Shown: positions 1 through 64,000 of the stretch, piece after piece
Position numbering within the stretch: the stretch's first letter is position 1
Layout of the letters: each line of letters starts with the position of its first letter
Sequence record: MW630116.1
Reading direction: 5' to 3' (one strand)
Source: Escherichia phage vB_EcoM-ZQ3
DNA: 64,000 nucleotides
Made by a program: the position numbers and the translations under genes
The notes under the pieces: model-generated
Databases searched by the model: none
What the model was told of the DNA's origin: nothing
What the model saw: only the letters and a program-made list of their open reading frames with translations

Positions 1-762
1 AATTTTTAACTGAGCTGAAGCACCTTTGTCATAGTCTGCTTTAGATACGATTTCAATTTCGAGCTGGTCGCCAAGTTCACCAGGATAAAGAGCAACTACG
101 CCTGGGACACCATATTTTTTAATAGATTCTTGGAAAGTTAGAGAAGTAATAGCTTCTTCAGAAGTTTCAACTTCAGTTAACAGAATACCCGAATCGGTTA
201 CGATAGAACCAATTGTAATAACACCAGAAAGTCCAGAAGAAGAACTGGCAACTTCGGCGGTCCAATTAGAACCCAATGCCGGATATTCATTAATTTCTTT
301 TGCACGAGCAATAATTTTACCGGTTGGGATGTAAATGTTAAGAATTTTACCATCGACATCAACTGAAGTGACATAACCATCTGCTTCAACAGTTTCGGTC
401 AAATACTTAACGATAATTTTATCACCAACTGCATAGTTACTACCAGTAGCAGAGATTGTGAATTCAATATTGCCTGCTACAGGAGATGAGTTCTTAGCAG
501 TAGCACGATCAACTGCGCGTACAACACGAAGGTCATTACCATATTGAAGGAAGTTCATAGCAGACATGAAATAATCTGCTGTATCCGTATTAGGAGTACC
601 AAACATATCAACTAATGCAACTTCATCAGTGATTTGTTTAATCTGGAATGCCGGTCCCCATTGGAATTTTCCAGCCAGGGCAGCGGTACCAGTGGAGTTA
701 TTAACTACAGTACTCTGTACGGTAGTTTCTTTGAGCTCAACGCCCGGAGAGAGAAGTGCCAT
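1..762 (-). CDS. 18: Tail sheath protein gp18, N-terminal part; ORF runs off the window start
   Basis: Minus-strand ATG at 762..760 after AGGAG-like RBS; translation MALLSPGVELKETTVQSTVVNNSTGTAALAGKFQWGP matches T4 gp18 N-terminus; follows gene 17 as in T4. Confidence 0.88.
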   Translation of the reverse strand, partial: MALLSPGVELKETTVQSTVVNNSTGTAALAGKFQWGPAFQIKQITDEVALVDMFGTPNTDTADYFMSAMNFLQYGNDLRVVRAVDRATAKNSSPVAGNIEFTISATGSNYAVGDKIIVKYLTETVEADGYVTSVDVDGKILNIYIPTGKIIARAKEINEYPALGSNWTAEVASSSSGLSGVITIGSIVTDSGILLTEVETSEEAITSLTFQESIKKYGVPGVVALYPGELGDQLEIEIVSKADYDKGASAQLKI

Positions 763-789
763 TTTAATTCCTCTTAATTTGCTTTATTT

Positions 790-3115
<2,326 letters not shown>

Positions 3116-3937
3116 TTATTGTTTTCTAGGACCAGGAGGGGTTGGTGGAGTCGGGATTGGAATATCATGAGTATAAGTTTGTTCAACTTCACCATTCCAA
3201 TCTTGGGCTTCAACGTCTCTCGGTTTAATTTCTGTATCAACTGATTCAAAAACGCTGGCGGCTGTTTGAAGGTCTCGTTCATTAGCATGAAAATCAAGAT
3301 AAGTCGTTTTAATAAGGCCTTCAGCTGCGCCTACCGGAGGATACATCCATCCATTTACTTCAAATGTTAATGACCACTCTAAACGTCGACGGGATAAATT
3401 ATCACCGTCTATTTGTTCATCCATTGCTGCTGCCATCCATACGACTTTAATATCCCTTTCAAATGGAATATCCTGCCCATATTGCTCAATCATAGTCGTA
3501 TTAAAATGCGGCTGAAAATATGGAATAATTTGCTCAACGATTTGGAACATATCATCTTCATAACGAGTAAAGATGCTCAGTTCAAAAATCATTTTAATTG
3601 GTGATGGGTTGTATTGGTCTACAATATCCTTAGTCGATTTACTCAAAAGAGAGTTATTCAATATATTCGTTTTAAACGTCGGGTTATAAACGAAATCTAC
3701 CATTTGGAGATTTATACGTGGTAGAATAGTTTCGACTTTAGCCACATCTTCTTGTGAGTTTATAGAGGTCCATTTATTAAGTTTCATCATAAAGTGCTCT
3801 TTAGATGCATACGTAATAGGAACTCTAATTAATTTATTGCCTGTAGACAATTGACGGTTAACTTGGATATTTGAAAACAAATCGCCCATCATTGTGATAT
3901 ATCGCCTGAACGACGAGTTGTAAAAATAGCCAAACAT
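3116..3937 (-). CDS. 15: Tail sheath stabilizer / tail completion protein gp15
   Basis: Matches T4 gp15; ATGATG tandem start, second ATG has better SD spacing. Confidence 0.85.
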   Translation of the reverse strand: MFGYFYNSSFRRYITMMGDLFSNIQVNRQLSTGNKLIRVPITYASKEHFMMKLNKWTSINSQEDVAKVETILPRINLQMVDFVYNPTFKTNILNNSLLSKSTKDIVDQYNPSPIKMIFELSIFTRYEDDMFQIVEQIIPYFQPHFNTTMIEQYGQDIPFERDIKVVWMAAAMDEQIDGDNLSRRRLEWSLTFEVNGWMYPPVGAAEGLIKTTYLDFHANERDLQTAASVFESVDTEIKPRDVEAQDWNGEVEQTYTHDIPIPTPPTPPGPRKQ

Positions 3938-3989
3938 CATTTCTCCTAACCGGCCTTTCGACCGGTGTTTGCTTTATCTTATCTATTTA

Positions 3990-4754
3990 TTAATTCATAA
4001 ACCCATCGTCAAACGGTGAATTTTGTCTACCACGGTTGTTAACTACTACGTATGGTTCAACGTATTCACTTGCCTCTGAATTGATTTGCTCAACTTCAGA
4101 ATATTCATCGATATTAATGTCATGGATACCGTCAAGATTTCTAACAGGGTTAAGTTCCAAGTCACTAAATTCAGGTATATTGATACCTTCATTTTTCTGA
4201 AGCACCGGATTGATTTCTTCACCAGAGTAAATAAACTTGCCTGCAGTAATTTTACGAATTGCATTTTTACCTACTTGATAGAATGGGTCATATGGTTCAA
4301 CCCAGTTAATCTCAAACAAACTGTTGTCCATTGGGAAGTATATTAAATCACCTTCCTTAGGCTCCTGATTGTTGACCTGGTGTTTGAAAAGACCTGGGTT
4401 AATAGATAATGTAACTTCGTCTTGAACTTGCATTCCGAAGTTGCTGAAGAACGATTTCGCTCCTTCATAACCTTCAAATGAGTTCAGATATGCTGCAAAT
4501 TTCCATGCTTTAGTAAATTTATTTTTAAGGTCCTCGCCAAAGATAAGGTCCACAGCAACATATTCACGTGGAACATAAAAACATTCAATACCACGCATCT
4601 GTATGCTTTCTGCCACTAGAACATCGGCTAATGTCTGGCTATTCTCATAGTTATTAAAATTGACAAATGGATTGAGGATTTCAGTCTCATTTGTCTGAGA
4701 ATACCCACCACGATTTTCCAGCTTGGCGAAAAGATTTTTATCATAAGTAGCCAT
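3990..4754 (-). CDS. 14: Neck protein gp14
   Basis: 254 aa; T4 gp14-like sequence and synteny. Confidence 0.85.
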
Positions 4755-4755
4755 A

Positions 4756-5682
4756 TTAACCTACCAAAATACCTGCAGGAGGGTCCAGTAAATATAACTC
4801 TTCTCGTAAAGCTTCTTTCTCTAAACGAGCTTCTTCAATTAATCGAACACCATCAACAGTGACGCCACCAGGTAACATCATACCTTGATGTTTAGCAAGA
4901 ATTTGTCCATTAAGCTCTTTAGCTAATGCAGTTGCATAATCTTTAACCCAGCGGTTGTTATATGCGCCTTGTTTAGTTGCAGGATCTTCACCAACTCGGC
5001 GTCCGACCAAATTATGGTCTGGATTATCATAACGTTCAGAAATAGACCATGAATCACGAGGACCTACCTGTCCGTACCCTACTGTATTTCCTACCATCTT
5101 ATGGGTCTCGATATAAGAGCGAACATACGATTCAACGATAATGACATCTTTCTGTCTAAAGTTACCCATTACTTTTAATTGCTCGTTTGCAGAGTTAAAC
5201 CAAAAATCTGGAAGAGGAGCAATCATATCTTGAAGCATACCCATATAAGATACTAATTGAGAATAATACCCGAGATCAGCGCCAAAAGCGTTCGGGCCGT
5301 AGAATTTACCGCAATTACTACCCATACCACCTGAAACACCTGCCATTCCTAAAAGGAAATCAGTGAACCATGGATAAGTTGCATTACCATCCATTGAAGT
5401 AATAGAGCCAACGTTTGTTCTTATAATTCTTGTTACAGCAAATACGTTAGAACCACGCATATCAAATACGCCGTGACGGTATTTTTCTTCGTCATCAACA
5501 AAAAATACGTGGAAACCTTTATTCAACCCGTCAAAATGGTATTCGCCATAAAGTTCTAACGCTCGTGAAATACAATCATAAATTTGATCTGTAGTTAATT
5601 CAACATTTACAATAGGAGCGCCTAAACGACGTAATATTACGTCCTTTAATTCTTTAGGGTTTTGTGCATTATAACCTGACAT
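4756..5682 (-). CDS. 13: Neck protein gp13
   Basis: 308 aa; T4 gp13-like sequence and synteny. Confidence 0.85.
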
Positions 5683-5694
5683 ATAAATCCTTTA

Positions 5695-5708
5695 GGGCCC
5701 GAAGGCCC
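5695..5708 (-). other. Intergenic hairpin GGGCC-UUCG-GGCCC between wac and gene 13
   Basis: Perfect 5-bp stem with UUCG tetraloop on the transcribed strand; no strong U-tract, so RNA stability or processing element rather than a clear terminator. Confidence 0.4.
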
Positions 5709-5714
5709 TTTTCA

Positions 5715-7163
5715 TTAAGCTGTAGGAAGTTCAACCCATGCACCGTCTTTGCGAACATAGAATTTACCGTCTGAAGGAGCATCTTCAATATATCCAGCTT
5801 CCTTAAGAGTTTGGATTTCAGCTTCTGCGGCGGCCAAATCAGTTTCAAGAGTAGCAATTCTAGAAGTTAAACCATTAATTGTCGTATCGTGACTTTTAAC
5901 TGTAGGCAATATACCACGTTCTTCAACAGTCGAACCATTTGGGTTGGTGCCGTTTATAAGAGTATTTAATGTGTTTACAGAACCCTTAATCCCTGTGGTA
6001 TTAGTCCCAACATCAGTTTGAATGTTCTGAATGTCATTACTCATCTCACCGATAGATCCTTCAAGCGCTCGAGTACGATAAAGCAAAGAGCCGGCTGGTT
6101 CCGGTTTCCCACCTGAAGCGTCAACACCAACTACGTTATTTAACCATGACACATTAAAACGCAATCCTGACGAAGAATCAGAGCCGACAACAGTGTTCAA
6201 TGCTCCGATAGCATCAGTATTGAGTTTAATACGTCCTTGGATTGTAGTAGGCAAATCATCGGTGCCAATGGCAGTTTCTACTGTAGTCAAACGAGGTTTA
6301 ATACCACCTGATTGATTGAGCTCAAGATTAATGTCGTTTATTGCTGAACTATTCGCATTAGTTGTAGTAATAATAGAAGTCGTATTAGGATACCCAATAG
6401 ACTGTTTAATGCCATCTAAGTCAGCATTTTGACGCGACAAAGTTAAATCAATACCGGAAAGACGACTAAATACTGGAGTAGTGAAAGAAGTGCGAGGTCC
6501 CATTTCTTCGCGTAAGTGTTCGACTTCATTAGTTAAAGAGCCGACGTCAGAATCAGCAAATTTAGTTTCTAGATCAGTTAATCGAACACCGTGGTCAACA
6601 ATCACGGAGCTATTAGTCATAATACGGCGTTTCATACCAGTGCTATCATTTCCTGGAGTAGGAACCCCATTAATATCTTGACCAGTATATTGTCCTAATT
6701 CATTTTTAATCCAAAGCAGGTCGTTACGAACGGTTCTATAAACTGAATCTGTTTCCTGATTATAAACACCAATATCATCAGTATTCGCATCAATATGTTC
6801 ATTCAAATCATTCAATTCACTAGCATGGGTTTGAACTGTGACTTTAATGACATCAATATCTTGGGTGTTCTGACCAATCTGTGCAAGTGCTTCGACGTCC
6901 CCGGAAACATCTAAAATACCTTGAATAACTTTTATATCTTCATTGGCTGTATTCAAAGAAGATGCTATAGTTTTAATATTAGTATCTAACGCTTCTACGT
7001 TACGTTGAACTTCAACAATAGGACGGTTCATTACACCTTCAGAACCGTATTTTGTATCAGCACCGGTAATTTCTTCGTCGTTTTTAATCCATTCAATACG
7101 ACTCTGACCCGCGTCTGGCGGGCCGTCAACATATGGTAAATCTACCAGAGTTATATCAGCCAT
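5715..7163 (-). CDS. wac: Fibritin (whisker protein, wac)
   Basis: 482 aa coiled-coil protein; conserved N-terminus and C-terminal foldon-like GYIEDAPSDGKFYVRKDGAWVEL. Confidence 0.88.
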   Translation of the reverse strand: MADITLVDLPYVDGPPDAGQSRIEWIKNDEEITGADTKYGSEGVMNRPIVEVQRNVEALDTNIKTIASSLNTANEDIKVIQGILDVSGDVEALAQIGQNTQDIDVIKVTVQTHASELNDLNEHIDANTDDIGVYNQETDSVYRTVRNDLLWIKNELGQYTGQDINGVPTPGNDSTGMKRRIMTNSSVIVDHGVRLTDLETKFADSDVGSLTNEVEHLREEMGPRTSFTTPVFSRLSGIDLTLSRQNADLDGIKQSIGYPNTTSIITTTNANSSAINDINLELNQSGGIKPRLTTVETAIGTDDLPTTIQGRIKLNTDAIGALNTVVGSDSSSGLRFNVSWLNNVVGVDASGGKPEPAGSLLYRTRALEGSIGEMSNDIQNIQTDVGTNTTGIKGSVNTLNTLINGTNPNGSTVEERGILPTVKSHDTTINGLTSRIATLETDLAAAEAEIQTLKEAGYIEDAPSDGKFYVRKDGAWVELPTA

Positions 7164-8746
7164 TATTTTACCTTAATAATATAGTTTAAAGAAATATTCC
7201 ATGGACGAGTTTCATTTCCAATTAATTCTGGACGATTCATGGTATATTTAGAGTTACGCTGAGACGCTGGATCAATTTCATATCCTTCGTTAGTAAAATA
7301 TGAACGGTTATCCCAGTCAAGTCCTTTACGAGTACCAACAAAGTTTGAACGACGAGTATTACCAAATGCACCGGAATCATTGTGTTCGCCAAAACCACCA
7401 GCATGTTTATGATATGACATCTGTTGTTTTTGCACTTCACCGACATATCCACCAGTACAACCAACTCCTAAACGAGGTTTACCAAATTGGTCATTACCAT
7501 TAACATTAGGGTTAGTTAAATGTGTACCACGACCTGAGCCGCGAACAAATAATCCACGCATATCAGGCAAGCCCGGGTTAGAAGAGCTACCACCATATCG
7601 TGTCCCAATTCTGGAAGCATATACCGGACATTCTGAAGCAGAAACGGTCCCACCGTGACAGAAGCGCCAGTCAGAACTCGGTAAACTATCTGCAGCCCAC
7701 ATTGTAATAGAGCCAACAGGAAGAATTCGGTCTAATTCATTTTGAGTCACAATACGATTGCCTTGAATATAACCACCAGTCATATTGACATTACCAGTTA
7801 TATTAGCTCCACCAGAACCAACCGTCAACGTATTATTAATGCGAAGCGTGCCGTTAATAGTTTGTCCACCTCGTTGGTGGATAACATCAGCATTCCAAGC
7901 AAGGGCAGAAGAACCATCACCACCTGATTGGCTACCAGCTTGTGTAGTTAAACGAACAACTCCACGTAAAGAAGTTGTAGCCCCACGCCCGTTTAATGTT
8001 GCGCCTGTCACTACAGCTGAAGAGTTGTTACTATTTACTTCAGTCTGTGTCCCTAGTTTAACGACGCCTTTATTAGTTTCTGATGCTACTGAATTCATAA
8101 AGGTATAAGGTGAAATTGCATAGCCTTCACGCAGGGTGCCTTGTTGTGCTTGAGCAACTGTAGCCAAACGAACAACACCTGTAATAGATTCGGTGGCGTC
8201 ACTATTATTTGGAGCAATTTGTGAAATAAGTTTAATTGCTAATTGTTGCGTTTTTAACGGAGTCATTGCCGTTGTATCGTCAGAACCAGCTAATGCCGCA
8301 GCAGAAGTTGAAATTTTAATTACACCATTTGTTGCTTCTGTTGACACTTTTGTCTGAAATACATTGTCTATTTTTTGATTCAATTTAAGCGGAGTAATTG
8401 ATGCATCGTCAATAGCTCCGGTTACTGCTTCATCTTCAGTAGCATAACGAGTTAAACCATATTGTGTTTCGGTTGCATTAGGATATTGTAGACGAGCATT
8501 CAGTGTTGCCGGAGTAACAGCTTTACTATTATCTAATCCATCAATAACTTCTTGTGGAGTAGCTATTTGAATAATTCCTGGTGTAGTAGTTGTTGCTTCC
8601 GGTACGCCATTAACACCTGAAGGAGAAATAGCAGCTAATGCGGCTTGGACATTAGTGACTGTATCTGGAAAATTCGACCCCGTAGGGTCGAATTCAACGT
8701 AAACGGATTCGTTTGAAACGTGTTGGTATGTATTGTTATTACTCAT
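7163..8746 (-). CDS. 12: Short tail fibre protein gp12
   Basis: 527 aa; T4 gp12-like including the conserved C-terminal receptor-binding region. Confidence 0.9.
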
Positions 8747-9402
8747 GAGGCTCTCACAAAGTGGTAGAAAACGGTAGGAGTATCATGGTTATCAAGAGTA
8801 ACCGTTTGGGCACCCAATAAATTCCATGTTCCGTATCCGGATTTTGCTTCAGACAAAATTTCTTGCGAAATTGTTACACCAAACGAAGCATATGTTGGCA
8901 ACACATGACGTTGGTTATCTAAATATGTCACCTGAAGTTTATTACCTTCAGACGGATGGTCTTTATAAGAAGAAATAGCGATTTGATTAGCAATGGCTTC
9001 TTGTAAAGCTATACGAACTTGTGCCGTTAATTCGTTATCAGTCATACCGATTGTTGCTTTAACAGCAAGTCCAAATACGTTAATAACGACTGGCGTTCCA
9101 GTGTCCAAAGTATCGTCGAGAACATCACCAGAAAAAGTCCAATAATCAACTTGTGCTGTACCTTCAGGCGATATGCCTGAAGTGTTTGTGACAACAGTAC
9201 CAATATCGGCTCGTGCCATATTATGGACATCATTTATTGCAGATTCTACGTTAGCATCATAAAAACCGCGAGCTAACTGAGAAATAGTTACGGAACCTAC
9301 AGCTTGGTTGTTTAAAACATCAATTTGAGCTGGGTTTTTTCTGTAATTCAAAAAATCAGCATGACGGGAAATAACTCCCGCCTTTGTATTAAGTACAGTC
9401 AT
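8743..9402 (-). CDS. 11: Baseplate wedge protein gp11
   Basis: T4 gp11-like; start placed at the ATG giving [12 protein letters not shown] (TAATG overlap with gene 10 stop); track ORF extends upstream to a non-ATG codon. Confidence 0.82.
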
Positions 9403-11207
9403 TATGCAATCCTTACCCAACGGTATACAGTTATAGATGGCTGAATATTAGTTATAGAACGCGCTGGAACATGAGATCCATTAGTCTTTGCATAGTCTTC
9501 ACGATATTTAGTGTAAATAGGACCTTCTTCATCTGGGTCATATTGGCAACCGCCTATAATTACTGTACCATTATCATCAGAAATAAGAACCTTTTCGTCG
9601 GTTTGTGTAGCTGGTAAATCAGCATTTTCTAATGTGATGGTTGTTACACCAACGGTACCACCTGCGGTATGAGTAGGGTTACCATTGACGTCAAGGTCAT
9701 TATTATTTAATGCAAAATTAGGATCCGACGCGTCGTCATTCCAACCTGCTAATACTTTGCCTTGTCCCCAAATTTTCCACGAACCAAAACCTAAATAAGT
9801 TGCCGGATTATTAGGGTTAACCGCATTTTCGTAAATAGTCCCAACAGGATAAATTGTATCAAATATTGCTGAGATAGTCGAGAATTCACGTTCATACTTA
9901 GGAACAGGTTCTACATTAGGCCATCCAATTTTATCGAAATCGGTTAATGCAACGTCACCAGTAATTTCAACGTTAGACCCTTGAGAAACATATTTCTCAT
10001 CAGCGACATCAAGGATTTCTTCCATTTCAAGAAGAGTTCCTAAATCGTTATTAAACCATGTGATGGTAATAATGTCTTGGTCTTCAAATTGACGGTCAAA
10101 CAGAATTGCGCTAGGGATATTATCAGTATATTCAATCGCATAATCTGTGTACGATTGAGTCCATGTCCCACCGAGATTAGCGCATGACTCTTCAGAATCG
10201 GCATCCACACCTTCGCAACGGAAAATAGGAGTTCCAACAGTACCAGCTAATTCTTGGAGAATACCGTTGAAGCGAACTTCTAACGAATTAGGGTTAGGTG
10301 GTTCCGTAGGATTAATACCAAATGCTGTAAATGGAATAGACCGGAACGTACTCAAATCAGTGACGTAAATACTTCCATCAATAGACTTTTTAGCAGTCAA
10401 TTTACTATCTAAAATGCGAACTTGGCGACGAGTATATGAACTACGCCACTGAGAAACACCATCTAGGAATGTCTCAATTTGTACAGTGTCCCCAACATTA
10501 CATGGTTGGCGTAATCTAATATTAAATCCATCAAGTGCAACCAGTTCACCAGGATTAGCGCCTGGAGAACCAAAATCACTATTATCACTGAATACATCAC
10601 CATAATACAATTCGTTGCCACGATGTTTTACACGAATGTTGTTAACGTTATAAGAAGTCCCGTTAAAAACATCCATGAAATCGGTCTGACCTTGTGTTTC
10701 AACCAGATATTCTCTACGAGCAACATTACTAATGTCAGAGCTAACTATTTTATCAATTTGTTTGTTCTTGATGTATTCCCAACGTCCAGGAGCACAATAA
10801 ACTAATTCTAAATCAGAGAACTGAACGTTAATTTCTACCGGAGATGAAGAACCTTTAATAGTGTCTCCGTTTGCCGGAATTAAAGTAACAGGGTTAATGT
10901 TCCAAGTTGCAAATACGTCACGAGCACGAATAACTTTATTATAGTCTGCAATTGTCCCTTTAGGAAGATTTACCGAAACTCGTCCAGAAGTAGTATTAAT
11001 TGCATAAGATTTACCCCAAGCGGCATTAAGATTAAGACCATCAGCCGCATCATAAGTCTTCCATGCGCCAGCGGAATAAGGAACTTCACCATCACCTAAT
11101 TCATAATAGATTTCGTCAAAGTTCTCATTTATTTTTTCACCACCTCGACGAAGGTAATCGCCTTGTCCGTCATCAACGACGTTACCAATTTTAATATTTT
11201 GTTTCAT
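9402..11207 (-). CDS. 10: Baseplate wedge protein gp10
   Basis: 601 aa; near-identical to T4 gp10. Confidence 0.9.
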
Positions 11208-12079
11208 TATTGAGCGACCCCAATTTTCTGAGTTGAGATAATTTTAACTGCTGAACGTAATCCAATAATATCAGATGTAATCGTCATAGTAGCAAAGTTG
11301 TTAATAATACTAAAGCTAATATTAGCAATCTCGTCGGTTTCATCTACATTACCAACTCGCATTACTGCAAATTCGGTAGAAAGAACTTCTGAGTTAATTG
11401 TATCTATTAGAATATTTATTTCGCATGTTTTTATTTTTCTACCGTCGGCGGATTGGCATGTAACAAGCAATTTAGCCATGTTATAATCCGTGCGATAAAA
11501 CAGAGGAATAGAAACTGTGTTTCCTGTAAGACTCCAAGTCCCATCGACAGGAGATTCTTTCTGCCCAAACATGCTATCAGTAGAATAATTCCATACTGAA
11601 GTTGGCCCATTAAGTTCAATACAACGAAGAACAACATGGGTATAAGGGGTGGAAATAACAAGATTATTAAGAACGCCTTTAATTGAACCATCGGTTACTT
11701 GGATACTTAAAGGATTGTTAACAGAAATAGACCCATTAGAGTTTATGAATTCTACAGAGTCACCTAATTCAGGACGGTCAATAATAACAATCACACCACC
11801 ATCAGAAGCATCAATATCATGCATGGTGCCTGGTTTAATAGGAGTTTGATAATCGACAGCCTTTCCTTTTTGATAATAGCCTGTGGCATGAATAGTTTGA
11901 CCTGTAGGTCCGGTTCCATCTGCTACAGCCATTTTACGTTGATCGCCAAATGCATTGTAAATAGCGTTGATATCGTCATTTATTTTATTACCACCGTCGA
12001 ATAAGATATCACCTGTTGAGGCATTACCAATTTCGCCGGTATCGATTAATTGTTTAGGAGTTTGCTTAAAAAATGCCAT
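11207..12079 (-). CDS. 9: Baseplate wedge protein gp9 (long tail fibre attachment)
   Basis: 290 aa; T4 gp9-like; synteny. Confidence 0.85.
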   Translation of the reverse strand: MAFFKQTPKQLIDTGEIGNASTGDILFDGGNKINDDINAIYNAFGDQRKMAVADGTGPTGQTIHATGYYQKGKAVDYQTPIKPGTMHDIDASDGGVIVIIDRPELGDSVEFINSNGSISVNNPLSIQVTDGSIKGVLNNLVISTPYTHVVLRCIELNGPTSVWNYSTDSMFGQKESPVDGTWSLTGNTVSIPLFYRTDYNMAKLLVTCQSADGRKIKTCEINILIDTINSEVLSTEFAVMRVGNVDETDEIANISFSIINNFATMTITSDIIGLRSAVKIISTQKIGVAQ

Positions 12080-12111
12080 AATTCTGCCTTTTGTTGTCCG
12101 ATATTATATTC

Positions 12112-12119
12112 TATTTATA
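12112..12119 (-). promoter_or_regulatory. Late promoter TATAAATA for gene 9
   Basis: Plus strand tatttata, about 33 nt upstream of the gp9 ATG on the minus strand. Confidence 0.55.
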
Positions 12120-12130
12120 GATACAAAAAT

Positions 12131-12148
12131 GGGAGCCCGAAGGCTCCC
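12131..12148 (-). terminator. Rho-independent terminator after gene 8 (GGGAGCC-UUCG-GGCUCCC then U-rich tract)
   Basis: Perfect 7-bp stem with UUCG tetraloop, followed on the minus strand by AUUUUUGU. Confidence 0.6.
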
Positions 12149-12151
12149 TAA

Positions 12152-13156
12152 TTAAAACATAAACAAAATGTTAATTTCTTCTGTTTGGTCCATTGCCATA
12201 ATAACAGGTGGTCGGTTTTCCATATAAATCATTTCACCGGAATGACGCTGCAGATCTCTAGGGTCGTAATAATCCTTTTCTGCTTTAACATTAGGGTCAT
12301 TTGGATTTTTCTTAGCTTCTAACGGGTTTGTGATAATTGATATCTGTCTAAAACCCTTGTTACCAGGCAAAGCTGCCTCAGGGAAATAAACAGAATCAAA
12401 ATATGCTTTAAACCGCATCGTATTAGCTTTAACACGGTAAATCAAGCCGTAGTCATCTTGTTGCCAAGTTAAGTTATTTTCATATCCCCAACGGGCGGGG
12501 TCTTCTTTAATTTCTTCCGGCCATGGAACTACAAGATATTCGTTAGTGCAACGGTTAATTGACACATCGGCAGGAATCTCATAAAGATACTCCCAAATAT
12601 ATCCATCACCGGTTTCGATAACCCCATTAGCATCGCCTCTGCCTTCAGGAGGAGACATAGAACGAACAGACGGAGTCCATTTACCACCTAATTTAAGACA
12701 TTCATCTTTATTATCTAAAGATTCTATTGAACAGAGCCCTACATCAGGGACATCTAAACAACGGTAAATTAACCAACCAGCTCCAACTTCTGTCGCGTTG
12801 TACGGAGCAGTATTACATGCGACTATATCGTTAATTCTAAACGTGTAAGGGTCTGGATATCGCACATCTCCCCAATCACGTCTAGGAATAACAGAATCTA
12901 ACATTGAAGGTAAAACTTTAACTGTACCCATCATATGGGTCCACATATCAGTAACACCAAGAACAGAATCTGTAGGATAAGGCGGGGCGAAGCCCACCTC
13001 ATTTTCATTTGACGCCCAAGGCTCTGAACGTCCAAACGTAATATAAATGGAGTTCTTATCATCTCCATCCCCAACTGAATTATAAAAATTCAGCATTTTC
13101 TCTGTTCTAAATTTTGATGTAACTATTGCACGATAGATAACACTTGAATCATTCAT
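12152..13156 (-). CDS. 8: Baseplate wedge protein gp8
   Basis: 334 aa; T4 gp8-like; synteny. Confidence 0.85.
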   Translation of the reverse strand: MNDSSVIYRAIVTSKFRTEKMLNFYNSVGDGDDKNSIYITFGRSEPWASNENEVGFAPPYPTDSVLGVTDMWTHMMGTVKVLPSMLDSVIPRRDWGDVRYPDPYTFRINDIVACNTAPYNATEVGAGWLIYRCLDVPDVGLCSIESLDNKDECLKLGGKWTPSVRSMSPPEGRGDANGVIETGDGYIWEYLYEIPADVSINRCTNEYLVVPWPEEIKEDPARWGYENNLTWQQDDYGLIYRVKANTMRFKAYFDSVYFPEAALPGNKGFRQISIITNPLEAKKNPNDPNVKAEKDYYDPRDLQRHSGEMIYMENRPPVIMAMDQTEEINILFMF

Positions 13157-16100
13157 CTAATTTAACCTGTGGTGGATTCACGGGGTCTCTTGGATTTCCT
13201 ACATTATCGATTAACCGTTGTTCAACCAAATCTCTAAATCTAGAGAATGTTGTTCCGGACGCATCAAATAATGGGCTCATCAGTTTACGTCGTTCCGATG
13301 GAAGTTGACCTTGAAATATGGAGTTATTGTTTTCAGCGTTATAATCTTCAGGCAATGGATAATCTTGACCAGCCATAGGGCCTATTTCATATATCGCTTC
13401 ACCTGTAATAGGGTCAAACTCAACATTTCCTTGTGGGTCTAATTTAGCCACTCGGTCTGCATATTTAGTCGGTAATCCAGAATCCCACTTATAGTTTTTG
13501 TATTTATTAATAATGGTTTCAACATGTTTAAGTGTTAATCCGGTGTTAATAAACATTGTGAGAAGGGTAATTGCGATAAATCCAAATCCAACCGGATGAA
13601 CAAAACGTAATACGTCTGATTTCCAACGAGATGATGGAAGTTTAGATTTAATCTTCATTACGTAGTATGCTCTACCACGATTTATGTAATCGATGTTGTT
13701 CTGAGAAAGCTCCTTACCTTTAATACCACGAACAATTTCACCTTCAAAACTAGGGAGTCTTTCAGCTTTAACTTCCTGACCTTGAATTAAACGACCTAAG
13801 AGGTTGTGAATTGTTACAGTCCATTGTAATTTACCTTTAGAGTAACTTCTCTCGATATACGTTACATTACAACGTCCTGTAGCGGTGTATATGGTTTGTC
13901 CGACCAAATCTTCTGTCAACGAATCAGATTCAATGATGATATCATATTCGGTCCCGGAACTAGATTCAATTTCAATTTCAACATCTTCGTTATAAAGCAC
14001 TTTAAACAAGAATTTATATGATGCTTCAGTTCCTTTAGTTGAATAGAAGTCATAACTTCTTGATTCAAAGAAACGAGACACTAAATCGCGTTTTTCAGCG
14101 TTTAAGTAAATGTTTCGTTTATAAATCTCAGACCATAAATATTCCCACGCATGCTCTTCGCGCGGATATTGATTTTTAATAAGATTTAAAAGGTTGTTAT
14201 AATGGGTCCCATAGCCGTCAGAAAGATACTGAATATAAGCCTCGCAGAATGCTTCGAAGTTTGTATTATCTAAAAGATAAGACTCTGGCATCATTGTAGT
14301 GAGCAATGGACGTAAATCCGGGTCCGCAATACCATTCTCTTCCACAGGAGTCCATGTGGTATCTTTTTCTTGGTTTTGTAATGATGCTGTTAAGAATATA
14401 TTAGTAGGCTTCCAAATTATAGAAACATTATCTCTAACACGATAACTAAAATCATAATAAGAAATAATCTCACCTGATGCTTTATAGAAAATCATGCCAG
14501 ATGCATATTTTTTAAATCCGGTGAAATCTACGTTAGGCATCACTATTGTACAGTCACCGTCATTCCAATATTCATGAACTTCACGGTCTGAAGAACTAAG
14601 TGGATGATTCTCAATAACCTTAGTGTAAAGTAAATCAGAATAAATTACAACGGCTTTGTCTGAGTTATTAATCCAACACCGAGTACCAGACTTTCTAGAA
14701 TAACTAAAGAATGGCTCAGCATAGTATTCCATCGGTTGAGGAGTGAACGATTCCCATTGAGAGTCTTCAGTTGAAATAAATGACATCATATGATAATGTT
14801 TATCAGCCAACCATTCGCGAGGATACTCGTATTTAACAGCACCGATTAAACCGTACTTGACTTGTGTTTTTGGGTCATCAACAATATCTGATTCTAAAAA
14901 TTTAAAATTACTAGATGAAATAGATAACTCAACACCATCAGTAGACATACTGGTGTACCCAGGTTCAATACGACGGCGTTCTTCTTCAGTATTACCAAAC
15001 ACACGTTTAAATGTGCCAGCGTCATGGTCTAGAACGTAAACACCCTTATCAACAGAATCAACAATAGGAGTGGTCCTCGGGTCGTCGTTAAGATTAACAA
15101 CTTCGCCGATAATCAGTGCAAATATTTTACCACCGACAGAATCCATTTTATAGCAAACTGCCTTAGGGTTACCTGTGATGTTAAATGTTTCTTGTTCAAA
15201 CAAACGTTCGGAATATGTCGGAGATAATGGGTCTGAATCAATAGGGGCATTACTAGTTTTAATAAAACGAACTTTATCTCGAGCAGCAACGTATACATAA
15301 TCGTCATTGCAAACGATAGCTTCTGCAATACGTGATACGTTAGCAGGTAATGATGCATAGTTACCAAATATTTCTACATCAAATCCTAAATTTAACTGGT
15401 CACCAATTTTAGCAAATGTTATATCTTGAGAACTAAATCTCACATCATCAGCAGACCAACGAACGTCAGTTGATTTACGGCCGTAAAATAATTTATCATA
15501 CCCAAGAACATACGTGGTGTGATCTGTCTGGTAATACACTGTTCTTGATACAGGGTACCCTACACGGTCATTAAACAATTTAACCGATTTCCAGGTTTGT
15601 CCCTTATCATTAGAGACTTTAACCACAGGCTGATACCGTTCAAACAAATAAAGAATTCCTTCGGATTCCATCAAATAAACACGGTTTATATCATGACACA
15701 CCTGTTGAATCGAACCTTGAATTTCATGATACTCATTTTCGCCAATAATGAAATTTTTAATAGATGAAATATCAGCATAAGCAGGGCTAAATTGGAACGA
15801 TTCATTCATTAGAGCTGCCATTATAGTGTCGTTATTAAAATCGACATAAGCCATGTTGTTATTTGTAAATTTTTCTCTAATAAAAGTGTTAGCCAATTGC
15901 ATTTCAATCATATGTTGAAATGTATAAGCGTTGGTCTGAAATGATTCAAATATTTCGGTATATACCCAATCAGATCTCTCGAAGCCTTCAGCGGCAGTTG
16001 ATACACGAATAATATAAGAAGTTAATGGGTCTAAGCTATTTTCGAACCAGTCGCTATTAGGAGTATATCCTAAATTTACCCATCTGTAGCTGGCAGGGGG

Positions 16101-16247
16101 AATTATTTCCCCGTCTGCCGTTTTAGTCTCAGCGATTTCTACGAAATAGTAGAAATTAGCACCAACGTCATCCCAGCGTATTTGAACTTGGTTAGCGGAC
16201 AACTTGGATATTCTGAGACTTGTGACTGCTGGCGCTTTTACTGTCAT
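13149..16247 (-). CDS. 7: Baseplate wedge initiator gp7
   Basis: 1032 aa, same length as T4 gp7; synteny. Confidence 0.9.
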   Translation of the reverse strand: MTVKAPAVTSLRISKLSANQVQIRWDDVGANFYYFVEIAETKTADGEIIPPASYRWVNLGYTPNSDWFENSLDPLTSYIIRVSTAAEGFERSDWVYTEIFESFQTNAYTFQHMIEMQLANTFIREKFTNNNMAYVDFNNDTIMAALMNESFQFSPAYADISSIKNFIIGENEYHEIQGSIQQVCHDINRVYLMESEGILYLFERYQPVVKVSNDKGQTWKSVKLFNDRVGYPVSRTVYYQTDHTTYVLGYDKLFYGRKSTDVRWSADDVRFSSQDITFAKIGDQLNLGFDVEIFGNYASLPANVSRIAEAIVCNDDYVYVAARDKVRFIKTSNAPIDSDPLSPTYSERLFEQETFNITGNPKAVCYKMDSVGGKIFALIIGEVVNLNDDPRTTPIVDSVDKGVYVLDHDAGTFKRVFGNTEEERRRIEPGYTSMSTDGVELSISSSNFKFLESDIVDDPKTQVKYGLIGAVKYEYPREWLADKHYHMMSFISTEDSQWESFTPQPMEYYAEPFFSYSRKSGTRCWINNSDKAVVIYSDLLYTKVIENHPLSSSDREVHEYWNDGDCTIVMPNVDFTGFKKYASGMIFYKASGEIISYYDFSYRVRDNVSIIWKPTNIFLTASLQNQEKDTTWTPVEENGIADPDLRPLLTTMMPESYLLDNTNFEAFCEAYIQYLSDGYGTHYNNLLNLIKNQYPREEHAWEYLWSEIYKRNIYLNAEKRDLVSRFFESRSYDFYSTKGTEASYKFLFKVLYNEDVEIEIESSSGTEYDIIIESDSLTEDLVGQTIYTATGRCNVTYIERSYSKGKLQWTVTIHNLLGRLIQGQEVKAERLPSFEGEIVRGIKGKELSQNNIDYINRGRAYYVMKIKSKLPSSRWKSDVLRFVHPVGFGFIAITLLTMFINTGLTLKHVETIINKYKNYKWDSGLPTKYADRVAKLDPQGNVEFDPITGEAIYEIGPMAGQDYPLPEDYNAENNNSIFQGQLPSERRKLMSPLFDASGTTFSRFRDLVEQRLIDNVGNPRDPVNPPQVKLDE

Positions 16248-18217
16248 TGTGAAATAGGCTCCAAATCTATAGTTAAGTACTGAGGACGTAAGTCATTTTC
16301 GAATACGATTAAAGAACCATCCTTTGTAAAAATAATATCATCTGCAGGGTCGGAATAAAGTTCAATTGTTTGAACTTCAAAACGGTCTGAAGTGAGGTCA
16401 ATTTTAGCAATGTTCCAATAAATCGAATCGGCGGGATAATTCACTTCACCAATTGAATAGTATTTGTTTCGTCCGTCAGTAACAGTAAGTTTATTAAAAT
16501 CATTACCTGTATAAGGTTGTATATTTTCGTTTTCAACAACATCGCCGTCTGCAAATGGACCGATAATAACTTGACCTATGCCACGGTCATTACGGTCAGA
16601 AGATACTATGCGAACACCATATTTAATAGTTTCGTTTGCATTTTCTGGATTAGGTCTGTGCGAATCAAACGAGAATATATTAGATTCCATCGATCTATCT
16701 TTAATCTGATTATTGTATTTAATACCGGCCTCAGGCGTTTTATAGAAGTTTTGTACTTCGCGAACCATTTGAATAGTAGCTGAAGAACCAATAATAGAAA
16801 TATCTGCATCATCGACATAAGTTAGCATTTTAGATTTTGCAAATGATGAGTTAAAAATTTCTACATCTTCAATATAATAACGGTCTATTTTATTAATAAT
16901 CTGCCCTTCAAGATATTGTTCTGATTCTTGGAGTTTATTCAACGCGTACGTAACTTTGATATTCATTTTGATAAACAAATAATCAGGCGAAATAACAACA
17001 GGTGTAATAGTCCCTAAGTTATAATCATTTAAATAGTTTTTGATATCATCACGTTGAACAGAAGTCAAATACAACCCAGACTTAGGTTTAGCAGCAATAA
17101 ATGCGTACCCTGGTTTAGATGAATCTGTGAATGTTTGAACCGCTTGAATAATAGAACCAAACCGCTCAGAGACGAATGTGTCATAGTCGGAAGCTGTTAC
17201 ACAACGTTGTTGAGTTTCGCGTTTAATTGTGCCTAATTCGCGGATACGTTCAATATCTTCAGGGTCGCCACCACCATCAGCCCCAACAAAGTCTGGGTTA
17301 TTGCTAGGATTCTCGTTAATACCGATTACCGTGATATTAGCTAATGTATCAGCATAAGAAAATCCTACAGCACCGTTAGCATCTGCGCCGTTAGTAGAAA
17401 TATACTCAATTACGATTTTAGAACCCTGAACAGGTTTAAGGCCGCCAATGTAGTTAGATGTTAACGCACCTTCTGATGTGTTAATAGAGATTTCGCCTTC
17501 ACCAAAATAAAATTCAGTGTTCCCATCAACTGTTTCACGCATATAATAGATTGTTGACGTAGAACCAGCGTGAACCATCGACTTACGAGTCCAGTTAATC
17601 CATTCTGCTCCGTCAACATACAACTTAACCAAATTACGGTCAATATTCTTATCACGAATAATGATAGGTTTTAATCTATCAAATGTTAATTCAGTGCGAA
17701 CAATACGTCCTTGAGCTAATCGAAGACGTGGAAAATATTGGTTATTTTTGTCTTTAACTACAATGACATCTTCAGTAGAAACAAAGTTATACGGGTTAAC
17801 AGAAGTATCTTTAGCGTATGCTAAGAAACGAGTGCCACGTGGAATGGTGATATAGTTTCTATTTAATGCATCCGTACATGTGAGCATAATTTCTGTTTGT
17901 GCTGCTGATTTAGATGAAGGCAGATATCCGTTATCTTGAGCCGCTTGTACAACAGAACTACGCAAGTTTGCAGTACGCATAAAACTTTCATACACTGCAC
18001 TATTACTGAACTGTTGGATGTAAAGAGTGTTATATGCTAAAAGGTCACATAATACGTTTAAACGCGAACCTTCAAAATCATAATCAAGAAATTCATTCTG
18101 TCCATTGAGCCATTCGATAATGTTCTGTTTGATTTCGGCAAATGTGCCCCCGATAAAAATCTCGGGAATAGCATTCGCTGTTCGGGTTAATTGATAATTT
18201 ACAGGAGTGTTTGCCAT
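16244..18217 (-). CDS. 6: Baseplate wedge protein gp6
   Basis: T4 gp6-like from MANTPVNYQLTRTANAIPEIF; the track ORF includes a 19-codon upstream extension. Confidence 0.88.
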   Translation of the reverse strand: MANTPVNYQLTRTANAIPEIFIGGTFAEIKQNIIEWLNGQNEFLDYDFEGSRLNVLCDLLAYNTLYIQQFSNSAVYESFMRTANLRSSVVQAAQDNGYLPSSKSAAQTEIMLTCTDALNRNYITIPRGTRFLAYAKDTSVNPYNFVSTEDVIVVKDKNNQYFPRLRLAQGRIVRTELTFDRLKPIIIRDKNIDRNLVKLYVDGAEWINWTRKSMVHAGSTSTIYYMRETVDGNTEFYFGEGEISINTSEGALTSNYIGGLKPVQGSKIVIEYISTNGADANGAVGFSYADTLANITVIGINENPSNNPDFVGADGGGDPEDIERIRELGTIKRETQQRCVTASDYDTFVSERFGSIIQAVQTFTDSSKPGYAFIAAKPKSGLYLTSVQRDDIKNYLNDYNLGTITPVVISPDYLFIKMNIKVTYALNKLQESEQYLEGQIINKIDRYYIEDVEIFNSSFAKSKMLTYVDDADISIIGSSATIQMVREVQNFYKTPEAGIKYNNQIKDRSMESNIFSFDSHRPNPENANETIKYGVRIVSSDRNDRGIGQVIIGPFADGDVVENENIQPYTGNDFNKLTVTDGRNKYYSIGEVNYPADSIYWNIAKIDLTSDRFEVQTIELYSDPADDIIFTKDGSLIVFENDLRPQYLTIDLEPISQ

Positions 18218-18225
18218 TTTAATTC

Positions 18226-18519
18226 CTATTTTATAAAGACTTTTGACGAGGCCTGAGAAACAGTATCCCCGCATGAAATTGGGTCAGCCATTTGAACAGC
18301 CTTTTTACCGGTGACGTATACTTTAGATGTACGAGGTTCAGTAACACCTCCATGAGTCTCGTATGGTTTTTTAATTTCTGTATGAGGTGTTATTTGGTCT
18401 CCTGCCACAAGAACAGGAATACCGCCGGTGAATACTTTAGATTGGGAAGCATTTATTACAGTAGGAGGCCATGCTTCATGACCTGTTGTAACGCACTTGT
18501 CGTAACTTAAGCCAGACAT
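18226..18519 (-). CDS. 5.4: Baseplate spike tip protein gp5.4 (PAAR-like)
   Basis: 97 aa from [19 protein letters not shown]; matches T4 gp5.4. Confidence 0.8.
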
Positions 18520-18521
18520 TT

Positions 18522-19037
18522 TCACGGCCTCACATAAACATAGTTTCGTAATTGTTGAGCCCATTTGCTCCAATTTCCTACTATAGTTTTTGTATAAACC
18601 TTAGTAAGAGTTTTTTGTACTGGAGCCGGTGGAGGTTCTGTACCAGAGGCACTTCTAGAATCGCCTGATGAACTTTCTTCTTGGTAGTTATAAATCATTT
18701 CAACCGTATAACTAAACACTTTACGAAGATTCTGAGGAGCTCTCCACAAATATAACTGTGTGGATTCATCTTTTGGTAAATCATCCCATGAAGATGCGGT
18801 TTCAAAATCGTCATTTAATCGGTATTTCAATGCATCTGAAGAAAAGCTAAACACACTTTCATATGTTCCATATAAACGATTACCATCTACCGTAATGCCT
18901 TGTGTCGGTTCATAATCTGTTATATTTATTGACACTAAAGTTTCGGTTGTTTCTAACTGTGGAGTAAAAAGGACGTCAATAGACGCCCCTTCCATGTCTT
19001 CTCCTAAGTCGGTATTTAAAGGAAGTATATTAGCCAA
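18522..19037 (-). CDS. Hypothetical protein in the position of T4 gene 5.1
   Basis: 171-aa ORF between the endonuclease gene and 5.4; function unknown. Confidence 0.5.
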
Positions 19038-19893
19038 TTACTGAATTCTCCAATGGTGTAAATTTATAATCACATTTTTTCAATGCTTTTAAAATTGCGT
19101 TATAACTTACATCCGGTAGATTATGTTCAATTGCTTTTTCTCTAAACCATTTATATTTCTGCGGATGAGGTTTTCCCAAATCCTCCCAAAGTTTTTTGAC
19201 TTTTTCAATACTAATCCAAGGTTCAACTGATCTTAGTTTTTTATTTCTAGTATCTAATCTTGATTTTCTTATTAAAGGATTATTCCAGGATTTTTTCGTT
19301 CCTTCTATTTTTCCTGGATGATTAATTAATTTGTTTCTATATTCATCGGATTTCCATAAAGATTTGACAGTATTAGAAATACGAATTTTTAATGTGGGAT
19401 CATTTTCAAAAGCAGTTTTCATCGCATTACTCATTTTCTTTCGATATTCCGATTCCGAACATCTAAGTTTATTAATTTTTGAAATTTTTTCTGAAAATTC
19501 TTTTGTAGATTTTCCTTTTGCCAAAGCTTTAAGTTGAGTTTCTCGATACTCAGGATTAGACCACATTCGTTTTAAATCGTTTGAAGAAAATCCATCTCCA
19601 CCGTCTTTTATATTAACACACTGGCCTGTTTTTCTATATTCAGATATCCAAAATTTTTCTCTTTCATTTAAAACATCGAGTGTTGAAACGAATTCGATAA
19701 TTTCGAAATCTATAGCATAGCCTGGTTTGTTTTTAATCTTTTGTATATAATCCCCGCTTCCTACGTAATTATCATCCTCTAGATTAAAATATCTGGATTC
19801 ATGCTTTCCTATATATATTCGAACCAACCCCTTTGGGTTGGTTACTGTTGATTTATAAATGTAACGGAATTGTATGGTTTTGGATTTCTTCAT
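19030..19893 (-). CDS. Putative GIY-YIG homing endonuclease (seg-like) inserted between gene 5 and 5.1
   Basis: N-terminal FRYIYK...GLVRIYIGKH resembles the GIY-YIG motif; repeated W-x-[NS]-[PD]-EYR modules suggest DNA-binding repeats; AT-rich; own late promoter. Confidence 0.6.
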   Translation of the reverse strand: MKKSKTIQFRYIYKSTVTNPKGLVRIYIGKHESRYFNLEDDNYVGSGDYIQKIKNKPGYAIDFEIIEFVSTLDVLNEREKFWISEYRKTGQCVNIKDGGDGFSSNDLKRMWSNPEYRETQLKALAKGKSTKEFSEKISKINKLRCSESEYRKKMSNAMKTAFENDPTLKIRISNTVKSLWKSDEYRNKLINHPGKIEGTKKSWNNPLIRKSRLDTRNKKLRSVEPWISIEKVKKLWEDLGKPHPQKYKWFREKAIEHNLPDVSYNAILKALKKCDYKFTPLENSVIG

Positions 19894-19909
19894 AATTTAC
19901 CTCTGGAAT

Positions 19910-19917
19910 TATTTATA
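19910..19917 (-). promoter_or_regulatory. Late promoter TATAAATA for the seg-like gene, overlapping the gene 5 stop codon
   Basis: Plus strand tatttata; 17 nt upstream of the endonuclease ATG. Confidence 0.45.
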
Positions 19918-21649
19918 ACCCGACATCCACACGGCTACCATCAATTGTGTATTGTCCTGAAGCTACTGAGCTCATTGTAGACATTGTTTCCGCCCAATCC
20001 CCAGCAACAGTCATATCAACATTACCATTAACAGTCCATTTAACGTTTCCGTTGACTGTGTAATCATGATTCCCTTCGACCTGAGTTTTAGCATCGCCTT
20101 TAACAAGAATATCTGCATTTCCGTCAACAACTATTTTGATATTACCCTTAACGTAAAGAGTTCCATCGCCTTCAACAGTTTTAGATTGGTTACCACGAAT
20201 AAAGATTGTATCATTGCCGTCTATTTGATGGAGGCGGTCTGCCATGTTATAATATATTTCATTAGCACCAACGTTAACAAGCTTATCGCCAGAAATCAAG
20301 AAGTTCCCATCGCCATTAGTGATGTCAAAAAGGTCTTCTACAGTTTTACGAGTACGTCGCCCAGACGGAGAAACTTCCTCATATGACCCTGTTGGATGAA
20401 CTAAGCGATAACGTTCATTACCTGGAGTATCGTCAAATTCTTGGATATGACCGCTTTCTGTTTCCATAGCATGAACGTATGGATACTCACCACGATAACT
20501 TGATTCAGGTTCTTTAAAAAGGATACGTGAATCTAACGGAACAGGAGGACCAGCTGGGTCTTCTGGATCGGTATTTCTAGTAACTAAATCGGCACCAACT
20601 CCTGGTGAAGGTGGTGTTTTAACAGGAACGCCATATGATTCCATGTTACCGGTTAAAATAATTGTTGTTACACGTGAAGCACGCCCTTTAGTCTGTTGGA
20701 ACCATAATGAATCACGTCCGGATTTGTATGCGGTTTTCCAATCACCTGTGGCCATTGCTTTAAGCATAGTATTGAATTTTGCTACACCACCAACGCCCAT
20801 CTGGAAGCACATGTTTTCTAATGCCATTTGGCGAGATCTGTTCATTTTAGCATAAACAGGACCTACTTTAGAATTAGAACGAATGTCTTTCTGCATCTTA
20901 GCAAGGTCCTTCTCAAATAACGCTGTTGCTTCTTCTAATGTAATAGTTCCCGGATTTCCTGTTACTTCACGCCCTACTTGATCAGATAACAATTTATTAA
21001 TTCGAGACATATCTCGGGTTTTTTCCATTACTATAAGATGTCCAATACCTACTGTAGGATACCCGAGATGGTCCCAATACACTTTATCACGAAGACCTTC
21101 GTCACGACGTAACATTTCTGTTATTGTAAAATTAGGGTCATCATCTTCTGGAATATTTGCTAAATCTGTATCGTCTGGGTTTATACCATAATCCAAGTTG
21201 TTATCTTGAATTACGTTAGAGTTCGAATAATAACCAGCTTCACCACCTTGGTTTAGTACGTTCGTATCATTACCTAAACGTCGCGGATACTGGCCTGTCG
21301 GGTCTGAAAAACCTTCAAGTCTATTAGGCTTTTCACGTACTATTCCGCCATATGTACCAAGTACAATCCCGTTTGTTTTCCATTTGTCTAAGAAATGACC
21401 ATATACTCGAGTTCCTTCAACAGGACCTGTAACAGAACCACCAATACCTGACATTGATGCAGACGTAATAGGTTGAATAACAGTCATCCATGGAAGTTTT
21501 TCTGTAGGAATACCTTGTACATCACCTTGTGTTCTCTGCGCCGGATGAAGACCAACGACTCGAACTCGAACTCGCCCTTGTTTTAATGGGTCCATTCTGT
21601 CCTCGACAACACCCACGAACCAATTAAGGCTACTGCTAATCATTTCCAT
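19913..21649 (-). CDS. 5: Baseplate hub / cell-puncturing protein gp5 with tail lysozyme domain
   Basis: 578 aa; lysozyme-like core (GYPTVGIGHLI...) and C-terminal beta-helix repeats as in T4 gp5. Confidence 0.9.
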   Translation of the reverse strand: MEMISSSLNWFVGVVEDRMDPLKQGRVRVRVVGLHPAQRTQGDVQGIPTEKLPWMTVIQPITSASMSGIGGSVTGPVEGTRVYGHFLDKWKTNGIVLGTYGGIVREKPNRLEGFSDPTGQYPRRLGNDTNVLNQGGEAGYYSNSNVIQDNNLDYGINPDDTDLANIPEDDDPNFTITEMLRRDEGLRDKVYWDHLGYPTVGIGHLIVMEKTRDMSRINKLLSDQVGREVTGNPGTITLEEATALFEKDLAKMQKDIRSNSKVGPVYAKMNRSRQMALENMCFQMGVGGVAKFNTMLKAMATGDWKTAYKSGRDSLWFQQTKGRASRVTTIILTGNMESYGVPVKTPPSPGVGADLVTRNTDPEDPAGPPVPLDSRILFKEPESSYRGEYPYVHAMETESGHIQEFDDTPGNERYRLVHPTGSYEEVSPSGRRTRKTVEDLFDITNGDGNFLISGDKLVNVGANEIYYNMADRLHQIDGNDTIFIRGNQSKTVEGDGTLYVKGNIKIVVDGNADILVKGDAKTQVEGNHDYTVNGNVKWTVNGNVDMTVAGDWAETMSTMSSVASGQYTIDGSRVDVGL

Positions 21650-22224
21650 TATGCAATCTCCATCTCACGAATCAAATCTGTGATAAACGAGTTTATATCT
21701 TCTTTTGCAACAATTTTTATTTTACGAAGTTTTTCATTATCTAATACTGCCGCTTCATAAGTATCTACTGCAGCTAAAGGTCCTTTATATTGCGGATACT
21801 TACGAGCTTCATCACCTTTATCGTACCACACTAAAGGCTCGTCCGGATATGAAACCAAATTGTAAAATTTCTCACGGTTTTCATTAATATGATAAAGAAT
21901 TTGGTCGCCGCCAGCATTAGCATATTTCTGAATAGACGCTTGATATGCTGCTTCCTGAGATGTAATCCAACCATAATACGGATCATAGTTGTCATTACAC
22001 ATCAAAAGGACCCAGTATAATTGAGGATTGCCATAAATTATATTTGCTAGTTCTTCAGGACGCGGAGAGCCTTTAATATAATAAGAACGTAATCTATAAT
22101 TGGCAGCAACACGCTTAAAGTACTCTTTATAGTTACGAAATATGTCTGTCATAGGAATAGTAGGTGCGTTCTTATTAACTGTTTTAGCACTATATCCTAT
22201 TGGGTCGAAGAATGTAAATAACAA
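21649..22224 (-). CDS. 53: Baseplate wedge protein gp53
   Basis: 191 aa; synteny and sequence; apparent TTG start 6 nt after AAGGAG, no in-frame ATG near the N-terminus. Confidence 0.78.
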   Translation of the reverse strand: MLFTFFDPIGYSAKTVNKNAPTIPMTDIFRNYKEYFKRVAANYRLRSYYIKGSPRPEELANIIYGNPQLYWVLLMCNDNYDPYYGWITSQEAAYQASIQKYANAGGDQILYHINENREKFYNLVSYPDEPLVWYDKGDEARKYPQYKGPLAAVDTYEAAVLDNEKLRKIKIVAKEDINSFITDLIREMEIA

Positions 22225-22251
22225 GATAGTCTCCTTCCAATATGAAATTGG

Positions 22252-22259
22252 TATAAATA
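22252..22259 (+). promoter_or_regulatory. Late promoter TATAAATA for gene 4
   Basis: Exact consensus 27 nt upstream of the gp4 ATG. Confidence 0.5.
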
Positions 22260-22266
22260 ATAATAC

Positions 22267-22274
22267 TATTTATA
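22267..22274 (-). promoter_or_regulatory. Late promoter TATAAATA for gene 53 (divergent from the gene 4 promoter)
   Basis: Plus strand tatttata in the 53/4 intergenic region. Confidence 0.5.
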
Positions 22275-22285
22275 AGGAGGACAAC

Positions 22286-22735
22286 ATGGCCTACTCTGGT
22301 AAATGGGTCCCAAAAAATTTAAAAAAATACCGTGGAGACCATACCAAAATAACGTATCGTTCAAACTGGGAAAAATTCTTTTTCGAATGGTTGGATAAAA
22401 ATCCAGAAATTATTGCATGGGGTAGTGAAACAGCAGTAATTCCATATTTTTGTAATGCTGAAGGTAAGAAACGTCGATACTATATGGACATATGGATGAA
22501 AGATGCATCAGGTCAAGAGTTCTTTGTAGAAATAAAACCAAAGAAAGAAACTCAACCACCTATTAAGCCTGTAAATCTTACGACCGCAGCAAAGAAACGT
22601 TATATGAATGAAATATATACCTGGTCTGTGAACTGTGATAAATGGAAAGCTGCCTCAGCTGTTGCTGAAAAGAGAAATATAAAATTCCGAGTTCTAACCG
22701 AAGATGGTCTTAGAAAACTCGGATACAAGGGGTAA
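22286..22735 (+). CDS. 4: Head completion protein gp4
   Basis: 150 aa from [11 protein letters not shown]; T4 gp4-like; AAGGAGG RBS. Confidence 0.85.
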
Positions 22736-22737
22736 TT

Positions 22738-23559
22738 ATGAGCATATTCAAAATTATATCTGAAGGCGTACAAGCCCCTAAGATTGCTCAGTCTATGAAT
22801 GAAAGAAAATGGATTGAGATAGGATTAGAATACAAGAAAGCTAAAGAGAAAGGAATCACTGCAAAAGCATTTGCAGAATCAAAAGGAATAAAATACTCGT
22901 CGTTTACATCTGCAATGTCTAGATATGCATCATCTATTAAGACTGCACAGAAAATTGAAACGCTTGAATCTAAACCTAAAAATAAACTCAATAAGCAAGA
23001 ACGTCAACTTCTGATGATAAACTCGTTTCGCAGTTCAATACGAGAAAAGATTAGAAATGAAGGCGCAGCAGTAAACAACAAATCATCTAAATGGTTTATT
23101 GAAACAATTAAGAAAAGTGTAAAAGGTCATAAAGTAGTCAAGCCTACTCCAGGCAAAATTTATACTTACGTGTATGATGCTAAACATAAAGATACTCTGC
23201 CGTATTGGGACAGATATCCTTTGATTATTTATTTAGGATTGGGTAAACATAATTTGATGTATGGGTTAAACTTGCACTATATCCCACCTAAAGCGCGACA
23301 ACAGTTTCTTGAAGAATTGCTGAAGCAATATGCTAGCACAACTACTATTACTAATAACACGAAGTTGAAGATAGACTGGAGCAAGGTGAAAGGATTTCAA
23401 GGTGCTGACAAAATGATTAAAGCATATCTGCCAGGTCACATTAGAGGAACAATAACAGAAATAGCTCCCAAAGACTGGGCTAACATAATCATGTTACCTA
23501 CCCAGCAGTTTATGTCAAAAGGAAAACGTTTCTCTGCGAATACTGTTTGGAAATCTTAA
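22738..23559 (+). CDS. 2: DNA end protector protein gp2 (by synteny and size)
   Basis: 273 aa between gp4 and gp3, as in T4. Confidence 0.7.
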
Positions 23560-23661
23560 TTCTATTCTCTTCCGTTCTTCTGATATTCTGTTGAACCGGA
23601 TTAATGGAAGAGACCTAAAACCATTATACTGCATTTTTATTAAAGCGTTTTTGAGGTGCTT

Positions 23662-24246
23662 ATGACTCGTCCAGCGAGACAGATTTTTAACCAAACAAAT
23701 ATAACAAACTTTGTTGTGGATATCCCGGATAGTACACGAACGTCAGGTTTTGTGCTCAATGCCCAAACGGCTCCATTGCCAGGTGTGAGAATTCCTGTTG
23801 TTGAAACTGTGACAGGCACAATGGGGTTAGGACGTGCAATGCGTGCAGGCACCACATTTGAATACGACCCTTTTGTTGTACGATTTATAGTTGATGAAGA
23901 CATGACGTCCTGGATGAACATGTATAAATGGATGCTCAGCACTAATAACTATATAACCGGACATAATACGGCCCACTCCGATGGTCCTGAGTTTGTTACT
24001 TTGCACATTTTAAACAACAATAAGACAGAAGTAGTTTTGACGGCGAATTTCTATAAACCATGGATTTCTGATTTGAGTGAAATTGAATTTAGTTACACCG
24101 AAGACTCCGACCCTGCCGTTACGTGCGTAGCAACTATTCACTACGCGTATATGACGATAGAAAAGGATGGTGAAGTCATTGTATCTCAACAACCACGTCA
24201 AGCGGTCGAATCTAAATCCATTTCTAGACACCCTTCCTTGCGTTAA
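23662..24246 (+). CDS. 3: Tail tube terminator / tail completion protein gp3
   Basis: ATG after GAGGTG; T4 gp3-like sequence and position; track ORF starts 2 codons upstream at GTG. Confidence 0.7.
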   Translation: MTRPARQIFNQTNITNFVVDIPDSTRTSGFVLNAQTAPLPGVRIPVVETVTGTMGLGRAMRAGTTFEYDPFVVRFIVDEDMTSWMNMYKWMLSTNNYITGHNTAHSDGPEFVTLHILNNNKTEVVLTANFYKPWISDLSEIEFSYTEDSDPAVTCVATIHYAYMTIEKDGEVIVSQQPRQAVESKSISRHPSLR

Positions 24247-24299
24247 TCGCTTCTAGCTCCGTATGTTATAATCACTCATAAATTATATGAGGAAAACCT

Positions 24300-25034
24300 A
24301 TGGAGCTAATCTTTTTAAGCGGCATCAAACGTAGTGGTAAAGACACTACTGCCGATTACATCAATTCAAACTTTAAATCCGTAAAATACCAATTGGCATA
24401 TCCTATTAAAGACGCTCTAGCAATAGCCTGGGACCGTAAACATGCCGAAAACCCTGATGTATTCACTGAGTTGAAATATGAATACTTTGAAGGTGTTGGA
24501 TATGACCGTGAAACACCATTAAATCTCAATAAGTTGGATGTTATTGAATTATTAGAAGAAGCGCTAATTTATTTACAAAGTCAATATTTACCAATTAATA
24601 ATGTTAAAGTATTATCATCATTAGAAGGTGGGTATTCATATCTAGATATTAAACCATATGAAGCCCTGCGTGAAGCTATAAATAATATCAACGACACATG
24701 GTCAATCCGCCGTCTTATGCAAGCCCTCGGTACGGATGTTGTCGTTAATTTATTTGACCGTATGTATTGGGTTAAACTTTTTGCATTAAACTATATGGAT
24801 TATATTGGAAGTGATTTCGATTACTATGTTGTAACCGATACACGCCAAGTCCATGAAATGGAAACCGCTAGAGCGATGGGTGCTACAGTTATTCATGTGG
24901 TTCGCTCTGGTACGGAATCCACTGATAAACATATTACAGAAGCTGGGTTGCCTATTGAAGAAGGCGATTTAGTTATTACAAACGACGGCTCTTTAGAAGA
25001 GCTTTATTCTAAAATTGAAACAATCTTAAGGTAA
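24300..25034 (+). CDS. 1: Deoxynucleoside monophosphate kinase (gene 1)
   Basis: 244 aa; P-loop GIKRSGKDT; strong match to T4 gp1. Confidence 0.92.
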   Translation: MELIFLSGIKRSGKDTTADYINSNFKSVKYQLAYPIKDALAIAWDRKHAENPDVFTELKYEYFEGVGYDRETPLNLNKLDVIELLEEALIYLQSQYLPINNVKVLSSLEGGYSYLDIKPYEALREAINNINDTWSIRRLMQALGTDVVVNLFDRMYWVKLFALNYMDYIGSDFDYYVVTDTRQVHEMETARAMGATVIHVVRSGTESTDKHITEAGLPIEEGDLVITNDGSLEELYSKIETILR

Positions 25035-25038
25035 TAAA

Positions 25039-25724
<686 letters not shown>

Positions 25725-25800
25725 TTTAACAAAACAGTTTACATAAGGATGATGGCGTGTTACTATCATCCTATCAAATAAACGACCTCAAGGAAATAAA

Positions 25801-26088
25801 ATGAAAACCTATAAAGAATTTATATCACCTGTTGCTAACGTTTCTACTCTGACCGAAGCAACCCTTACTTCCGAAGTTATTAAAGCAAATAAAGGACGTG
25901 AGGGTAAACCAATGATTAGTCTGGTTGACGGCGAAGAAGTAAAAGGTACTGTTTACTTAGGGGATGGATGGTCTGCTAAGAAAGATGGCGCTACTATTGT
26001 TATCTCTCCGGCTGAAGAGACTGCACTGTTTAAAGCTAAGCATATTTCTGTAGCTCAGCTTAAAATTGTTGCAAAAACTCTTCTGTAA
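25801..26088 (+). CDS. Internal protein with capsid-targeting sequence (ipI position)
   Basis: N-terminal MKTYKEFI with L-x-E prohead-protease-type sites; 95 aa; follows 57B as ipI does in T4. Confidence 0.6.
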   Translation: MKTYKEFISPVANVSTLTEATLTSEVIKANKGREGKPMISLVDGEEVKGTVYLGDGWSAKKDGATIVISPAEETALFKAKHISVAQLKIVAKTLL

Positions 26089-26157
26089 GTAGTTTACATG
26101 CTGATAGGACTATGTTATAGTAGTCCTATCAAATCAACAACCAAACGGAAAAAACAA

Positions 26158-26421
26158 ATGAAAACGTATAAAGAATTTATCGCTGAATCTCAATCTTCTA
26201 CTCTGTCAGAGAACTACGAATCATTCTCTTACAACAACGACCATGCAATGTTCTACGACCGAAACATCGGTACTTATGTCCATGTGTGGGGTGTTAAAGA
26301 TGGTAACGTAGTTGTTAAGAAAAACTCTAAAGAAGGCAATGGTCGTGGCCAGGTAAAAATTACCAGCAAGAAAGCTATCCAAGCTTACGTCGATTATGTT
26401 AAACGCGAAGCTGGTATTTAA
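26158..26421 (+). CDS. Internal-protein-like gene with canonical capsid-targeting sequence MKTYKEFIAE
   Basis: 87 aa; own early-promoter cassette upstream; no T4 counterpart recognised. Confidence 0.55.
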   Translation: MKTYKEFIAESQSSTLSENYESFSYNNDHAMFYDRNIGTYVHVWGVKDGNVVVKKNSKEGNGRGQVKITSKKAIQAYVDYVKREAGI

Positions 26422-26483
26422 TAGTTTACATGATGATAGGACTATGTTATAGTAGTCCTATCAAAACATGAGAGGATAATAAA

Positions 26484-26669
26484 ATGAAACGCGCTGAACT
26501 GATTCGTAATGTTGCTGTAGTAATTGCTTCAATGGCTTTTAGTTTTTCGATGTTTGTAGGATTCATTTGTGGACTACTGACGACAACCGAAAACTCTATC
26601 TCATTGGTAGTGGCATTTCTAATCGGCTTAATCGCCATCGTTATGGATAAAATTGCAAAAGGTGAGTAA
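26484..26669 (+). CDS. Small hydrophobic (membrane) protein
   Basis: 61 aa, two hydrophobic helices; promoter cassette and GAGAGGA RBS upstream. Confidence 0.5.
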   Translation: MKRAELIRNVAVVIASMAFSFSMFVGFICGLLTTTENSISLVVAFLIGLIAIVMDKIAKGE

Positions 26670-26670
26670 A

Positions 26671-27033
26671 ATGAAATATCATGTATATGCTGATTTTGAA
26701 GCTAATCCTTCTAAAGACCCTGATTGTCGTTTGTTACGTGAACCGTTTGATTCAGCCACAGAAGCATGGCACTGGATTAAATCTAAATCACCCGGTTATA
26801 TGTTCTTTGAAGTAGTCGATGACAATGGTGCACTGCATCCAGCCCCTACGGAAACTATTAATTTCCTTCTGTTTGCTGGTTATGAATACTATCCTTATGG
26901 TGGTATCGACGACCTTTACGCTAAAGGTAAAACTGTCGAAGCTCTTCGTGAAATATATAAGAACGCTGAAGAAAATTTCGACTGGTACCATATTGTTAAT
27001 GCCCATACCTTTGAAGTGGTGGAACATTCATGA
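26671..27033 (+). CDS. Hypothetical protein
   Basis: ATG overlapping the upstream stop; 120 aa. Confidence 0.5.
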   Translation: MKYHVYADFEANPSKDPDCRLLREPFDSATEAWHWIKSKSPGYMFFEVVDDNGALHPAPTETINFLLFAGYEYYPYGGIDDLYAKGKTVEALREIYKNAEENFDWYHIVNAHTFEVVEHS

Positions 27034-27320
27034 TTCTTTATGCTAAAGTAAAATCTGTTGAGAATGGTTATGAAAGCGATCAGCAAGCAGCTAAAGCATT
27101 GGTCAATGATTACGGTATTTTGACTAACTTTGAAGTTGAAAAAGTTTACATCGACCGTTCATCTTCGCAGGTTAAATTACTCTGGGAAGACGGTAAATTT
27201 AATAGCGTGAATTTTGATTTCTTTATTGAAACAGAAAAAGGTCCTCTTGAATATGATATTTTCAAGAATCCTTTGAAATTACGTTGCATTGAATATAATT
27301 ACATTAATATGGTACGGTGA
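27030..27320 (+). CDS. Hypothetical protein
   Basis: 96 aa; ATGA overlap with the upstream gene. Confidence 0.45.
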   Translation: MILYAKVKSVENGYESDQQAAKALVNDYGILTNFEVEKVYIDRSSSQVKLLWEDGKFNSVNFDFFIETEKGPLEYDIFKNPLKLRCIEYNYINMVR

Positions 27321-27324
27321 GTAA

Positions 27325-27840
27325 ATGAATATTTGTTTAGGCAGTACAATTCCTAAGGGCTACGTAATTGATGTCACTACCTATGAAAATGATGGTGACA
27401 ACTATAAAACCAAAACATTGTTTGAAGTGGAAGAGCATGAGCTCCAACAGTTTAAATATCTCTTGAAGAAATTTAAGAGCCGTCATTCTAGCACTAAAGC
27501 CGAACGTTATTGCGGTAATACACCATTCAGTGATTGTTCGCTTTTAATCTATGAATACTTGGTTGAAGGACTGTTCTCAGACCAGCTTTATCCAGAATTC
27601 ATTAAAAAGGTCTTTGGTATCGAAGTTGACCTTGGTGACAAATCCGAAGAAGATGAAACACGTGTATTCGACCTATTCTTTGAGAGCGGAGATGAGATAT
27701 CTCAAGGACTTATTGATATTCTTGGCTATGCTTCTGAATACTATGATTACGATTTCTTGCGTGTAGTTGAACGTGTTGAATTCGCTTATATTGAAGAAGA
27801 AATTGTTTTGCCGACTGTTAAAATGATTGATTTGCTTTAA
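27325..27840 (+). CDS. Hypothetical acidic protein
   Basis: 171 aa; GTGAGTAA RBS-like sequence upstream. Confidence 0.5.
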   Translation: MNICLGSTIPKGYVIDVTTYENDGDNYKTKTLFEVEEHELQQFKYLLKKFKSRHSSTKAERYCGNTPFSDCSLLIYEYLVEGLFSDQLYPEFIKKVFGIEVDLGDKSEEDETRVFDLFFESGDEISQGLIDILGYASEYYDYDFLRVVERVEFAYIEEEIVLPTVKMIDLL

Positions 27841-27919
27841 GAATTATGTGTTATTATTAATTCATACCCTCTATTACCAAAGGTGCTCTAAAGTGCCTTT
27901 CATAATAGAAAGTTATTAA

Positions 27920-27994
27920 GGCCCTGTAGCTCAATGGGAGAGCTGTCAGCTCATAACTGATAGGTAGCTGGATCGAAACCAGCCAGGGTCACCA
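27920..27994 (+). tRNA. tRNA with CAU anticodon (Met, or Ile if lysidine-modified), CCA encoded
   Basis: Manual cloverleaf: acceptor GGCCCTG/CAGGGTC, D-stem GCTC/GAGC, anticodon loop CTCATAA, T-arm GCTGG-ATCGAAA-CCAGC, discriminator A, CCA. Confidence 0.8.
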
Positions 27995-28000
27995 AACAAA

Positions 28001-28072
28001 TGGTGCATCGTATAAAGGTTATTACGGGGAGCTGTTAACTCCTTTATCTTGGTTCGAGTCCAAGTGCGCCAG
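28001..28072 (+). tRNA. tRNA-Asn (GUU anticodon), no encoded CCA
   Basis: Acceptor TGGTGCA/TGCGCCA, anticodon stem GGGAG/CTCCT with loop CTGTTAA, T-arm CTTGG-TTCGAGT-CCAAG; 6 nt after the previous tRNA. Confidence 0.7.
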
Positions 28073-28117
28073 TAATTTAAACGAAGTAAATTAAGTGCTC
28101 TATCCAAATAATAAATA

Positions 28118-28136
28118 CTCCTATATTTTATAGGAG
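28118..28136 (+). promoter_or_regulatory. Hairpin sequestering the RBS of the downstream endonuclease gene
   Basis: Inverted repeat CTCCTATA-ttt-TATAGGAG; right arm is the SD 10 nt before the ATG at 28147. Confidence 0.5.
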
Positions 28137-28146
28137 ATAATTGGTA

Positions 28147-28812
28147 ATGAGCATTTGTAAACATTGTAATATGGAATTTGATATTTCTAATAAACCTAAA
28201 GGATGGATGGCTAACCACACTAGATGGTGTAAATCCAACCCTAAATTGGAATTGTATAAAGAAAGTTCTAAATCAGCCATTGCAGCAATGAATAAAGCAC
28301 GTATAGCTTCAGGTAATTTAAACCAGTATGTTGTATCTAAAAAGACTGGTGTCCCTGTAGTAATTTCGGAAGAGACTAGACAAAAATTGTCAGCCGCTTC
28401 ATTAGGTAGAGAACACTCTGAGGAATCTAGAATAAAAATATCTAATGCTCGGAAAAAATGGTTGAATGAAAACCCTGATAAACATCCTTGGAAGAAAAAT
28501 ACAAAATTTAAATCTGTGCCTTGTGAATTTTTGAAATCTAAATTAATAGAAAACGGAATTTCATTTATTGAAGAATACCAACCGGTTAAAAACCGAGCGT
28601 ATTGCACGGATATTGCTTTAATAGATAAAAAGATTATTATTGAAGTTAATGGAAACCAACATTACTCCAATCCTAAGAAAAAGATTTTGGCCCCTTATTA
28701 TAAAGAACGCCATGATATTATAAAATCATTAGGATGGGAAATATATGAACTTCATTATGCTGAAGTTTATAAAGAAGATATTGTAAATAATTTAATTGCC
28801 TCTATAGTGTAA
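28147..28812 (+). CDS. Putative free-standing homing endonuclease (N-terminal Cys/His motif, NUMOD3-like repeats, C-terminal Vsr/DUF559-like nuclease motif)
   Basis: CKHCN...HTRWC; ETRQKLSAASLGREHSEESRIKISNARKKW; C-terminal D..IIIEVNGNQHY..RHD...LGWEI; sits between tRNA genes and overlaps tRNA-Arg by 15 nt; no GIY-YIG motif. Confidence 0.6.
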   Translation: MSICKHCNMEFDISNKPKGWMANHTRWCKSNPKLELYKESSKSAIAAMNKARIASGNLNQYVVSKKTGVPVVISEETRQKLSAASLGREHSEESRIKISNARKKWLNENPDKHPWKKNTKFKSVPCEFLKSKLIENGISFIEEYQPVKNRAYCTDIALIDKKIIIEVNGNQHYSNPKKKILAPYYKERHDIIKSLGWEIYELHYAEVYKEDIVNNLIASIV

Positions 28813-28873
28813 TGGATAGCATATAATCGTTCTAAGGTTAATGGTGAGAGTTCAAATCTTTCTAGAGGCACCA
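28798..28873 (+). tRNA. tRNA-Arg (UCU anticodon), CCA encoded
   Basis: Acceptor GCCTCTA/TAGAGGC, D-stem GTGT/GCAT, anticodon loop GTTCTAA, T-arm GAGAG-TTCAAAT-CTTTC, discriminator A plus CCA. Confidence 0.8.
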
Positions 28874-28891
28874 ACTTTAAGTGAGGAAAAT

Positions 28892-29236
28892 ATGAAAGGC
28901 AATATTTATTTGGTAGTTCATGATTTAACGTTTTATTTTAACGAACAGGATACAGTTATTTCCGACCGGTTGATTAATTCGTTATATCAACACGCTGATT
29001 ACGTTTATTTTCAAAATGAATTCGGACATTGGAAGTTTCTTAAAAACCGTTCCGGGTTAACTAGTTTTGAATACTTTGACCGTAAAGACCTTTTAAACGA
29101 AATTCCATTACAACATCGGTTCCAGAAACGCGAATCACTATACTATTGTCGCCATATACCAAATGCTGAATGTGTTTATGAAGCGATTAATCTATGGCGT
29201 CGGCGTCGAGAGCAAATTGATGATATGCCAAAATAA
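28892..29236 (+). CDS. Hypothetical protein
   Basis: 114 aa from the ATG after GAGGAAAA immediately 3' of tRNA-Arg. Confidence 0.5.
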   Translation: MKGNIYLVVHDLTFYFNEQDTVISDRLINSLYQHADYVYFQNEFGHWKFLKNRSGLTSFEYFDRKDLLNEIPLQHRFQKRESLYYCRHIPNAECVYEAINLWRRRREQIDDMPK

Positions 29237-29546
29237 GAAGCCGGGTCGCTACCGGCAAGACGTCGGACTGATGTTCCCTGAGTAAGGATTGGTCTTAATA
29301 AATCTTTACGATTTGTTAATACCCCCTTACATCACAGCAGAAACGGCGCACAGAATTATCGATTCGAGGAAATATCTTTGCCGTAAGCCGAGTAGCGTTT
29401 TTGACGGAACGTTCGGATATGGTCGAGATATGGCCTTTTAAAAATATTGAGTAGCGTCAACTGCTTAATAACCGGGTTCGAATCCCGGCGTTTCGTACAA
29501 ACACTTACCTAGTAGGTGGAAACCCGACAAGGTTGCCGCAAGGCAT

Positions 29547-29575
29547 AGCCCCTTCCGAAAGGTTGGGGCTTTTTT
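29547..29575 (+). terminator. Rho-independent terminator
   Basis: AGCCCC...GGGGCT stem followed by TTTTT. Confidence 0.6.
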
Positions 29576-29576
29576 G

Positions 29577-29584
29577 TATAAATA
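29577..29584 (+). promoter_or_regulatory. Late promoter TATAAATA upstream of the 29620 internal-protein-like gene
   Basis: Exact consensus directly after the terminator, 35 nt upstream of the ATG. Confidence 0.5.
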
Positions 29585-29619
29585 TAGTAAACAATAAACC
29601 TACTTTCTAAGGACCATCA

Positions 29620-30240
29620 ATGTATACTTTTAATGAATTTTTAGCCGAAACGGAAGTAATCACCGAAGCCGGCGTACGTATGACAAAAGAGAAATGGCAA
29701 GCTGCTTACGATGCTATTTCTGGTACAAAAACTAGTACAGAGTTTTTCAAAAACGTTCAAGCCATGTACGGTATCGACACTTCTAGCCAAAAAGAATATT
29801 ACAGAGCTTCTAAAGCATTCAAAGATATTGTTAGTGGTGGTGTTTCTGCTAAATCGGGTTCGCCTAAAGTAAAACCTGCTCCTACCATTCCTAAACCTGC
29901 GACCCCTAAAGCAAAACCTGAGCCTAAGCCTGAAGTAAAAGCAACTCCTAAAGCTCCTGCTCTTAAGTTTGATACTTCTAGCCTGGAAAAAAAATATAAA
30001 CAACTATCTTCGCTTGTTCGTGATATTGAATCCGATACATCTTCACTCGTTCGTGAATTCAATATTCTTCGTAATGGCCAACATATCAACAACCTTGATA
30101 CTCCAGACCTTTATCGTCTTTATTTGACTATCGAAGGTTTGAAGTATACTCAACCACTTCACGATGCGATTAAAGAAAAACTTCGTCAGGCAGGTCGTTT
30201 GGCTGCTGACGCTGCTCAGTATGCAAAAACTCGTAAGTAA
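29620..30240 (+). CDS. Internal-protein-like gene with capsid-targeting-type N-terminus and Pro/Lys-rich linker
   Basis: MYTFNEFLAETE resembles the capsid-targeting peptide; low-complexity PKPATPKAKPEPKPEVKATPKAP region; 206 aa. Confidence 0.55.
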   Translation: MYTFNEFLAETEVITEAGVRMTKEKWQAAYDAISGTKTSTEFFKNVQAMYGIDTSSQKEYYRASKAFKDIVSGGVSAKSGSPKVKPAPTIPKPATPKAKPEPKPEVKATPKAPALKFDTSSLEKKYKQLSSLVRDIESDTSSLVREFNILRNGQHINNLDTPDLYRLYLTIEGLKYTQPLHDAIKEKLRQAGRLAADAAQYAKTRK

Positions 30241-30349
30241 AGAATGGGGACTTCGGTCCCCATTAGGGGGTCTATAACTTACTAAAAAAGTTGTTTACTT
30301 CTTCCCTAGTTGTGTTACTATAGTCCTATTAAAACATGAGGAGAATATT

Positions 30350-30853
30350 ATGAGTCTTTACACTGAACTGAATAAAAAATCTGAAGAATCCGCTGAAACT
30401 ATTTTTAAAAACGTGCAAAAGCGTATTTTAGAAAAGATGTATAACACTGCAGCTAAAGGTGAAAAATCTTGCCGGTTTCCGATGAGGTGTTCTTCCGATT
30501 TATGCGCAAATACTATTGAATGGCTGGAAAGTGAAGGTCTTACGGTAGAGAAAAACCCGGCGTCTTCTATTGACAGTGAATCATATATTAGTATTTCTTG
30601 GGATAAATCAAGGGTAGAAGAGAAAGATGGTGATTGGGTTGTAGATGTTAAAACTTCTGATGGCGGACGTTCTGTTGAAGTTTCAGCTGTAGTTAAAGGT
30701 ACCCACGAACAAAGGACTTGGGGTTGGGGTGGTGAAGAAAAAGAAATTGTTCTTAGTGTGATTGCCAGGTCAACTAGTAATAAAATTGCACAAAGCATCA
30801 TTGACGCTGCAATTGCTGAAGCAGAAAAAATTTGCAAAATTAAAAATAAATGA
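30350..30853 (+). CDS. Hypothetical protein
   Basis: 167 aa; promoter cassette upstream. Confidence 0.5.
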   Translation: MSLYTELNKKSEESAETIFKNVQKRILEKMYNTAAKGEKSCRFPMRCSSDLCANTIEWLESEGLTVEKNPASSIDSESYISISWDKSRVEEKDGDWVVDVKTSDGGRSVEVSAVVKGTHEQRTWGWGGEEKEIVLSVIARSTSNKIAQSIIDAAIAEAEKICKIKNK

Positions 30854-30911
30854 TGTACAAACGCCAAGGACGGTGTTACTATAGACCTATCAACTACAGA
30901 GGAGAAACAAA

Positions 30912-31139
30912 ATGGCTACAGTTAGTATTGATGTCGTTGATTATGAATACACCGAAGAAGTTATTCGCAGCCGTCACCCTGAAGTTCGTATCGATTCAGT
31001 CCAAGATTCCAAGTTTTGGACAACCGAGCTTAATCTGAGTGGTCCTTATGAAGCTGTTAAGAAGTTCATGGTTGAAGAATACTGCGAAGGCATGCACCCC
31101 GAAGACGCCGAGTTTTATGTCAATTTGATTAAAAAATAA
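30912..31139 (+). CDS. Hypothetical protein
   Basis: 75 aa; GGAGAAA RBS. Confidence 0.5.
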   Translation: MATVSIDVVDYEYTEEVIRSRHPEVRIDSVQDSKFWTTELNLSGPYEAVKKFMVEEYCEGMHPEDAEFYVNLIKK

Positions 31140-31211
31140 TTTACAAACTCTTGAGAGCAGAGTATAATGCTCTCATTGGATAATAAACACCACCAATTGA
31201 AAGGTAATAAT

Positions 31212-31805
31212 ATGAACACACTGAAGAAACTTGTTGAATTCATCCGCACTAAACTGGGTACTGCTATGGCTAAAAATCTGACTGTCGAAGAACAGTATAA
31301 CGCAGCTGCAGATAAGTTGATTACCCAAATCAAAGAACTAAAAACGGCTTCTGTTAAATCTATTAATGAAGAAAAACGTATTCGCGAACTTGTTATTGAA
31401 AAGAATAAGCAAGCCGCTTCTAAGGAACGTGAAATTCGTAAGCTCCTGGCTGAAGGACAAGATGTTACCATGCATGCTAAGCTTGGTCTTCTGTATCGTC
31501 GAACTGCCGAACAACTTAATACAAAAGCTGACGGGTACGCTGCTATGCGAATTGAAATTGCTCGTAAGGTGGTTGAACTTGACGATGCTCGTCAGAATCT
31601 GGCAATCAAACTCGAATACATTCGTGAAACTCGAGCAGCTAATGCCCTTGGTATCTCTACGGCTGATGATGTAATTGAAATCGCTGCACTAACTAAGGTT
31701 GATATCGAAGACACTCTGACTCGTGTTGAAACGTTCAATGGCACACCAGCTGGTGTCGAAACCACTTCTGCTGATGTACAAGAATATATTAACTCTTTGA
31801 AATAA
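31212..31805 (+). CDS. Hypothetical coiled-coil protein
   Basis: 197 aa; heptad-rich; promoter cassette upstream. Confidence 0.5.
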
Positions 31806-31813
31806 AATAATAC

Positions 31814-31835
31814 GGAGGACTCCGGTCCTCCTTTT
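31814..31835 (+). terminator. Rho-independent terminator
   Basis: GGAGGAC-TCCG-GTCCTCC then TTTT. Confidence 0.55.
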
Positions 31836-31854
31836 GGATAATAAAGGAGTTAAC

Positions 31855-32277
31855 ATGCGAAACCAAAATAATGATATTGACTCAATGTTCGAAGAGTTCC
31901 GAAATAAGGTAAATCCACCTACGTCTTTAGTTGATTCATTACGATATGTTGCAACTGGACGTAAATGGTACTGGTCGTCTTCTTATGAGACAACTGAATA
32001 TGCAAATAACCGAAAATCTTTATTAGCCCCAGGTATTATGATTCATGATATCGGAGCTATTGCTAAACTAGTTGCGGACCATGATATTAGATTCACTGAT
32101 TTCGTTGCTCCTACGTGGTCTGTTTGTTGTTTAAACACTGAATGGGACTATATCAGTGAACGCTCTGAAGATTATTATGGTTTTAGAGATAAGCTCTTAA
32201 GGTCTAACATGTTTTATATCGATACTGAAGTTCTAGTCGATAATAAAATATTACTTTACGTTAATCGTCGATTCTGA
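31855..32277 (+). CDS. Hypothetical protein
   Basis: 140 aa from ATG after AGGAG. Confidence 0.5.
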   Translation: MRNQNNDIDSMFEEFRNKVNPPTSLVDSLRYVATGRKWYWSSSYETTEYANNRKSLLAPGIMIHDIGAIAKLVADHDIRFTDFVAPTWSVCCLNTEWDYISERSEDYYGFRDKLLRSNMFYIDTEVLVDNKILLYVNRRF

Positions 32278-32417
32278 AACTATGTATGAAGGCAAGCCTT
32301 TGCTTAAAAGAGTTGATGCTTTAAGTGCTATTGATGCGCTTTATGAAACCATGGTTGTTAGTCCTAATTTCACTAACAATTTAATCCTTGAGCAATTTAT
32401 TATGGAATGTAGAGAAT

Positions 32418-32813
32418 ATGTCAAAGCCAACCCTATACATGCCAATTAAGCCCTGGGCATACGAATACAAACGTAAATTAATCCCAAACGAAGTACTATT
32501 TGGCCCTATTTTAGCTTTAGCGTTTTTAATCTTTATGATTATAGGAGCTGTTTTAGATTCCAATAAAGTTATATCGTCTGATGCAGCGTTTTCATTAATG
32601 TTCGTCGCACCACTTATTGTACCATTTTTATTAATGCCTATTAATTGGGCAGGATATTGGCACCAAGGCCGTCATCACAGAGCTCGAGTTCGTGAGTGGA
32701 AAGTTCAGTGCGCAAAAGCCCAAGCTCAGTATGATGAAGCTGTTAAAAAGTATGAATACGAAGAAGCTATGGAATTCGTTAAGGAAATAAGATGCAAAAG
32801 CCTCAACTCTTAA
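32418..32813 (+). CDS. Predicted membrane protein
   Basis: 132 aa with two hydrophobic segments. Confidence 0.5.
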   Translation: MSKPTLYMPIKPWAYEYKRKLIPNEVLFGPILALAFLIFMIIGAVLDSNKVISSDAAFSLMFVAPLIVPFLLMPINWAGYWHQGRHHRARVREWKVQCAKAQAQYDEAVKKYEYEEAMEFVKEIRCKSLNS

Positions 32814-33043
32814 CCGTATGGCCGTCTCTTGGTGAGAACATTCTAATTTTTATTATGAGTATTGGCATGGGATTTGCCTTTGGATTAGTTGGATTTCTTA
32901 TTGACGGCGTTGTGTTAGGATTTATAGGGAACACTGGTGGATTCACAGACCAATGGCAGGACCTAAGATACACCCAAGCCTTTGCATCTATCGCATCATT
33001 TTGTACTGTAAGTCTATTTTTACTACGATTTTATAAACCATAA
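32792..33043 (+). CDS. Predicted membrane protein
   Basis: 83 aa, hydrophobic; overlaps the upstream gene. Confidence 0.45.
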   Translation: MQKPQLLTVWPSLGENILIFIMSIGMGFAFGLVGFLIDGVVLGFIGNTGGFTDQWQDLRYTQAFASIASFCTVSLFLLRFYKP

Positions 33044-33148
33044 CAAGAAAAATAAAAAGGTTTACGCTTCTCAAATGATTAGTTATAATGAACTCCTAGC
33101 TAGACGTGAAAATGAAACAATAGAAAACTTTATTAAGGAATGTAGAAA

Positions 33149-33454
33149 ATGAGTAAGATTATTGAAATTAAAGTACCAGAGTTTAATGATGCTAAATCCG
33201 CTTCAGATGCAATTTATAAACTTCTGAATCAAGCTGAACGTATCGAAGAAGAAGCAACAAAGATCGCAGACCAATATGCCGTATCATTTTCTGTAGGTGA
33301 TTATGGTAGTGGTCGTACTTATTATCCTAAGGGTGAAATTGTATCCCAGTGGATGAAAGATGAAATTGAAAATAATGGTGGTGATGTTAAACGTGAAGGT
33401 AATGGTTACGTTATTACTGAAGGTGCTTGGGTTTCGTCTTCTTCGATGTGCTAA
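33149..33454 (+). CDS. Small protein, member 1 of a tandem paralogous triplet (C-terminal GAWVSSSSMC)
   Basis: 101 aa; shares the helical N-terminus and C-terminal G-W-[VI]-[SA]-S-S-x-x-C tail with the next two ORFs. Confidence 0.55.
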   Translation: MSKIIEIKVPEFNDAKSASDAIYKLLNQAERIEEEATKIADQYAVSFSVGDYGSGRTYYPKGEIVSQWMKDEIENNGGDVKREGNGYVITEGAWVSSSSMC

Positions 33455-33463
33455 GGAATCATT

Positions 33464-33736
33464 ATGTCTAAAGAACAAACCGAACTGGCTGAAGCCGTAG
33501 CAAAAATCTATGCAGCTATTGAGGCTGCCAAAGAAATTGCTGATAAACAAAACACAACATTCGACTTGTATCCGGCTTATGGTATGGGTGGAACCTATCA
33601 TTCACCCGGACAACTTAAAGCCGATCTTGAACGTTGTACAAAAAACGGCTATGCTGAATGGGCTGACGTTTACCAATACGACTACAACCTGAGCCTCGAA
33701 ACTGGTGGTTGGATTGCATCTTCTCATACTTGCTAA
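33464..33736 (+). CDS. Small protein, member 2 of the triplet (C-terminal GGWIASSHTC)
   Basis: 90 aa; similar intergenic spacer gctaaggaa..atg. Confidence 0.55.
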   Translation: MSKEQTELAEAVAKIYAAIEAAKEIADKQNTTFDLYPAYGMGGTYHSPGQLKADLERCTKNGYAEWADVYQYDYNLSLETGGWIASSHTC

Positions 33737-33745
33737 GGAAACCAT

Positions 33746-33943
33746 ATGTCTCGTGAATTAGATTGTGCTGTACGTACCGCAGTAGCTGCTCTGGAAAACC
33801 TGTTCCAAATTGCAACAGAAGAACGCGAAGAAGTTACATTGTGGATTGAAGATAACGCAGGTCTGAATCTCCAGGACGCGATCTCATTATCCAATAATAG
33901 CATTACTGTTCAAGGCTGGGTATCATCTAGTTATTCTTGCTAA
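33746..33943 (+). CDS. Small protein, member 3 of the triplet (C-terminal QGWVSSSYSC)
   Basis: 65 aa. Confidence 0.55.
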   Translation: MSRELDCAVRTAVAALENLFQIATEEREEVTLWIEDNAGLNLQDAISLSNNSITVQGWVSSSYSC

Positions 33944-34005
33944 AACAGTTTACAACAAGATAGGGCTATGTTATAGTAGTCCTATCAAATTAAATGGAGT
34001 CCACA

Positions 34006-34245
34006 ATGATTTATTACGAAAGTATCGGAACCAAAGTGGTTGGTAAAACCATTACTCGTGAAAAGTTTGCAAAGATATTCGATATGCGTTATAAAAAATC
34101 TGAACACAAAGGCATCCGATTCGAAGATGCACATTGTACAATTTGCCCTTATAATGAAGATATAAATGGTACAATCGTTCCATTGGTAGAGGCTTCACAT
34201 GACGACCTCTGGGATGAATATAATATCGCATGTCGCGAAATTTAA
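34006..34245 (+). CDS. Hypothetical protein
   Basis: ATGGAG...ATG arrangement: the first ATG supplies GGAG as SD for the second; 79 aa. Confidence 0.45.
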   Translation: MIYYESIGTKVVGKTITREKFAKIFDMRYKKSEHKGIRFEDAHCTICPYNEDINGTIVPLVEASHDDLWDEYNIACREI

Positions 34246-34270
34246 GTAATCTAAATTCGAGGAAATTATT

Positions 34271-35227
34271 ATGATGTTAGTTATTGGTTCTCGTGCACTT
34301 CACTATCACGGTCTTATTGATTCTAACGCTATCAAAAATAGTGACTGGGACTTTATTGCAGACCAAGGTTCTTGGAATGCATTCAAAAATCAAATGATGG
34401 GTGTATATGTTCATCAAGATAACCCTGATGTCCAAGTTTTCAAATGCTTCCATAACGGACGCGAAACTCATTTTGAAGCATATATTGTTCCGGCAATCAC
34501 TAATGTCCGTGAACTAGTCGGTGAACTCACTCCTGAAGATTTCACGTCTTCTTATGACCTTTTAAAATACGCCAAGAAAAATTTGACTAAAGACCGTTTG
34601 AACGGGTTTTACTGGGCAACTCCTGAGATGTGCCTTGCAATTAAGATGTCTCATCGTTTCAAGAAAAATAATCCATTCTTTTTAAAGACTATGAACCATA
34701 TTCAGTATCTTCGTGGTAAAGGTGTTAAACTGAATGATGAACTTACTGAAATTATGCTGAAACGTCAGAAAGAAACCTTGAACTATGCTCACCCAGTTCT
34801 TGACACTTCTAAAAGTGCGTTCTTTAAAGATGACATCTATACATATGACCATGATACTATTCATGAAGCCATTGCACTAACAGACCGTCCAGCATATACA
34901 TTTTATATGAAAGACGGTTCTGAAGTCATGACCTCACGCGAGAAGTTCGAATCGTTACCAGAAATGGTCAAATTGGCCGGTGTATATGAAGAATCATGTG
35001 TACTAGCATTAGAACGTTCTCAGATTCCTAATGGCTTTGAAATCCATCCTCGTGATAGTTTTATGATGGCATTAGAAAAGGTCTGTACTTCAATCACATC
35101 AGGCTGGTTCCGTGAGTATGCCTGGGAGAACTACAGCAAAGTAGTAAGTATGTACCAAAGCTTAGGACATGATGATTACGTCAAACGTTTCAAACAAAAT
35201 TTCCATATGGTAAAACCTTTCAAATAA
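34271..35227 (+). CDS. Hypothetical protein, possible nucleotidyltransferase fold (weak)
   Basis: 318 aa; N-terminal IGSRAL...SDWDF loosely fits the G[GS]...D-x-D signature but with longer spacing than usual. Confidence 0.45.
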   Translation: MMLVIGSRALHYHGLIDSNAIKNSDWDFIADQGSWNAFKNQMMGVYVHQDNPDVQVFKCFHNGRETHFEAYIVPAITNVRELVGELTPEDFTSSYDLLKYAKKNLTKDRLNGFYWATPEMCLAIKMSHRFKKNNPFFLKTMNHIQYLRGKGVKLNDELTEIMLKRQKETLNYAHPVLDTSKSAFFKDDIYTYDHDTIHEAIALTDRPAYTFYMKDGSEVMTSREKFESLPEMVKLAGVYEESCVLALERSQIPNGFEIHPRDSFMMALEKVCTSITSGWFREYAWENYSKVVSMYQSLGHDDYVKRFKQNFHMVKPFK

Positions 35228-35306
35228 TTTCACCAAACTGTTTACAAGGTCTGTAGTTGTTGATACTATAGACCTATCAAAACAAATGAGTGAATGGAGA
35301 TACAAA

Positions 35307-35507
35307 ATGACTACTTTGAATAAACGTTTCGGTAAAGCTAAACCTGGCTGTGCAGCAGAACGTCGTTACATTTTCGCTCAGTTAGAAGATGTAGAGTATC
35401 AGATTAATCAAGTTCACATTACTGGCATCGAGCCTATGTGTGGCCTTGAAGCTCTTCGTGAAGTTCGTGACGGGTATCGTCGTGATATCGAAGAAATGTC
35501 AAAATAA
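35307..35507 (+). CDS. Hypothetical protein
   Basis: 66 aa from the second ATG of an ATGGAG...ATG arrangement. Confidence 0.45.
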   Translation: MTTLNKRFGKAKPGCAAERRYIFAQLEDVEYQINQVHITGIEPMCGLEALREVRDGYRRDIEEMSK

Positions 35508-35565
35508 GTGTACAAACTGATAGGGCTATGTTATAGTAGTCCTATTAAAACATGAGGAGAATAAT

Positions 35566-35871
35566 ATGAAATTAACAGAAACCAACCGAATTGGCCTTTT
35601 AACGATACTTACATCACCTTTTTATGCTGTGCTTTCTGTTGCAGTATTACAAAAGGCCTATGGCATGGACGGTGTTCCTGGTTGTGTATTTTTATCACCG
35701 TTTTTGTTATTAGTTGGTGCTCTGTTATTATACGCGACAACAGGTTTCGACCATAATGTTTGGGTCAAGTTTAAACGTAGATTAACTGAAGAAGAACACG
35801 CTGAAGCTCGTAAAAAAGCTATTGAATCTACCAATCTAGAAAATTTCATTAAAGAATGTCGAGGAAAATAA
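35566..35871 (+). CDS. Predicted membrane protein ending in the NFIKECR module
   Basis: 101 aa with two hydrophobic helices; C-terminal ...LENFIKECRGK. Confidence 0.5.
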   Translation: MKLTETNRIGLLTILTSPFYAVLSVAVLQKAYGMDGVPGCVFLSPFLLLVGALLLYATTGFDHNVWVKFKRRLTEEEHAEARKKAIESTNLENFIKECRGK

Positions 35872-35872
35872 T

Positions 35873-36559
35873 ATGAATAGTTCTAAAGTGTTTAATAGTC
35901 AAGCTCGTGCAGTAGGTGGTTTTGCTCATGCGATTAAAAATGACCAGATTAAAAACGAGCCTATGTTCTTCAACTGTAGTTTAGAATTTGCTTATAATAA
36001 CGGTGGTCCTATTACTCGCAGCTTCATCATGAACTTGCCTGATGATTGGAACACCGACCAGGTTGTATTTGATTCACGGGTCCACATGCTGATGCCTGGT
36101 TGGTACCCTGCTATCCCGGGTTATCACCATGATGATGTACCACGCCCGGATATTCCGGTTGGTCAACACTTTATTACTGCAGGACAACCTGATTATGACA
36201 ATCCTCGCTATTTGTCTGAACATATTCTTGGTCTTGTTAACGCTGATGTGTGTCCTACTCATTTTGCAACAGGAACTGCAGAGTTCAGTCAGATTCCTGA
36301 TGGCGAACTTATCTATCGCCAGTGGCACAAAGAAGTCCTCGAAAAAATTGAAAAAGGTGAACTAGAGAAATGGGAAGCTCCAGATCGTACTCTTCTTCAG
36401 TTTGATTGGCAAACATGGCACACTGGTTCTCGTGCAATTAGTAATGGATGGCGTTGGTTCGGACGTGTATCTCGTAATACAGACCGAGTTAAAAAGATTA
36501 CCAATGAAATTCGTGTCAATGCTCAAGTTTATCTGGAATTCCCTATGGAAGGCTGGTAA
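35873..36559 (+). CDS. Hypothetical protein
   Basis: 228 aa; His/Asp-rich segment (HHDDVP); no family assigned. Confidence 0.5.
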   Translation: MNSSKVFNSQARAVGGFAHAIKNDQIKNEPMFFNCSLEFAYNNGGPITRSFIMNLPDDWNTDQVVFDSRVHMLMPGWYPAIPGYHHDDVPRPDIPVGQHFITAGQPDYDNPRYLSEHILGLVNADVCPTHFATGTAEFSQIPDGELIYRQWHKEVLEKIEKGELEKWEAPDRTLLQFDWQTWHTGSRAISNGWRWFGRVSRNTDRVKKITNEIRVNAQVYLEFPMEGW

Positions 36560-36652
36560 TGATTAACAAAACATATTGGTCTTAATATAGACGATGGCAA
36601 CGAAGGTATTTCATACTATTCAGTAGATTGGACAGGATGTCCATCCTACTTA

Positions 36653-36964
36653 GTGAAACATATTTGCCAAGAATTTAAAATCGACCAGCCAGCAGGTATT
36701 ATCGTGAACAGATACATTAATGGATATCAACCTATCGATGAAGTAATACGAACAACTCAAGCTGAGCTTGAAAAGTTTTTCAATAAGTGCCAATGGATAA
36801 CAGGATGGATTATATTTGTACCGTCTATATGGTTTTTCAGTACTAAGGTGAGTTCTTTCGGTTTTGTTGATATTATTGCTATCTTATTAGCATCTAGTAT
36901 CATAAGTGTTGTTGGTGGCATCATTGGCGGCGGTACCGCCGCCATCATTATTAAATCTTATTAA
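36653..36964 (+). CDS. Predicted membrane protein with C-terminal glycine zipper; start codon uncertain
   Basis: ORF has no in-frame ATG (GTG at 36653); C-terminal VVGGIIGGGTAAIII. Confidence 0.35.
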   Translation: MKHICQEFKIDQPAGIIVNRYINGYQPIDEVIRTTQAELEKFFNKCQWITGWIIFVPSIWFFSTKVSSFGFVDIIAILLASSIISVVGGIIGGGTAAIIIKSY

Positions 36965-37048
36965 AAGTAGTTTACAAGAACATAAAGCCAAGATAAAGGC
37001 CAAGAATAATGAAGTTGAACGTTTTATTACCGAATGCAGGAATTTGAG

Positions 37049-37285
37049 ATGAGTATAGCAATTTACATTAAATCAGAATCATGTGATAGTTATCTGTACA
37101 CATACGATAAAGACGTGTCAGAAGAAAAAATCAAAGACGATCTTAATATGGACCTTGATATGTTCTGTCCTATTGCAGATTACAAACTTGCGGTCTCTAA
37201 TAGTGAAAGTCCATCTAAAGAAACGCGCATTGAAGAATTTATGTCCGAATTAATGGCTAAATCATGGGACCGAGATGATGAGTAA
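37049..37285 (+). CDS. Hypothetical acidic protein
   Basis: 78 aa; ATG overlaps the stop of a short upstream reading frame. Confidence 0.45.
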   Translation: MSIAIYIKSESCDSYLYTYDKDVSEEKIKDDLNMDLDMFCPIADYKLAVSNSESPSKETRIEEFMSELMAKSWDRDDE

Positions 37286-37732
37286 GAAAAATAAAGTGAA
37301 AGAACTATCAGCCGGTATTATTTTCCTTACCGAAGATAAAGAATTATTCATGGGGCGTGTAACTGGTTCTCGTCCTAAAGGTTCTTTAGCTCATCGGTGG
37401 GATATTCCTAAAGGACGTGTCGAGCCCGCCGAATCTCCTATTGAAGCCGCTATTCGCGAATGCGAAGAAGAAACTGGGTTTACACAATATGACCTGCCTT
37501 CCTGAAAGACCTAGGTGAACATCATTACTCAGACAATAAGAATATTCATCTGTTCCTATATACCATCCCTGTAGAGCACGAGCAATTCAGAAACAGTGTT
37601 TGTAATTCCTATCATACATTCCCAGACGGACGACAGATTCCTGAATTTGATGCATTCGCTTTAATTAAACCTTCTCAATGGGAATATGTAATGGGCAAAT
37701 CATTATATAAGGTGCTCACTACCCTCCTATAA
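37275..37732 (+). pseudogene. nudE: Nudix hydrolase (nudE / e.1 homolog) split by a -1 frameshift
   Basis: Frame A 37275..37505 carries the Nudix box GRVEPAESPIEAAIRECEEETG then stops; the homolog continues in the -1 frame 37499..37732 (LKDLGEHHYSD...); summed length about 153 aa, like T4 NudE. Confidence 0.6.
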
Positions 37733-37740
37733 GTAATAAA

Positions 37741-37764
37741 TACCTCCTATAAACGTGGGAGGTA
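37741..37764 (+). promoter_or_regulatory. Hairpin spanning the RBS of gene e with an internal late-promoter-like element
   Basis: TACCTCC-tataaacgtg-GGAGGTA; right arm is the e SD; loop holds TATAAACG (6/8 to TATAAATA); matches the arrangement described for T4 gene e. Confidence 0.5.
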
Positions 37765-37766
37765 TT

Positions 37767-38255
37767 ATGAATATATTTGAAATGCTTCGTAATGACGAAG
37801 GTCTTAGACTGACTTTATACAAAGACACCGAAGGCTTTTGGACGATTGGCATAGGCCATTTAGTAACAAAGAACCCGTCTTTAGCCGTAGCTAAAGCTGA
37901 ACTTGACAGAATGATCGGTCGTAAATGCAACGGTACAATTACCCTTGATGAGGCTGAAAAGCTATTTAATGAAGACGTTGATAAAGCCGTTCGCGGAATC
38001 TTGGGTAATGCTAAACTTAAACCGGTATATGATTCTTTAGATGCAGTTCGTCGATGTGCATTGGTCAATATGGTCTTCCAAATGGGTGTAGCAGGCGTCG
38101 CAGGTTTTACTAATTCTCTTCGTATGCTTCAACAGAAACGTTGGGATGAAGCGGCAGTAAATCTAGCCCAATCTAAATGGTATCGTCAGACACCTAATCG
38201 CGCGAAACGCGTAATCTCAACATTTAAAACAGGAACTTGGAAAGCGTATATATGA
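37767..38255 (+). CDS. e: Endolysin (T4 lysozyme, gene e)
   Basis: 162 aa; [32 protein letters not shown]... near-identical to T4 lysozyme. Confidence 0.95.
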
Positions 38256-38533
38256 AAACATATAGTGAATTTTTATCAGAATCTATTCTTAACGAAGCTA
38301 CTGACACATTTGCAACTAAGCTAGGTGCAGCTTTGGTTGAAGCTGAAAGTCTATTAGCACGTATTTCTGAACTTGCTAGTAAGATAGATACTCGCAAATT
38401 TGAGCGCACCAGTGATATCGTTAAGCTTGAAGCCTTGTTGCGTATGTGTGATAAACCGGAAGAAATCGCTAAGAACGGCTCGCTGATGAAACAACGTCTT
38501 GAAAAATATATTTCAGGCGCTTCAGAAAAATAG
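38252..38533 (+). CDS. Internal-protein-like gene with capsid-targeting sequence [10 protein letters not shown]
   Basis: 93 aa; ATGA overlap with the e stop; position of ipIII/ipII in T4. Confidence 0.6.
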
Positions 38534-38591
38534 TGTTTACTTCCTCCAAGGGTTTTGATACTATACATTCATCAACTACTTGGAGGAAATT

Positions 38592-39005
38592 ATGACTCGT
38601 ATCAATTTAACACTTGTTTCTGAACTGACCGACCAACATCTTATGGCTGAGTATCGTGAATTACCACGCGTATTTGGTGCAGTCCGTAAACATGTTCAAA
38701 ACGGTAAACGTGTAAAGGATTTTAAAATCTCCCCGACATTTATCTTAGGCACAGGTCATGTAACATTCTTTTACGACAAACTCGAATTTTTACGTTTACG
38801 TCAAATCGAGCTAATCGCTGAATGCTTGAAACGTGGTTTCAAAATCAAGGACACGACTGTCCAAGATATTTCCGACATCCCTGCCGAATTTCGTAATAAT
38901 TATGTCCCGTCCGAAGCGTCCATTGCGATAAGTCAAGCACGCTTAGACGAAAAAATTGCTCAACGTCCTACTTGGTACAAATACTATGGTAAATCAATTT
39001 ACTAA
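38592..39005 (+). CDS. denV: Endonuclease V, pyrimidine-dimer DNA glycosylase (denV)
   Basis: 137 aa; [35 protein letters not shown]... near-identical to T4 endonuclease V. Confidence 0.95.
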
Positions 39006-39096
39006 GGAAAAAGGTTGCGATGGTAAAGCTTAAACAGTTTACGCTTAAGTATTAATATGGTATAATTACTCTATCAAAACAAACAAGGAAACAAAA

Positions 39097-39399
39097 ATGA
39101 AAACATATCAAGAATTTATTACTGAAGCGCGAGTGAGTGCAGGTAAATTAGAAGCCGCTATAAATAAAAAGGCCCATTCATTTCACGATTTGTCCGATAA
39201 AGACCGTAAGAAACTTGTAAGCCTTTATATTGACAAAGAGCGTATTCTCGCTCTTCCTGGCGCTAATGAAGGTAAACAGGCCAAGCCTTTGAATGCTGTT
39301 GAAAAGAAAATTGATAACTTTGCTTCTAAATTCGGTATGTCTATGGATGACCTTCAGCAAGCGGCTATCGAAGCAGCTAAAGTAATTAAAGGTAAATAA
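39097..39399 (+). CDS. Internal-protein-like gene with capsid-targeting sequence MKTYQEFITE
   Basis: 100 aa; canonical capsid-targeting peptide; promoter cassette upstream. Confidence 0.6.
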   Translation: MKTYQEFITEARVSAGKLEAAINKKAHSFHDLSDKDRKKLVSLYIDKERILALPGANEGKQAKPLNAVEKKIDNFASKFGMSMDDLQQAAIEAAKVIKGK

Positions 39400-39671
39400 C
39401 AGTTTACTTTCTCCTAGAATTGTGATAGTATAATCATAATTACTTGGAGAGGTAAAATGACTCGATGAAAAAATTTTAATGAAGCCACACTGGTATAAGT
39501 ATTAAGGCAAAAATATTTACATTCAAATAACATGGGAACAAGCTGGACCTCATGATTCTATGAGGGATTCCCGCCAACCTGTAATAAGGTCGAGCCCAAG
39601 TGCGGTAATGGGTAAATACAGAAATGGACAATTCATGTGCCATGGAATGGCCCAAACTTAGAGAGAACAAA

Positions 39672-40211
39672 ATGAAAACATTTTTAACTGGACCTTATCT
39701 ATCCCTGATGAATGCTTTTACACACCATTCTGATGCTAGAGTAGAAGAAATTTGTAAGAACGGTTATGTCCCACCATTTGAAGACATACTCAAGCAGTAC
39801 TGTACACTTCGTTTAGACGGTGGCAGACAATCAGGTAAATCCACTGCAGTAACTAATTTTGCTGCTAATTGGCTGCACGACGATGGAACAGTTATTGTTC
39901 TTTCTAATACTTCAGCTTATGCTAAAATTTCTGCTGGCAACATTAAAAAAGAATTTTCTCGTTATTCTAGCGATGATATTCGATTCCGTTTATTTACTGA
40001 TTCTGTCCGTAGTTTTATTGGCAATGAAGGTTCTAAATTCCGTGGATTAACGCTTTCTCGTATTCTATACATAATTGACGAGCCTATTAAAGCTCCTGAT
40101 ATGGATAAGATTTACAATGTCCATATTAAATCAGTACAGCACTGCTGCAAAAGCAAATATTGCATAGGCGGTACTGCTCGTCCTCAATTTTTTGTGATTG
40201 GAATGCAATGA
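39672..40211 (+). CDS. Predicted P-loop NTPase
   Basis: Walker A GGRQSGKST and Walker-B-like LYIIDEP; 179 aa. Confidence 0.55.
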   Translation: MKTFLTGPYLSLMNAFTHHSDARVEEICKNGYVPPFEDILKQYCTLRLDGGRQSGKSTAVTNFAANWLHDDGTVIVLSNTSAYAKISAGNIKKEFSRYSSDDIRFRLFTDSVRSFIGNEGSKFRGLTLSRILYIIDEPIKAPDMDKIYNVHIKSVQHCCKSKYCIGGTARPQFFVIGMQ

Positions 40212-40516
40212 TGACCACTATTGAAGTTTTTGAGTATTGTTATAACAGTCCAGTATGCAATAAAAGGGCTCTTGTAGAAAATTACGAGATCTACCATTTT
40301 AAACCTAAACGATATCGTTTGACTAAAGGTCCGTTCGCAGGTCAGCAGGTTCTTTGTACTGCTCCTAATGCACGGTTGATGACTAGTATTCCGCATTTCA
40401 AAATGGAATTTATTGATGGGCCATTTAAGGGATTAATCACTCAAAGTTTAATGGCGTTTAATTCCGACCCATTTTTGATTAAAGAAAAATCTTGGATAAA
40501 TTTATTTTCTAATTGA
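40208..40516 (+). CDS. Hypothetical protein
   Basis: 102 aa; ATGA overlap with the upstream gene. Confidence 0.45.
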   Translation: MMTTIEVFEYCYNSPVCNKRALVENYEIYHFKPKRYRLTKGPFAGQQVLCTAPNARLMTSIPHFKMEFIDGPFKGLITQSLMAFNSDPFLIKEKSWINLFSN

Positions 40517-40522
40517 GGTTAT

Positions 40523-40885
40523 ATGAAAGCATATCAAATTCTTGAAGGCACACACAAAGGCACTATTTATTTTGAAGACGGTACTCAAGCCCGGATTATT
40601 GTCTCTAAGACTTTTAAAGAAGACGCTATTGTAGACCCGGAAATTTTCTACGGTTTGAATGCCCGTGAAATTGAAATTGAACATCAACCTAAAGTTAAAA
40701 TTGAAGGTGGTCAACACCTGAACGTTAATGTTCTGCGTCGTGAAACTCTGGAAGATGCAGTTAAGCATCCAGAAAAATATCCGCAGTTGACCATCCGTGT
40801 ATCCGGTTATGCAGTTCGCTTTAACTCTCTGACTCCGGAACAGCAGCGCGACGTTATCGCTCGTACCTTTACTGAGAGTCTATAA
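40523..40885 (+). CDS. Autonomous glycyl-radical cofactor (GrcA/YfiD-like)
   Basis: C-terminal ...[60 protein letters not shown] is the glycyl-radical module; codon usage in this half looks host-like (CTG, CGT, GCG). Confidence 0.8.
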
Positions 40886-41109
40886 TGGCTAAATTGATTA
40901 TAGAAGGGTCTGAAGATGTTTTAAAATGTTTTGCCGCCTGGTTTAGTTGCTCAGGCGAGCAATCATTCATTGAAGCATTTAGAATGGGTGATATTACTGG
41001 AAACTATCCGGCAACTGATATCACTGTACGTGGATATGGTATTAATGAGCCTATCCAATTGGTCGAATATGACCTTGCCACTGATGAGGAAATTCCTTAT
41101 GTCGATTGA
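40885..41109 (+). CDS. Hypothetical protein
   Basis: 74 aa. Confidence 0.45.
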   Translation: MAKLIIEGSEDVLKCFAAWFSCSGEQSFIEAFRMGDITGNYPATDITVRGYGINEPIQLVEYDLATDEEIPYVD

Positions 41110-41365
41110 AGATATTAAAGGCTACAAGCCACATACCGACGATAAAATCGGTAAAGTGAACGCTATTAAAGATGCAGAAGTCCGTCTTGGATTGTTGTTT
41201 GATGCTCTGATTGAAGAAGCATATATCTTGAAAGAAAATGAAACAGAGCAACAAACCAAAGAAGATATGGATGCAGTACAGGCTCTTAAGTATGCTAAGC
41301 AACATCTAAAAGAAGCCAGCATGTGGGCCTGTCGTGCAGTATTTCGACCTGAGGAAAAATACTAA
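41099..41365 (+). CDS. Hypothetical protein
   Basis: 88 aa from ATG overlapping the upstream stop. Confidence 0.45.
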
Positions 41366-41664
41366 TGGCTCAAATCCTATCAGGCTTTGGAACTCATTAT
41401 GAATCATCTAGACGCATAACTGAAAGCAATCCTTTTGGCCTTGTTCCGAAGCACAAAAAAATTCAAAGCCTTGATGACTTTGAGAACCGCCTATGGGCCC
41501 TCTTTAATGAGTACAAGGCATATCTGAAAGAAGACGCTGACGATTGTCTTGAAGAAGATGAGATTGCGTATTACGAACAACGCCTTGAACAGCTCAAGAA
41601 CTTCCACCAGGTTCGTGACGAAGTATCTAAAGCAGTTAAAAAGTTAATTCCTTTCAAAGAGTAG
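41365..41664 (+). CDS. Hypothetical protein (T4 vs-cluster position)
   Basis: 99 aa helical protein next to regB. Confidence 0.45.
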
Positions 41665-41720
41665 TTTACTTCTCCTCTAGATGTGTTACTATAGACCTGT
41701 CAACTAGAGGAGAAATCAAA

Positions 41721-42179
41721 ATGACTATCAATTCAGACGTTTTTATCCGCCGCAATAAACTCCGTCGAATCTTTGAAACGGAGTTCCGCAAAATAAATGC
41801 CAGTATAAAAGATGCTGCAAAGTCTCTTGGACTACCAGGCTTTCATATCAAGTATTCTCAACATCTCTTAGATCGTGCCATCCAGAGAGAAATAGATGAG
41901 AACTACGTTTTTGAATTATTTCGTAAAGTAAAAAATCATGTTAAAGAAGTTGCAGAATTTTTATCAATGCCGGCACGTCCGGATGTTGATGAAGATTTTG
42001 TCGAAGGCGTCGAATATCGCCCAGGCCGTTTAGAAATAACTGATGGAAATCTTTGGTTAGGACTTACAGTTTGTCGCGAAAATCCAGCATTCAAAATGAA
42101 GACTCTTCAATGCAGAATGGCTATTATTAACAGTAAACGACTACCAGGAAAAGCTTCTAAAGCAGTGATTAAAATCTAG
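41721..42179 (+). CDS. regB: RegB endoribonuclease
   Basis: 152 aa; matches T4 RegB as recalled; promoter cassette upstream. Confidence 0.8.
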   Translation: MTINSDVFIRRNKLRRIFETEFRKINASIKDAAKSLGLPGFHIKYSQHLLDRAIQREIDENYVFELFRKVKNHVKEVAEFLSMPARPDVDEDFVEGVEYRPGRLEITDGNLWLGLTVCRENPAFKMKTLQCRMAIINSKRLPGKASKAVIKI

Positions 42180-42187
42180 AGGTAAAC

Positions 42188-42730
42188 ATGAGAAAAGCAC
42201 TACTCGCTGGTCTATTTGCTCTTTCATTATCAGCACATAGCTCCGAGCATACTTTTAGTAATGTCCAACTCGATAACTTGAATTATGCTTATCAGTTTGG
42301 GGAACAGTTTTCTAAGGACGGAAAATTTAAAACGCATGAAAATATGCATAAGAAAGGACTTGGATACATAATGGCCGCAATACTATGGCAGGAATCATCT
42401 GCTGGTATTAATCTTAAAGATAAGAAAGGTCACCATGCGTATGGAATGTTCCAAAATTATCTACCAACAATGAGGGCAAGAATTAACCAGCTTGGTTATA
42501 ATATGTCTGATGCCCAAATTAAGAAAATGCTATCTAAGCGGTCTAATTCAGCCAGATGGGCTTATATCGAATTTTCTTATTGGTTAAATATACATAACGG
42601 GGATATAAGAAAAGCTATATCCTCATATAATGCGGGATGGAAGACAAGTGCTGGAAGTAAATATGCTTCTGAAGTCCTAGAAAAGGCTAATTACCTTAAA
42701 TCAAATAAACTACTGGAAATAAAAGAATGA
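42188..42730 (+). CDS. Secreted lytic-transglycosylase-like protein (SLT domain)
   Basis: Signal peptide MRKALLAGLFALSLSAHS; catalytic-type ILWQESS and SSYNAGW motifs. Confidence 0.65.
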   Translation: MRKALLAGLFALSLSAHSSEHTFSNVQLDNLNYAYQFGEQFSKDGKFKTHENMHKKGLGYIMAAILWQESSAGINLKDKKGHHAYGMFQNYLPTMRARINQLGYNMSDAQIKKMLSKRSNSARWAYIEFSYWLNIHNGDIRKAISSYNAGWKTSAGSKYASEVLEKANYLKSNKLLEIKE

Positions 42731-43074
42731 CCAAAATGTTGGCTTTAATAGTTGGCTTGGTTTCATTTAACGCTCTTGCTAATACTACATATACTGATGT
42801 AACGGAGTATACAAACAGAACAGCGTCTGATTATTGTGGTAAAAGTCAAGAGTGTAAAGTAGATTTTTCACAAAAATTGTTATATGCGTATAAAGACGGA
42901 GAAAAAGATGGGGCGTCTAGTAGGTTCAAGGCGTCTACCTTAATTAAAAGATACTATAAAAAATGGCAAATATTAGAATGCTCGGTGGCGGAACCTAAAG
43001 ATAAGGCAGCATGCAATTCTATGGTGGACCGTCTAGTTGACTCTTATACTAGAGGACTTGCAGCAAGTGATTAA
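42727..43074 (+). CDS. Secreted Cys-containing protein
   Basis: Signal peptide MTKMLALIVGLVSFNALA; four Cys; 115 aa. Confidence 0.5.
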   Translation: MTKMLALIVGLVSFNALANTTYTDVTEYTNRTASDYCGKSQECKVDFSQKLLYAYKDGEKDGASSRFKASTLIKRYYKKWQILECSVAEPKDKAACNSMVDRLVDSYTRGLAASD

Positions 43075-43534
43075 AAACTATATCAAGGGCGATATTGTCG
43101 CCCTGTTTTCTAAAGGTAATAATATTGCTCATGGGTGTAATTGTTTTCATACAATGGGCGCCGGTGTGGCAGGACAATTAGCAAAGGCTTATCCAAAAAT
43201 TCTAGAAGCCGATAAACTTCAAACCGAATTCGGAGACGAGTCTAAACTCGGGACTTATTCGGTTTATGAAAAATATTTTAAGACCCACAAAGCTTATTGC
43301 TTTAATCTTTATACGCAGTTTGAGCCGGGACCTAATTTTGAGTACTCTGCTTTAATGAATTGTATAATAGAATTAAATAAATTCGGAAAGAATAAGATAA
43401 CAAAGCCTGTAATTTATATGCCAAGAATTGGTGCAGGTATCGGTGGTGGAAACTGGGACGTCATCGAAGAGATTTTAGATACGTATTCCACTAAACTAGA
43501 AATTGTGATTGTTGATTGGGAACCATTATTATGA
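43067..43534 (+). CDS. Macro-domain protein (ADP-ribose binding or hydrolysis); start uncertain (GTG 43067 or TTG 43037)
   Basis: NIAHGCNCFHTMGAGVAGQLAKAYP and RIGAGIGGGNWDVIEEIL resemble macro-domain glycine-rich loops; no in-frame ATG at the N-terminus. Confidence 0.55.
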   Translation: MIKNYIKGDIVALFSKGNNIAHGCNCFHTMGAGVAGQLAKAYPKILEADKLQTEFGDESKLGTYSVYEKYFKTHKAYCFNLYTQFEPGPNFEYSALMNCIIELNKFGKNKITKPVIYMPRIGAGIGGGNWDVIEEILDTYSTKLEIVIVDWEPLL

Positions 43535-43743
43535 ATATACATTATCCACATCCATATGACCCAAAGAATAAGGCAGTAATTATTCGTCAATGGGAACGCA
43601 TTTGTCGTACCAAATGTCCAATTAATAGTCCACATGATGTAGATAAAGACTACATCGGAACATTCGTTGAATATACTTTTATCGATAAGAAAGGCCGTAA
43701 ACAACATGTAGAAGAATATTGCTTAAAGGTGACATGGTTATGA
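43531..43743 (+). CDS. Hypothetical protein
   Basis: 70 aa; ATGA overlap. Confidence 0.45.
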   Translation: MNIHYPHPYDPKNKAVIIRQWERICRTKCPINSPHDVDKDYIGTFVEYTFIDKKGRKQHVEEYCLKVTWL

Positions 43744-43925
43744 GTTTAAGTAAAGAACAAAAAGACAGACTGTTTTCTCTTATTCACGAAGTTATGGATA
43801 AAAATAGTGAATTGGAAAAAGTTTGCGATGAATGCGGTCCTTTTAATACCGACGAATACGAAGAACTGTGTAAAGATTTCGACGATAAAGAACAAGAACT
43901 TATTGATTATATAAATTCCTTATGA
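43740..43925 (+). CDS. Hypothetical small acidic protein (paralog of the next ORF)
   Basis: 61 aa; shares an N-terminal pattern with 43922..44119. Confidence 0.45.
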   Translation: MSLSKEQKDRLFSLIHEVMDKNSELEKVCDECGPFNTDEYEELCKDFDDKEQELIDYINSL

Positions 43926-44119
43926 TTACTCGCGAACAAAAGAATGAAATACGATTTTTAATCAGCGAAATTATTAGTTTAGAACGAGATTTATCTTTTG
44001 AATTGGCTTCGGATTATGGAGATGCTGAAACATACTACGAATTAGTAAAATCTATCGATAAAGCTGAAAATGATTTAGAAACATATTTAGAAAATTTAAC
44101 TAAGGACTCTTATGGCTAG
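43922..44119 (+). CDS. Hypothetical small acidic protein
   Basis: 65 aa. Confidence 0.45.
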   Translation: MITREQKNEIRFLISEIISLERDLSFELASDYGDAETYYELVKSIDKAENDLETYLENLTKDSYG

Positions 44120-44693
44120 TTTAATTTTTACATATGCCGCTATGAACGCTGGTAAGTCTGCTTCATTACTTACTGCCGCACATAACTATAAAGAACGTGG
44201 CATGGGTGTATTAGTTCTTAAACCGGCTATTGATACTCGCGATTCAAAAGGTGAAATAGTCTCTCGTATTGGTATTCGTCAGGACGCCAATATAATTACA
44301 AAAGACATGGATATCTTTGAATTCTATAAATGGGCTGCAGCACAAAAGGATATTCATTGTGTATTTGTTGACGAAGCTCAGTTCTTAACTACTGAAAAGG
44401 TGTATCAACTTAGTCGTATTGTTGACGTATACAATGTGCCGGTAATGGCATATGGACTACGAACAGATTTTAAAGGTAATCTATTTGAAGGTTCTCAAGC
44501 ATTAATGGCTATTGCCGATAAGCTTGTTGAACTTAAAGGCGTCTGTCATTGTGGTAAAAAGGCCACAATGGTAGCTAGAGTCACGGAAGACGGACTTCCA
44601 ATTACAGATGGCAGTCAAATTGAAATTGGTGATACTGATAGATATGTGTCATTATGCCGGAAGCATTGGAATGATTTGACAGGGTTGTTATAA
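44112..44693 (+). CDS. tk: Thymidine kinase
   Basis: 193 aa; P-loop AMNAGKS; Zn-binding CHCGKKA...C; T4 Tk-like. Confidence 0.95.
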   Translation: MASLIFTYAAMNAGKSASLLTAAHNYKERGMGVLVLKPAIDTRDSKGEIVSRIGIRQDANIITKDMDIFEFYKWAAAQKDIHCVFVDEAQFLTTEKVYQLSRIVDVYNVPVMAYGLRTDFKGNLFEGSQALMAIADKLVELKGVCHCGKKATMVARVTEDGLPITDGSQIEIGDTDRYVSLCRKHWNDLTGLL

Positions 44694-44720
44694 ATACTAA
44701 TATCTAACCAAGAGGTATAT

Positions 44721-44933
44721 ATGCAGCAATTAAACGAAAGACAACTTCGTAATCTTACTGTAACCCAACTGGATGAAATCCGAAGAGAATTAGGACATTC
44801 TATTTCTCATTTAAACGAGGATATCCGTCAAACTGGTTCTAAAGCTGATTATACACGCAAGCGCAAGCTGGAAAAATACCTCACAGATGTTAAGGCCGTC
44901 CAAAGGCGAAAAATAAATACTGGCCAAAATTAA
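44721..44933 (+). CDS. Hypothetical protein
   Basis: 70 aa. Confidence 0.5.
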
Positions 44934-44945
44934 CAGGAGGCCTAT

Positions 44946-45248
44946 ATGGCCTTAAGAGCGATAGCTGTCATGGCGATGCTGGGGTTTTTTGCAGCAACAA
45001 CTCCTATCGTTGGTACTGCGTACACCGACCCATATTTTGATAACTTTATGGAATCAGGGATTAAAAACGTATATACTTTGTTTGAAATTCAAAATGTCGA
45101 GAATTCTGAAAAATTCTATAAGTATATGGCAAAGCATTACAAAAATAGCCCCTGTGATGATGCATTTGAATGTCATGAACAAGGCATAAAAACTGCCAGA
45201 CAATTTGCCGAGTTCATGAAAATAAAATTAGAGCCTACATCTATCTAA
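44946..45248 (+). CDS. rI: Lysis-inhibition regulator rI (periplasmic antiholin)
   Basis: 100 aa; N-terminal signal-anchor; DPYFDNFMESGIKNVYTLFE and CDDAFEC motifs resemble T4 RI. Confidence 0.75.
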   Translation: MALRAIAVMAMLGFFAATTPIVGTAYTDPYFDNFMESGIKNVYTLFEIQNVENSEKFYKYMAKHYKNSPCDDAFECHEQGIKTARQFAEFMKIKLEPTSI

Positions 45249-45254
45249 TTTAAT

Positions 45255-45283
45255 AGCCCCTTCCTTATGGTTGGGGCTTTTTT
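45255..45283 (+). terminator. Rho-independent terminator after rI
   Basis: AGCCCC...GGGGCT stem plus TTTTT. Confidence 0.6.
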
Positions 45284-45349
45284 GCATTTAGCAGTTTACT
45301 TCTCCTCAGGTTGTGTTATAGTAGTCCTTACTTACTAGAGGAGAACGTT

Positions 45350-45529
45350 ATGTCACGTAAAGAAAAAATTTCTAAGTTAATGTTTTTGATTGAAGAGTAC
45401 GCTAATGCGGTATCTGATTGGGAAAATGCTCATGGTTGCGAAGATGGAGACATCGACATTAACAGAGCTATGAAAAAGATGGCTGATACGCACACCGAAT
45501 TGCAAATGTATGTTAACGAGATTATGTGA
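45350..45529 (+). CDS. Hypothetical small protein
   Basis: 59 aa; GAGGAGAA RBS within a promoter cassette. Confidence 0.4.
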   Translation: MSRKEKISKLMFLIEEYANAVSDWENAHGCEDGDIDINRAMKKMADTHTELQMYVNEIM

Positions 45530-45536
45530 GGATATT

Positions 45537-45701
45537 ATGCTTTACGATTATACTGGAAAATCTGAAGACGGTGTACTTGAACTTTTACCTGAAAGCGCTG
45601 AAGATGATATGGTGGTGATATATTGTGTTGGTTGTCAATCAATGCATGATGAAATTTTTAAACGTGAACCAAGAAACTGTTGGCACAGGAGCATGAGATG
45701 A
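45537..45701 (+). CDS. Hypothetical small protein (paralog of 45793..46008)
   Basis: 54 aa; MLYDYTGKSEDGVLELLPE resembles MLYDPSGCSEDGVIVLEPE. Confidence 0.4.
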   Translation: MLYDYTGKSEDGVLELLPESAEDDMVVIYCVGCQSMHDEIFKREPRNCWHRSMR

Positions 45702-45793
45702 TTTATTATCTTGAACCTTGGGCTTGGTTAACAATGGCTGTAGGACCTGTTTTAATTGGTTTATTCTTTTCATGGTTAGCGAGGAAACTGTAA
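45698..45793 (+). CDS. Possible 31-aa hydrophobic micro-protein
   Basis: MIYYLEPWAWLTMAVGPVLIGLFFSWLARKL; ATGA and TAATG overlaps with both neighbours; below the ORF-track size cutoff. Confidence 0.3.
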   Translation: MIYYLEPWAWLTMAVGPVLIGLFFSWLARKL

Positions 45794-46008
45794 TGTTATA
45801 TGACCCAAGCGGTTGTTCTGAAGATGGTGTGATTGTTCTGGAGCCTGAGCATCCAGTTGGTGATGTATATCGCACCGTTGAAGTATGCGAATGTAATTTC
45901 GTTGAAGGTAATACTGGCGGAATTTCCATTGAGCAAGATGATGATGTTATTTACCTGGATGCAAGCCAAGTAGAAGCTCTTTATAGCATTTTAAAACATA
46001 ATCGGTAG
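45793..46008 (+). CDS. Hypothetical small protein
   Basis: 71 aa. Confidence 0.45.
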   Translation: MLYDPSGCSEDGVIVLEPEHPVGDVYRTVEVCECNFVEGNTGGISIEQDDDVIYLDASQVEALYSILKHNR

Positions 46009-46065
46009 TTTACGTCTTGGTAGGACTATGATATAGTAATCCTACCAAAACAAATGGAGAACAAA

Positions 46066-46176
46066 ATGAAACTTTTGCTTATCGCTTATGTTGTAGTACA
46101 ATACAATTATCCGATGTTTACTTATAACATGGTAAACGGCATAGTGAATCTTATTGAAACGAGTATGGTAAAATGA
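46066..46176 (+). CDS. Possible 36-aa hydrophobic micro-protein
   Basis: MKLLLIAYVVVQYNYPMFTYNMVNGIVNLIETSMVK; directly downstream of a promoter cassette. Confidence 0.3.
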   Translation: MKLLLIAYVVVQYNYPMFTYNMVNGIVNLIETSMVK

Positions 46177-46352
46177 CCCGTGAACAAGCTAATAAATTGA
46201 TGGACCTTATCCGTGACTTACGTGAAGCCGATTCAGATTTGAGTGATGTAGCTTATCATGCGGTAAATGATAACGGAGACTTTTATGAAAATCAGGTTGA
46301 TGCTTGCCAGAATGCTTTGGTGAATTTTGTTGAAACTTTAATTGGTGAATAA
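46173..46352 (+). CDS. Hypothetical small acidic protein
   Basis: 59 aa; ATGA overlap with the upstream micro-ORF. Confidence 0.35.
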   Translation: MTREQANKLMDLIRDLREADSDLSDVAYHAVNDNGDFYENQVDACQNALVNFVETLIGE

Positions 46353-46353
46353 T

Positions 46354-46884
46354 ATGAAAACTGTAATTGAAACAACCGAGTTGTTTGGTGATTTATGTAT
46401 CGAAAAACGTGGTTATGTGTATGTTCTGACACAAGAAGATGATGCTGCTACTATTCTTCCTATGGAACTGGACAAGATTTTGAAACTCAATCCACCAGGT
46501 CATGCATCTGTAATTAACATTAATGAAGACCTTCAAGTTCGTTTTTATCATGGACTTTATAGTGGGGTTAATATCGAAACTGAAGACGAATGTTTTTCTA
46601 TTAATAATTGGAAAACATTCGTCACTAAGGTGAAAGAATTCGTGGAATCTGAAACAGCCAAAAAGGCCAAACTTCAATGGGCTAAATGCCGTAATGCTTT
46701 TATTACAAATCCGGCCAACCCTGTCTCTACAACGGTCTTAGGCGTTAATCCTTCTTATGAAGATGGTGATGTCGTAGTTATTCGTCAAATTGATGACCTT
46801 CGTCAACATATCATTACATTAGACAAAGATGAAGCAGTTGCTCTTAAAGCTTATCTTGATTCTATTATCCCGACTTTGAAATAA
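46354..46884 (+). CDS. Hypothetical protein
   Basis: 176 aa. Confidence 0.55.
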   Translation: MKTVIETTELFGDLCIEKRGYVYVLTQEDDAATILPMELDKILKLNPPGHASVININEDLQVRFYHGLYSGVNIETEDECFSINNWKTFVTKVKEFVESETAKKAKLQWAKCRNAFITNPANPVSTTVLGVNPSYEDGDVVVIRQIDDLRQHIITLDKDEAVALKAYLDSIIPTLK

Positions 46885-46893
46885 GGAATTATT

Positions 46894-47367
46894 ATGATTA
46901 TCAATGAAAACTCTTGGCACTTTAAAATTTATGCCGCGTTCAATAGTACATGGAATCGTCCGAAAACGTTGTGTGCTTATTTTTGGAAAACGTTAATCCC
47001 GGTATTGGCTGTTTCAATTATTGGATTTGCGATTTTAGCAGCAGTAACAATCATTGGCCAAGAAATTTTAACTAGATTCTTTGTTTTTAGCAGTCTATGG
47101 ACATTAGTTCCGGCCTCAATTGGTGTAGGCATTTTAATGGTAGCAGTCATGGCTTTTATTTCTGCCGGGTTGGTAATTGGTCCGTCTTGGTTGTTAGACA
47201 AATATAACGACAGAAAATATTATAAAGAAATTGAGCTCATTGCGCGAAACCAAGAACGAATTAAAAATGGACTTGAGCCTATTGAACGTAAGAAATCATT
47301 AATAGGTGAATACCTTAAAGCTCGTAAAGAAAAAATCTGTCCTACTCTTGAATATAAGGCTAAATAA
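46894..47367 (+). CDS. Predicted membrane protein
   Basis: 157 aa; three hydrophobic helices then a basic C-terminal tail. Confidence 0.5.
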   Translation: MIINENSWHFKIYAAFNSTWNRPKTLCAYFWKTLIPVLAVSIIGFAILAAVTIIGQEILTRFFVFSSLWTLVPASIGVGILMVAVMAFISAGLVIGPSWLLDKYNDRKYYKEIELIARNQERIKNGLEPIERKKSLIGEYLKARKEKICPTLEYKAK

Positions 47368-48353
47368 TGAAAACGATTGTTAAGGCTTACTTTGGTAGCC
47401 ACCTTTATGGAACGTCTACTCCTGAATCTGACGTCGATTTTAAAGAAATTTATGTCCCTCACGCTCGTGATATCTTGACCGGTAACGTTAAAGAACACAT
47501 GAGCAAGAACACGAATAACACATCTTCTAAGAACACAAAAGACGACGTGGACCATGAGTTGTATAGTCTCAAATATTTCTTTAAACTAGCTGCAGATGGC
47601 GAAACCGTCGCATTAGATATGCTTCACACTCCACCAAGTTTAGTAGTTAAATCTGATTTGCCTGATGTATGGAAGTATATTCAAGATAACAGGTCTCGTT
47701 TCTATACCACTAACATGAAATCTTATTTAGGGTATGTCCGTAAGCAAGCTTCTAAATACGGTGTCAAGGGTTCTCGACTGGCTGTTCTTCGTCAAGCCCT
47801 TAAACGTTCTAATGAATGGGGACAATACTTTGATAATGGTGCAGTAATTCGTTTATCACATATGAAGAATGTTCTGCCTGTAGGTGAATTTGCTTCGTGG
47901 GTTGAAACCGAAAACGAGAAAACAGGTAAGCAAACATTCTATAATCTGTTAGACCGTAAATTCCAAGACACATTAACCAATAAAGAGTTCAATGCCATCC
48001 TGGTTAAACTAGAAGAGAACTATGGCGAACGTGCTCGTAAGGCAGAAGCTAACGAAGGTATTGACTGGAAAGCATTGAGTCATGCATGTCGTGGTGGACT
48101 TCAACTATTAGAAATTTATAAAACCGGCGACCTGGTTTACCCACTTCAGGATGCTCCATTTATTCTCGATGTTAAGCTTGGTAAACATACGTTTAAAACT
48201 GTACAAGAATTCCTAGAAGATATCGTTGACCAAGTTGAACATGCGTCAGAACAAGCTGCCAAGAACGGTATGCAACAAAAAGTAGATATGAGTTTCTGGG
48301 ATGATTTCCTTGAACAAGTCTATCTCGAAAATCATAATTCTTACTATAAATAA
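47367..48353 (+). CDS. Predicted nucleotidyltransferase-fold protein
   Basis: N-terminal FGSHLYGTSTPESDVDF fits the G[GS]-x(9-13)-D-x-[DE] signature; 328 aa with helical C-terminal region. Confidence 0.55.
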   Translation: MKTIVKAYFGSHLYGTSTPESDVDFKEIYVPHARDILTGNVKEHMSKNTNNTSSKNTKDDVDHELYSLKYFFKLAADGETVALDMLHTPPSLVVKSDLPDVWKYIQDNRSRFYTTNMKSYLGYVRKQASKYGVKGSRLAVLRQALKRSNEWGQYFDNGAVIRLSHMKNVLPVGEFASWVETENEKTGKQTFYNLLDRKFQDTLTNKEFNAILVKLEENYGERARKAEANEGIDWKALSHACRGGLQLLEIYKTGDLVYPLQDAPFILDVKLGKHTFKTVQEFLEDIVDQVEHASEQAAKNGMQQKVDMSFWDDFLEQVYLENHNSYYK

Positions 48354-48384
48354 GTAGATAAATAACCATTAACTTGAGGTAAAT

Positions 48385-48648
48385 ATGAAAAAATTAGTAA
48401 TTGGTTTATTCGCAGTAATGATGGCATTCTCTGTTGGTGCTACCACGGGTGCAGTTGGTGGTAACCAGACTTCTGGGCCTTCTAATGGTTCGGTAAATGC
48501 ATCACATTCTCAGGGTATTGAGAACATTAGATCAAGCTATATTAATAGCACAGCCGGACAAGCAACTGAAGCATGGTCAAAGGGCCGAGTAGTTACTCGC
48601 TCCGTATTCTGTGATATGCCTAATTATGTTGCTAAGTGCGATAAGTAA
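48385..48648 (+). CDS. Small secreted protein
   Basis: Signal peptide MKKLVIGLFAVMMAFSVGA; Gly/Ser-rich; two C-terminal Cys. Confidence 0.5.
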   Translation: MKKLVIGLFAVMMAFSVGATTGAVGGNQTSGPSNGSVNASHSQGIENIRSSYINSTAGQATEAWSKGRVVTRSVFCDMPNYVAKCDK

Positions 48649-48767
48649 ATGTGGGGACCTTCGGGTCCCTTTAGGGGGTTAAAATATTTTTAAAAAAGTA
48701 GTGTACATGCTTTTAGGATATGTTATTATAGACCTATCGAAACGAAATGAGTAAATTGGAGAATAAA

Positions 48768-49748
48768 ATGTTCAACGTTCAAATCAAAAAAGGTATCTAT
48801 CGTAATAACGAAATCTCTGGTTCTTATGTCGCCACAAAGACATGGTTCCCGGCAAAGCTTAATCCTGAATGTTCCCACTTAGGTGATGGTAAAATTTTCG
48901 TTATGATTGATGGTTCTGAACGTGGAGTATGGGTCTTCAAATCAGACATCGTAATGGAAGGAGTTGAGACATCACCAGTTGCAGTTGTTGAAAGCACTGA
49001 AGATATGAAAACTCGTATCAACAAACGCTTTAAAGTAATGAACATGATGACGAATGGCATTATCGATGGCAAAATTCGTTCACTCATTATTTCAGGTGCA
49101 GCTGGTATTGGTAAGACGTATTCTCTGGATAAAGCACTTAATAATGCTAATGATAATGGTTTCATCAAATACAAAAGCATTAATGGTAAAATCTCTGGTA
49201 TTGGCCTTTACGAACAACTTTGGCTCAACCGTGATGCAGACAGCGTTCTCTTAATCGACGACGTTGACGTATTCTCGGATATGGACATCTTGAACCTTCT
49301 TAAAGCAGCATTAGATACTGGAGATAAACGCAAAGTTTGCTGGAGCACTGCGTCATCTTATCTCGATGATAAGGGTATTGATAAAGAATTTGAGTTTGAA
49401 GGTACTATCGTTTTCATTACAAACGTTGATATCGATAAAGAGTTAGAACGCGGTTCGAAGCTTGCCCCACACCTTCAAGCTTTAGTATCTCGTTCAGTGT
49501 ATCTCGACCTTGGAGTACACTCTAATGAAGAGATTATGGTTCGAGTTGAAGATGTAATATTATCTACTGACATGATGCAGAAACGTGGTCTGACAGATGC
49601 AGAAACGTATAAAGCATTGTCCTGGATGAAGGCCAACGTATCTCGTCTTCGCAATGTATCATTACGTACGGCTCTTTATGTAGCAGATTTTATTTCAACT
49701 GATAAAGATGGTTGGGAAGAAATCTCTGAAGTAACTTTACTGAAATAA
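48768..49748 (+). CDS. AAA+/P-loop ATPase with about 100-aa N-terminal domain
   Basis: Walker A ISGAAGIGKT, Walker B VLLIDDVD; start placed at the second ATG of an ATGAGT...GGAG...ATG leader. Confidence 0.6.
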   Translation: MFNVQIKKGIYRNNEISGSYVATKTWFPAKLNPECSHLGDGKIFVMIDGSERGVWVFKSDIVMEGVETSPVAVVESTEDMKTRINKRFKVMNMMTNGIIDGKIRSLIISGAAGIGKTYSLDKALNNANDNGFIKYKSINGKISGIGLYEQLWLNRDADSVLLIDDVDVFSDMDILNLLKAALDTGDKRKVCWSTASSYLDDKGIDKEFEFEGTIVFITNVDIDKELERGSKLAPHLQALVSRSVYLDLGVHSNEEIMVRVEDVILSTDMMQKRGLTDAETYKALSWMKANVSRLRNVSLRTALYVADFISTDKDGWEEISEVTLLK

Positions 49749-49886
49749 GCTTATAGGAAGTTCTGAGGTAACAAAAGCCATAAAGATGAATAATCATATG
49801 GCTTACCTCAAAGAAGGACACCAGGAACCTACTGAGGGCATAGAAATATTTAAAAATAATGGTGTACAAATCAAAGAGGATATGTT

Positions 49887-50174
49887 ATGGATTTTATGCA
49901 AAAAATTAAAGCCGCAGTCGAACTGTATGCTCATCGTATGGTTAGTTCTACGATGCAATACAGCGAGGAGGTTCGCCAGGACTCTTCCTTGAAAGGAAAA
50001 ACTAAAGCCTTAATTACCTTAGACCGTCTACAAAAGAATGCCCTAGAGTTGTTACAGTACGACAAGGATGCATATAAGAAAGAACAGGAAGAGAAACTTA
50101 AATCTGAAAAATTACAAAAAATCCCGAAATCGGTTTGGTTCAGCGGAAAAAATACCGAAAAAAGTTTCTTTTAG
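49887..50174 (+). CDS. Hypothetical protein
   Basis: 95 aa; AGAGGA RBS; overlapping alternative frame 49786..49992 is less likely. Confidence 0.45.
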   Translation: MDFMQKIKAAVELYAHRMVSSTMQYSEEVRQDSSLKGKTKALITLDRLQKNALELLQYDKDAYKKEQEEKLKSEKLQKIPKSVWFSGKNTEKSFF

Positions 50175-50232
50175 TTGTTTACAAGGTCTATGGTTGTGTT
50201 ATTATAGACCTATCAACTACTGGAGGTAAAAC

Positions 50233-50673
50233 ATGAACGCTAAAGATATTTTCAACCTGGTAAATTATAACGACGGTAAATTTAAATCTGAAGCACAAAG
50301 CAAGTTCTTTAATGACGTTGCTTATGGTAACGAGATTACCGTAGACGGAGGTCAGATTTTCAAATCTCGCTGGAATTGGATTGTTATCATCGATTCAGTT
50401 GGAATTGTGGAAGTCTACAAAAACACTAACAAAAAACGTACATTATTCTGGTCTCGTGAAACTAACGAGCAGTACAAAAAGGATAAAGCATCTCGTTTAT
50501 CCAAAGTAACCCAGGAAGATATCGAGTTTATCAAGAAAGATATCGAGATGTACGAAAATTTAATCGCTGAAGACCAGGCAGTACTCGATAAGTTTGATGA
50601 AATTAAAGCTTCTCGTGAAATCCCTGACTTCATGAAAGAAACAGTAAATGAACGATACGCTCTCACTTCATAA
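50233..50673 (+). CDS. Hypothetical protein
   Basis: 146 aa; promoter cassette and GGAGGT RBS. Confidence 0.5.
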   Translation: MNAKDIFNLVNYNDGKFKSEAQSKFFNDVAYGNEITVDGGQIFKSRWNWIVIIDSVGIVEVYKNTNKKRTLFWSRETNEQYKKDKASRLSKVTQEDIEFIKKDIEMYENLIAEDQAVLDKFDEIKASREIPDFMKETVNERYALTS

Positions 50674-50822
50674 CGTATTGCAAACTATACAAAACAGAAA
50701 TCAGAACGTATTAGTACTCTTCGGAAATTTGAAGAACGTTTAAAGACGGTTCACGCATAAACGCTTTACCCAAGGACGGGTTATAATGGTTTTGAGTTCC
50801 AATTCAATCTGAGGAAATAGTT

Positions 50823-51818
50823 ATGAGCATTACATCTGATGCGGTAAAACATGAAATTAACGGTTTATGTGCTTCACAGATTAAAGTGTGGTTTAAAGAC
50901 CATAATGATCGCAGAGCACTTAATTATGAGCAAATTGCTATCCAAGTTCATCAATTACTGACTAGTAAATTTGATTTTCATATGCCGTCTGAAATCTATA
51001 CTAATCTACCGCGAGCGCTTATTAAAGCGTGTAAAGGTTACGGAAAATCAATGGCCGATGGAATCTTCAGCGCGCTGAATAAACTTAACGTTCTGTCGAT
51101 GATTAACTCTAACAACATCCTGCGTAATCTAGGACGTACTGATTTGTTCGGTCGGGAACAGTGTAAAATGCCTTTGAAATGGATTGTTGCTCATCTTAAC
51201 GAGAACCAAACACGTTTTATGGCCGTATCAGCACGCTTACAAATGGGCCTAGATCGTCAGATGAACTTTAAAACTCATCCACGTTATTCAGGTTCAACTG
51301 TCTTTTATAAATGTGAGCTTCAAAAGGTCGGTGGCAAAACTGTCTTAGTAGTTCGTGTAACGTTTGAAGGACGACGTCAAGGATATTTTGACCTAATCGG
51401 CTCTGGTCTTAAACATTGTGGATTTATTGACGAAGTTGATATCAAGCGAGACGGCATTGGATACCGTATTGGATATGTTTGTACTCTTAAAGAAGAGATT
51501 TCAGGACCAGCACCAGGACTAAAAGACGTTAGATATAAAGACGAGCTCGTTGAAGAAATAAAAGAAGTTGAATATGATATCAACCAAGAAGATGCTCTTA
51601 AAGACCTTATTGATGAACTGAACCAAGACGTTATTCCGGTTCAGAAATTTGAATCAAAACATGCTGAGCAAATCAAATACTTTGAAGCTTTGATTAACGA
51701 ACTTAATGTAACTATTCAACAGACTGACGATGAAATCTCACGATTAGCAGGCTTAAACGGTAAAAATAAAACAGAACGAGCTAATCTTATTCAGGTAGTA
51801 AAACTTCTTAAGGAATGA
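50823..51818 (+). CDS. Hypothetical protein with C-terminal coiled coil
   Basis: 331 aa; promoter at about 50770. Confidence 0.5.
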   Translation: MSITSDAVKHEINGLCASQIKVWFKDHNDRRALNYEQIAIQVHQLLTSKFDFHMPSEIYTNLPRALIKACKGYGKSMADGIFSALNKLNVLSMINSNNILRNLGRTDLFGREQCKMPLKWIVAHLNENQTRFMAVSARLQMGLDRQMNFKTHPRYSGSTVFYKCELQKVGGKTVLVVRVTFEGRRQGYFDLIGSGLKHCGFIDEVDIKRDGIGYRIGYVCTLKEEISGPAPGLKDVRYKDELVEEIKEVEYDINQEDALKDLIDELNQDVIPVQKFESKHAEQIKYFEALINELNVTIQQTDDEISRLAGLNGKNKTERANLIQVVKLLKE

Positions 51819-51873
51819 TGTACAACCAAGGATGGTTGGAGTATAATAAATTTTTCAACATGAGGAATATAAA

Positions 51874-52806
51874 ATGGCTTTTATTACACGTAGAGAACTT
51901 ATCAAAGAATTTACCTCGAACGCATATACTCCAGGACCTAATCCTATCCGTATGCCTGTAAAGACTCCTGAAGAGATTGAGGAAATCTGTTCATATTATG
52001 GGATTACTTCTCGTAAGTTTACTCAATTTGAATGCGTTACTAACACACCCGTTAAAGAGTTCATTAAAAATGGCGAGTTCAGCCGTTTATTAGCCAAACA
52101 GAAACTTCGTAATTTTTGTATTGGCGGTGAAGGACAATATTTCGCTAAGCAGTTCCGGAATAACCTTAACAATCTGATGGCCATTGCTTCTCGTATTCGT
52201 CCTCAAGCAATTAACATGAAACATTTGAAATATACTTACGATAAGTTGGAAATCATGGTTATCAGTGAGAATGAGTTCACTCTTACGTATAAACCTAAGA
52301 ATGATAACGTTGCTCGTGTATTCCACCAAGCGTTGGAAGTGTTAGGTGATAATATTCACCAGATTAAAGCAATTTATTCTCGTGAGCTTAATATTATCGA
52401 CCCTATCAAGAATAAGGGCCATATCGCTATCCAGGCTCGTGTATCTATTGGTAAAAAGGTTCCTGCACCATGGTGGCACAAAGACTCTGAATACTATCAA
52501 AATCTTAAAAAGGAAAATGCAACGTTCGAAGCGTCAATTATTGTCGCCCCGACTATCGGTAAGATTAATTCAGCTTCAGCACAACCTGTTATGTTTAACG
52601 GCACACCGTCGACTAAACTGGAAATCTCTAACGGTCTTCTTCCTGCCGAAGATTACTATTATAATCAAATCAAAGCCACTGCGGACCAACTGTCTGATGA
52701 ACTTGACAAAGCACAAGCTAAGCTTCGTGATGCTCAACAAGTAGTTACCAAGCTCCAGTTGCAGTACTCTAAACTTTTTAACGCAATGAATGCATTAAAA
52801 TCATAA
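51874..52806 (+). CDS. Hypothetical protein with C-terminal coiled coil
   Basis: 310 aa; promoter cassette ccaaggatggttggagtataat upstream. Confidence 0.5.
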   Translation: MAFITRRELIKEFTSNAYTPGPNPIRMPVKTPEEIEEICSYYGITSRKFTQFECVTNTPVKEFIKNGEFSRLLAKQKLRNFCIGGEGQYFAKQFRNNLNNLMAIASRIRPQAINMKHLKYTYDKLEIMVISENEFTLTYKPKNDNVARVFHQALEVLGDNIHQIKAIYSRELNIIDPIKNKGHIAIQARVSIGKKVPAPWWHKDSEYYQNLKKENATFEASIIVAPTIGKINSASAQPVMFNGTPSTKLEISNGLLPAEDYYYNQIKATADQLSDELDKAQAKLRDAQQVVTKLQLQYSKLFNAMNALKS

Positions 52807-52868
52807 ATCAGTTTACAACCAAGGATGGTTGGAGTATAATGAATCTATCTTAACGAGAGGAAAATATT

Positions 52869-53819
52869 ATGACACGTTCACATTATGTTGATTATTTTGC
52901 AGGTCTTATCGCTAACGTTCATGCCCAACGTGCTTCTGGTTCATTAGGATTTGATGTTCCACACCGAGTTGTAGTAAGTGGTATTCTTCGCGATTTTGGT
53001 ACATACACAGGCCAAGAAAATCATATCTGTAAAGATACTCAGAATGCGTATTCTCATTCATTAGGGACACTGCTTCAATGGTTCAAACGTTCTCGTTTAT
53101 TATCTTCTACTGTAGCTCGCGATAACATTAAAAACTTTATGAAGCCGAGCTTTATTAAATCTGTGACATCTAAAACCGATTTGGTTGAATTTACTATTAT
53201 TAACGATGTTAAAAAGACTCATTTGGCTGATTGGTTATCTACCATTCCTGAAACTAAATTTGCTGATAAATTTGCTTGTGAATTCAATAACCAAGTGAAT
53301 ATGCTTTTTAAACATTCACGTAAATTATTCACAGGCGGCGACGGTCGTACAAATAAAGTTCATGTTAAAGATTGGGTTACTGCAGTATTCAAACCAACTG
53401 GTAATTGTAACGCATCATTGTCAATTGATATCCAGGTTCCTTATTACTACTCACGTAATCTCGGTACCATGAAAGCTGAAGAAATTAATAAGCATAACAA
53501 AACCGTTCGTTCGTTGTCTTATAAACTTATTACATTGTTAGAGACTATGGATGTTGTTGAAACGTTCGACGAATCCGAAGATAACGGTTCAATGTTATAC
53601 AGTTCTCGTACCCGAATTAAGCTGAAGAACCCTAATATGTATAAACCTAAGCTTATTAAAGAACCTAAAGCAGAAAAGGTTGATATCATGGCTGAAGAAC
53701 GTGAATACCTCAAATCTCGTCTGAAAGAAGTCGAAGCCCAGATTGCAGAACAAACTAAATCGTTAAAAGCTCTGAATGCGAAAGCGGACGGTTTACGAAA
53801 TGCCATTGAGGTTTTATAA
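52869..53819 (+). CDS. Hypothetical protein with C-terminal coiled coil
   Basis: 316 aa; near-identical promoter cassette upstream. Confidence 0.5.
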   Translation: MTRSHYVDYFAGLIANVHAQRASGSLGFDVPHRVVVSGILRDFGTYTGQENHICKDTQNAYSHSLGTLLQWFKRSRLLSSTVARDNIKNFMKPSFIKSVTSKTDLVEFTIINDVKKTHLADWLSTIPETKFADKFACEFNNQVNMLFKHSRKLFTGGDGRTNKVHVKDWVTAVFKPTGNCNASLSIDIQVPYYYSRNLGTMKAEEINKHNKTVRSLSYKLITLLETMDVVETFDESEDNGSMLYSSRTRIKLKNPNMYKPKLIKEPKAEKVDIMAEEREYLKSRLKEVEAQIAEQTKSLKALNAKADGLRNAIEVL

Positions 53820-54124
53820 TGAAACTACGTCTTTTAGAGGATATTGATATGAGCACTAATCACGGCTTGGTTAAGTTTATTGACGATAGTTCAAAGATTG
53901 AATTTGTTCAGCGAGATAAAATCCACGGTGAAGAAGAGTTCGTTCCTCCGGCATGGAACGAAATCATGAAAATGGTTGAACGACGTGAAAATGCTGCCAA
54001 ATCGGCAGCAAAACATCCATGCCCGGAATGTGGAACTATCCAAGTCCAACTGGTTAACTGGACCACTGATAACTTGAAATTGAAATGCCGTAAATGCTTC
54101 CACAAATTTGAGAGAACATTATAA
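53819..54124 (+). CDS. Hypothetical protein with C-terminal zinc ribbon
   Basis: CPECG...CRKC; 101 aa. Confidence 0.5.
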   Translation: MKLRLLEDIDMSTNHGLVKFIDDSSKIEFVQRDKIHGEEEFVPPAWNEIMKMVERRENAAKSAAKHPCPECGTIQVQLVNWTTDNLKLKCRKCFHKFERTL

Positions 54125-54537
54125 TGAGATATAGCCTTCGTTTGTTTATTGCAGCTTTAGTTTTTGCCATCATTCCATTCATTTGGAACAGCCAGAATAC
54201 TTACATGGAAACTAAAGTAATTCCTGTGGAGGTAGTGGAATTAATCTCAGGTCAATCTACAGGAAAATATTCTAAATTGGAATTTATTGCAGTTTATAAA
54301 GATGAACAAGGTCGAGTTTTTGACAGGCGTGTATCGCCATCGTTTTATACGCTTCTGAATAAAGGTGATACGATAGCTATAGAAATTCGTGAGATGGATA
54401 TCAAACAAACTACTAAAGATAACTTGATTTGGTTCTTTGGTACAGTGTTGTTGGTTTCTATCTGTATCACAGGTTTTATTACATGTATTGTATTTGGTGT
54501 TGCATATTTAATCGATGAAAGGAAAAATAATGTTTAA
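54124..54537 (+). CDS. Predicted membrane protein
   Basis: 137 aa; N- and C-terminal hydrophobic helices. Confidence 0.5.
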   Translation: MRYSLRLFIAALVFAIIPFIWNSQNTYMETKVIPVEVVELISGQSTGKYSKLEFIAVYKDEQGRVFDRRVSPSFYTLLNKGDTIAIEIREMDIKQTTKDNLIWFFGTVLLVSICITGFITCIVFGVAYLIDERKNNV

Positions 54538-54793
54538 AGTGTACGGGTATGACTCTACTATTCATAAATGCATTTATTGCGATAATGCGAAACGATTGCT
54601 GACTGTTAAGAAACAGCCATTCGAATTCATTAATGTTATGCCAGAAAAAGGTGTGTTCGATGATGAGAAAATTGCTGAGCTTCTGGTTAAGCTTGGACGT
54701 GAATCACAAGTCGGATTGACTATGCCTCAAGTGTTTGCTCCTGACGGAAGTCACATTGGTGGATTTGACCAACTGCGAGAATATTTTAAATGA
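54530..54793 (+). CDS. nrdC: Thioredoxin/glutaredoxin NrdC
   Basis: 87 aa from MFKVYGYDSTIHKCIYC; active-site CIYC; T4 NrdC-like. Confidence 0.85.
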   Translation: MFKVYGYDSTIHKCIYCDNAKRLLTVKKQPFEFINVMPEKGVFDDEKIAELLVKLGRESQVGLTMPQVFAPDGSHIGGFDQLREYFK

Positions 54794-55125
54794 ACAATAT
54801 TGATTTCACCAAAGCATATAAATTTGTAGCAACTCTTCTCGGCCCTGACGCTCCTACTAAGCTTGAAGTTTTAAATTCGATTCCGACTTCATTGGTTCGA
54901 GATGCTGAAATATGGACATGGGATGACCCGGCTGTTTGTGAAGACCTGTACATTCTGATGAATGACATGATGGTTAAAAAGCCTGAAACAATGGTTACTA
55001 TTACTGTTGAAGAATATAATCGCCTACAAGCCATCGAAGAGCTTCTGTGGAACATTGAATCTGCTTTGCCATCTGGGCTAGAATCCTGGATTGATTATGA
55101 AGAGCTTAATAAACTCCGCGGTTAA
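54790..55125 (+). CDS. Hypothetical protein
   Basis: 111 aa; ATGA overlap with nrdC. Confidence 0.5.
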   Translation: MNNIDFTKAYKFVATLLGPDAPTKLEVLNSIPTSLVRDAEIWTWDDPAVCEDLYILMNDMMVKKPETMVTITVEEYNRLQAIEELLWNIESALPSGLESWIDYEELNKLRG

Positions 55126-55253
55126 ACCGTGGTATTCGGCTCGATGGGAGACGGTCGAGCCGGACGTTGAAACAGTTTACAACGACGAAGAAACGTGTTA
55201 TGATGAGCCTTCAATAAATGAATTAATTGATATGGAAATGGGAAGAGATTATT

Positions 55254-55424
55254 ATGCAAGTTAAATTATTGTACCGTTTATTAAAAAATGGCAAGCATGA
55301 TTGGTATTTGCTTATTAAAACCGATCCGAATTTTTTCTCTGGACAACCATTTACAGTTCGTCCTACTAAACGTCAGCTTCGCAAAGCTAAACGTTCTCAT
55401 CGTAACTTTTATAGAGAATATTGA
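55254..55424 (+). CDS. Hypothetical small basic protein
   Basis: 56 aa; strongly basic C-terminus; early promoter and hairpin upstream. Confidence 0.4.
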   Translation: MQVKLLYRLLKNGKHDWYLLIKTDPNFFSGQPFTVRPTKRQLRKAKRSHRNFYREY

Positions 55425-55425
55425 T

Positions 55426-55851
55426 ATGAATATTTCTGAAACTCGCGGTAAATGGTTCAAGATTGTTAAAGAAGATGAAGAACTACAAGTCAAGTTTCCT
55501 GAATTAAAGAAAGGAACACTCATCAAGGTAATTGGTACTACTACCGAAGATGGTTATGGCGGCCATGGCATTAACGAAGTGATGTTGAACACAGGTGAGA
55601 AACTTTGCATCTATGACCGTGATACTTCTCTTTGGTGCTTCTGGGAATCCCATTCAATAGATGAACTCGAAGAAATTGACCAAGTAGTTTGTGTTGGCGA
55701 ATTCGAAGGTGAACGTATTTCTTATGCTCTAGCTAAATTAGCCGCCCAAGAAAATAATGACGGTTATGAAGGTAATCTGATGCAAGCCGCAGCGGAATAC
55801 ATTGAATATTTAGAAAGACGTTTTCATCGAGACTTTTATAACGTTTACTAA
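55426..55851 (+). CDS. Hypothetical protein adjacent to gene 49 (position of T4 pin; identity not established)
   Basis: 141 aa from ATG; track ORF extends upstream to 55288 in the same frame. Confidence 0.45.
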   Translation: MNISETRGKWFKIVKEDEELQVKFPELKKGTLIKVIGTTTEDGYGGHGINEVMLNTGEKLCIYDRDTSLWCFWESHSIDELEEIDQVVCVGEFEGERISYALAKLAAQENNDGYEGNLMQAAAEYIEYLERRFHRDFYNVY

Positions 55852-55853
55852 AT

Positions 55854-55861
55854 TATAAATA
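55854..55861 (+). promoter_or_regulatory. Late promoter TATAAATA upstream of gene 49, followed by an ACCCTTA...TAAGGGT inverted repeat
   Basis: Exact consensus 30 nt before the ATG; inverted repeat 55862..55886 overlaps the SD. Confidence 0.5.
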
Positions 55862-55890
55862 CCCTTATCTATTTAAGGTAAGGGTTTATC

Positions 55891-56364
55891 ATGTTATTAT
55901 CAGGCGCAAAATATAAAGAAGAAAAACAAAAATTTTATGATGCACAGAATGGTAAGTGTCCTATTTGCCACCGTGAATTAGACCCTGATGTTCAAGGTAA
56001 CCATCTTGACCACGACCATGAATTAAACGGGCCAAAAGCAGGTAGAGTTCGTGGGTTACTCTGTAATCTGTGCAACGCAGCAGAAGGCCAAATGAAGCAT
56101 AAGTTCAACCGTTCCGGTCTTAAAGGACGTGATGTCGACTACTTAGAATGGCTTGAAGCTCTTCTTGCTTATTTGAAACAAGATTATTCTGATAATAATA
56201 TCCATCCTAATTTTGTTCCAGACAAAACTAAAGAGTTCTCAAGACTAGGTAAAGAGGAAATGATGTCCGAGATGCTTCAAAGAGGATTTGAATATAATGA
56301 ATCTGATACCAAAACACAATTAATAGCTTCATTCAAAAAGCAGCTTAGAAAGAGTTTAAAATGA
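55891..56364 (+). CDS. 49: Endonuclease VII, Holliday-junction resolvase (gene 49)
   Basis: 157 aa; MLLSGAKYKEEKQKFYDAQNGKCPICHREL...HLDHDHELNGPKAG; T4 endo VII-like. Confidence 0.95.
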   Translation: MLLSGAKYKEEKQKFYDAQNGKCPICHRELDPDVQGNHLDHDHELNGPKAGRVRGLLCNLCNAAEGQMKHKFNRSGLKGRDVDYLEWLEALLAYLKQDYSDNNIHPNFVPDKTKEFSRLGKEEMMSEMLQRGFEYNESDTKTQLIASFKKQLRKSLK

Positions 56365-58178
56365 AAATTGAAAAAGAAATTGAAGGATTAATTCATAAAA
56401 CTAATAAAGATCTTTTGAACGAGAATGCTAATAAAGATTCTCGTGTTTTTCCAACTCAACGGGACCTTATGGCTGGTATTGTGTCTAAGCACATTGCCAA
56501 AAATATGGTCCCGTCTTTTATTATGAAAGCACATGAAAGCGGAATTATCCATTTCCATGATATTGATTATTCTCCTGCTCTTCCATTTACTAATTGCTGT
56601 TTAGTAGATTTAAAAGGAATGCTTGAGAATGGATTTAAATTAGGCAATGCTCAAATTGAAACGCCTAAATCTATTGGCGTTGCTACTGCAATTATGGCAC
56701 AAATTACTGCACAAGTTGCTTCGCATCAGTATGGTGGAACTACATTTGCGAATGTAGATAAAGTCCTTTCTCCTTATGTTAAACGCACCTACGCAAAACA
56801 TATTGAGGACGCAGAAAAATGGCAAATCGCTGATGCATTGAATTATACCCAATCTAAAACAGAAAAAGACGTATACGATGCATTCCAAGCGTATGAATAT
56901 GAAGTAAATACTCTCTTTAGTTCAAACGGACAAACGCCTTTTGTAACAATTACGTTTGGTACGGGAACTGACTGGGCTGAACGAATGATTCAGAAAGCAA
57001 TTCTGAAAAATCGTATTAAAGGCCTTGGACGCGATGGGATAACTCCTATTTTTCCTAAACTTGTTATGTTTGTTGAAGAAGGTGTTAATCTTTATAAAGA
57101 TGATCCGAACTATGATATTAAACAACTTGCGTTAGAATGTGCAAGCAAAAGAATGTATCCTGACATTATTTCTGTTAAGAATAATAAAGCTATTACCGGT
57201 TCTTCAGTTCCTGTTTCTCCGATGGGCTGTCGTAGTTTCTTGAGCGTATGGAAAGATTCGACTGGTAATGAAATTCTTGATGGACGTAATAATCTTGGTG
57301 TTGTAACACTGAATCTTCCTCGTATTGCGTTAGATTCTTATATTGGAACACAGTTCAATGAACAGAAATTTGTTGAGCTATTTAATGAACGAATGGATCT
57401 GTGTTTTGAAGCTTTGATGTGTAGAATTAGTTCCTTAAAAGGAGTTAAAGCTACTGTTGCTCCTATTCTTTACCAAGAAGGTGCATTTGGGGTTCGTCTT
57501 AAACCTGATGACGACATAATTGAGTTATTTAAAAACGGTAGAAGTTCGGTGTCTTTAGGATACATTGGTATTCACGAATTGAATATTCTTGTCGGTCGTG
57601 ATATTGGGCAAGAAATTTTAACTAAAATGAATGCTCATCTTAAACAGTGGTCTGAAAGAACTGGATTTGCTTTTAGTTTATATTCTACTCCTGCTGAAAA
57701 CCTTTGTTATCGCTTCTGTAAACTTGATACAGAAAAATATGGAAGTGTAAAAGATGTTACTGATAAAGGCTGGTACACTAATAGTTTCCATGTTTCAGTA
57801 GAAGAAAATATCACTCCGTTTGAAAAGATTTCTCGCGAAGCCCCATATCATTTCATTGCGACTGGCGGACATATTTCTTATGTTGAACTTCCTGATATGA
57901 AAAATAACCTAAAAGGTCTTGAGGCTGTATGGGATTATGCTGCACAACATTTAGATTATTTTGGTGTTAATATGCCAGTAGATAAATGTTTTACATGTGG
58001 AAGTACTCATGAAATGACTCCTACTGAAACCGGATTTGTTTGTTCTATTTGTGGAGAAACTGACCCTAAAAAGATGAACACCATAAGAAGAACATGCGGT
58101 TATCTTGGAAATCCTAACGAACGCGGATTTAATCTCGGCAAAAATAAAGAAATCATGCATAGGGTTAAACACCAATGA
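56361..58178 (+). CDS. nrdD: Anaerobic ribonucleoside-triphosphate reductase NrdD (uninterrupted)
   Basis: 605 aa; C-terminal Zn and glycyl-radical region; continuous ORF with no intron. Confidence 0.95.
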   Translation: MKIEKEIEGLIHKTNKDLLNENANKDSRVFPTQRDLMAGIVSKHIAKNMVPSFIMKAHESGIIHFHDIDYSPALPFTNCCLVDLKGMLENGFKLGNAQIETPKSIGVATAIMAQITAQVASHQYGGTTFANVDKVLSPYVKRTYAKHIEDAEKWQIADALNYTQSKTEKDVYDAFQAYEYEVNTLFSSNGQTPFVTITFGTGTDWAERMIQKAILKNRIKGLGRDGITPIFPKLVMFVEEGVNLYKDDPNYDIKQLALECASKRMYPDIISVKNNKAITGSSVPVSPMGCRSFLSVWKDSTGNEILDGRNNLGVVTLNLPRIALDSYIGTQFNEQKFVELFNERMDLCFEALMCRISSLKGVKATVAPILYQEGAFGVRLKPDDDIIELFKNGRSSVSLGYIGIHELNILVGRDIGQEILTKMNAHLKQWSERTGFAFSLYSTPAENLCYRFCKLDTEKYGSVKDVTDKGWYTNSFHVSVEENITPFEKISREAPYHFIATGGHISYVELPDMKNNLKGLEAVWDYAAQHLDYFGVNMPVDKCFTCGSTHEMTPTETGFVCSICGETDPKKMNTIRRTCGYLGNPNERGFNLGKNKEIMHRVKHQ

Positions 58179-58645
58179 ATTATGATAGATTTTATCCTTG
58201 CGATTTTGTGAATGGCCCTGGTTGCAGGGTCGTTCTTTTCGTTACAGGTTGTTTGCATAAATGCGAAGGGTGTTATAATAAATCAACATGGAACGCTAGA
58301 AATGGTATTCCATTCACGGGTGAAACACTAGAGCAATTAATTGAATGTTTGAATAATGATTATATAGAAGGATTAACTATAACTGGAGGAGACCCTCTCT
58401 ATCCCGATAACAGAGATGTTGTTCATTGCATTGCTCAAACAGTAAAAAATCTTTATCCCAATAAAAGCATTTGGTTGTGGACAGGATATAAGTTTGAAGA
58501 TATTAAACAACTAGAAATGCTTAAATATGTTGATGTTATTATTGATGGGAAGTATGAGAAAAATCTTCCGACCAAAAAACTGTGGCGAGGATCAGATAAT
58601 CAGCGACTTTGGTCAAATACCGATGGGGTGTGGAAACATGATTAA
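58175..58645 (+). CDS. nrdG: Anaerobic RNR activating enzyme NrdG (radical SAM)
   Basis: 156 aa; Cys-rich radical-SAM-type N-terminus (CDFVNGPGCR...CLHKCEGC). Confidence 0.93.
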   Translation: MNYDRFYPCDFVNGPGCRVVLFVTGCLHKCEGCYNKSTWNARNGIPFTGETLEQLIECLNNDYIEGLTITGGDPLYPDNRDVVHCIAQTVKNLYPNKSIWLWTGYKFEDIKQLEMLKYVDVIIDGKYEKNLPTKKLWRGSDNQRLWSNTDGVWKHD

Positions 58646-58755
58646 ATTGAATTACATTATGGATACTATAAATGATATGATTTTTCGTTTTGGTCCAGAA
58701 TTTTATTCGCAGTATAGTTTGGTGTTTATCAATGCTTAGTTAATTAAGGGTAAAT

Positions 58756-58971
58756 ATGTATAAATTTCGTAAAGGTTTAGCTGATTTTCTTACAACTGTA
58801 ACGTTCTTTTTGTTTATGGCAGTTGGAGCTATTTTTCTTATTCCTTTTACTGTTGTATTTTTCTTGATTAGTTTAATTTCTCCGGAAAAGGGTTTATCCT
58901 CCAGCGAATTCAATGAACGTTTGGACAAAATTACTAATAAACTGAATTCTGTTCTTGATAAAAAGGCTTAA
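58756..58971 (+). CDS. Small membrane protein
   Basis: 71 aa; one long hydrophobic helix. Confidence 0.45.
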   Translation: MYKFRKGLADFLTTVTFFLFMAVGAIFLIPFTVVFFLISLISPEKGLSSSEFNERLDKITNKLNSVLDKKA

Positions 58972-58973
58972 TT

Positions 58974-59291
58974 ATGATTAGTTTTGAGCGGTATGTGGTA
59001 GAGAGTTGGAAAGGTTTTGATATGTTCGGTAATGACTATTATTTTTACGAATGTAATCTAAATCCTAGTTTTTGGGCTGGACGTGAACGAGATCTCGAAG
59101 AAATTAATGCTCGTGCCGAATTGTTAGGTGAACTGCCTACAGTTTATTTTACCTTTGATGAATCTGGATTTGTTATCCAGGTTTATTTTCCTGAAGAAAA
59201 CTCTGGCGAGGATTCTGTTAATCCTCCTTATTGGGCTTACCAAGGAATTATTTCTCGTGGAACAAAACTCGAACTTAAAGAACAAGATTGA
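58974..59291 (+). CDS. Hypothetical protein
   Basis: 105 aa. Confidence 0.5.
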   Translation: MISFERYVVESWKGFDMFGNDYYFYECNLNPSFWAGRERDLEEINARAELLGELPTVYFTFDESGFVIQVYFPEENSGEDSVNPPYWAYQGIISRGTKLELKEQD

Positions 59292-59580
59292 AATTTATGG
59301 CATCCCTGAAGAAGTAGGACGTTGTCCGGGATGTTATACTGTTACAAAACTTTTAAAGGAGCTCAATGCTCCTTATACATTTTATAAAGTCCTCACTAAT
59401 AATGGTAAGATTGAATATGACCGTCCTTTAATCGTATCTCTTGCTAAACGTGCAGGATTCACTTCACTTAATATTCGTTATCCTGTCATATTTTTAAATG
59501 ATAAGAAACAAAAGAATATTGCAGAGTTTAAAAAGTCCTTGATTTCATTAGGATATGACTCTGATATCATAGAAGATTGA
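59287..59580 (+). CDS. Glutaredoxin-like protein (possible NrdH-type redoxin); start codon unresolved
   Basis: IEIYGIPEEVGRCPGCY redox motif; no in-frame ATG near the N-terminus (candidates ATT 59287, GTG 59257); overlaps the upstream gene. Confidence 0.45.
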   Translation: MEIYGIPEEVGRCPGCYTVTKLLKELNAPYTFYKVLTNNGKIEYDRPLIVSLAKRAGFTSLNIRYPVIFLNDKKQKNIAEFKKSLISLGYDSDIIED

Positions 59581-59745
59581 CCAGGTGCCGCCTGGTCTTC
59601 TTTATCTCATTTCTAATATAATCCATTGGAATCTTCACTTCACTATCTCCTTGTGCCCCTCTCAAATCGAAAATATTTTCATAAAACAGTTTACATCCTC
59701 AATAGATGTGTTAAGATTAAACCATCCACTATAGAGGAAAATAAA

Positions 59746-59928
59746 ATGACAATTGAAGATAAAGAAATTAAGGTCGACCAGTACTATTCTGTCAATGGTA
59801 ATGCAATACAGATAACCAGAGTTTCAAGCCTGGATGTTTGGTACCGTTCAATCAAATATCCAGAAATTGGTGAAATGCTTTGTGACCGTGGTATCTTCTG
59901 TTCAATTGCGAAGGAAATTAAGCCATGA
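59746..59928 (+). CDS. Hypothetical small protein
   Basis: 60 aa; GAGGAAAA RBS downstream of a promoter cassette. Confidence 0.4.
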   Translation: MTIEDKEIKVDQYYSVNGNAIQITRVSSLDVWYRSIKYPEIGEMLCDRGIFCSIAKEIKP

Positions 59929-60173
59929 TTAGTTTAGATTCAAAGAAAGTTGTTCTAACTCTTAATGTAAACAACGAACGTCCAGTATTCGTTACCATTT
60001 CCGATTTGCATGTTGAAATTGCTAATGGCGTCCGTACTTATCAAACGTCTAAAACACAATGGGACTATATCCCAATGTTGACGCTTACTCAGCGTTTAGA
60101 ATCAATCGGTCTTAAAGACCTTTCAGTAAGTGAAATGAATTTTATCAAACGCATTGTATCAATCAACCTCTGA
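59925..60173 (+). CDS. Hypothetical protein
   Basis: 82 aa; ATGA overlap. Confidence 0.45.
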   Translation: MISLDSKKVVLTLNVNNERPVFVTISDLHVEIANGVRTYQTSKTQWDYIPMLTLTQRLESIGLKDLSVSEMNFIKRIVSINL

Positions 60174-60180
60174 GGTACTT

Positions 60181-60474
60181 ATGGGTAAAACGTATCGTCG
60201 TAAAGATTTGAAAGTTCGTGATTACGACTATTTTGGTAAACGTAAAGCTCCTGACGGTGTTAGCCACAAAGTCATGGTTGAAAACATTTTCCGCTCAGAT
60301 AAATGGAAACGTATGAAAGGCGTTGATTCTGAAGTCAAGAACGAAATGAATCGACAACTCCGCAAAGAAGTTCGTAAGTTGAAAAAAGATGTTTACAGTA
60401 AAGAAGATTATGATTATAATACTTCTCATACTGAAGCCAAACGTAAAGCTAATGAATGTTATCGTTACAGTTGA
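60181..60474 (+). CDS. Hypothetical basic protein
   Basis: 97 aa; GAGGT RBS. Confidence 0.45.
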   Translation: MGKTYRRKDLKVRDYDYFGKRKAPDGVSHKVMVENIFRSDKWKRMKGVDSEVKNEMNRQLRKEVRKLKKDVYSKEDYDYNTSHTEAKRKANECYRYS

Positions 60475-60481
60475 GGAAATT

Positions 60482-60616
60482 ATGAATATCAAACGAATGC
60501 TTTTTAAGCAGGGATTATATACTTTAAATGTTAATCCAAAGGGTGATACAACTAAATGGTCTGTAAATGACTGGATTAAGTTCATCGATGAAAATGGGGC
60601 GTGGAACACAAAATGA
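60482..60616 (+). CDS. Hypothetical small protein
   Basis: 44 aa; GAGGAAA RBS. Confidence 0.35.
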   Translation: MNIKRMLFKQGLYTLNVNPKGDTTKWSVNDWIKFIDENGAWNTK

Positions 60617-60813
60617 ATCCTGAAAATATTGTGTCATGGCAACTTCGTGAAGAACGTGCCGAATTCTTTGCCAATATGAAACTCAATGGTGTTGAGGACG
60701 AAGACTTTTTACGTTGGTTCTGGATTTACAAATACAAAGAATGCCAACATGCCGTGCTATTGACTTGCGCAGCTATGTATGAAGGCTGGAAAGGCGCTAA
60801 AAAGTTCGGTTAA
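60613..60813 (+). CDS. Hypothetical protein
   Basis: 66 aa; ATGA overlap. Confidence 0.4.
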   Translation: MNPENIVSWQLREERAEFFANMKLNGVEDEDFLRWFWIYKYKECQHAVLLTCAAMYEGWKGAKKFG

Positions 60814-60876
60814 TAATGTACGACGATAGGAAGACATGTTATTATCTTCCTATCGTCTTAAAATGAGGAAAATATC

Positions 60877-61116
60877 ATGGCCCAAGAATTAGATTTTATC
60901 AAATTCAAAAAACACCTCGACGTTAAAATTGGGGATTCAATTGTTAGGATTGAGTATGACATTTTAACAGATGCTATTACTGTTAGTTGTGATGGAAATA
61001 GTTTCAGCTTCGATACAACCGAAAATAAATACCCAATCTATAAAGGCATCTTTGATATAGGTGTTGATATTACTCCACGTGATACAAATTACTTACTTTT
61101 CATGCTTAAAAAATAG
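60877..61116 (+). CDS. Hypothetical protein
   Basis: 79 aa; promoter inside a 13-bp-arm inverted repeat upstream. Confidence 0.45.
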   Translation: MAQELDFIKFKKHLDVKIGDSIVRIEYDILTDAITVSCDGNSFSFDTTENKYPIYKGIFDIGVDITPRDTNYLLFMLKK

Positions 61117-61182
61117 TATATAAACTCTTGAGAGCAGAGTATAATTCTCTCATTGGATAATAAAATAACCGAGGAAAATAAT

Positions 61183-61515
61183 ATGTCTACTAAAATCAAA
61201 AACGTAGTTAATTCTTTCGCTTTCGATAAAGTTGTTGCTCTTCTGGAATCCGGCAATATTGTTACTCCTCAAGTCCTTGACGCGTGGGAATTCCGTCTTT
61301 ATGAAATTATGCAAAAACACGACCAGAAAATTGGACGTAATTCTATTCGCGAAATTCTAGTACAATATATTCTTTCTGAATTTGACGTTGCTGCATTTGG
61401 TGTTGAATCTAAAGCTTATCAGAAACATGAAATCTCTGAAAAAACTATCCGTCGTATGAAAAATCAACGTAAGAAAAAATTCGCTGACTTGAAAATTGTT
61501 AAGGCGGTAAAATGA
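61183..61515 (+). CDS. Hypothetical protein
   Basis: 110 aa; GAGGAAAA RBS; repeated promoter cassette upstream. Confidence 0.5.
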   Translation: MSTKIKNVVNSFAFDKVVALLESGNIVTPQVLDAWEFRLYEIMQKHDQKIGRNSIREILVQYILSEFDVAAFGVESKAYQKHEISEKTIRRMKNQRKKKFADLKIVKAVK

Positions 61516-61739
61516 GCGTATTAACAGAAACTTTGATTAATGACCTGCGTCTAGCTGGTTACGAAGTTGGTACAAATAGCCTAGGTCTTCCTCAGATTGA
61601 AGGTCCTGGATTTATTCTTGAATACGAATTCAAACAATGGTGGTTATATGCTACGGTTGACGATGCATTGAATATTGATTTCGTTGACCAATTTGATTCG
61701 TTGGATGATGCTCTTGAAGCAGCAAAGGAACTAGAATGA
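61512..61739 (+). CDS. Hypothetical acidic protein
   Basis: 75 aa. Confidence 0.45.
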   Translation: MSVLTETLINDLRLAGYEVGTNSLGLPQIEGPGFILEYEFKQWWLYATVDDALNIDFVDQFDSLDDALEAAKELE

Positions 61740-62005
61740 AATTAACTCGAATCAGTATAACTGAAGAAAAGCTGGGCGAATTTTATGTTGACGAATACAT
61801 GAAAGTCACGTATTTTCCATTCGTTAAAGGTGTTGGTTTTTGGGAAACTCATGTATCTCAATTAAACGAAGGCGACTATAACGAAACTCATGAGAACTTT
61901 TTAGATTTTCTTTATAATGCCGGTCTTACTGAGCTTTATATCGATATCCATGAGTTCAAACGTTTAATGGAAAAAGTGTTTCAGGCTTATTGTTTGCTCC
62001 GATAG
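61736..62005 (+). CDS. Hypothetical protein
   Basis: 89 aa. Confidence 0.45.
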   Translation: MKLTRISITEEKLGEFYVDEYMKVTYFPFVKGVGFWETHVSQLNEGDYNETHENFLDFLYNAGLTELYIDIHEFKRLMEKVFQAYCLLR

Positions 62006-62077
62006 TATCTCGTGCTTTAAGATAGGTCTCTAAATATTATGATATAATAGACCTATGAATTGAGCTAAGAGGTACTT

Positions 62078-62635
62078 ATGACTGAACAAAAACCTAAAAA
62101 TAACTATGTGAATAATAAAGAGCTTCTCGCCGCTATAATCGAGTGGAAAAAGGAGCTCTTAAATAATAAAGACCCAAACAAAATTATTCGTCAGAATGAT
62201 ACCATCGGTTTAGCAATTATGCTTATCGCCGAAGGCCTGTCCAAACGTTTCAACTTTTCAGGATATACCCAGTCTTGGAAGCAGGAGATGATTGCAGATG
62301 GGATTGAAGCCTCTATTAAGGGACTTCATAATTTCGACGAAACTAAGTACAATAACCCACATGCATACATAACTCGAGCTTGTTTTAATGCTTTTGTCCA
62401 ACGTATCAAAAAAGAGCGTAAGGAAGTTGCAAAGAAATATAGTTACTTCGTTCATAACGTCTACGACAGTCATGACGATGATATGGTAGCGTTGGTAGAT
62501 GAAACGTTTATTCAAGACATCTACGATAAAATGACGCATTATGAAGAATCCGCTTATAAAGCTCCTGGGGCTGAAAAGAAGGAAGTTGTTAGCGATTCGC
62601 CTAGTTTGGATTTTTTATATGAGGATGACAATTGA
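62078..62635 (+). CDS. 55: Late-transcription sigma factor gp55
   Basis: 185 aa; near-identical to T4 gp55 as recalled. Confidence 0.95.
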
Positions 62636-62834
62636 CATCTCTAACTACTTAGAAGAACCTTTTGACGAAGCAATCCCTTATTTGGTAAAACTGTTGGGTC
62701 GTGAATTTAAAATTAATTTTGACATCGACCCTTTGAACCCATATGACGTGTCATTTTCGATAAATGGGACTCCGGTTGAGTATGAGTTCTGTATTGAAGA
62801 GGATGGACGTTTTTATTTTAATTTAATGAGATAA
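62622..62834 (+). CDS. Hypothetical protein
   Basis: 70 aa; overlaps the gene 55 stop. Confidence 0.4.
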
Positions 62835-62835
62835 T

Positions 62836-63159
62836 ATGACTACCGAGATTATTGAAAATAAAGAAGCAGAAGATGCAGTAGCTAAAATGCTACAAGAAAT
62901 CCAAAAGAAAAATGAAGCTGAAGCACGTAAAAAATCCGAAAAGATTCTTAAAAAGAATCGTTTTGAGCTAAACCGTCTTTATGCTCATGCTCAAGAAGCA
63001 GCAATTCAAAACAACTTCGAAGCTTACGAATATGCTATTAAGAAATCTCGGGATATTCTACGACAACCATATAATGACAAGTTAATTAAAATCCAGTGGG
63101 TTACTACTCGTCAGGCTATTGAGGACATCATTAATGGCGCTAGTTCAAACAAAGTTTAA
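62836..63159 (+). CDS. Hypothetical protein
   Basis: 107 aa. Confidence 0.5.
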   Translation: MTTEIIENKEAEDAVAKMLQEIQKKNEAEARKKSEKILKKNRFELNRLYAHAQEAAIQNNFEAYEYAIKKSRDILRQPYNDKLIKIQWVTTRQAIEDIINGASSNKV

Positions 63160-63340
63160 ACGTCTTAATCTGAACGCAGGATTCACCCTTAAATTGGGAG
63201 GTCCTCTTTGTGTTAAAATTTCCGAAAAGGAATATCACGACGGTTCTATTACAGAAATTTGTCCGCCTATTGTAAAGGCAGACCCAAAACAACTCGTGTG
63301 GGTCGATTCATTTCAAGTTAAGAAATGGTGGAAACGATGA
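63134..63340 (+). CDS. Hypothetical protein
   Basis: 68 aa from the internal ATG. Confidence 0.4.
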   Translation: MALVQTKFKRLNLNAGFTLKLGGPLCVKISEKEYHDGSITEICPPIVKADPKQLVWVDSFQVKKWWKR

Positions 63341-63378
63341 GAGAAATCGATTTAGGCATTTTCTGAGAGGTGCTTATG

Positions 63379-63552
63379 CATGACGAACATCCCGACTTCT
63401 GAAAATTTCGATAAAATCCGTAAAGGCAAAGCAGAAAGAATGAGACGTTTTAAAGAGTCTTATGATAAAGCTAAAGCCGAAGGAACTATTACATACAAGC
63501 CCATTCGATTTAAAAGTTCAAATGAGCCTCTGTACGGTGTACTATGTGGATA
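63379..63552 (+). CDS. Possible small basic protein (57 aa)
   Basis: MTNIPTSENFDKIRKGKAERMRRFKESYDK...; GAGAGGT RBS; terminator directly after. Confidence 0.35.
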
Positions 63553-63578
63553 GGAACTCTTCGGAGTTCCTTTTTTTG
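63553..63578 (+). terminator. Rho-independent terminator
   Basis: GGAACTC-TTCG-GAGTTCC then TTTTTTT. Confidence 0.6.
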
Positions 63579-63623
63579 CTTTATAAACGGATGATAGAAT
63601 GAATTAACTAATGAGGAAATAAT

Positions 63624-63989
63624 ATGAAAATTTTAAATTTAGGTGATTGGCATTTAGGTGTTAAAGCCGATGATGAGTGGGTTCAATCCATTCAGTTGGA
63701 TGGAATTAAGCAGGCGATAGAATATTCTAAGAAAAATGGAATTACTACATGGATTCAATACGGCGATATTTTTGATGTGCGAAAAGCAATCACGCATAAA
63801 ACTATGGAGTTCGCACGTGAAATAGTTCAAATGCTTGATGATGCTGGTATTACCCTACATACTGTTGTAGGAAACCATGATATGCACTTTAAAAATACTT
63901 TAACTCCAAACGCTTCTACTGAGCTTTTAGCTAAATATCCTAATGTTAAAGTATACGATAAGCCTACTACAGTAGATTTGGATGTTTGA
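63624..63989 (+). CDS. 47: Recombination endonuclease subunit gp47 (Mre11/SbcD-like), N-terminal 121 aa; in-frame stop at 63987 close to the window end
   Basis: MKILNLGDWHLGVKADDEW... phosphoesterase motifs; T4 gp47-like; ends far short of the expected length. Confidence 0.8.
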   Translation: MKILNLGDWHLGVKADDEWVQSIQLDGIKQAIEYSKKNGITTWIQYGDIFDVRKAITHKTMEFAREIVQMLDDAGITLHTVVGNHDMHFKNTLTPNASTELLAKYPNVKVYDKPTTVDLDV

Positions 63990-64000
63990 TTGATTTAATT

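Follow-up and report, generated by a model that had tools for sequence, protein, structure and literature searches.

Results

Gene content of the locus between rI and nrdC.11

The window analyzed here is the whole 64,000-nucleotide stretch of Escherichia phage vB_EcoM-ZQ3 (sequence record MW630116.1). It belongs to a Mosigvirus (RB69-like, T4-type), and the region described below is 96 to 99% identical to Mosigvirus genomes. The micro-ORFs lie between rI and nrdC.11, in the hyperplastic region, with tk, rI.1, rI, MobD.1, and NrdC.11 as neighbors. An Rfam scan of the window matched three tRNAs, all away from the locus, and gave no match at the micro-ORF locus itself. The features of the locus are as follows.

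45255..45284, plus strand: intrinsic terminator-like hairpin and U-run after rI (AGCCCC...GGGGCUUUUUU; fold of -17.4 kcal/mol, z of -3.4)
45294..45349, plus strand: PeSL-type cassette 1 (promoter scan, fold, repeated family in the window)
45350..45529, plus strand: 59-aa DUF7438 protein resembling RB69 "MobD.2a," first gene of unit 1 (Pfam PF24219, E = 7e-16; phrog_2758 and phrog_653)
45537..45701, plus strand: 54-aa ORF, putative chimeric relic (sequence comparison; truncated and frameshifted variants)
45615..46008, plus strand: putative horizontally acquired patch of ~394 bp (blastn)
45698..45793, plus strand: 31-aa predicted single-pass membrane peptide, phrog_12165 (conservation, pN/pS, Kyte-Doolittle)
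45793..46008, plus strand: 71-aa acidic DUF7189 protein, full length, RB69 ORF107c family (Pfam PF23819, E = 1e-30; phrog_4844)
46006..46065, plus strand: PeSL-type cassette 2 (promoter scan, fold, repeated family, cassettes of relatives)
46066..46176, plus strand: 36-aa homolog of T4 MobD.2, phrog_3515 (E = 1e-20), first gene of unit 2
46173..46352, plus strand: 59-aa DUF7438 protein, T4 Tk.1-like (Pfam PF24219; RB69 annotation)
46354..46884, plus strand: 176-aa MobD.1 homolog, continuing unit 2 (Pfam T4_y05I_N and T4_y05I_C; neighborhood)

All boundaries of the five ORFs between 45537 and 46352 were confirmed in the sequence, and their translations agree with those of an earlier sequence-only reading of this DNA. 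The 54-aa ORF starts at an ATG preceded by GAGGA (45528 to 45532), and its stop codon shares an ATGA (45698 to 45701) with the start of the 31-aa ORF. The stop of the latter and the start of the 71-aa ORF form a TAATG (45791 to 45795), with GAGGA 7 nt upstream, and the 71-aa ORF ends at a TAG (46006 to 46008). The 36-aa ORF starts at the ATG at 46066, downstream of GGAG (46056 to 46059), and shares an ATGA (46173 to 46176) with the 59-aa ORF, which ends at a TAA (46350 to 46352). The sequence-only reading described one chain linked by ATGA or TAATG overlaps. Three of the four junctions do overlap, but the fourth (46009 to 46065) is a 57-nt intergenic promoter/stem-loop.

ORF length by itself is no evidence of a gene here, as 57 ORFs reach 20 aa or more in these 4 kb, one of them an antisense ORF of 96 aa (45639 to 45929). 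The micro-ORFs exceed chance because of their occurrence in 105 phage records (31-aa ORF) and in 850 phage records from at least five genera (36-aa ORF), their frame-specific purifying selection, and their conserved Shine-Dalgarno (SD) sequences and start codons. In addition, a PHROG family was found for each of the five ORFs, and they are annotated in the genomes of close relatives. These observations support the conclusion that all five are genes, known before as hypothetical proteins, and not chance ORFs. Since an IMG/VR scan returned 12 loci, none of which is of the chimeric type described below, variation within this type was analyzed in 10 GenBank genomes.

The two DUF7438 ORFs, at 45350 and 46173, are paralogs of each other. 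The 46173 gene is variable and is destroyed by a deletion in PhAPEC2. The label "helicase loader" that it carries in PHROG and RefSeq is probably wrong.

Predicted promoter/stem-loop cassettes and transcription units

PeSLs (promoter-early stem-loops; Arbiol et al. 2010, PMC2839356) consist of a stop codon, a σ70-like early promoter, a stem-loop over the -10 element, and then an SD sequence and ATG (PMC2839356; PMC4122927). The two TG-extended GTTTAC...TATAGT sites of the scanned region are located in the intergenic gaps before and after unit 1, and both overlap stable stem-loops. In cassette 1, GTTTAC (45294 to 45299) is followed, with a 16-nt spacer, by TG-extended TATAGT at 45317 to 45322 (TTTACT-16-TATAGT, 45295 to 45322). 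The 5' arm of its stem, TTCTCCTC (45300 to 45307), pairs with the SD-containing GAGGAGAA (45338 to 45345) directly before the ATG at 45350. The arms alone fold less distinctively (z of -1.3) than they do together with the neighboring terminator (z of -3.4). In cassette 2, the TAG stop codon runs into GTTTAC (46008 to 46013), which is followed by an 18-nt spacer and TG-extended TATAGT at 46032 to 46037 (TTTACG-17-TATAGT, 46009 to 46037). A stem-loop at 46014 to 46051 (-15.7 kcal/mol, z of -3.2) straddles the -10 element and precedes the SD sequence of the 36-aa ORF. The counterpart of this cassette is found 57 nt upstream of mobD.2 in T4, FelixPlatter, RB69, and ESCO47. In the annotation of phage SA79RD, a terminator is placed at the hairpin after rI, an early promoter at cassette 1, and a terminator at cassette 2.

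Both promoters fit the T4/PST consensus TTTACW-N17-TAYWAT, with spacers within the 16 to 18 nt that we required. Each cassette has its stem-loop between the upstream stop codon and the SD sequence and ATG, and the arrangement is repeated in the hyperplastic region: at least 12 GTTTAC...TGnTAnnnT cassettes are present on the plus strand between 25.7 and 50.2 kb of the window, with an SD sequence and ATG after each. Based on these features, the chain reads as two early transcription units, each headed by a predicted PeSL-type cassette. Unit 1 would run from the first DUF7438 gene through the chimeric relic ORF and the 31-aa membrane peptide to DUF7189, and unit 2 from MobD.2 (36 aa) through the Tk.1-like DUF7438 gene to MobD.1 and onward. 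The stop/start overlaps within each unit imply translational coupling. We infer these promoter, terminator, and coupling functions from sequence and from what is known of T4 and RB49; the T4 homologs mobD.2, mobD.1, and tk.1 are represented in early RNA.

Chimeric structure of the 54-aa ORF

The sequence-only reading treated the products of the 45537 and 45793 ORFs as paralogs. They are indeed of common descent in the first ~26 residues, but the 45537 product's C-terminal half is unrelated and derives from a zinc finger. The resident DUF7189 gene supplied its 5' end as codons 1 to 26 (45537 to 45614), and a TraR/DksA-type C4 zinc-finger gene, of which only the second CxxC is left, supplied its 3' end as codons 27 to 54 (45615 to 45698). 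The N-terminal 24 aa are identical to those of an intact 68-aa gene of phage F2, with codons 25 and 26 following after a one-codon indel. No residue of the C-terminal 28 aa differs from the C terminus of an 85-aa zf-dskA_traR protein in dhabil, Yersinia P8, and VR20, and one differs from the JS98 protein. PF01258 and PF23819 proteins are both retrieved when the 54-aa sequence is used as a protein query.

The domain matches give the same picture. The 71-aa ORF matches PF23819 with 106 bits (cutoff, 27) over profile positions 1 to 68, which makes it a full-length DUF7189 protein. The 54-aa ORF matches this Pfam profile over positions 1 to 31 only (35 bits) and phrog_4844 over positions 1 to 35, so it would be classed as a DUF7189 fragment and not as a full member. 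The donor 85-aa protein matches PF01258 with 38 bits (cutoff, 24.9), whereas the 54-aa ORF, in which CVGC is the sole CxxC, has no match to PF01258 at E ≤ 1. Judging from these alignments, the 45537 product appears to be a recombination chimera rather than a true paralog.

Segment-wise blastn shows a resident-donor-resident mosaic. The ~394-bp patch, which comprises what is left of the zinc-finger gene's 3' end, the gene for the 31-aa peptide, and a second, Gaprivervirus-type DUF7189 allele, is 94.4% identical to VR20 (L008) and 92% identical to VR25 and Yersinia P8, while both of its flanks are 93 to 98.5% identical to F2/RB69-type Mosigvirus. The junction between the chimera's DUF7189 part and the zinc-finger sequence could be resolved at 45614|45615. 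In the exchange that we propose, ~394 bp from a Gaprivervirus/Dhakavirus-like phage with the gene order traR-like zinc finger, 31-aa peptide, DUF7189 would have taken the place of the middle part of the resident DUF7189 gene. The left crossover would have occurred in a 12-nt in-frame microhomology, joining 26 resident codons to the last 28 zinc-finger codons, and the right crossover in the conserved 3' end of DUF7189. The crossover points are displaced in JN02 and SA79RD, which indicates that the exchange recurred. The chimeric form is in the minority (~20 of 237 records), and it is from this distribution, rather than from a rooted phylogeny, that transfer from a Gaprivervirus-like phage to Mosigvirus is the suggested direction.

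Paralogy, as first proposed, would imply that the two genes beginning with MLYD arose by local tandem duplication in this phage lineage and then diverged. The copies do start only 256 nt apart and have 72% identity over a 32-nt repeat, D1, near their 5' ends (45561 to 45592 versus 45817 to 45848). Nevertheless, we give this history almost no credence. The segment between the copies, together with the second copy itself, is 92 to 94% identical to Gaprivervirus/Yersinia phage DNA and matches the gene order there; the RB69/F2-type phages that both flanks match carry a single DUF7189 copy; and the first copy ends in zinc-finger sequence and not in diverged DUF7189. Tandem duplication is thus already contradicted by the segment-wise blastn.

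The 54-aa ORF appears to be decaying under relaxed constraint. In PhAPEC2 it has a nonsense mutation at codon 48; the other variants among the 10 genomes are H36R, M25T, IY>MF substitutions, and an additional D; and truncated forms of 49 and 36 aa occur in metagenomes. It may nonetheless have a residual function, because 9 of 10 close relatives have it intact, with the N-terminal motif MLYDxxGxSEDG retained. A stronger proposal is that the ORF is a functional new gene, whose disordered DUF7189 motif and half zinc finger act as a decoy or modulator of the DUF7189 partner. This would fit with its good SD sequence, with the N-terminal 20 to 26 residues being nearly invariant across the DUF7189 family and predicted to be disordered, as for a linear interaction motif, and with P0011, in which the same N terminus is joined to a third, unrelated acidic C terminus. 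However, among the ~10 near-identical genomes most changes to the ORF alter the protein (by eye, ~5 amino acid changes, one of them nonsense, and one codon indel, against ~3 synonymous changes). Other copies of the ORF are truncated or frameshifted, the C4 finger has lost one of its two CxxC pairs, the TraR N-terminal helix is missing, and the ORF was not called by the HX01 and AV110 annotators. We therefore consider a functional new gene unlikely and favor a relic. Since the SD sequence and ATGA start of the 31-aa peptide lie inside the last zinc-finger codons, the relic might now serve mainly as a translated leader that delivers ribosomes to the peptide or permits their access to it.

The AF2 model of the full-length DUF7189 protein has a disordered N terminus, three strands, and a C-terminal helix, at a pLDDT of only 67.6, and a Foldseek search of the PDB with this low-confidence model gave nothing below E = 1. 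Homology of DUF7189 to the C-terminal domain of MobD.1, an idea that came from a weak Pfam match (E = 0.12) and from DNA repeat D1, is unsupported (hhalign E = 0.13; probability, 0.4%).

Conservation of the 31-aa and 36-aa peptides

Both micro-ORF products had been described as hydrophobic peptides. By the criterion that we used for a single-pass membrane protein (~19 residues with a mean Kyte-Doolittle value of ≥1.6 and flanking basic residues), this description suits the 31-aa peptide, which has a GRAVY of 1.04, a best 19-residue window of 1.76 (residues 10 to 28), and a C-terminal RK. The 36-aa peptide is hydrophobic (GRAVY of 0.77), but its best window, 1.04, is below the transmembrane threshold. 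Prediction of the 31-aa product as a single-pass membrane peptide is credible from its hydrophobicity; it would sit in the inner membrane, its basic C terminus (ARKL) on the cytoplasmic side.

The SD sequence of the 31-aa ORF (AGGAG, 45687 to 45691) is 6 nt upstream of the start codon, inside the upstream ORF. This SD sequence and the ATG are kept in three contexts: downstream of a full zinc-finger gene, in the chimera, and where the zinc-finger gene is deleted (L015). The frame is uninterrupted in 103 of the 105 records. Its pN/pS is 0.24, versus 0.38 and 0.72 in the other frames, a comparison that rests on 9 distinct sequences, and its variable sites are distributed 8/4/10 over the codon positions, without a strong third-position bias. 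Except for W26R (dhabil) and L11S (Yersinia P8), the substitutions are hydrophobic to hydrophobic or conservative. As for the origin of the gene, alignment shows a clean ~92-nt indel with no detectable source sequence. Derivation from duplicated flanking sequence was considered and rejected, as repeat D3 and the similar first codons are only short 72% matches.

The 36-aa ORF belongs to the MobD.2 family both by similarity to the T4 protein, with which it is 64.7% identical in the alignment, and by conserved position. The family has an invariant core, VQYNYPMFTYNxVN, across Tequatro-, Mosig-, Winkler-, Jiaoda-, and Karamvirus. Compared with ESCO47 and T4, pS is 0.65 to 0.8 and pN is 0.10 to 0.19, which is a pN/pS of 0.16 to 0.25. 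Among the 10 close relatives, the amino acid sequence is identical in all 10, and 1 of 111 nt of the gene is variable versus 11 of 57 nt of the neighboring cassette. An exhaustive HMMER search of 1.84 billion representatives gave only 7 clusters, of which six are stand-alone peptides of 34 to 50 aa that share the motif and one is a 124-aa read-through fusion.

One alternative is that the 31-aa frame, the 36-aa frame, or both give no functional peptide and that their conservation reflects recent common descent or nucleic acid constraints, such as mRNA structure, spacing, or use as a recombination substrate. Proteomics of T4 did not detect the MobD.2 protein, the 36-aa gene has almost no synonymous variation among close relatives, the codon-position pattern of the 31-aa ORF is weak, and chance ORFs of such size are abundant at the locus. 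Shotgun mass spectrometry, however, routinely misses short hydrophobic peptides. Furthermore, between genera mobD.2 keeps an invariant peptide motif although its synonymous sites are near saturation, pN/pS is 0.7 to 4.9 in the other two frames, and the 31-aa ORF has kept its frame, SD sequence, and start through mostly conservative substitutions and a change of upstream context. These observations make the alternative very unlikely, and we conclude that the 31-aa peptide, DUF7189, and MobD.2 are genes under purifying selection. Their products would be nonessential, early-expressed accessory proteins.

The position of mobD.2 suggests another alternative, that it encodes a cis-acting leader peptide and that translation of QYNYPMFTYN regulates the overlapping downstream gene, without action in trans. 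In T4, FelixPlatter, RB69, ESCO47, and the window, mobD.2 is the first cistron, ~57 nt after the early promoter, and Kc304 is similar. Its stop codon always overlaps or abuts the next start, even though the next gene differs: mobD.1 in T4, the tk.1-like gene in the window, and a traR-like zinc-finger gene in Kc304, JY1, and Pet-CM3-4. In JY1 and Pet-CM3-4, however, mobD.2 lies inside a transcription unit and has no promoter of its own. The constraint also spans all 34 to 36 residues, including the hydrophobic N terminus and the amphipathic C terminus, and no known arrest motif was recognized in MobD.2. We regard a leader function as highly improbable.

Discussion

The whole of these observations is probably explained by an ordinary mosaic stretch that carries two early polycistronic units and in which the apparent paralogy is a recombination scar. 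The locus is, in this sense, a well-explained mosaic of a familiar type. Its value is as a base-resolved case of intergenus exchange in a T4-type hyperplastic region, by in-frame intragenic microhomology and not by way of PeSL cassettes, in which the micro-gene, because its ribosome-binding site is embedded in the upstream gene, can move only together with a fragment of that gene.

There are also consequences for annotation. It would be right to mark the 54-aa ORF as the relic of a gene fusion and not as a family member. Both the 31-aa gene and the 36-aa gene are genuine yet frequently unannotated, the former in AV110, JN02, and HX01 and the latter in RB69. The labels "helicase loader" and "molybdopterin... 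MobD" in the region are probably propagated errors.

That the small peptides might be host-takeover or superinfection factors, as the sequence-only reading proposed, is a guess. Neither the 31-aa nor the 36-aa peptide has a match among the antidefense, defense, and toxin families searched in PADLOC, Pfam, NCBIfam, and the PDB. A more specific version, which we put forward as a speculation more doubtful than probable, is that the 31-aa peptide and DUF7189 as a pair, and MobD.2 separately, are mobile early host-directed effectors (e.g., envelope or defense targeting), with QYNYPMFTYN marking a new family of takeover peptides with a conserved host target. If this is true, the peptide and DUF7189 genes are exchanged together among Tevenvirinae genera, and the pair's own ribosome-binding site travels with them in the last codons of the preceding gene. 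MobD.2 is the best candidate for follow-up, since its conservation reaches from T4 to phages of Klebsiella and Cronobacter and it can be examined in T4 itself.

Several known systems can be compared with this locus. The cassettes resemble PeSLs in being present in many copies in a variable region and in flanking small uncharacterized genes that differ between close relatives; the likeness is one of sequence and fold, with promoter and terminator activity predicted here. In the ORFan shuffling described for T4-type hyperplastic regions (Comeau et al. 2014, PMC4122927), PeSL-mediated exchange would place the breakpoints in the cassettes. In contrast, both junctions here (45614|45615 and ~45967 to 46008) are inside coding sequence.

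The donor zinc-finger gene (85 aa; JS98, VR20, and Yersinia P8) resembles F TraR and lambda Orf73 in that it matches zf-dskA_traR and has a CxxC-17-CxxC arrangement. The N-terminal helix of TraR carries an essential DxxDxA motif (Gopalkrishnan et al. 2022, PMC9239242). The window keeps only the second CxxC and the C-terminal tail, and the 54-aa ORF thus lacks both the paired CxxC-17-CxxC and the DxxDxA helix that define a TraR/DksA protein. With the N-terminal helix and first CxxC gone, TraR-like action of the 54-aa product on RNA polymerase would not be expected.

T4 MobD.2 (NP_049712, 34 aa) is 62 to 65% identical to the 36-aa peptide, with a common motif, the same cassette spacing, and the same neighborhood (rI...mobD.1...nrdC.11). 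At this position, however, T4 lacks DUF7189, the 31-aa peptide, and a traR-like gene, and T4 mobD.2 overlaps mobD.1 directly, whereas in the window the Tk.1-like DUF7438 gene lies between them.

A functional comparison can be made with phage AV110, the subject of the sole Mosigvirus early-gene toxicity screen that we found. The 54-aa chimera and the 31-aa and 36-aa ORFs, each shorter than 60 aa, are unannotated in AV110 and so cannot have been in that screen. By accession order, the AV110 counterpart of this region would be gp198 to gp201, none of which seems to be among the six toxic genes. AV110 Emp, an early protein of 109 aa that perturbs the host envelope, binds MreBCD (bioRxiv 10.64898/2026.09.14.751387). 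It is unrelated to the micro-ORFs, with which it has no sequence similarity, and is larger, soluble, and encoded beside motA. What it shares with them is the phage genus and the class of small, early, uncharacterized genes, and it shows that such genes can hit specific host targets.

Layout of the five small ORFs

All five plus-strand ORFs lie exactly where the sequence-only reading had placed them (sequence read, ORF scan, and translation).

Small ORFs of the locus
45537-45701, +, 54-aa ORF; terminal ATGA contains the start of the 31-aa ORF
45698-45793, +, 31-aa ORF; terminal TAATG contains the start of the 71-aa ORF
45793-46008, +, 71-aa ORF, DUF7189 (Pfam); 57-nt gap before the 36-aa ORF
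46066-46176, +, 36-aa ORF, MobD.2; terminal ATGA contains the start of the 59-aa ORF
46173-46352, +, 59-aa ORF, DUF7438 (Pfam)

Pfam also places the 45350 ORF in DUF7438 and the 176-aa ORF in T4_y05I_N and T4_y05I_C (MobD.1). Every start among the five except 46173 has a recognizable Shine-Dalgarno (SD) sequence 5 to 7 nt 5' of it. PHROG families already exist for all five, and the 31-aa and 36-aa peptides have no match in Pfam, NCBIfam, PADLOC, or PDB. The locus is 96 to 99% identical to Mosigvirus (RB69-like) coliphages (e.g., PNJ-6, DCP548, ST0, and HX01) and is flanked by rI on one side and by MobD.1, membrane protein, and NrdC.11 genes on the other; the corresponding place in T4 is the tk-nrdC "mobD" hyperplastic region. 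Because this AT-rich DNA has 57 ORFs of ≥20 aa within 4 kb, one of them an antisense ORF of 96 aa (ORF scan), length by itself is uninformative, and the gene status of small ORFs must therefore come from comparative evidence.

The 54-aa ORF is an inter-genus chimera

The 45537 and 45793 products had been taken for paralogs, but protein searches and segment-wise blastn show instead that the former is a chimera whose C-terminal 28 aa come from a zinc-finger gene. At this position the majority of related phages, RB69 and F2 among them, have just one DUF7189 gene, of 68 aa; the long form of the window is limited to ~20 of 237 matching records. The first 24 residues are exactly those of the F2 protein, with residues 25 and 26 following after a one-codon indel. 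The final 28 (VIYCVGCQSMHDEIFKREPRNCWHRSMR) are shared without change with the C terminus of an 85-aa zf-dskA_traR protein of phages dhabil, VR20, and Yersinia P8 and differ from JS98 at one position (V to I); in a protein database search the 54-aa query retrieves both parental families. In those phages the order is zinc finger, 31-aa peptide (ATGA overlap), and DUF7189 (TAATG overlap); both overlaps recur in the window.

Best matches by segment-wise blastn
45249-45614, F2/RB69-type Mosigvirus, 94-97%
45615-46008, Gaprivervirus VR20, 94.4%; VR25, VR26, and Yersinia P8, 91-92%
46009-46352, F2/RB69-type Mosigvirus, 93-98.5%

This resident/donor/resident mosaic excludes a local tandem duplication as the source of the two copies. 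The left junction of the exchanged patch (45614|45615) falls between codons 26 and 27, within a 12-nt in-frame patch where the parents are identical at 9 of 12 positions, and the right junction lies within the conserved 3' end of DUF7189. The junction in phage JN02 is ~9 nt further right, and the second copy in SA79RD ends in an RB69-type C terminus, indicating that exchange at this locus has recurred.

Constraint on the small ORFs

The 54-aa chimeric ORF looks to be under no constraint. Among 10 near-identical genomes, a by-eye count from the variable-site list gives ~5 amino acid-changing substitutions (one of them creating a stop at codon 48) and a codon indel versus ~3 synonymous changes, and truncated forms of 49 and 36 aa occur elsewhere. 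Of the C4 finger a single CxxC is left, and the N-terminal helix essential for TraR function (PMC9239242) is missing. In PhAPEC2 (2374-2490), a ~65- to 76-nt internal deletion destroys the 59-aa Tk.1-like gene and the chimeric ORF also has a nonsense mutation; both are therefore dispensable in that phage.

Of 105 phage records, 103 have the 31-aa ORF without interruption, with a pN/pS of 0.24 in frame versus 0.38 and 0.72 out of frame. The changes are mostly hydrophobic-conservative, with the exceptions of W26R (dhabil) and L11S (Yersinia P8). As proposed from the sequence, the peptide is hydrophobic (best 19-residue Kyte-Doolittle window, 1.76), and its C terminus is basic. The ORF keeps its SD and start in three contexts: downstream of a whole zinc-finger gene, downstream of the chimera, and where the zinc-finger gene is deleted (locus L015). 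In another lineage (loci L012 to L014) DUF7189 follows the zinc finger without the peptide, and alignment of their positions 2241-2704 with 1747-2293 of locus L005 shows the peptide gene as a clean ~92-nt indel directly after the ATGA joining zinc-finger stop and DUF7189 start. The insert captures the original start codon and gives DUF7189 a new SD and ATG; a search for its source found no source sequence.

MobD.2, found in 850 records, keeps the core VQY[NH][YN]P[ML]FTYN[LMF]VN across five genera (alignment). Its pN/pS is 0.16 to 0.25 at a pS of 0.65 to 0.8, versus 0.7 to 4.9 in other frames, and its amino acid sequence is identical in all 10 close relatives, whereas 11 of the adjoining cassette's 57 positions are variable. 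It too had been called hydrophobic; its best window (1.04) is under the classical transmembrane threshold. An exhaustive HMMER search returned only seven clusters, six of stand-alone proteins of 34 to 50 aa and one a 124-aa read-through fusion with DUF7189. In that natural fusion (public protein P0012), which crosses the promoter cassette, the stop codon has become Gln; at 45793-46176 of the window the two genes share a reading frame, at a distance of 273 nt.

In Winkler-, Jiaoda-, and Karamvirus, a traR-like zinc-finger gene, 46 to 48% identical to the JS98 protein in the three phages listed, directly follows the MobD.2 homolog with stop and start overlapping.

MobD.2 homolog plus traR-like gene
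Kosakonia Kc304, 1177-1574
Klebsiella JY1, 1195-1565
Cronobacter Pet-CM3-4, 1186-1559

MobD.2, the zinc finger, the 31-aa peptide, and DUF7189 are thus recurrent neighbors, permuted across genera.

Predicted promoter/stem-loop cassettes divide the locus

The five genes had been described as one linked chain. The overlaps are real, but the gap at 46009-46065 holds a predicted promoter cassette that would split the chain into two units. A promoter scan found two sites in the scanned region, TG-extended GTTTAC-N16/17-TATAGT at 45295-45322 and 46009-46037, which lie in the two intergenic gaps flanking the first unit; a stem-loop overlaps each (RNA fold). Both cassettes fit the description of the PeSLs (promoter-early stem-loops) of T4-type hyperplastic regions (PMC2839356, PMC4122927).

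PeSL-like cassettes, + strand of the window, at least 12 copies (first-hexamer starts)
25738, 26093, 26425, 30294, 33949, 35241, 38536, 39038, 41665, 45295, 46009, 50178

Structurally they are of two types. One has a stem that straddles the -10 ("gataggacta...tagtcctatc"). The other has, upstream of the -10, a 5' arm ("ttctcctc") whose partner is the SD ("gaggagaa") of the downstream gene, a pairing that would block translation of read-through transcripts only. In the first cassette the 5' arm TTCTCCTC lies between the -35 and -10 and base-pairs with the 45350 gene's SD, so that this SD would be masked only in read-through RNA and exposed in RNA from the promoter of the cassette itself. The second cassette is kept with MobD.2, in the same arrangement 57 nt 5' of mobD.2 in T4, FelixPlatter, RB69, and ESCO47. 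T4 omics data class the RNAs of mobD.2, mobD.1, mobD.3, and tk.1 as early; no MobD.2 protein was detected in them.

Other features of the window

The AF2 model of DUF7189 (mean pLDDT, 67.6) has a disordered conserved N terminus, three strands, and a C-terminal helix, with no structural neighbor in PDB (Foldseek). A relationship to the MobD.1 C-terminal domain was rejected as not significant (Pfam E, 0.12; hhalign E, 0.13); the weak similarity links 45561-45592 and 45817-45848 on one side to 46756-46787 on the other ("SEDGVIVL..." versus "YEDGDVVVI..."; "LDASQVEALYSIL" versus "LDKDEAVALKAYL"). At least four DUF7438-like paralogs of ~60 to 68 aa (Tk.1/Tk.2/MobD.2a/MobD.3-like helical proteins) are dispersed in the region; blastp with the 59-aa protein finds the 43922 ORF (E, 2e-6) and the 43719 ORF (E, 5e-5).

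DUF7438-like paralogs
43719-43925
43922-44119
45350-45529
46173-46352

Public product names at 46173-46352 and 46354-46884, and in NC_018855, NC_004928, and PP693301, look like propagated errors: for example, the 59-aa DUF7438 protein is called "helicase loader," NrdC.11 is called "thioredoxin," and MobD.1-region ORFs are called [quoted passage not shown] and "thymidine kinase." At 27920-28873, the genes for tRNAs Met-CAT, Asn-GTT, and Arg-TCT form a three-gene cluster typical of T4-type phages.

Proposed working and comparison with known systems

The comparisons establish that the locus is of mosaic origin, how its ORFs are conserved, and how the cassettes are built. We propose that two early mRNAs are produced, that translation would be coupled through the stop/start overlaps, and that the 31-aa peptide may be inserted in the inner membrane. 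As the sequence-only reading suggested, the small hydrophobic peptides might be host-takeover or superinfection factors. The relic 54-aa ORF would serve at most as a translated leader, probably persisting because the peptide's ribosome-binding site sits in its last codons. The one relevant functional screen, in Mosigvirus AV110, took in 45 early proteins (bioRxiv 10.64898/2026.09.14.751387); the three ORFs of <60 aa are missing from the AV110 annotation and therefore cannot have been in it.

Taken singly, the genes are already on record as hypothetical proteins, and the annotation of MobD.2 as a T4 ORF goes back decades. Three points appear to be undescribed: the fusion origin of the 54-aa ORF, the patch exchanged between genera, and the use of intragenic microhomology instead of the cassettes. 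In its organization the locus matches T4-type hyperplastic regions that have PeSL cassettes, and it is a modest addition to the known picture of such regions.

Follow-up and report, generated by a model that had tools for sequence, protein, structure and literature searches.

Three consecutive genes in a T-even phage genome encode proteins of similar length that show no obvious sequence identity to each other, which raises the question of whether they are products of tandem duplication and, if so, what such an array does for the phage. The window (the whole 64-kb stretch of DNA analyzed here, 64,000 nucleotides) comes from a Mosigvirus-type T-even (T4-like) phage; it is 97% identical to Mosigvirus phi25-307 across the region and retains the T4 gene order from nrdC.8 to nrdC. 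The three ORFs of 310 to 331 aa listed in the preliminary description are present as described, all on the + strand, and are the counterparts of T4 nrdC.6, nrdC.5, and nrdC.3, respectively. With their downstream neighbor, they are as follows:

50823..51818, + strand: gene A, 331 aa, phrog_2257; PF26899 is precomputed on close homologs
51874..52806, + strand: gene B, 310 aa, Pfam DUF7235 (PF23882), phrog_2351
52869..53819, + strand: gene C, 316 aa, phrog_1435; homologs carry Pfam PF26897
53819..54124, + strand: nrdC.2-like zinc-ribbon gene, 101 aa, with its ATG overlapping the gene C stop codon

All three genes are already present in many GenBank phages. Gene A is the syntenic counterpart of nrdC.6 from T4 and Shfl2 (29 to 32% identity) and is ∼35 to 55 residues longer. 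Gene B is 23% identical to T4 NrdC.5, and gene C is an ortholog of nrdC.3, with 57% identity to the T4 protein and 75% to that of Shfl2. These values compare with 79 to 86% identity to T4-type counterparts for the flanking nrdC.8 and nrdC.10. The Pfam family of the gene C homologs, PF26897, also covers T4 nrdC.4, no copy of which was found in the window, so that there are three paralogs here versus four in T4. Likewise, the window contains no homolog of nrdC.1, and no further paralogs beyond A, B, and C could be recognized across its 64 kb. Many GenBank records label these proteins “thioredoxin.” This assignment was rejected, as none of the three has a match to any thioredoxin-type Pfam domain, even at E ≤ 1; the label seems to have been propagated from gene names of the nrdC.x type.

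In agreement with the preliminary description, pairwise BLASTP comparisons of A, B, and C gave nothing significant, and the three belong to three separate PHROGs and Pfam families. This, along with the ease with which coiled coils produce spurious profile matches, favors a reading of A, B, and C as three unrelated proteins that acquired their coiled-coil tails independently and whose promoters resemble each other only through the general T4 early-promoter consensus. Profile-profile comparisons argue against it. In HHalign, all three pairs are linked with probabilities of 93 to 96%: A to the C/D family (94.8%, E = 5e-8), B to the C/D family (96.3%, E = 1.8e-9, 269 columns, essentially full length), and A to B (92.8%, E = 3.9e-7). 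The A and C/D profiles used here take in bridging single-copy sequences, without which the HHalign signals are weak (60% and E = 8e-5 for B versus C+D; 10% and E = 3e-3 for A versus the nrdC.4 family) or, for A versus B with family-only profiles, absent. Mixed-family alignments were used because the A-only homolog search (word indexed), with 4 near-identical proteins, and the search for loci related to B, with 2, were too shallow for profiles. Since the direct signals of A are weak without the bridging sequences, the link of A rests on transitive homology via single-copy genes.

These bridging genes are found in Kanagawavirus and Marfavirus, just upstream of nrdC.2, and connect the strictly defined A, B, and C/D families. 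The strict-family HMMs match gp085 of phage IME523 (A, 3e-7; B, 7e-9; C/D, 2.5e-4) and gp080 of phage Marfa (B, 1.7e-13; C/D, 2.3e-13), while each of the 152 decoy ORFs that served as controls had an E value of at least 0.07. Their syntenic position is a further argument against unrelated proteins. T4 nrdC.3 and nrdC.4 can be aligned over their entire lengths and fall into a single Pfam family, PF26897. Removal of the last 65 residues left the HHalign signal in place, at 92.7% over 176 columns for A and C/D and at 75% for B and C/D. The coiled-coil tail, a region prone to compositional matches, contributes part of the similarity. An out-of-register HHalign match between B and C (87%) was discarded as spurious: it came from P0075, a natural nrdC.5::nrdC.3 fusion protein in the C alignment, which was taken out before the comparison was repeated. 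Among 1.84 billion protein representatives, a superfamily search found just 16 matches, and all members with a traced source come from Straboviridae or Marfavirus phages. Within the reach of the searches made, the superfamily, as recognized from sequence, is confined to T4-like phages (Straboviridae and the related Marfavirus).

Structural predictions bear on the same question. The C-terminal segments involved are as follows:

51654..51812, + strand: long C-terminal helix of A, residues 278 to 330, heptad patterned, modeled by AlphaFold2 and ending in the motif L..(V/A)..LLK
52642..52800, + strand: long C-terminal helix of B, residues 257 to 309, modeled by AlphaFold2 with a pLDDT of 82 to 93
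53691..53816, + strand: C-terminal heptad-rich segment of C, residues ∼275 to 316, located by heptad score and aligned with the B helix in HHalign

AlphaFold2 models the tail as one unbroken 53-residue helix in both A and B. By a crude heptad score, the best 28-residue window of each protein falls in the C-terminal tail: residues 282 to 309 in A (z = 3.1, with 1 of 300 shuffles scoring as high), 268 to 295 in B (z = 4.3, 0 of 300), and 280 to 307 in C (z = 4.0, 0 of 300). Scores above those of the shuffles were confined to the tails, and no such segment was seen in a control protein, the neighboring AAA ATPase. The C-terminal coiled coil of the preliminary description is therefore borne out as a prediction: the tails have the heptad periodicity expected of a coiled coil (at least 4 heptads in a helix), and packing of the predicted helix against a partner is also conceivable. 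Searches of PDB sequences with the superfamily profile returned only nonsignificant matches to classic coiled coils (APC, GCN4, and Fos), all on the tail segment.

The secondary-structure elements of the A and B models follow in identical order, and the two models have common structural neighbors in BFVD, namely A0A7G3KGN9 (A, 4e-10; B, 1e-7) and A0A0A0PZG4 (A, 4e-9; B, 5e-5), with low Foldseek TM-scores of 0.2 to 0.5. The models are of moderate confidence (pLDDT, 70 to 74; pTM, 0.53 to 0.55), and a single mixed superfamily alignment underlies both, so that like topologies could have been favored. In the architecture suggested by sequence and models, the members would combine an N-terminal helical region, a predicted β-β-α-β-β sandwich, a disordered linker, and a C-terminal amphipathic helix of ∼50 residues that ends in a conserved L..A..LK motif. 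Three unrelated folds, the outcome singled out beforehand as contradicting a common origin, were not observed; the A and B models (two of the three proteins) share a predicted topology, which, like their common structural neighbors, speaks against unrelated proteins.

Given the profile links between all pairs, the bridging single-copy genes, and the topology and structural neighbors shared by the A and B models, A, B, and C are diverged tandem paralogs, the first of the two possibilities put forward in the preliminary description, and T4 nrdC.3, nrdC.4, nrdC.5, and nrdC.6 belong to the same superfamily. This link is a modest addition to knowledge. Members of the superfamily map between nrdC.8 and nrdC.2 in the window, T4, Shfl2, phi25-307, FL31, IME523, and Marfa. 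In other genera, there is a single superfamily copy, located immediately upstream of nrdC.2 and overlapping it; T4, Kanagawavirus IME523, and Marfavirus Marfa all retain this overlap with the nrdC.2 start. The nrdC.2-like neighbor marks the ancestral position of the superfamily.

Each of the three genes is preceded by a promoter-like site; promoter activity and class are predicted for all of them:

50763..50787, + strand: promoter-like site 5′ of gene A, GCTTTA and TATAAT separated by 13 nt (with CCAAGGACGG), in middle (MotA-box) geometry
51821..51856, + strand: promoter repeat copy 1 (gene B, early type), 36 nt, with an exact 27-nt core at 51821 to 51847
52814..52849, + strand: promoter repeat copy 2 (gene C, early type), 36 nt, with an exact 27-nt core at 52814 to 52840

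The 22-mer CCAAGGATGGTTGGAGTATAAT occurs exactly twice in the 64 kb, at 51826 and 52819 (0 expected); the exact identity extends over 27 nt (51821 to 51847 and 52814 to 52840), and 92% identity is retained across 36 nt. The repeat reported earlier is thus an exact one upstream of B and C, located a few bases away from the positions originally given (51822 and 52810). The predicted gene B promoter consists of TGTACA at 51819 to 51824, a 17-nt spacer, and TATAAT at 51842 to 51847 (10 of 12 positions match the consensus); that of gene C has TTTACA at 52812 to 52817, a 17-nt spacer, and TATAAT at 52835 to 52840 (11 of 12 positions of the sigma-70 consensus). The pattern TTTAC-N17/18-TAYWAT has 13 matches in the window, all on the + strand, with 1.2 expected. 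The remaining 12 early-promoter matches have differing spacers, whereas the B and C repeats are identical at 27 of 27 nt, which is more than the general T4 consensus would explain. Overall, the reading of A, B, and C as unrelated proteins is largely refuted and barely credible.

The claim that each gene has its own similar promoter holds for B and C and only partly for A, as the gene A site shares just CCAAGGAYGG and TATAAT with the B/C repeats. It reads aaaCGCTTTA, 13 nt, TATAAT (50760 to 50787) and has a homologous counterpart 5′ of T4 nrdC.7. MotA-dependent middle promoters in general have no usable −35 element and are defined by a MotA box, (a/t)(a/t)(a/t)TGCTT(t/c)A, placed ∼11 to 13 bp upstream of a −10 TAnnnT element. 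The gene A site deviates from the MotA-box core by one base (C for T). Across the window, GCTTYA-N11-13-TANNNT has 17 matches, an enrichment over the 5.5 expected. Because GCTTTA is placed 13 nt from the −10 element, as in the MotA box, the gene A site is classed, by its consensus, as a candidate middle promoter rather than an early one. A Mot box has also been described for T4-type phages (PMC4122927).

The B and C promoter repeats, 993 bp apart, form direct repeats that flank gene B. In 21 related phage records, gene B is missing and A is directly followed by C with an uninterrupted junction; B-type genes are found in ∼132 records and A-type genes in ∼154. Read base by base, the A-C junction of phage FL31 has the left-hand flank of repeat copy 1, followed by the core common to both copies and then by the right-hand flank of copy 2. 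Since the two promoter repeats are joined into an exact hybrid at this junction, gene B appears to behave as a promoter-flanked cassette that would be gained or lost by recombination between promoters, a mechanism deduced from genome comparison. The modular cassette suggested in the preliminary description, and the variable presence in related phages that it proposed to look for, both find support here. The deletion mechanism adds modestly to current knowledge.

Similar behavior is known for the promoter-early stem-loop (PeSL) cassettes of T4-type phages (Arbiol et al. 2010, PMC2839356; Comeau et al. 2014, PMC4122927), in which repeated early promoters flank variable ORFs in a hyperplastic region and recombination between copies explains differences in gene content between close relatives, just as in the FL31 junction and the 21 records. 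The early-promoter consensus of PST/T4-type phages is TTTACW-N17-TAYWAT (PMC4122927), and the predicted B and C promoters, at 10 of 12 and 11 of 12 positions, resemble the strong sigma-70-like early promoters found in PeSLs. However, unlike PeSLs, the B/C repeats have no convincing terminator stem-loop. A terminator scan found no terminator-like site on the + strand between 50.7 and 53.9 kb. The only hairpin, CAACCA-AGGA-TGGTTG, located in the spacer, was considered as a PeSL-type terminator and rejected, since it folds no better than shuffled sequences (z = −1.05 and −0.60); the same holds for the intergenic folds. With no adjacent terminator stem-loop, the repeats are PeSL-like in behavior and are not classed as PeSLs.

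The same repeats could also reflect a different history, in which gene B was acquired horizontally, or swapped in, as a cassette between two promoters, instead of being ancestral and deleted in some phages, and the identity of the promoters comes from insertion or gene conversion. The 23% identity of gene B to T4 nrdC.5, versus 79 to 86% for the flanking genes, would fit such an exchange, as would the distinct classes of B alleles (∼97% and ∼88% identity, with an indel) in phages whose C genes are 92 to 97% identical; moreover, promoter-flanked gene exchange has been documented for T4-type phages (PMC2839356, PMC4122927). However, T4-type phages have a DUF7235 gene (nrdC.5) that likewise lies between nrdC.6 and nrdC.3/4, which indicates that the copy there predates the genus split, and the junction in phages lacking B is the expected outcome of a simple deletion between repeats. 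Acquisition from outside therefore seems quite improbable as the sole explanation. The two views are compatible, as allelic replacement via the same repeats fits both.

Clues to function come from gene B, the only one of the three that can be assigned to DUF7235, since it matches PF23882 and the others do not. Its match to PF23882 covers residues 15 to 309 and profile positions 1 to 307 (374 bits, E = 8e-112; gathering score, 30 bits), compared with 420.6 bits (E = 5e-126) for T4 NrdC.5; A and C show no match to this profile, and T4 nrdC.3 reaches only 11.6 bits, on the tail. NrdC.5 counters the bacterial immune protein Dsr1 and restores T4 plating on Dsr1 cells (PMC9391042). Gene B resembles it in family, in position between nrdC.6-type and nrdC.3-type genes, in length class, and in a C-terminal helix motif (...SKL.NA.NAL); however, it is only 23% identical, and A and C are related to NrdC.5 at the superfamily level only. 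The closest relatives of C and A, as ortholog and counterpart, respectively, are nrdC.3 (PF26897, shared with nrdC.4) and nrdC.6 (PF26899), uncharacterized early proteins. A literature search found no paper on the mechanism or relatives of T4 NrdC.5, and PADLOC models gave no meaningful match to A, B, or C.

The genomic context provides additional hints. In the T-even 49-nrdC region, nrdC.1 inhibits Septu (bioRxiv 10.1101/2025.11.20.689424) and gp49.2 inhibits OLD (PMC13096335); in T4, nrdC.1-6 is a removable, dispensable block (PMC9825161). Similarly to A, B, and C, nrdC.1 and gp49.2 lie in the 49-nrdC genomic block in the direction of early transcription and are accessory and variably present; in contrast, they are small proteins unrelated to A, B, and C. 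By analogy, A, B, and C are likely early counter-defense proteins with different targets. Like T4 NrdC.5, the gene B product most likely targets a SIR2 NADase of the Dsr1 type, and with 23% identity its target may differ; the targets of A and C probably differ from that of B. Alternatively, the paralogs could be host-takeover or regulatory proteins that act, e.g., on RNA polymerase or some other machinery of the host via a dimerization-type α/β domain and the coiled coil. This role seems clearly the less likely one.

The best explanation of the locus, with a probability of roughly 0.7, is that A, B, and C are diverged T-even paralogs expanded from one copy, with B in a promoter-flanked cassette and a role in counter-defense. 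In the Tequatrovirus/Mosigvirus lineage, a single copy would have given rise to 3 or 4 tandem copies, which then would have diverged far more than the neighboring genes. With its own promoter-like site for each copy (middle type for A; early type for B and C), the proteins would be made early in infection. Homologous recombination between the near-identical B and C promoters could remove or exchange B as a cassette, which would resemble the promoter-mediated modular shuffling of T4-type hyperplastic regions. The products may act as accessory counter-defense factors, with a variable globular part that would recognize an immune protein of the host and a conserved C-terminal helix that would oligomerize the factor or dock it to a common partner. 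A bolder and only tentative extension, which is possible rather than probable, sees the nrdC.3-6 superfamily as a rapidly diversifying array of immune-evasion paralogs: a common helix with a near-invariant L..A..LK would serve for oligomerization or docking, each fast-evolving head would neutralize a different defense protein (Dsr1-type SIR2 NADases being one target), and the identical promoters would be both expression signals and recombination sites used to expand, delete, and swap copies.

Placing nrdC.3, nrdC.4, nrdC.5, and nrdC.6 in one family with A, B, and C turns four sets of “hypothetical proteins” into candidates for counter-defense screens, and distinguishing conserved regions (the C-terminal helix and the pair of helices around F..F..N....K.A.RL) from variable regions may guide mutagenesis. 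The promoter-to-promoter deletion junction would be a clean natural case of a cassette lost in a promoter-mediated manner from the hyperplastic regions of T-even phages, and natural Mosigviruses with and without B (e.g., AV117/AV114) offer ready near-isogenic pairs for studying host-range effects.

The three genes, designated A, B, and C, are consecutive ORFs, as given in the preliminary description:

50823-51818, + strand, gene A, ORF (331 aa)
51874-52806, + strand, gene B, ORF (310 aa)
52869-53819, + strand, gene C, ORF (316 aa)
50763-50787, + strand, predicted promoter upstream of A (GCTTTA, 13 nt, TATAAT)

The window comes from a T-even phage; its segment 50700-53900 is 97% identical to that of the Mosigvirus Shigella phage phi25-307, and 131 phage records span at least 80% of it. 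T4 genes are recognizable downstream of C (nrdC.2-like, nrdC thioredoxin, and endonuclease VII), and BLASTP combined with synteny identifies A as the counterpart of T4/Shfl2 nrdC.6 (29-32% identity; E of 1e-32 against the full-length Shfl2 protein), B as that of nrdC.5 (23%, E of 1e-8), and C as that of nrdC.3 (57% to T4, 75% to Shfl2). No counterpart of nrdC.4, the fourth T4 gene of similar size, was found within the window by BLASTP/synteny or tblastn. A homolog of the membrane protein NrdC.7 (54124-54537, 41-44% identity) is encoded between nrdC.2 and nrdC, whereas T4 nrdC.7 lies upstream of nrdC.6, so that the order at 53819-54537 differs. At 48747-49748, the window encodes a 333-aa homolog of NrdC.10 (79% identical to the Shfl2 protein) with the Walker A motif GAAGIGKT, weak matches to AAA/STAND NTPases, and a weak C-terminal match to HTH_37. 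In many GenBank records, A, B, C, and their neighbors are annotated as “thioredoxin.” None of the proteins so labeled has a thioredoxin-type match in Pfam, and the nrdC.x locus names seem to be where this label came from.

Pairwise BLASTP comparisons of A, B, and C returned nothing significant, in agreement with the lack of obvious sequence identity remarked on earlier, and databases keep them in separate families: phrog_2257/PF26899 (A), phrog_2351/DUF7235 (PF23882) (B), and phrog_1435/PF26897 (C). T4 NrdC.3 and NrdC.4 can be aligned over their entire lengths and have the motifs MTR..Y..F, FK.SRLLS, GD.R, and L..A..LK in common. In a mixed alignment of all families, these motifs are visible by eye in A and B too, as exemplified by LNKLNVLSMINSNNILRNLG versus FIKNGEFSRLLAKQKLRNFC versus FKRSRLLSSTVARDNIKNF and by F...F..N......A.R(L/I). 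When 1.84 billion protein representatives were searched with this alignment, only 16 proteins were found, among them three that bridge the families (P0110, P0113, and P0115). In pairwise phmmer searches, P0110, from Klebsiella Marfavirus-type phages, matches B (1e-7), C (1e-5), NrdC.4 (1e-4), and P0115 (1e-9); P0115, with relatives (~50% identity) in Kanagawavirus and Edwardsiella phages, matches the A/nrdC.6 family (1e-4 to 1e-7). Most of these links persist without the last 65 residues. Strict-family HMMs, with the bridging sequences excluded, were searched against 157 sequences, including 152 decoy ORFs from the window.

E-values in searches with strict-family HMMs (C/D, joint profile of the nrdC.3 and nrdC.4 types)
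IME523 gp085: A, 3e-7; B, 7e-9; C/D, 2.5e-4
Marfa gp080: A, not detected (E > 1); B, 1.7e-13; C/D, 2.3e-13
152 window decoy ORFs: A, at least 0.36; B, at least 0.23; C/D, at least 0.07

The proposal that these proteins are diverged paralogs is borne out by HHalign for all three pairs, A and C/D (94.8%, E of 5e-8, 119 columns), B and C/D (96.3%, E of 1.8e-9, 269 columns, approximately full length), and A and B (92.8%, E of 3.9e-7), with direct family-to-family signals weak once the bridging sequences are left out.

A metagenomic (Logan) protein, P0075 (299 aa), is a natural in-frame NrdC.5/NrdC.3 fusion. Its residues 1-129 are ~97% identical to residues 145-273 of Shfl2 NrdC.5, and the remainder corresponds to NrdC.3 from approximately residue 134 onward; the two parts meet at a short FN..VN microhomology. 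This composition therefore implies deletion of the nrdC.5 tail, the whole of nrdC.4, and the nrdC.3 head (compare Shfl2 locus L001:3744-6810).

The C-terminal heptad-rich segments were confirmed: heptad scores exceed those of shuffles solely in the tails of A, B, and C, and the AF2 models of A and B each end in a single 53-residue helix. The mixed superfamily alignment was the input for both models (mean pLDDT, 70.4 for A and 73.5 for B). Their element order is identical, namely, N-terminal helices (A, 3-137; B, 6-115), beta-beta-alpha-beta-beta (162-221; 125-192), a disordered linker (226-257; 222-252), and the long helix (278-330; 257-309), with the conserved motifs on corresponding helices. 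In BFVD, whose models are independent of the mixed alignment, significant neighbors of both models have ~200 to 380 residues (most ~300) and belong, with few exceptions, to T4-like phages infecting many different hosts. Two neighbors are common to A and B, an IME523 protein (4e-10 and 1e-7) and a Pectobacterium PM2 protein (4e-9 and 5e-5); a further match of model A is a Yersinia phage protein of 308 aa, probably NrdC.3. These matches have low TM-scores (0.2-0.5), consistent with a helix that is joined flexibly to the globular part through the linker. The BFVD entries E5EYP0 (matching model A, 1.4e-6) and E5EYP1 (matching model B, 5.7e-4) have consecutive UniProt accessions and may be adjacent paralogs; if so, they would represent an independent tandem expansion in another phage.

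Compared with Shfl2 (L001:3600-3735), the reference T4 nrdC.6 (NC_000866; L003 ~10070-10140) carries a 1-nt deletion, gagctg-atat versus gagctgaatat. Owing to the resulting frameshift, the product (275 versus 296 aa) has no conserved C-terminal helix, although the tail can still be read from the DNA downstream in the other frame. The difference stems from either a mutation of the laboratory strain or an error in sequencing. In RB69 NrdC.5 (P0103, 300 aa), ~60 unrelated C-terminal residues replace the coiled-coil tail in the mixed alignment; the pattern resembles that of a frameshift, and B may therefore be inactive in RB69.

Kanagawavirus IME523 and Marfa each encode one family member, directly upstream of the nrdC.2 homolog and overlapping it, the same arrangement as C/nrdC.2 in the window and nrdC.3/nrdC.2 in T4. 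The simplest reading is a single ancestral gene upstream of nrdC.2, which would have given rise to a tandem array of 3 or 4 copies in the lineage of Tequatrovirus and Mosigvirus. The A, B, and C copies have diverged far more than the flanking genes (nrdC.8, 86%, and nrdC.10, 79%, between the window and T4-type phages).

The 22-mer reported previously occurs exactly twice in the 64 kb (51826 and 52819; 0 expected by chance), in repeats upstream of B (copy 1) and C (copy 2) that are identical at 27/27 nt (51821-51847 and 52814-52840) and at 92% over 36 nt; in both, TATAAT follows a -35-like hexamer at a spacing of 17 nt. Matches to the T4-type early-promoter pattern TTTAC-N17/18-TAYWAT number 13 across the window (1.2 expected), and every one is on the + strand. 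Since the spacers of the remaining sites are unrelated, the B and C promoters are far more alike than the class consensus alone would make them. The claim of a similar promoter for each gene thus holds for B and C; the site upstream of A has CCAAGGAYGG in common with them but with middle-promoter (MotA-box) spacing, and its homolog in T4 precedes nrdC.7. In T4, the promoters preceding nrdC.3 and nrdC.4 contain the CCAAGGATGG motif as well.

The pre-A site (50763-50787) resembles the early promoter at 52811-52840 with a spacer ~6 to 7 nt shorter (GCTTTACC-CAAGGACGG-GTTATAAT versus GTTTACAACCAAGGATGGTTGGAGTATAAT), and the same short form precedes T4 nrdC.7, which suggests a relationship via spacer indels between the early and middle promoters of this block. 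The B-C promoter (52811-52849) resembles a hybrid of the T4 nrdC.4 (GTTTAC...) and nrdC.3 (...CCAAGGATGGCTCGGAGTATAA) promoters, the product expected if nrdC.4 had been deleted by recombination between them. A second family of repeated early promoters (48697-48738, 50173-50214, and 30852-30895) has a conserved downstream block, GTTATTATAGACCTATC or TACTATAGACCTATCAACTAC; the first two copies, 1476 bp apart, flank nrdC.10 to nrdC.9, and the spacer of the copy at 30852 also contains CCAAGGACGG. These could be further recombination cassettes.

In phage FL31, A is followed directly by C, and the 57-nt junction consists of the copy 1 left flank, the shared core, and the copy 2 right flank. In the phage collection, such uninterrupted A-C junctions are found in 21 records, B-type genes in ~132, and A-type genes in ~154, and two close relatives from one study differ in the same way (AV114 without B, AV117 with it). 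The presence/absence pattern and the hybrid junction support the suggested modular cassette. Homologous recombination between the 27- to 36-nt direct repeats would delete or exchange B, and both the FL31 junction and the AV114/AV117 contrast match such events. Similarly to the PeSL cassettes, whose recombination behavior has been described in T4-type hyperplastic regions (PMC2839356; PMC4122927), B would be gained or lost by recombination between promoter copies. However, the B and C promoters lack the defining terminator stem-loop; none was found at the A-B-C promoters by terminator scan or folding.

The A, B, and C genes were already known from more than 100 GenBank phages, as hypothetical proteins or mislabeled “thioredoxins,” and a phenotype has been published for the family of B. 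What is new here is that these families are united in a single superfamily, that a deletion junction falls exactly on the promoter repeat, and that, in the simplest reading, the ancestral state was a single copy adjoining nrdC.2.

Both B and T4 NrdC.5 are full-length DUF7235 members, and a T4 deletion clone regains plating on ECOR17 Dsr1 cells when T4 nrdC.5 is supplied from a plasmid (PMC9391042). The same genomic block contains gp49.2, an OLD inhibitor (PMC13096335), and nrdC.1, a published Septu inhibitor (bioRxiv 10.1101/2025.11.20.689424) with no homolog detected in the window by tblastn; T4 remains viable after the loss of nrdC.1-6 (PMC9825161). Given the DUF7235 link, the block content, and this dispensability, together with the early type of the promoters and the variable occurrence and rapid divergence of the genes, the reading with the best support is that A, B, and C would constitute a set of early counter-defense proteins. 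B is likely aimed at a Dsr1-type system; A and C, as putative counter-defense proteins, probably have other targets. The variable globular part would bind the target, and the conserved tail would oligomerize or dock.
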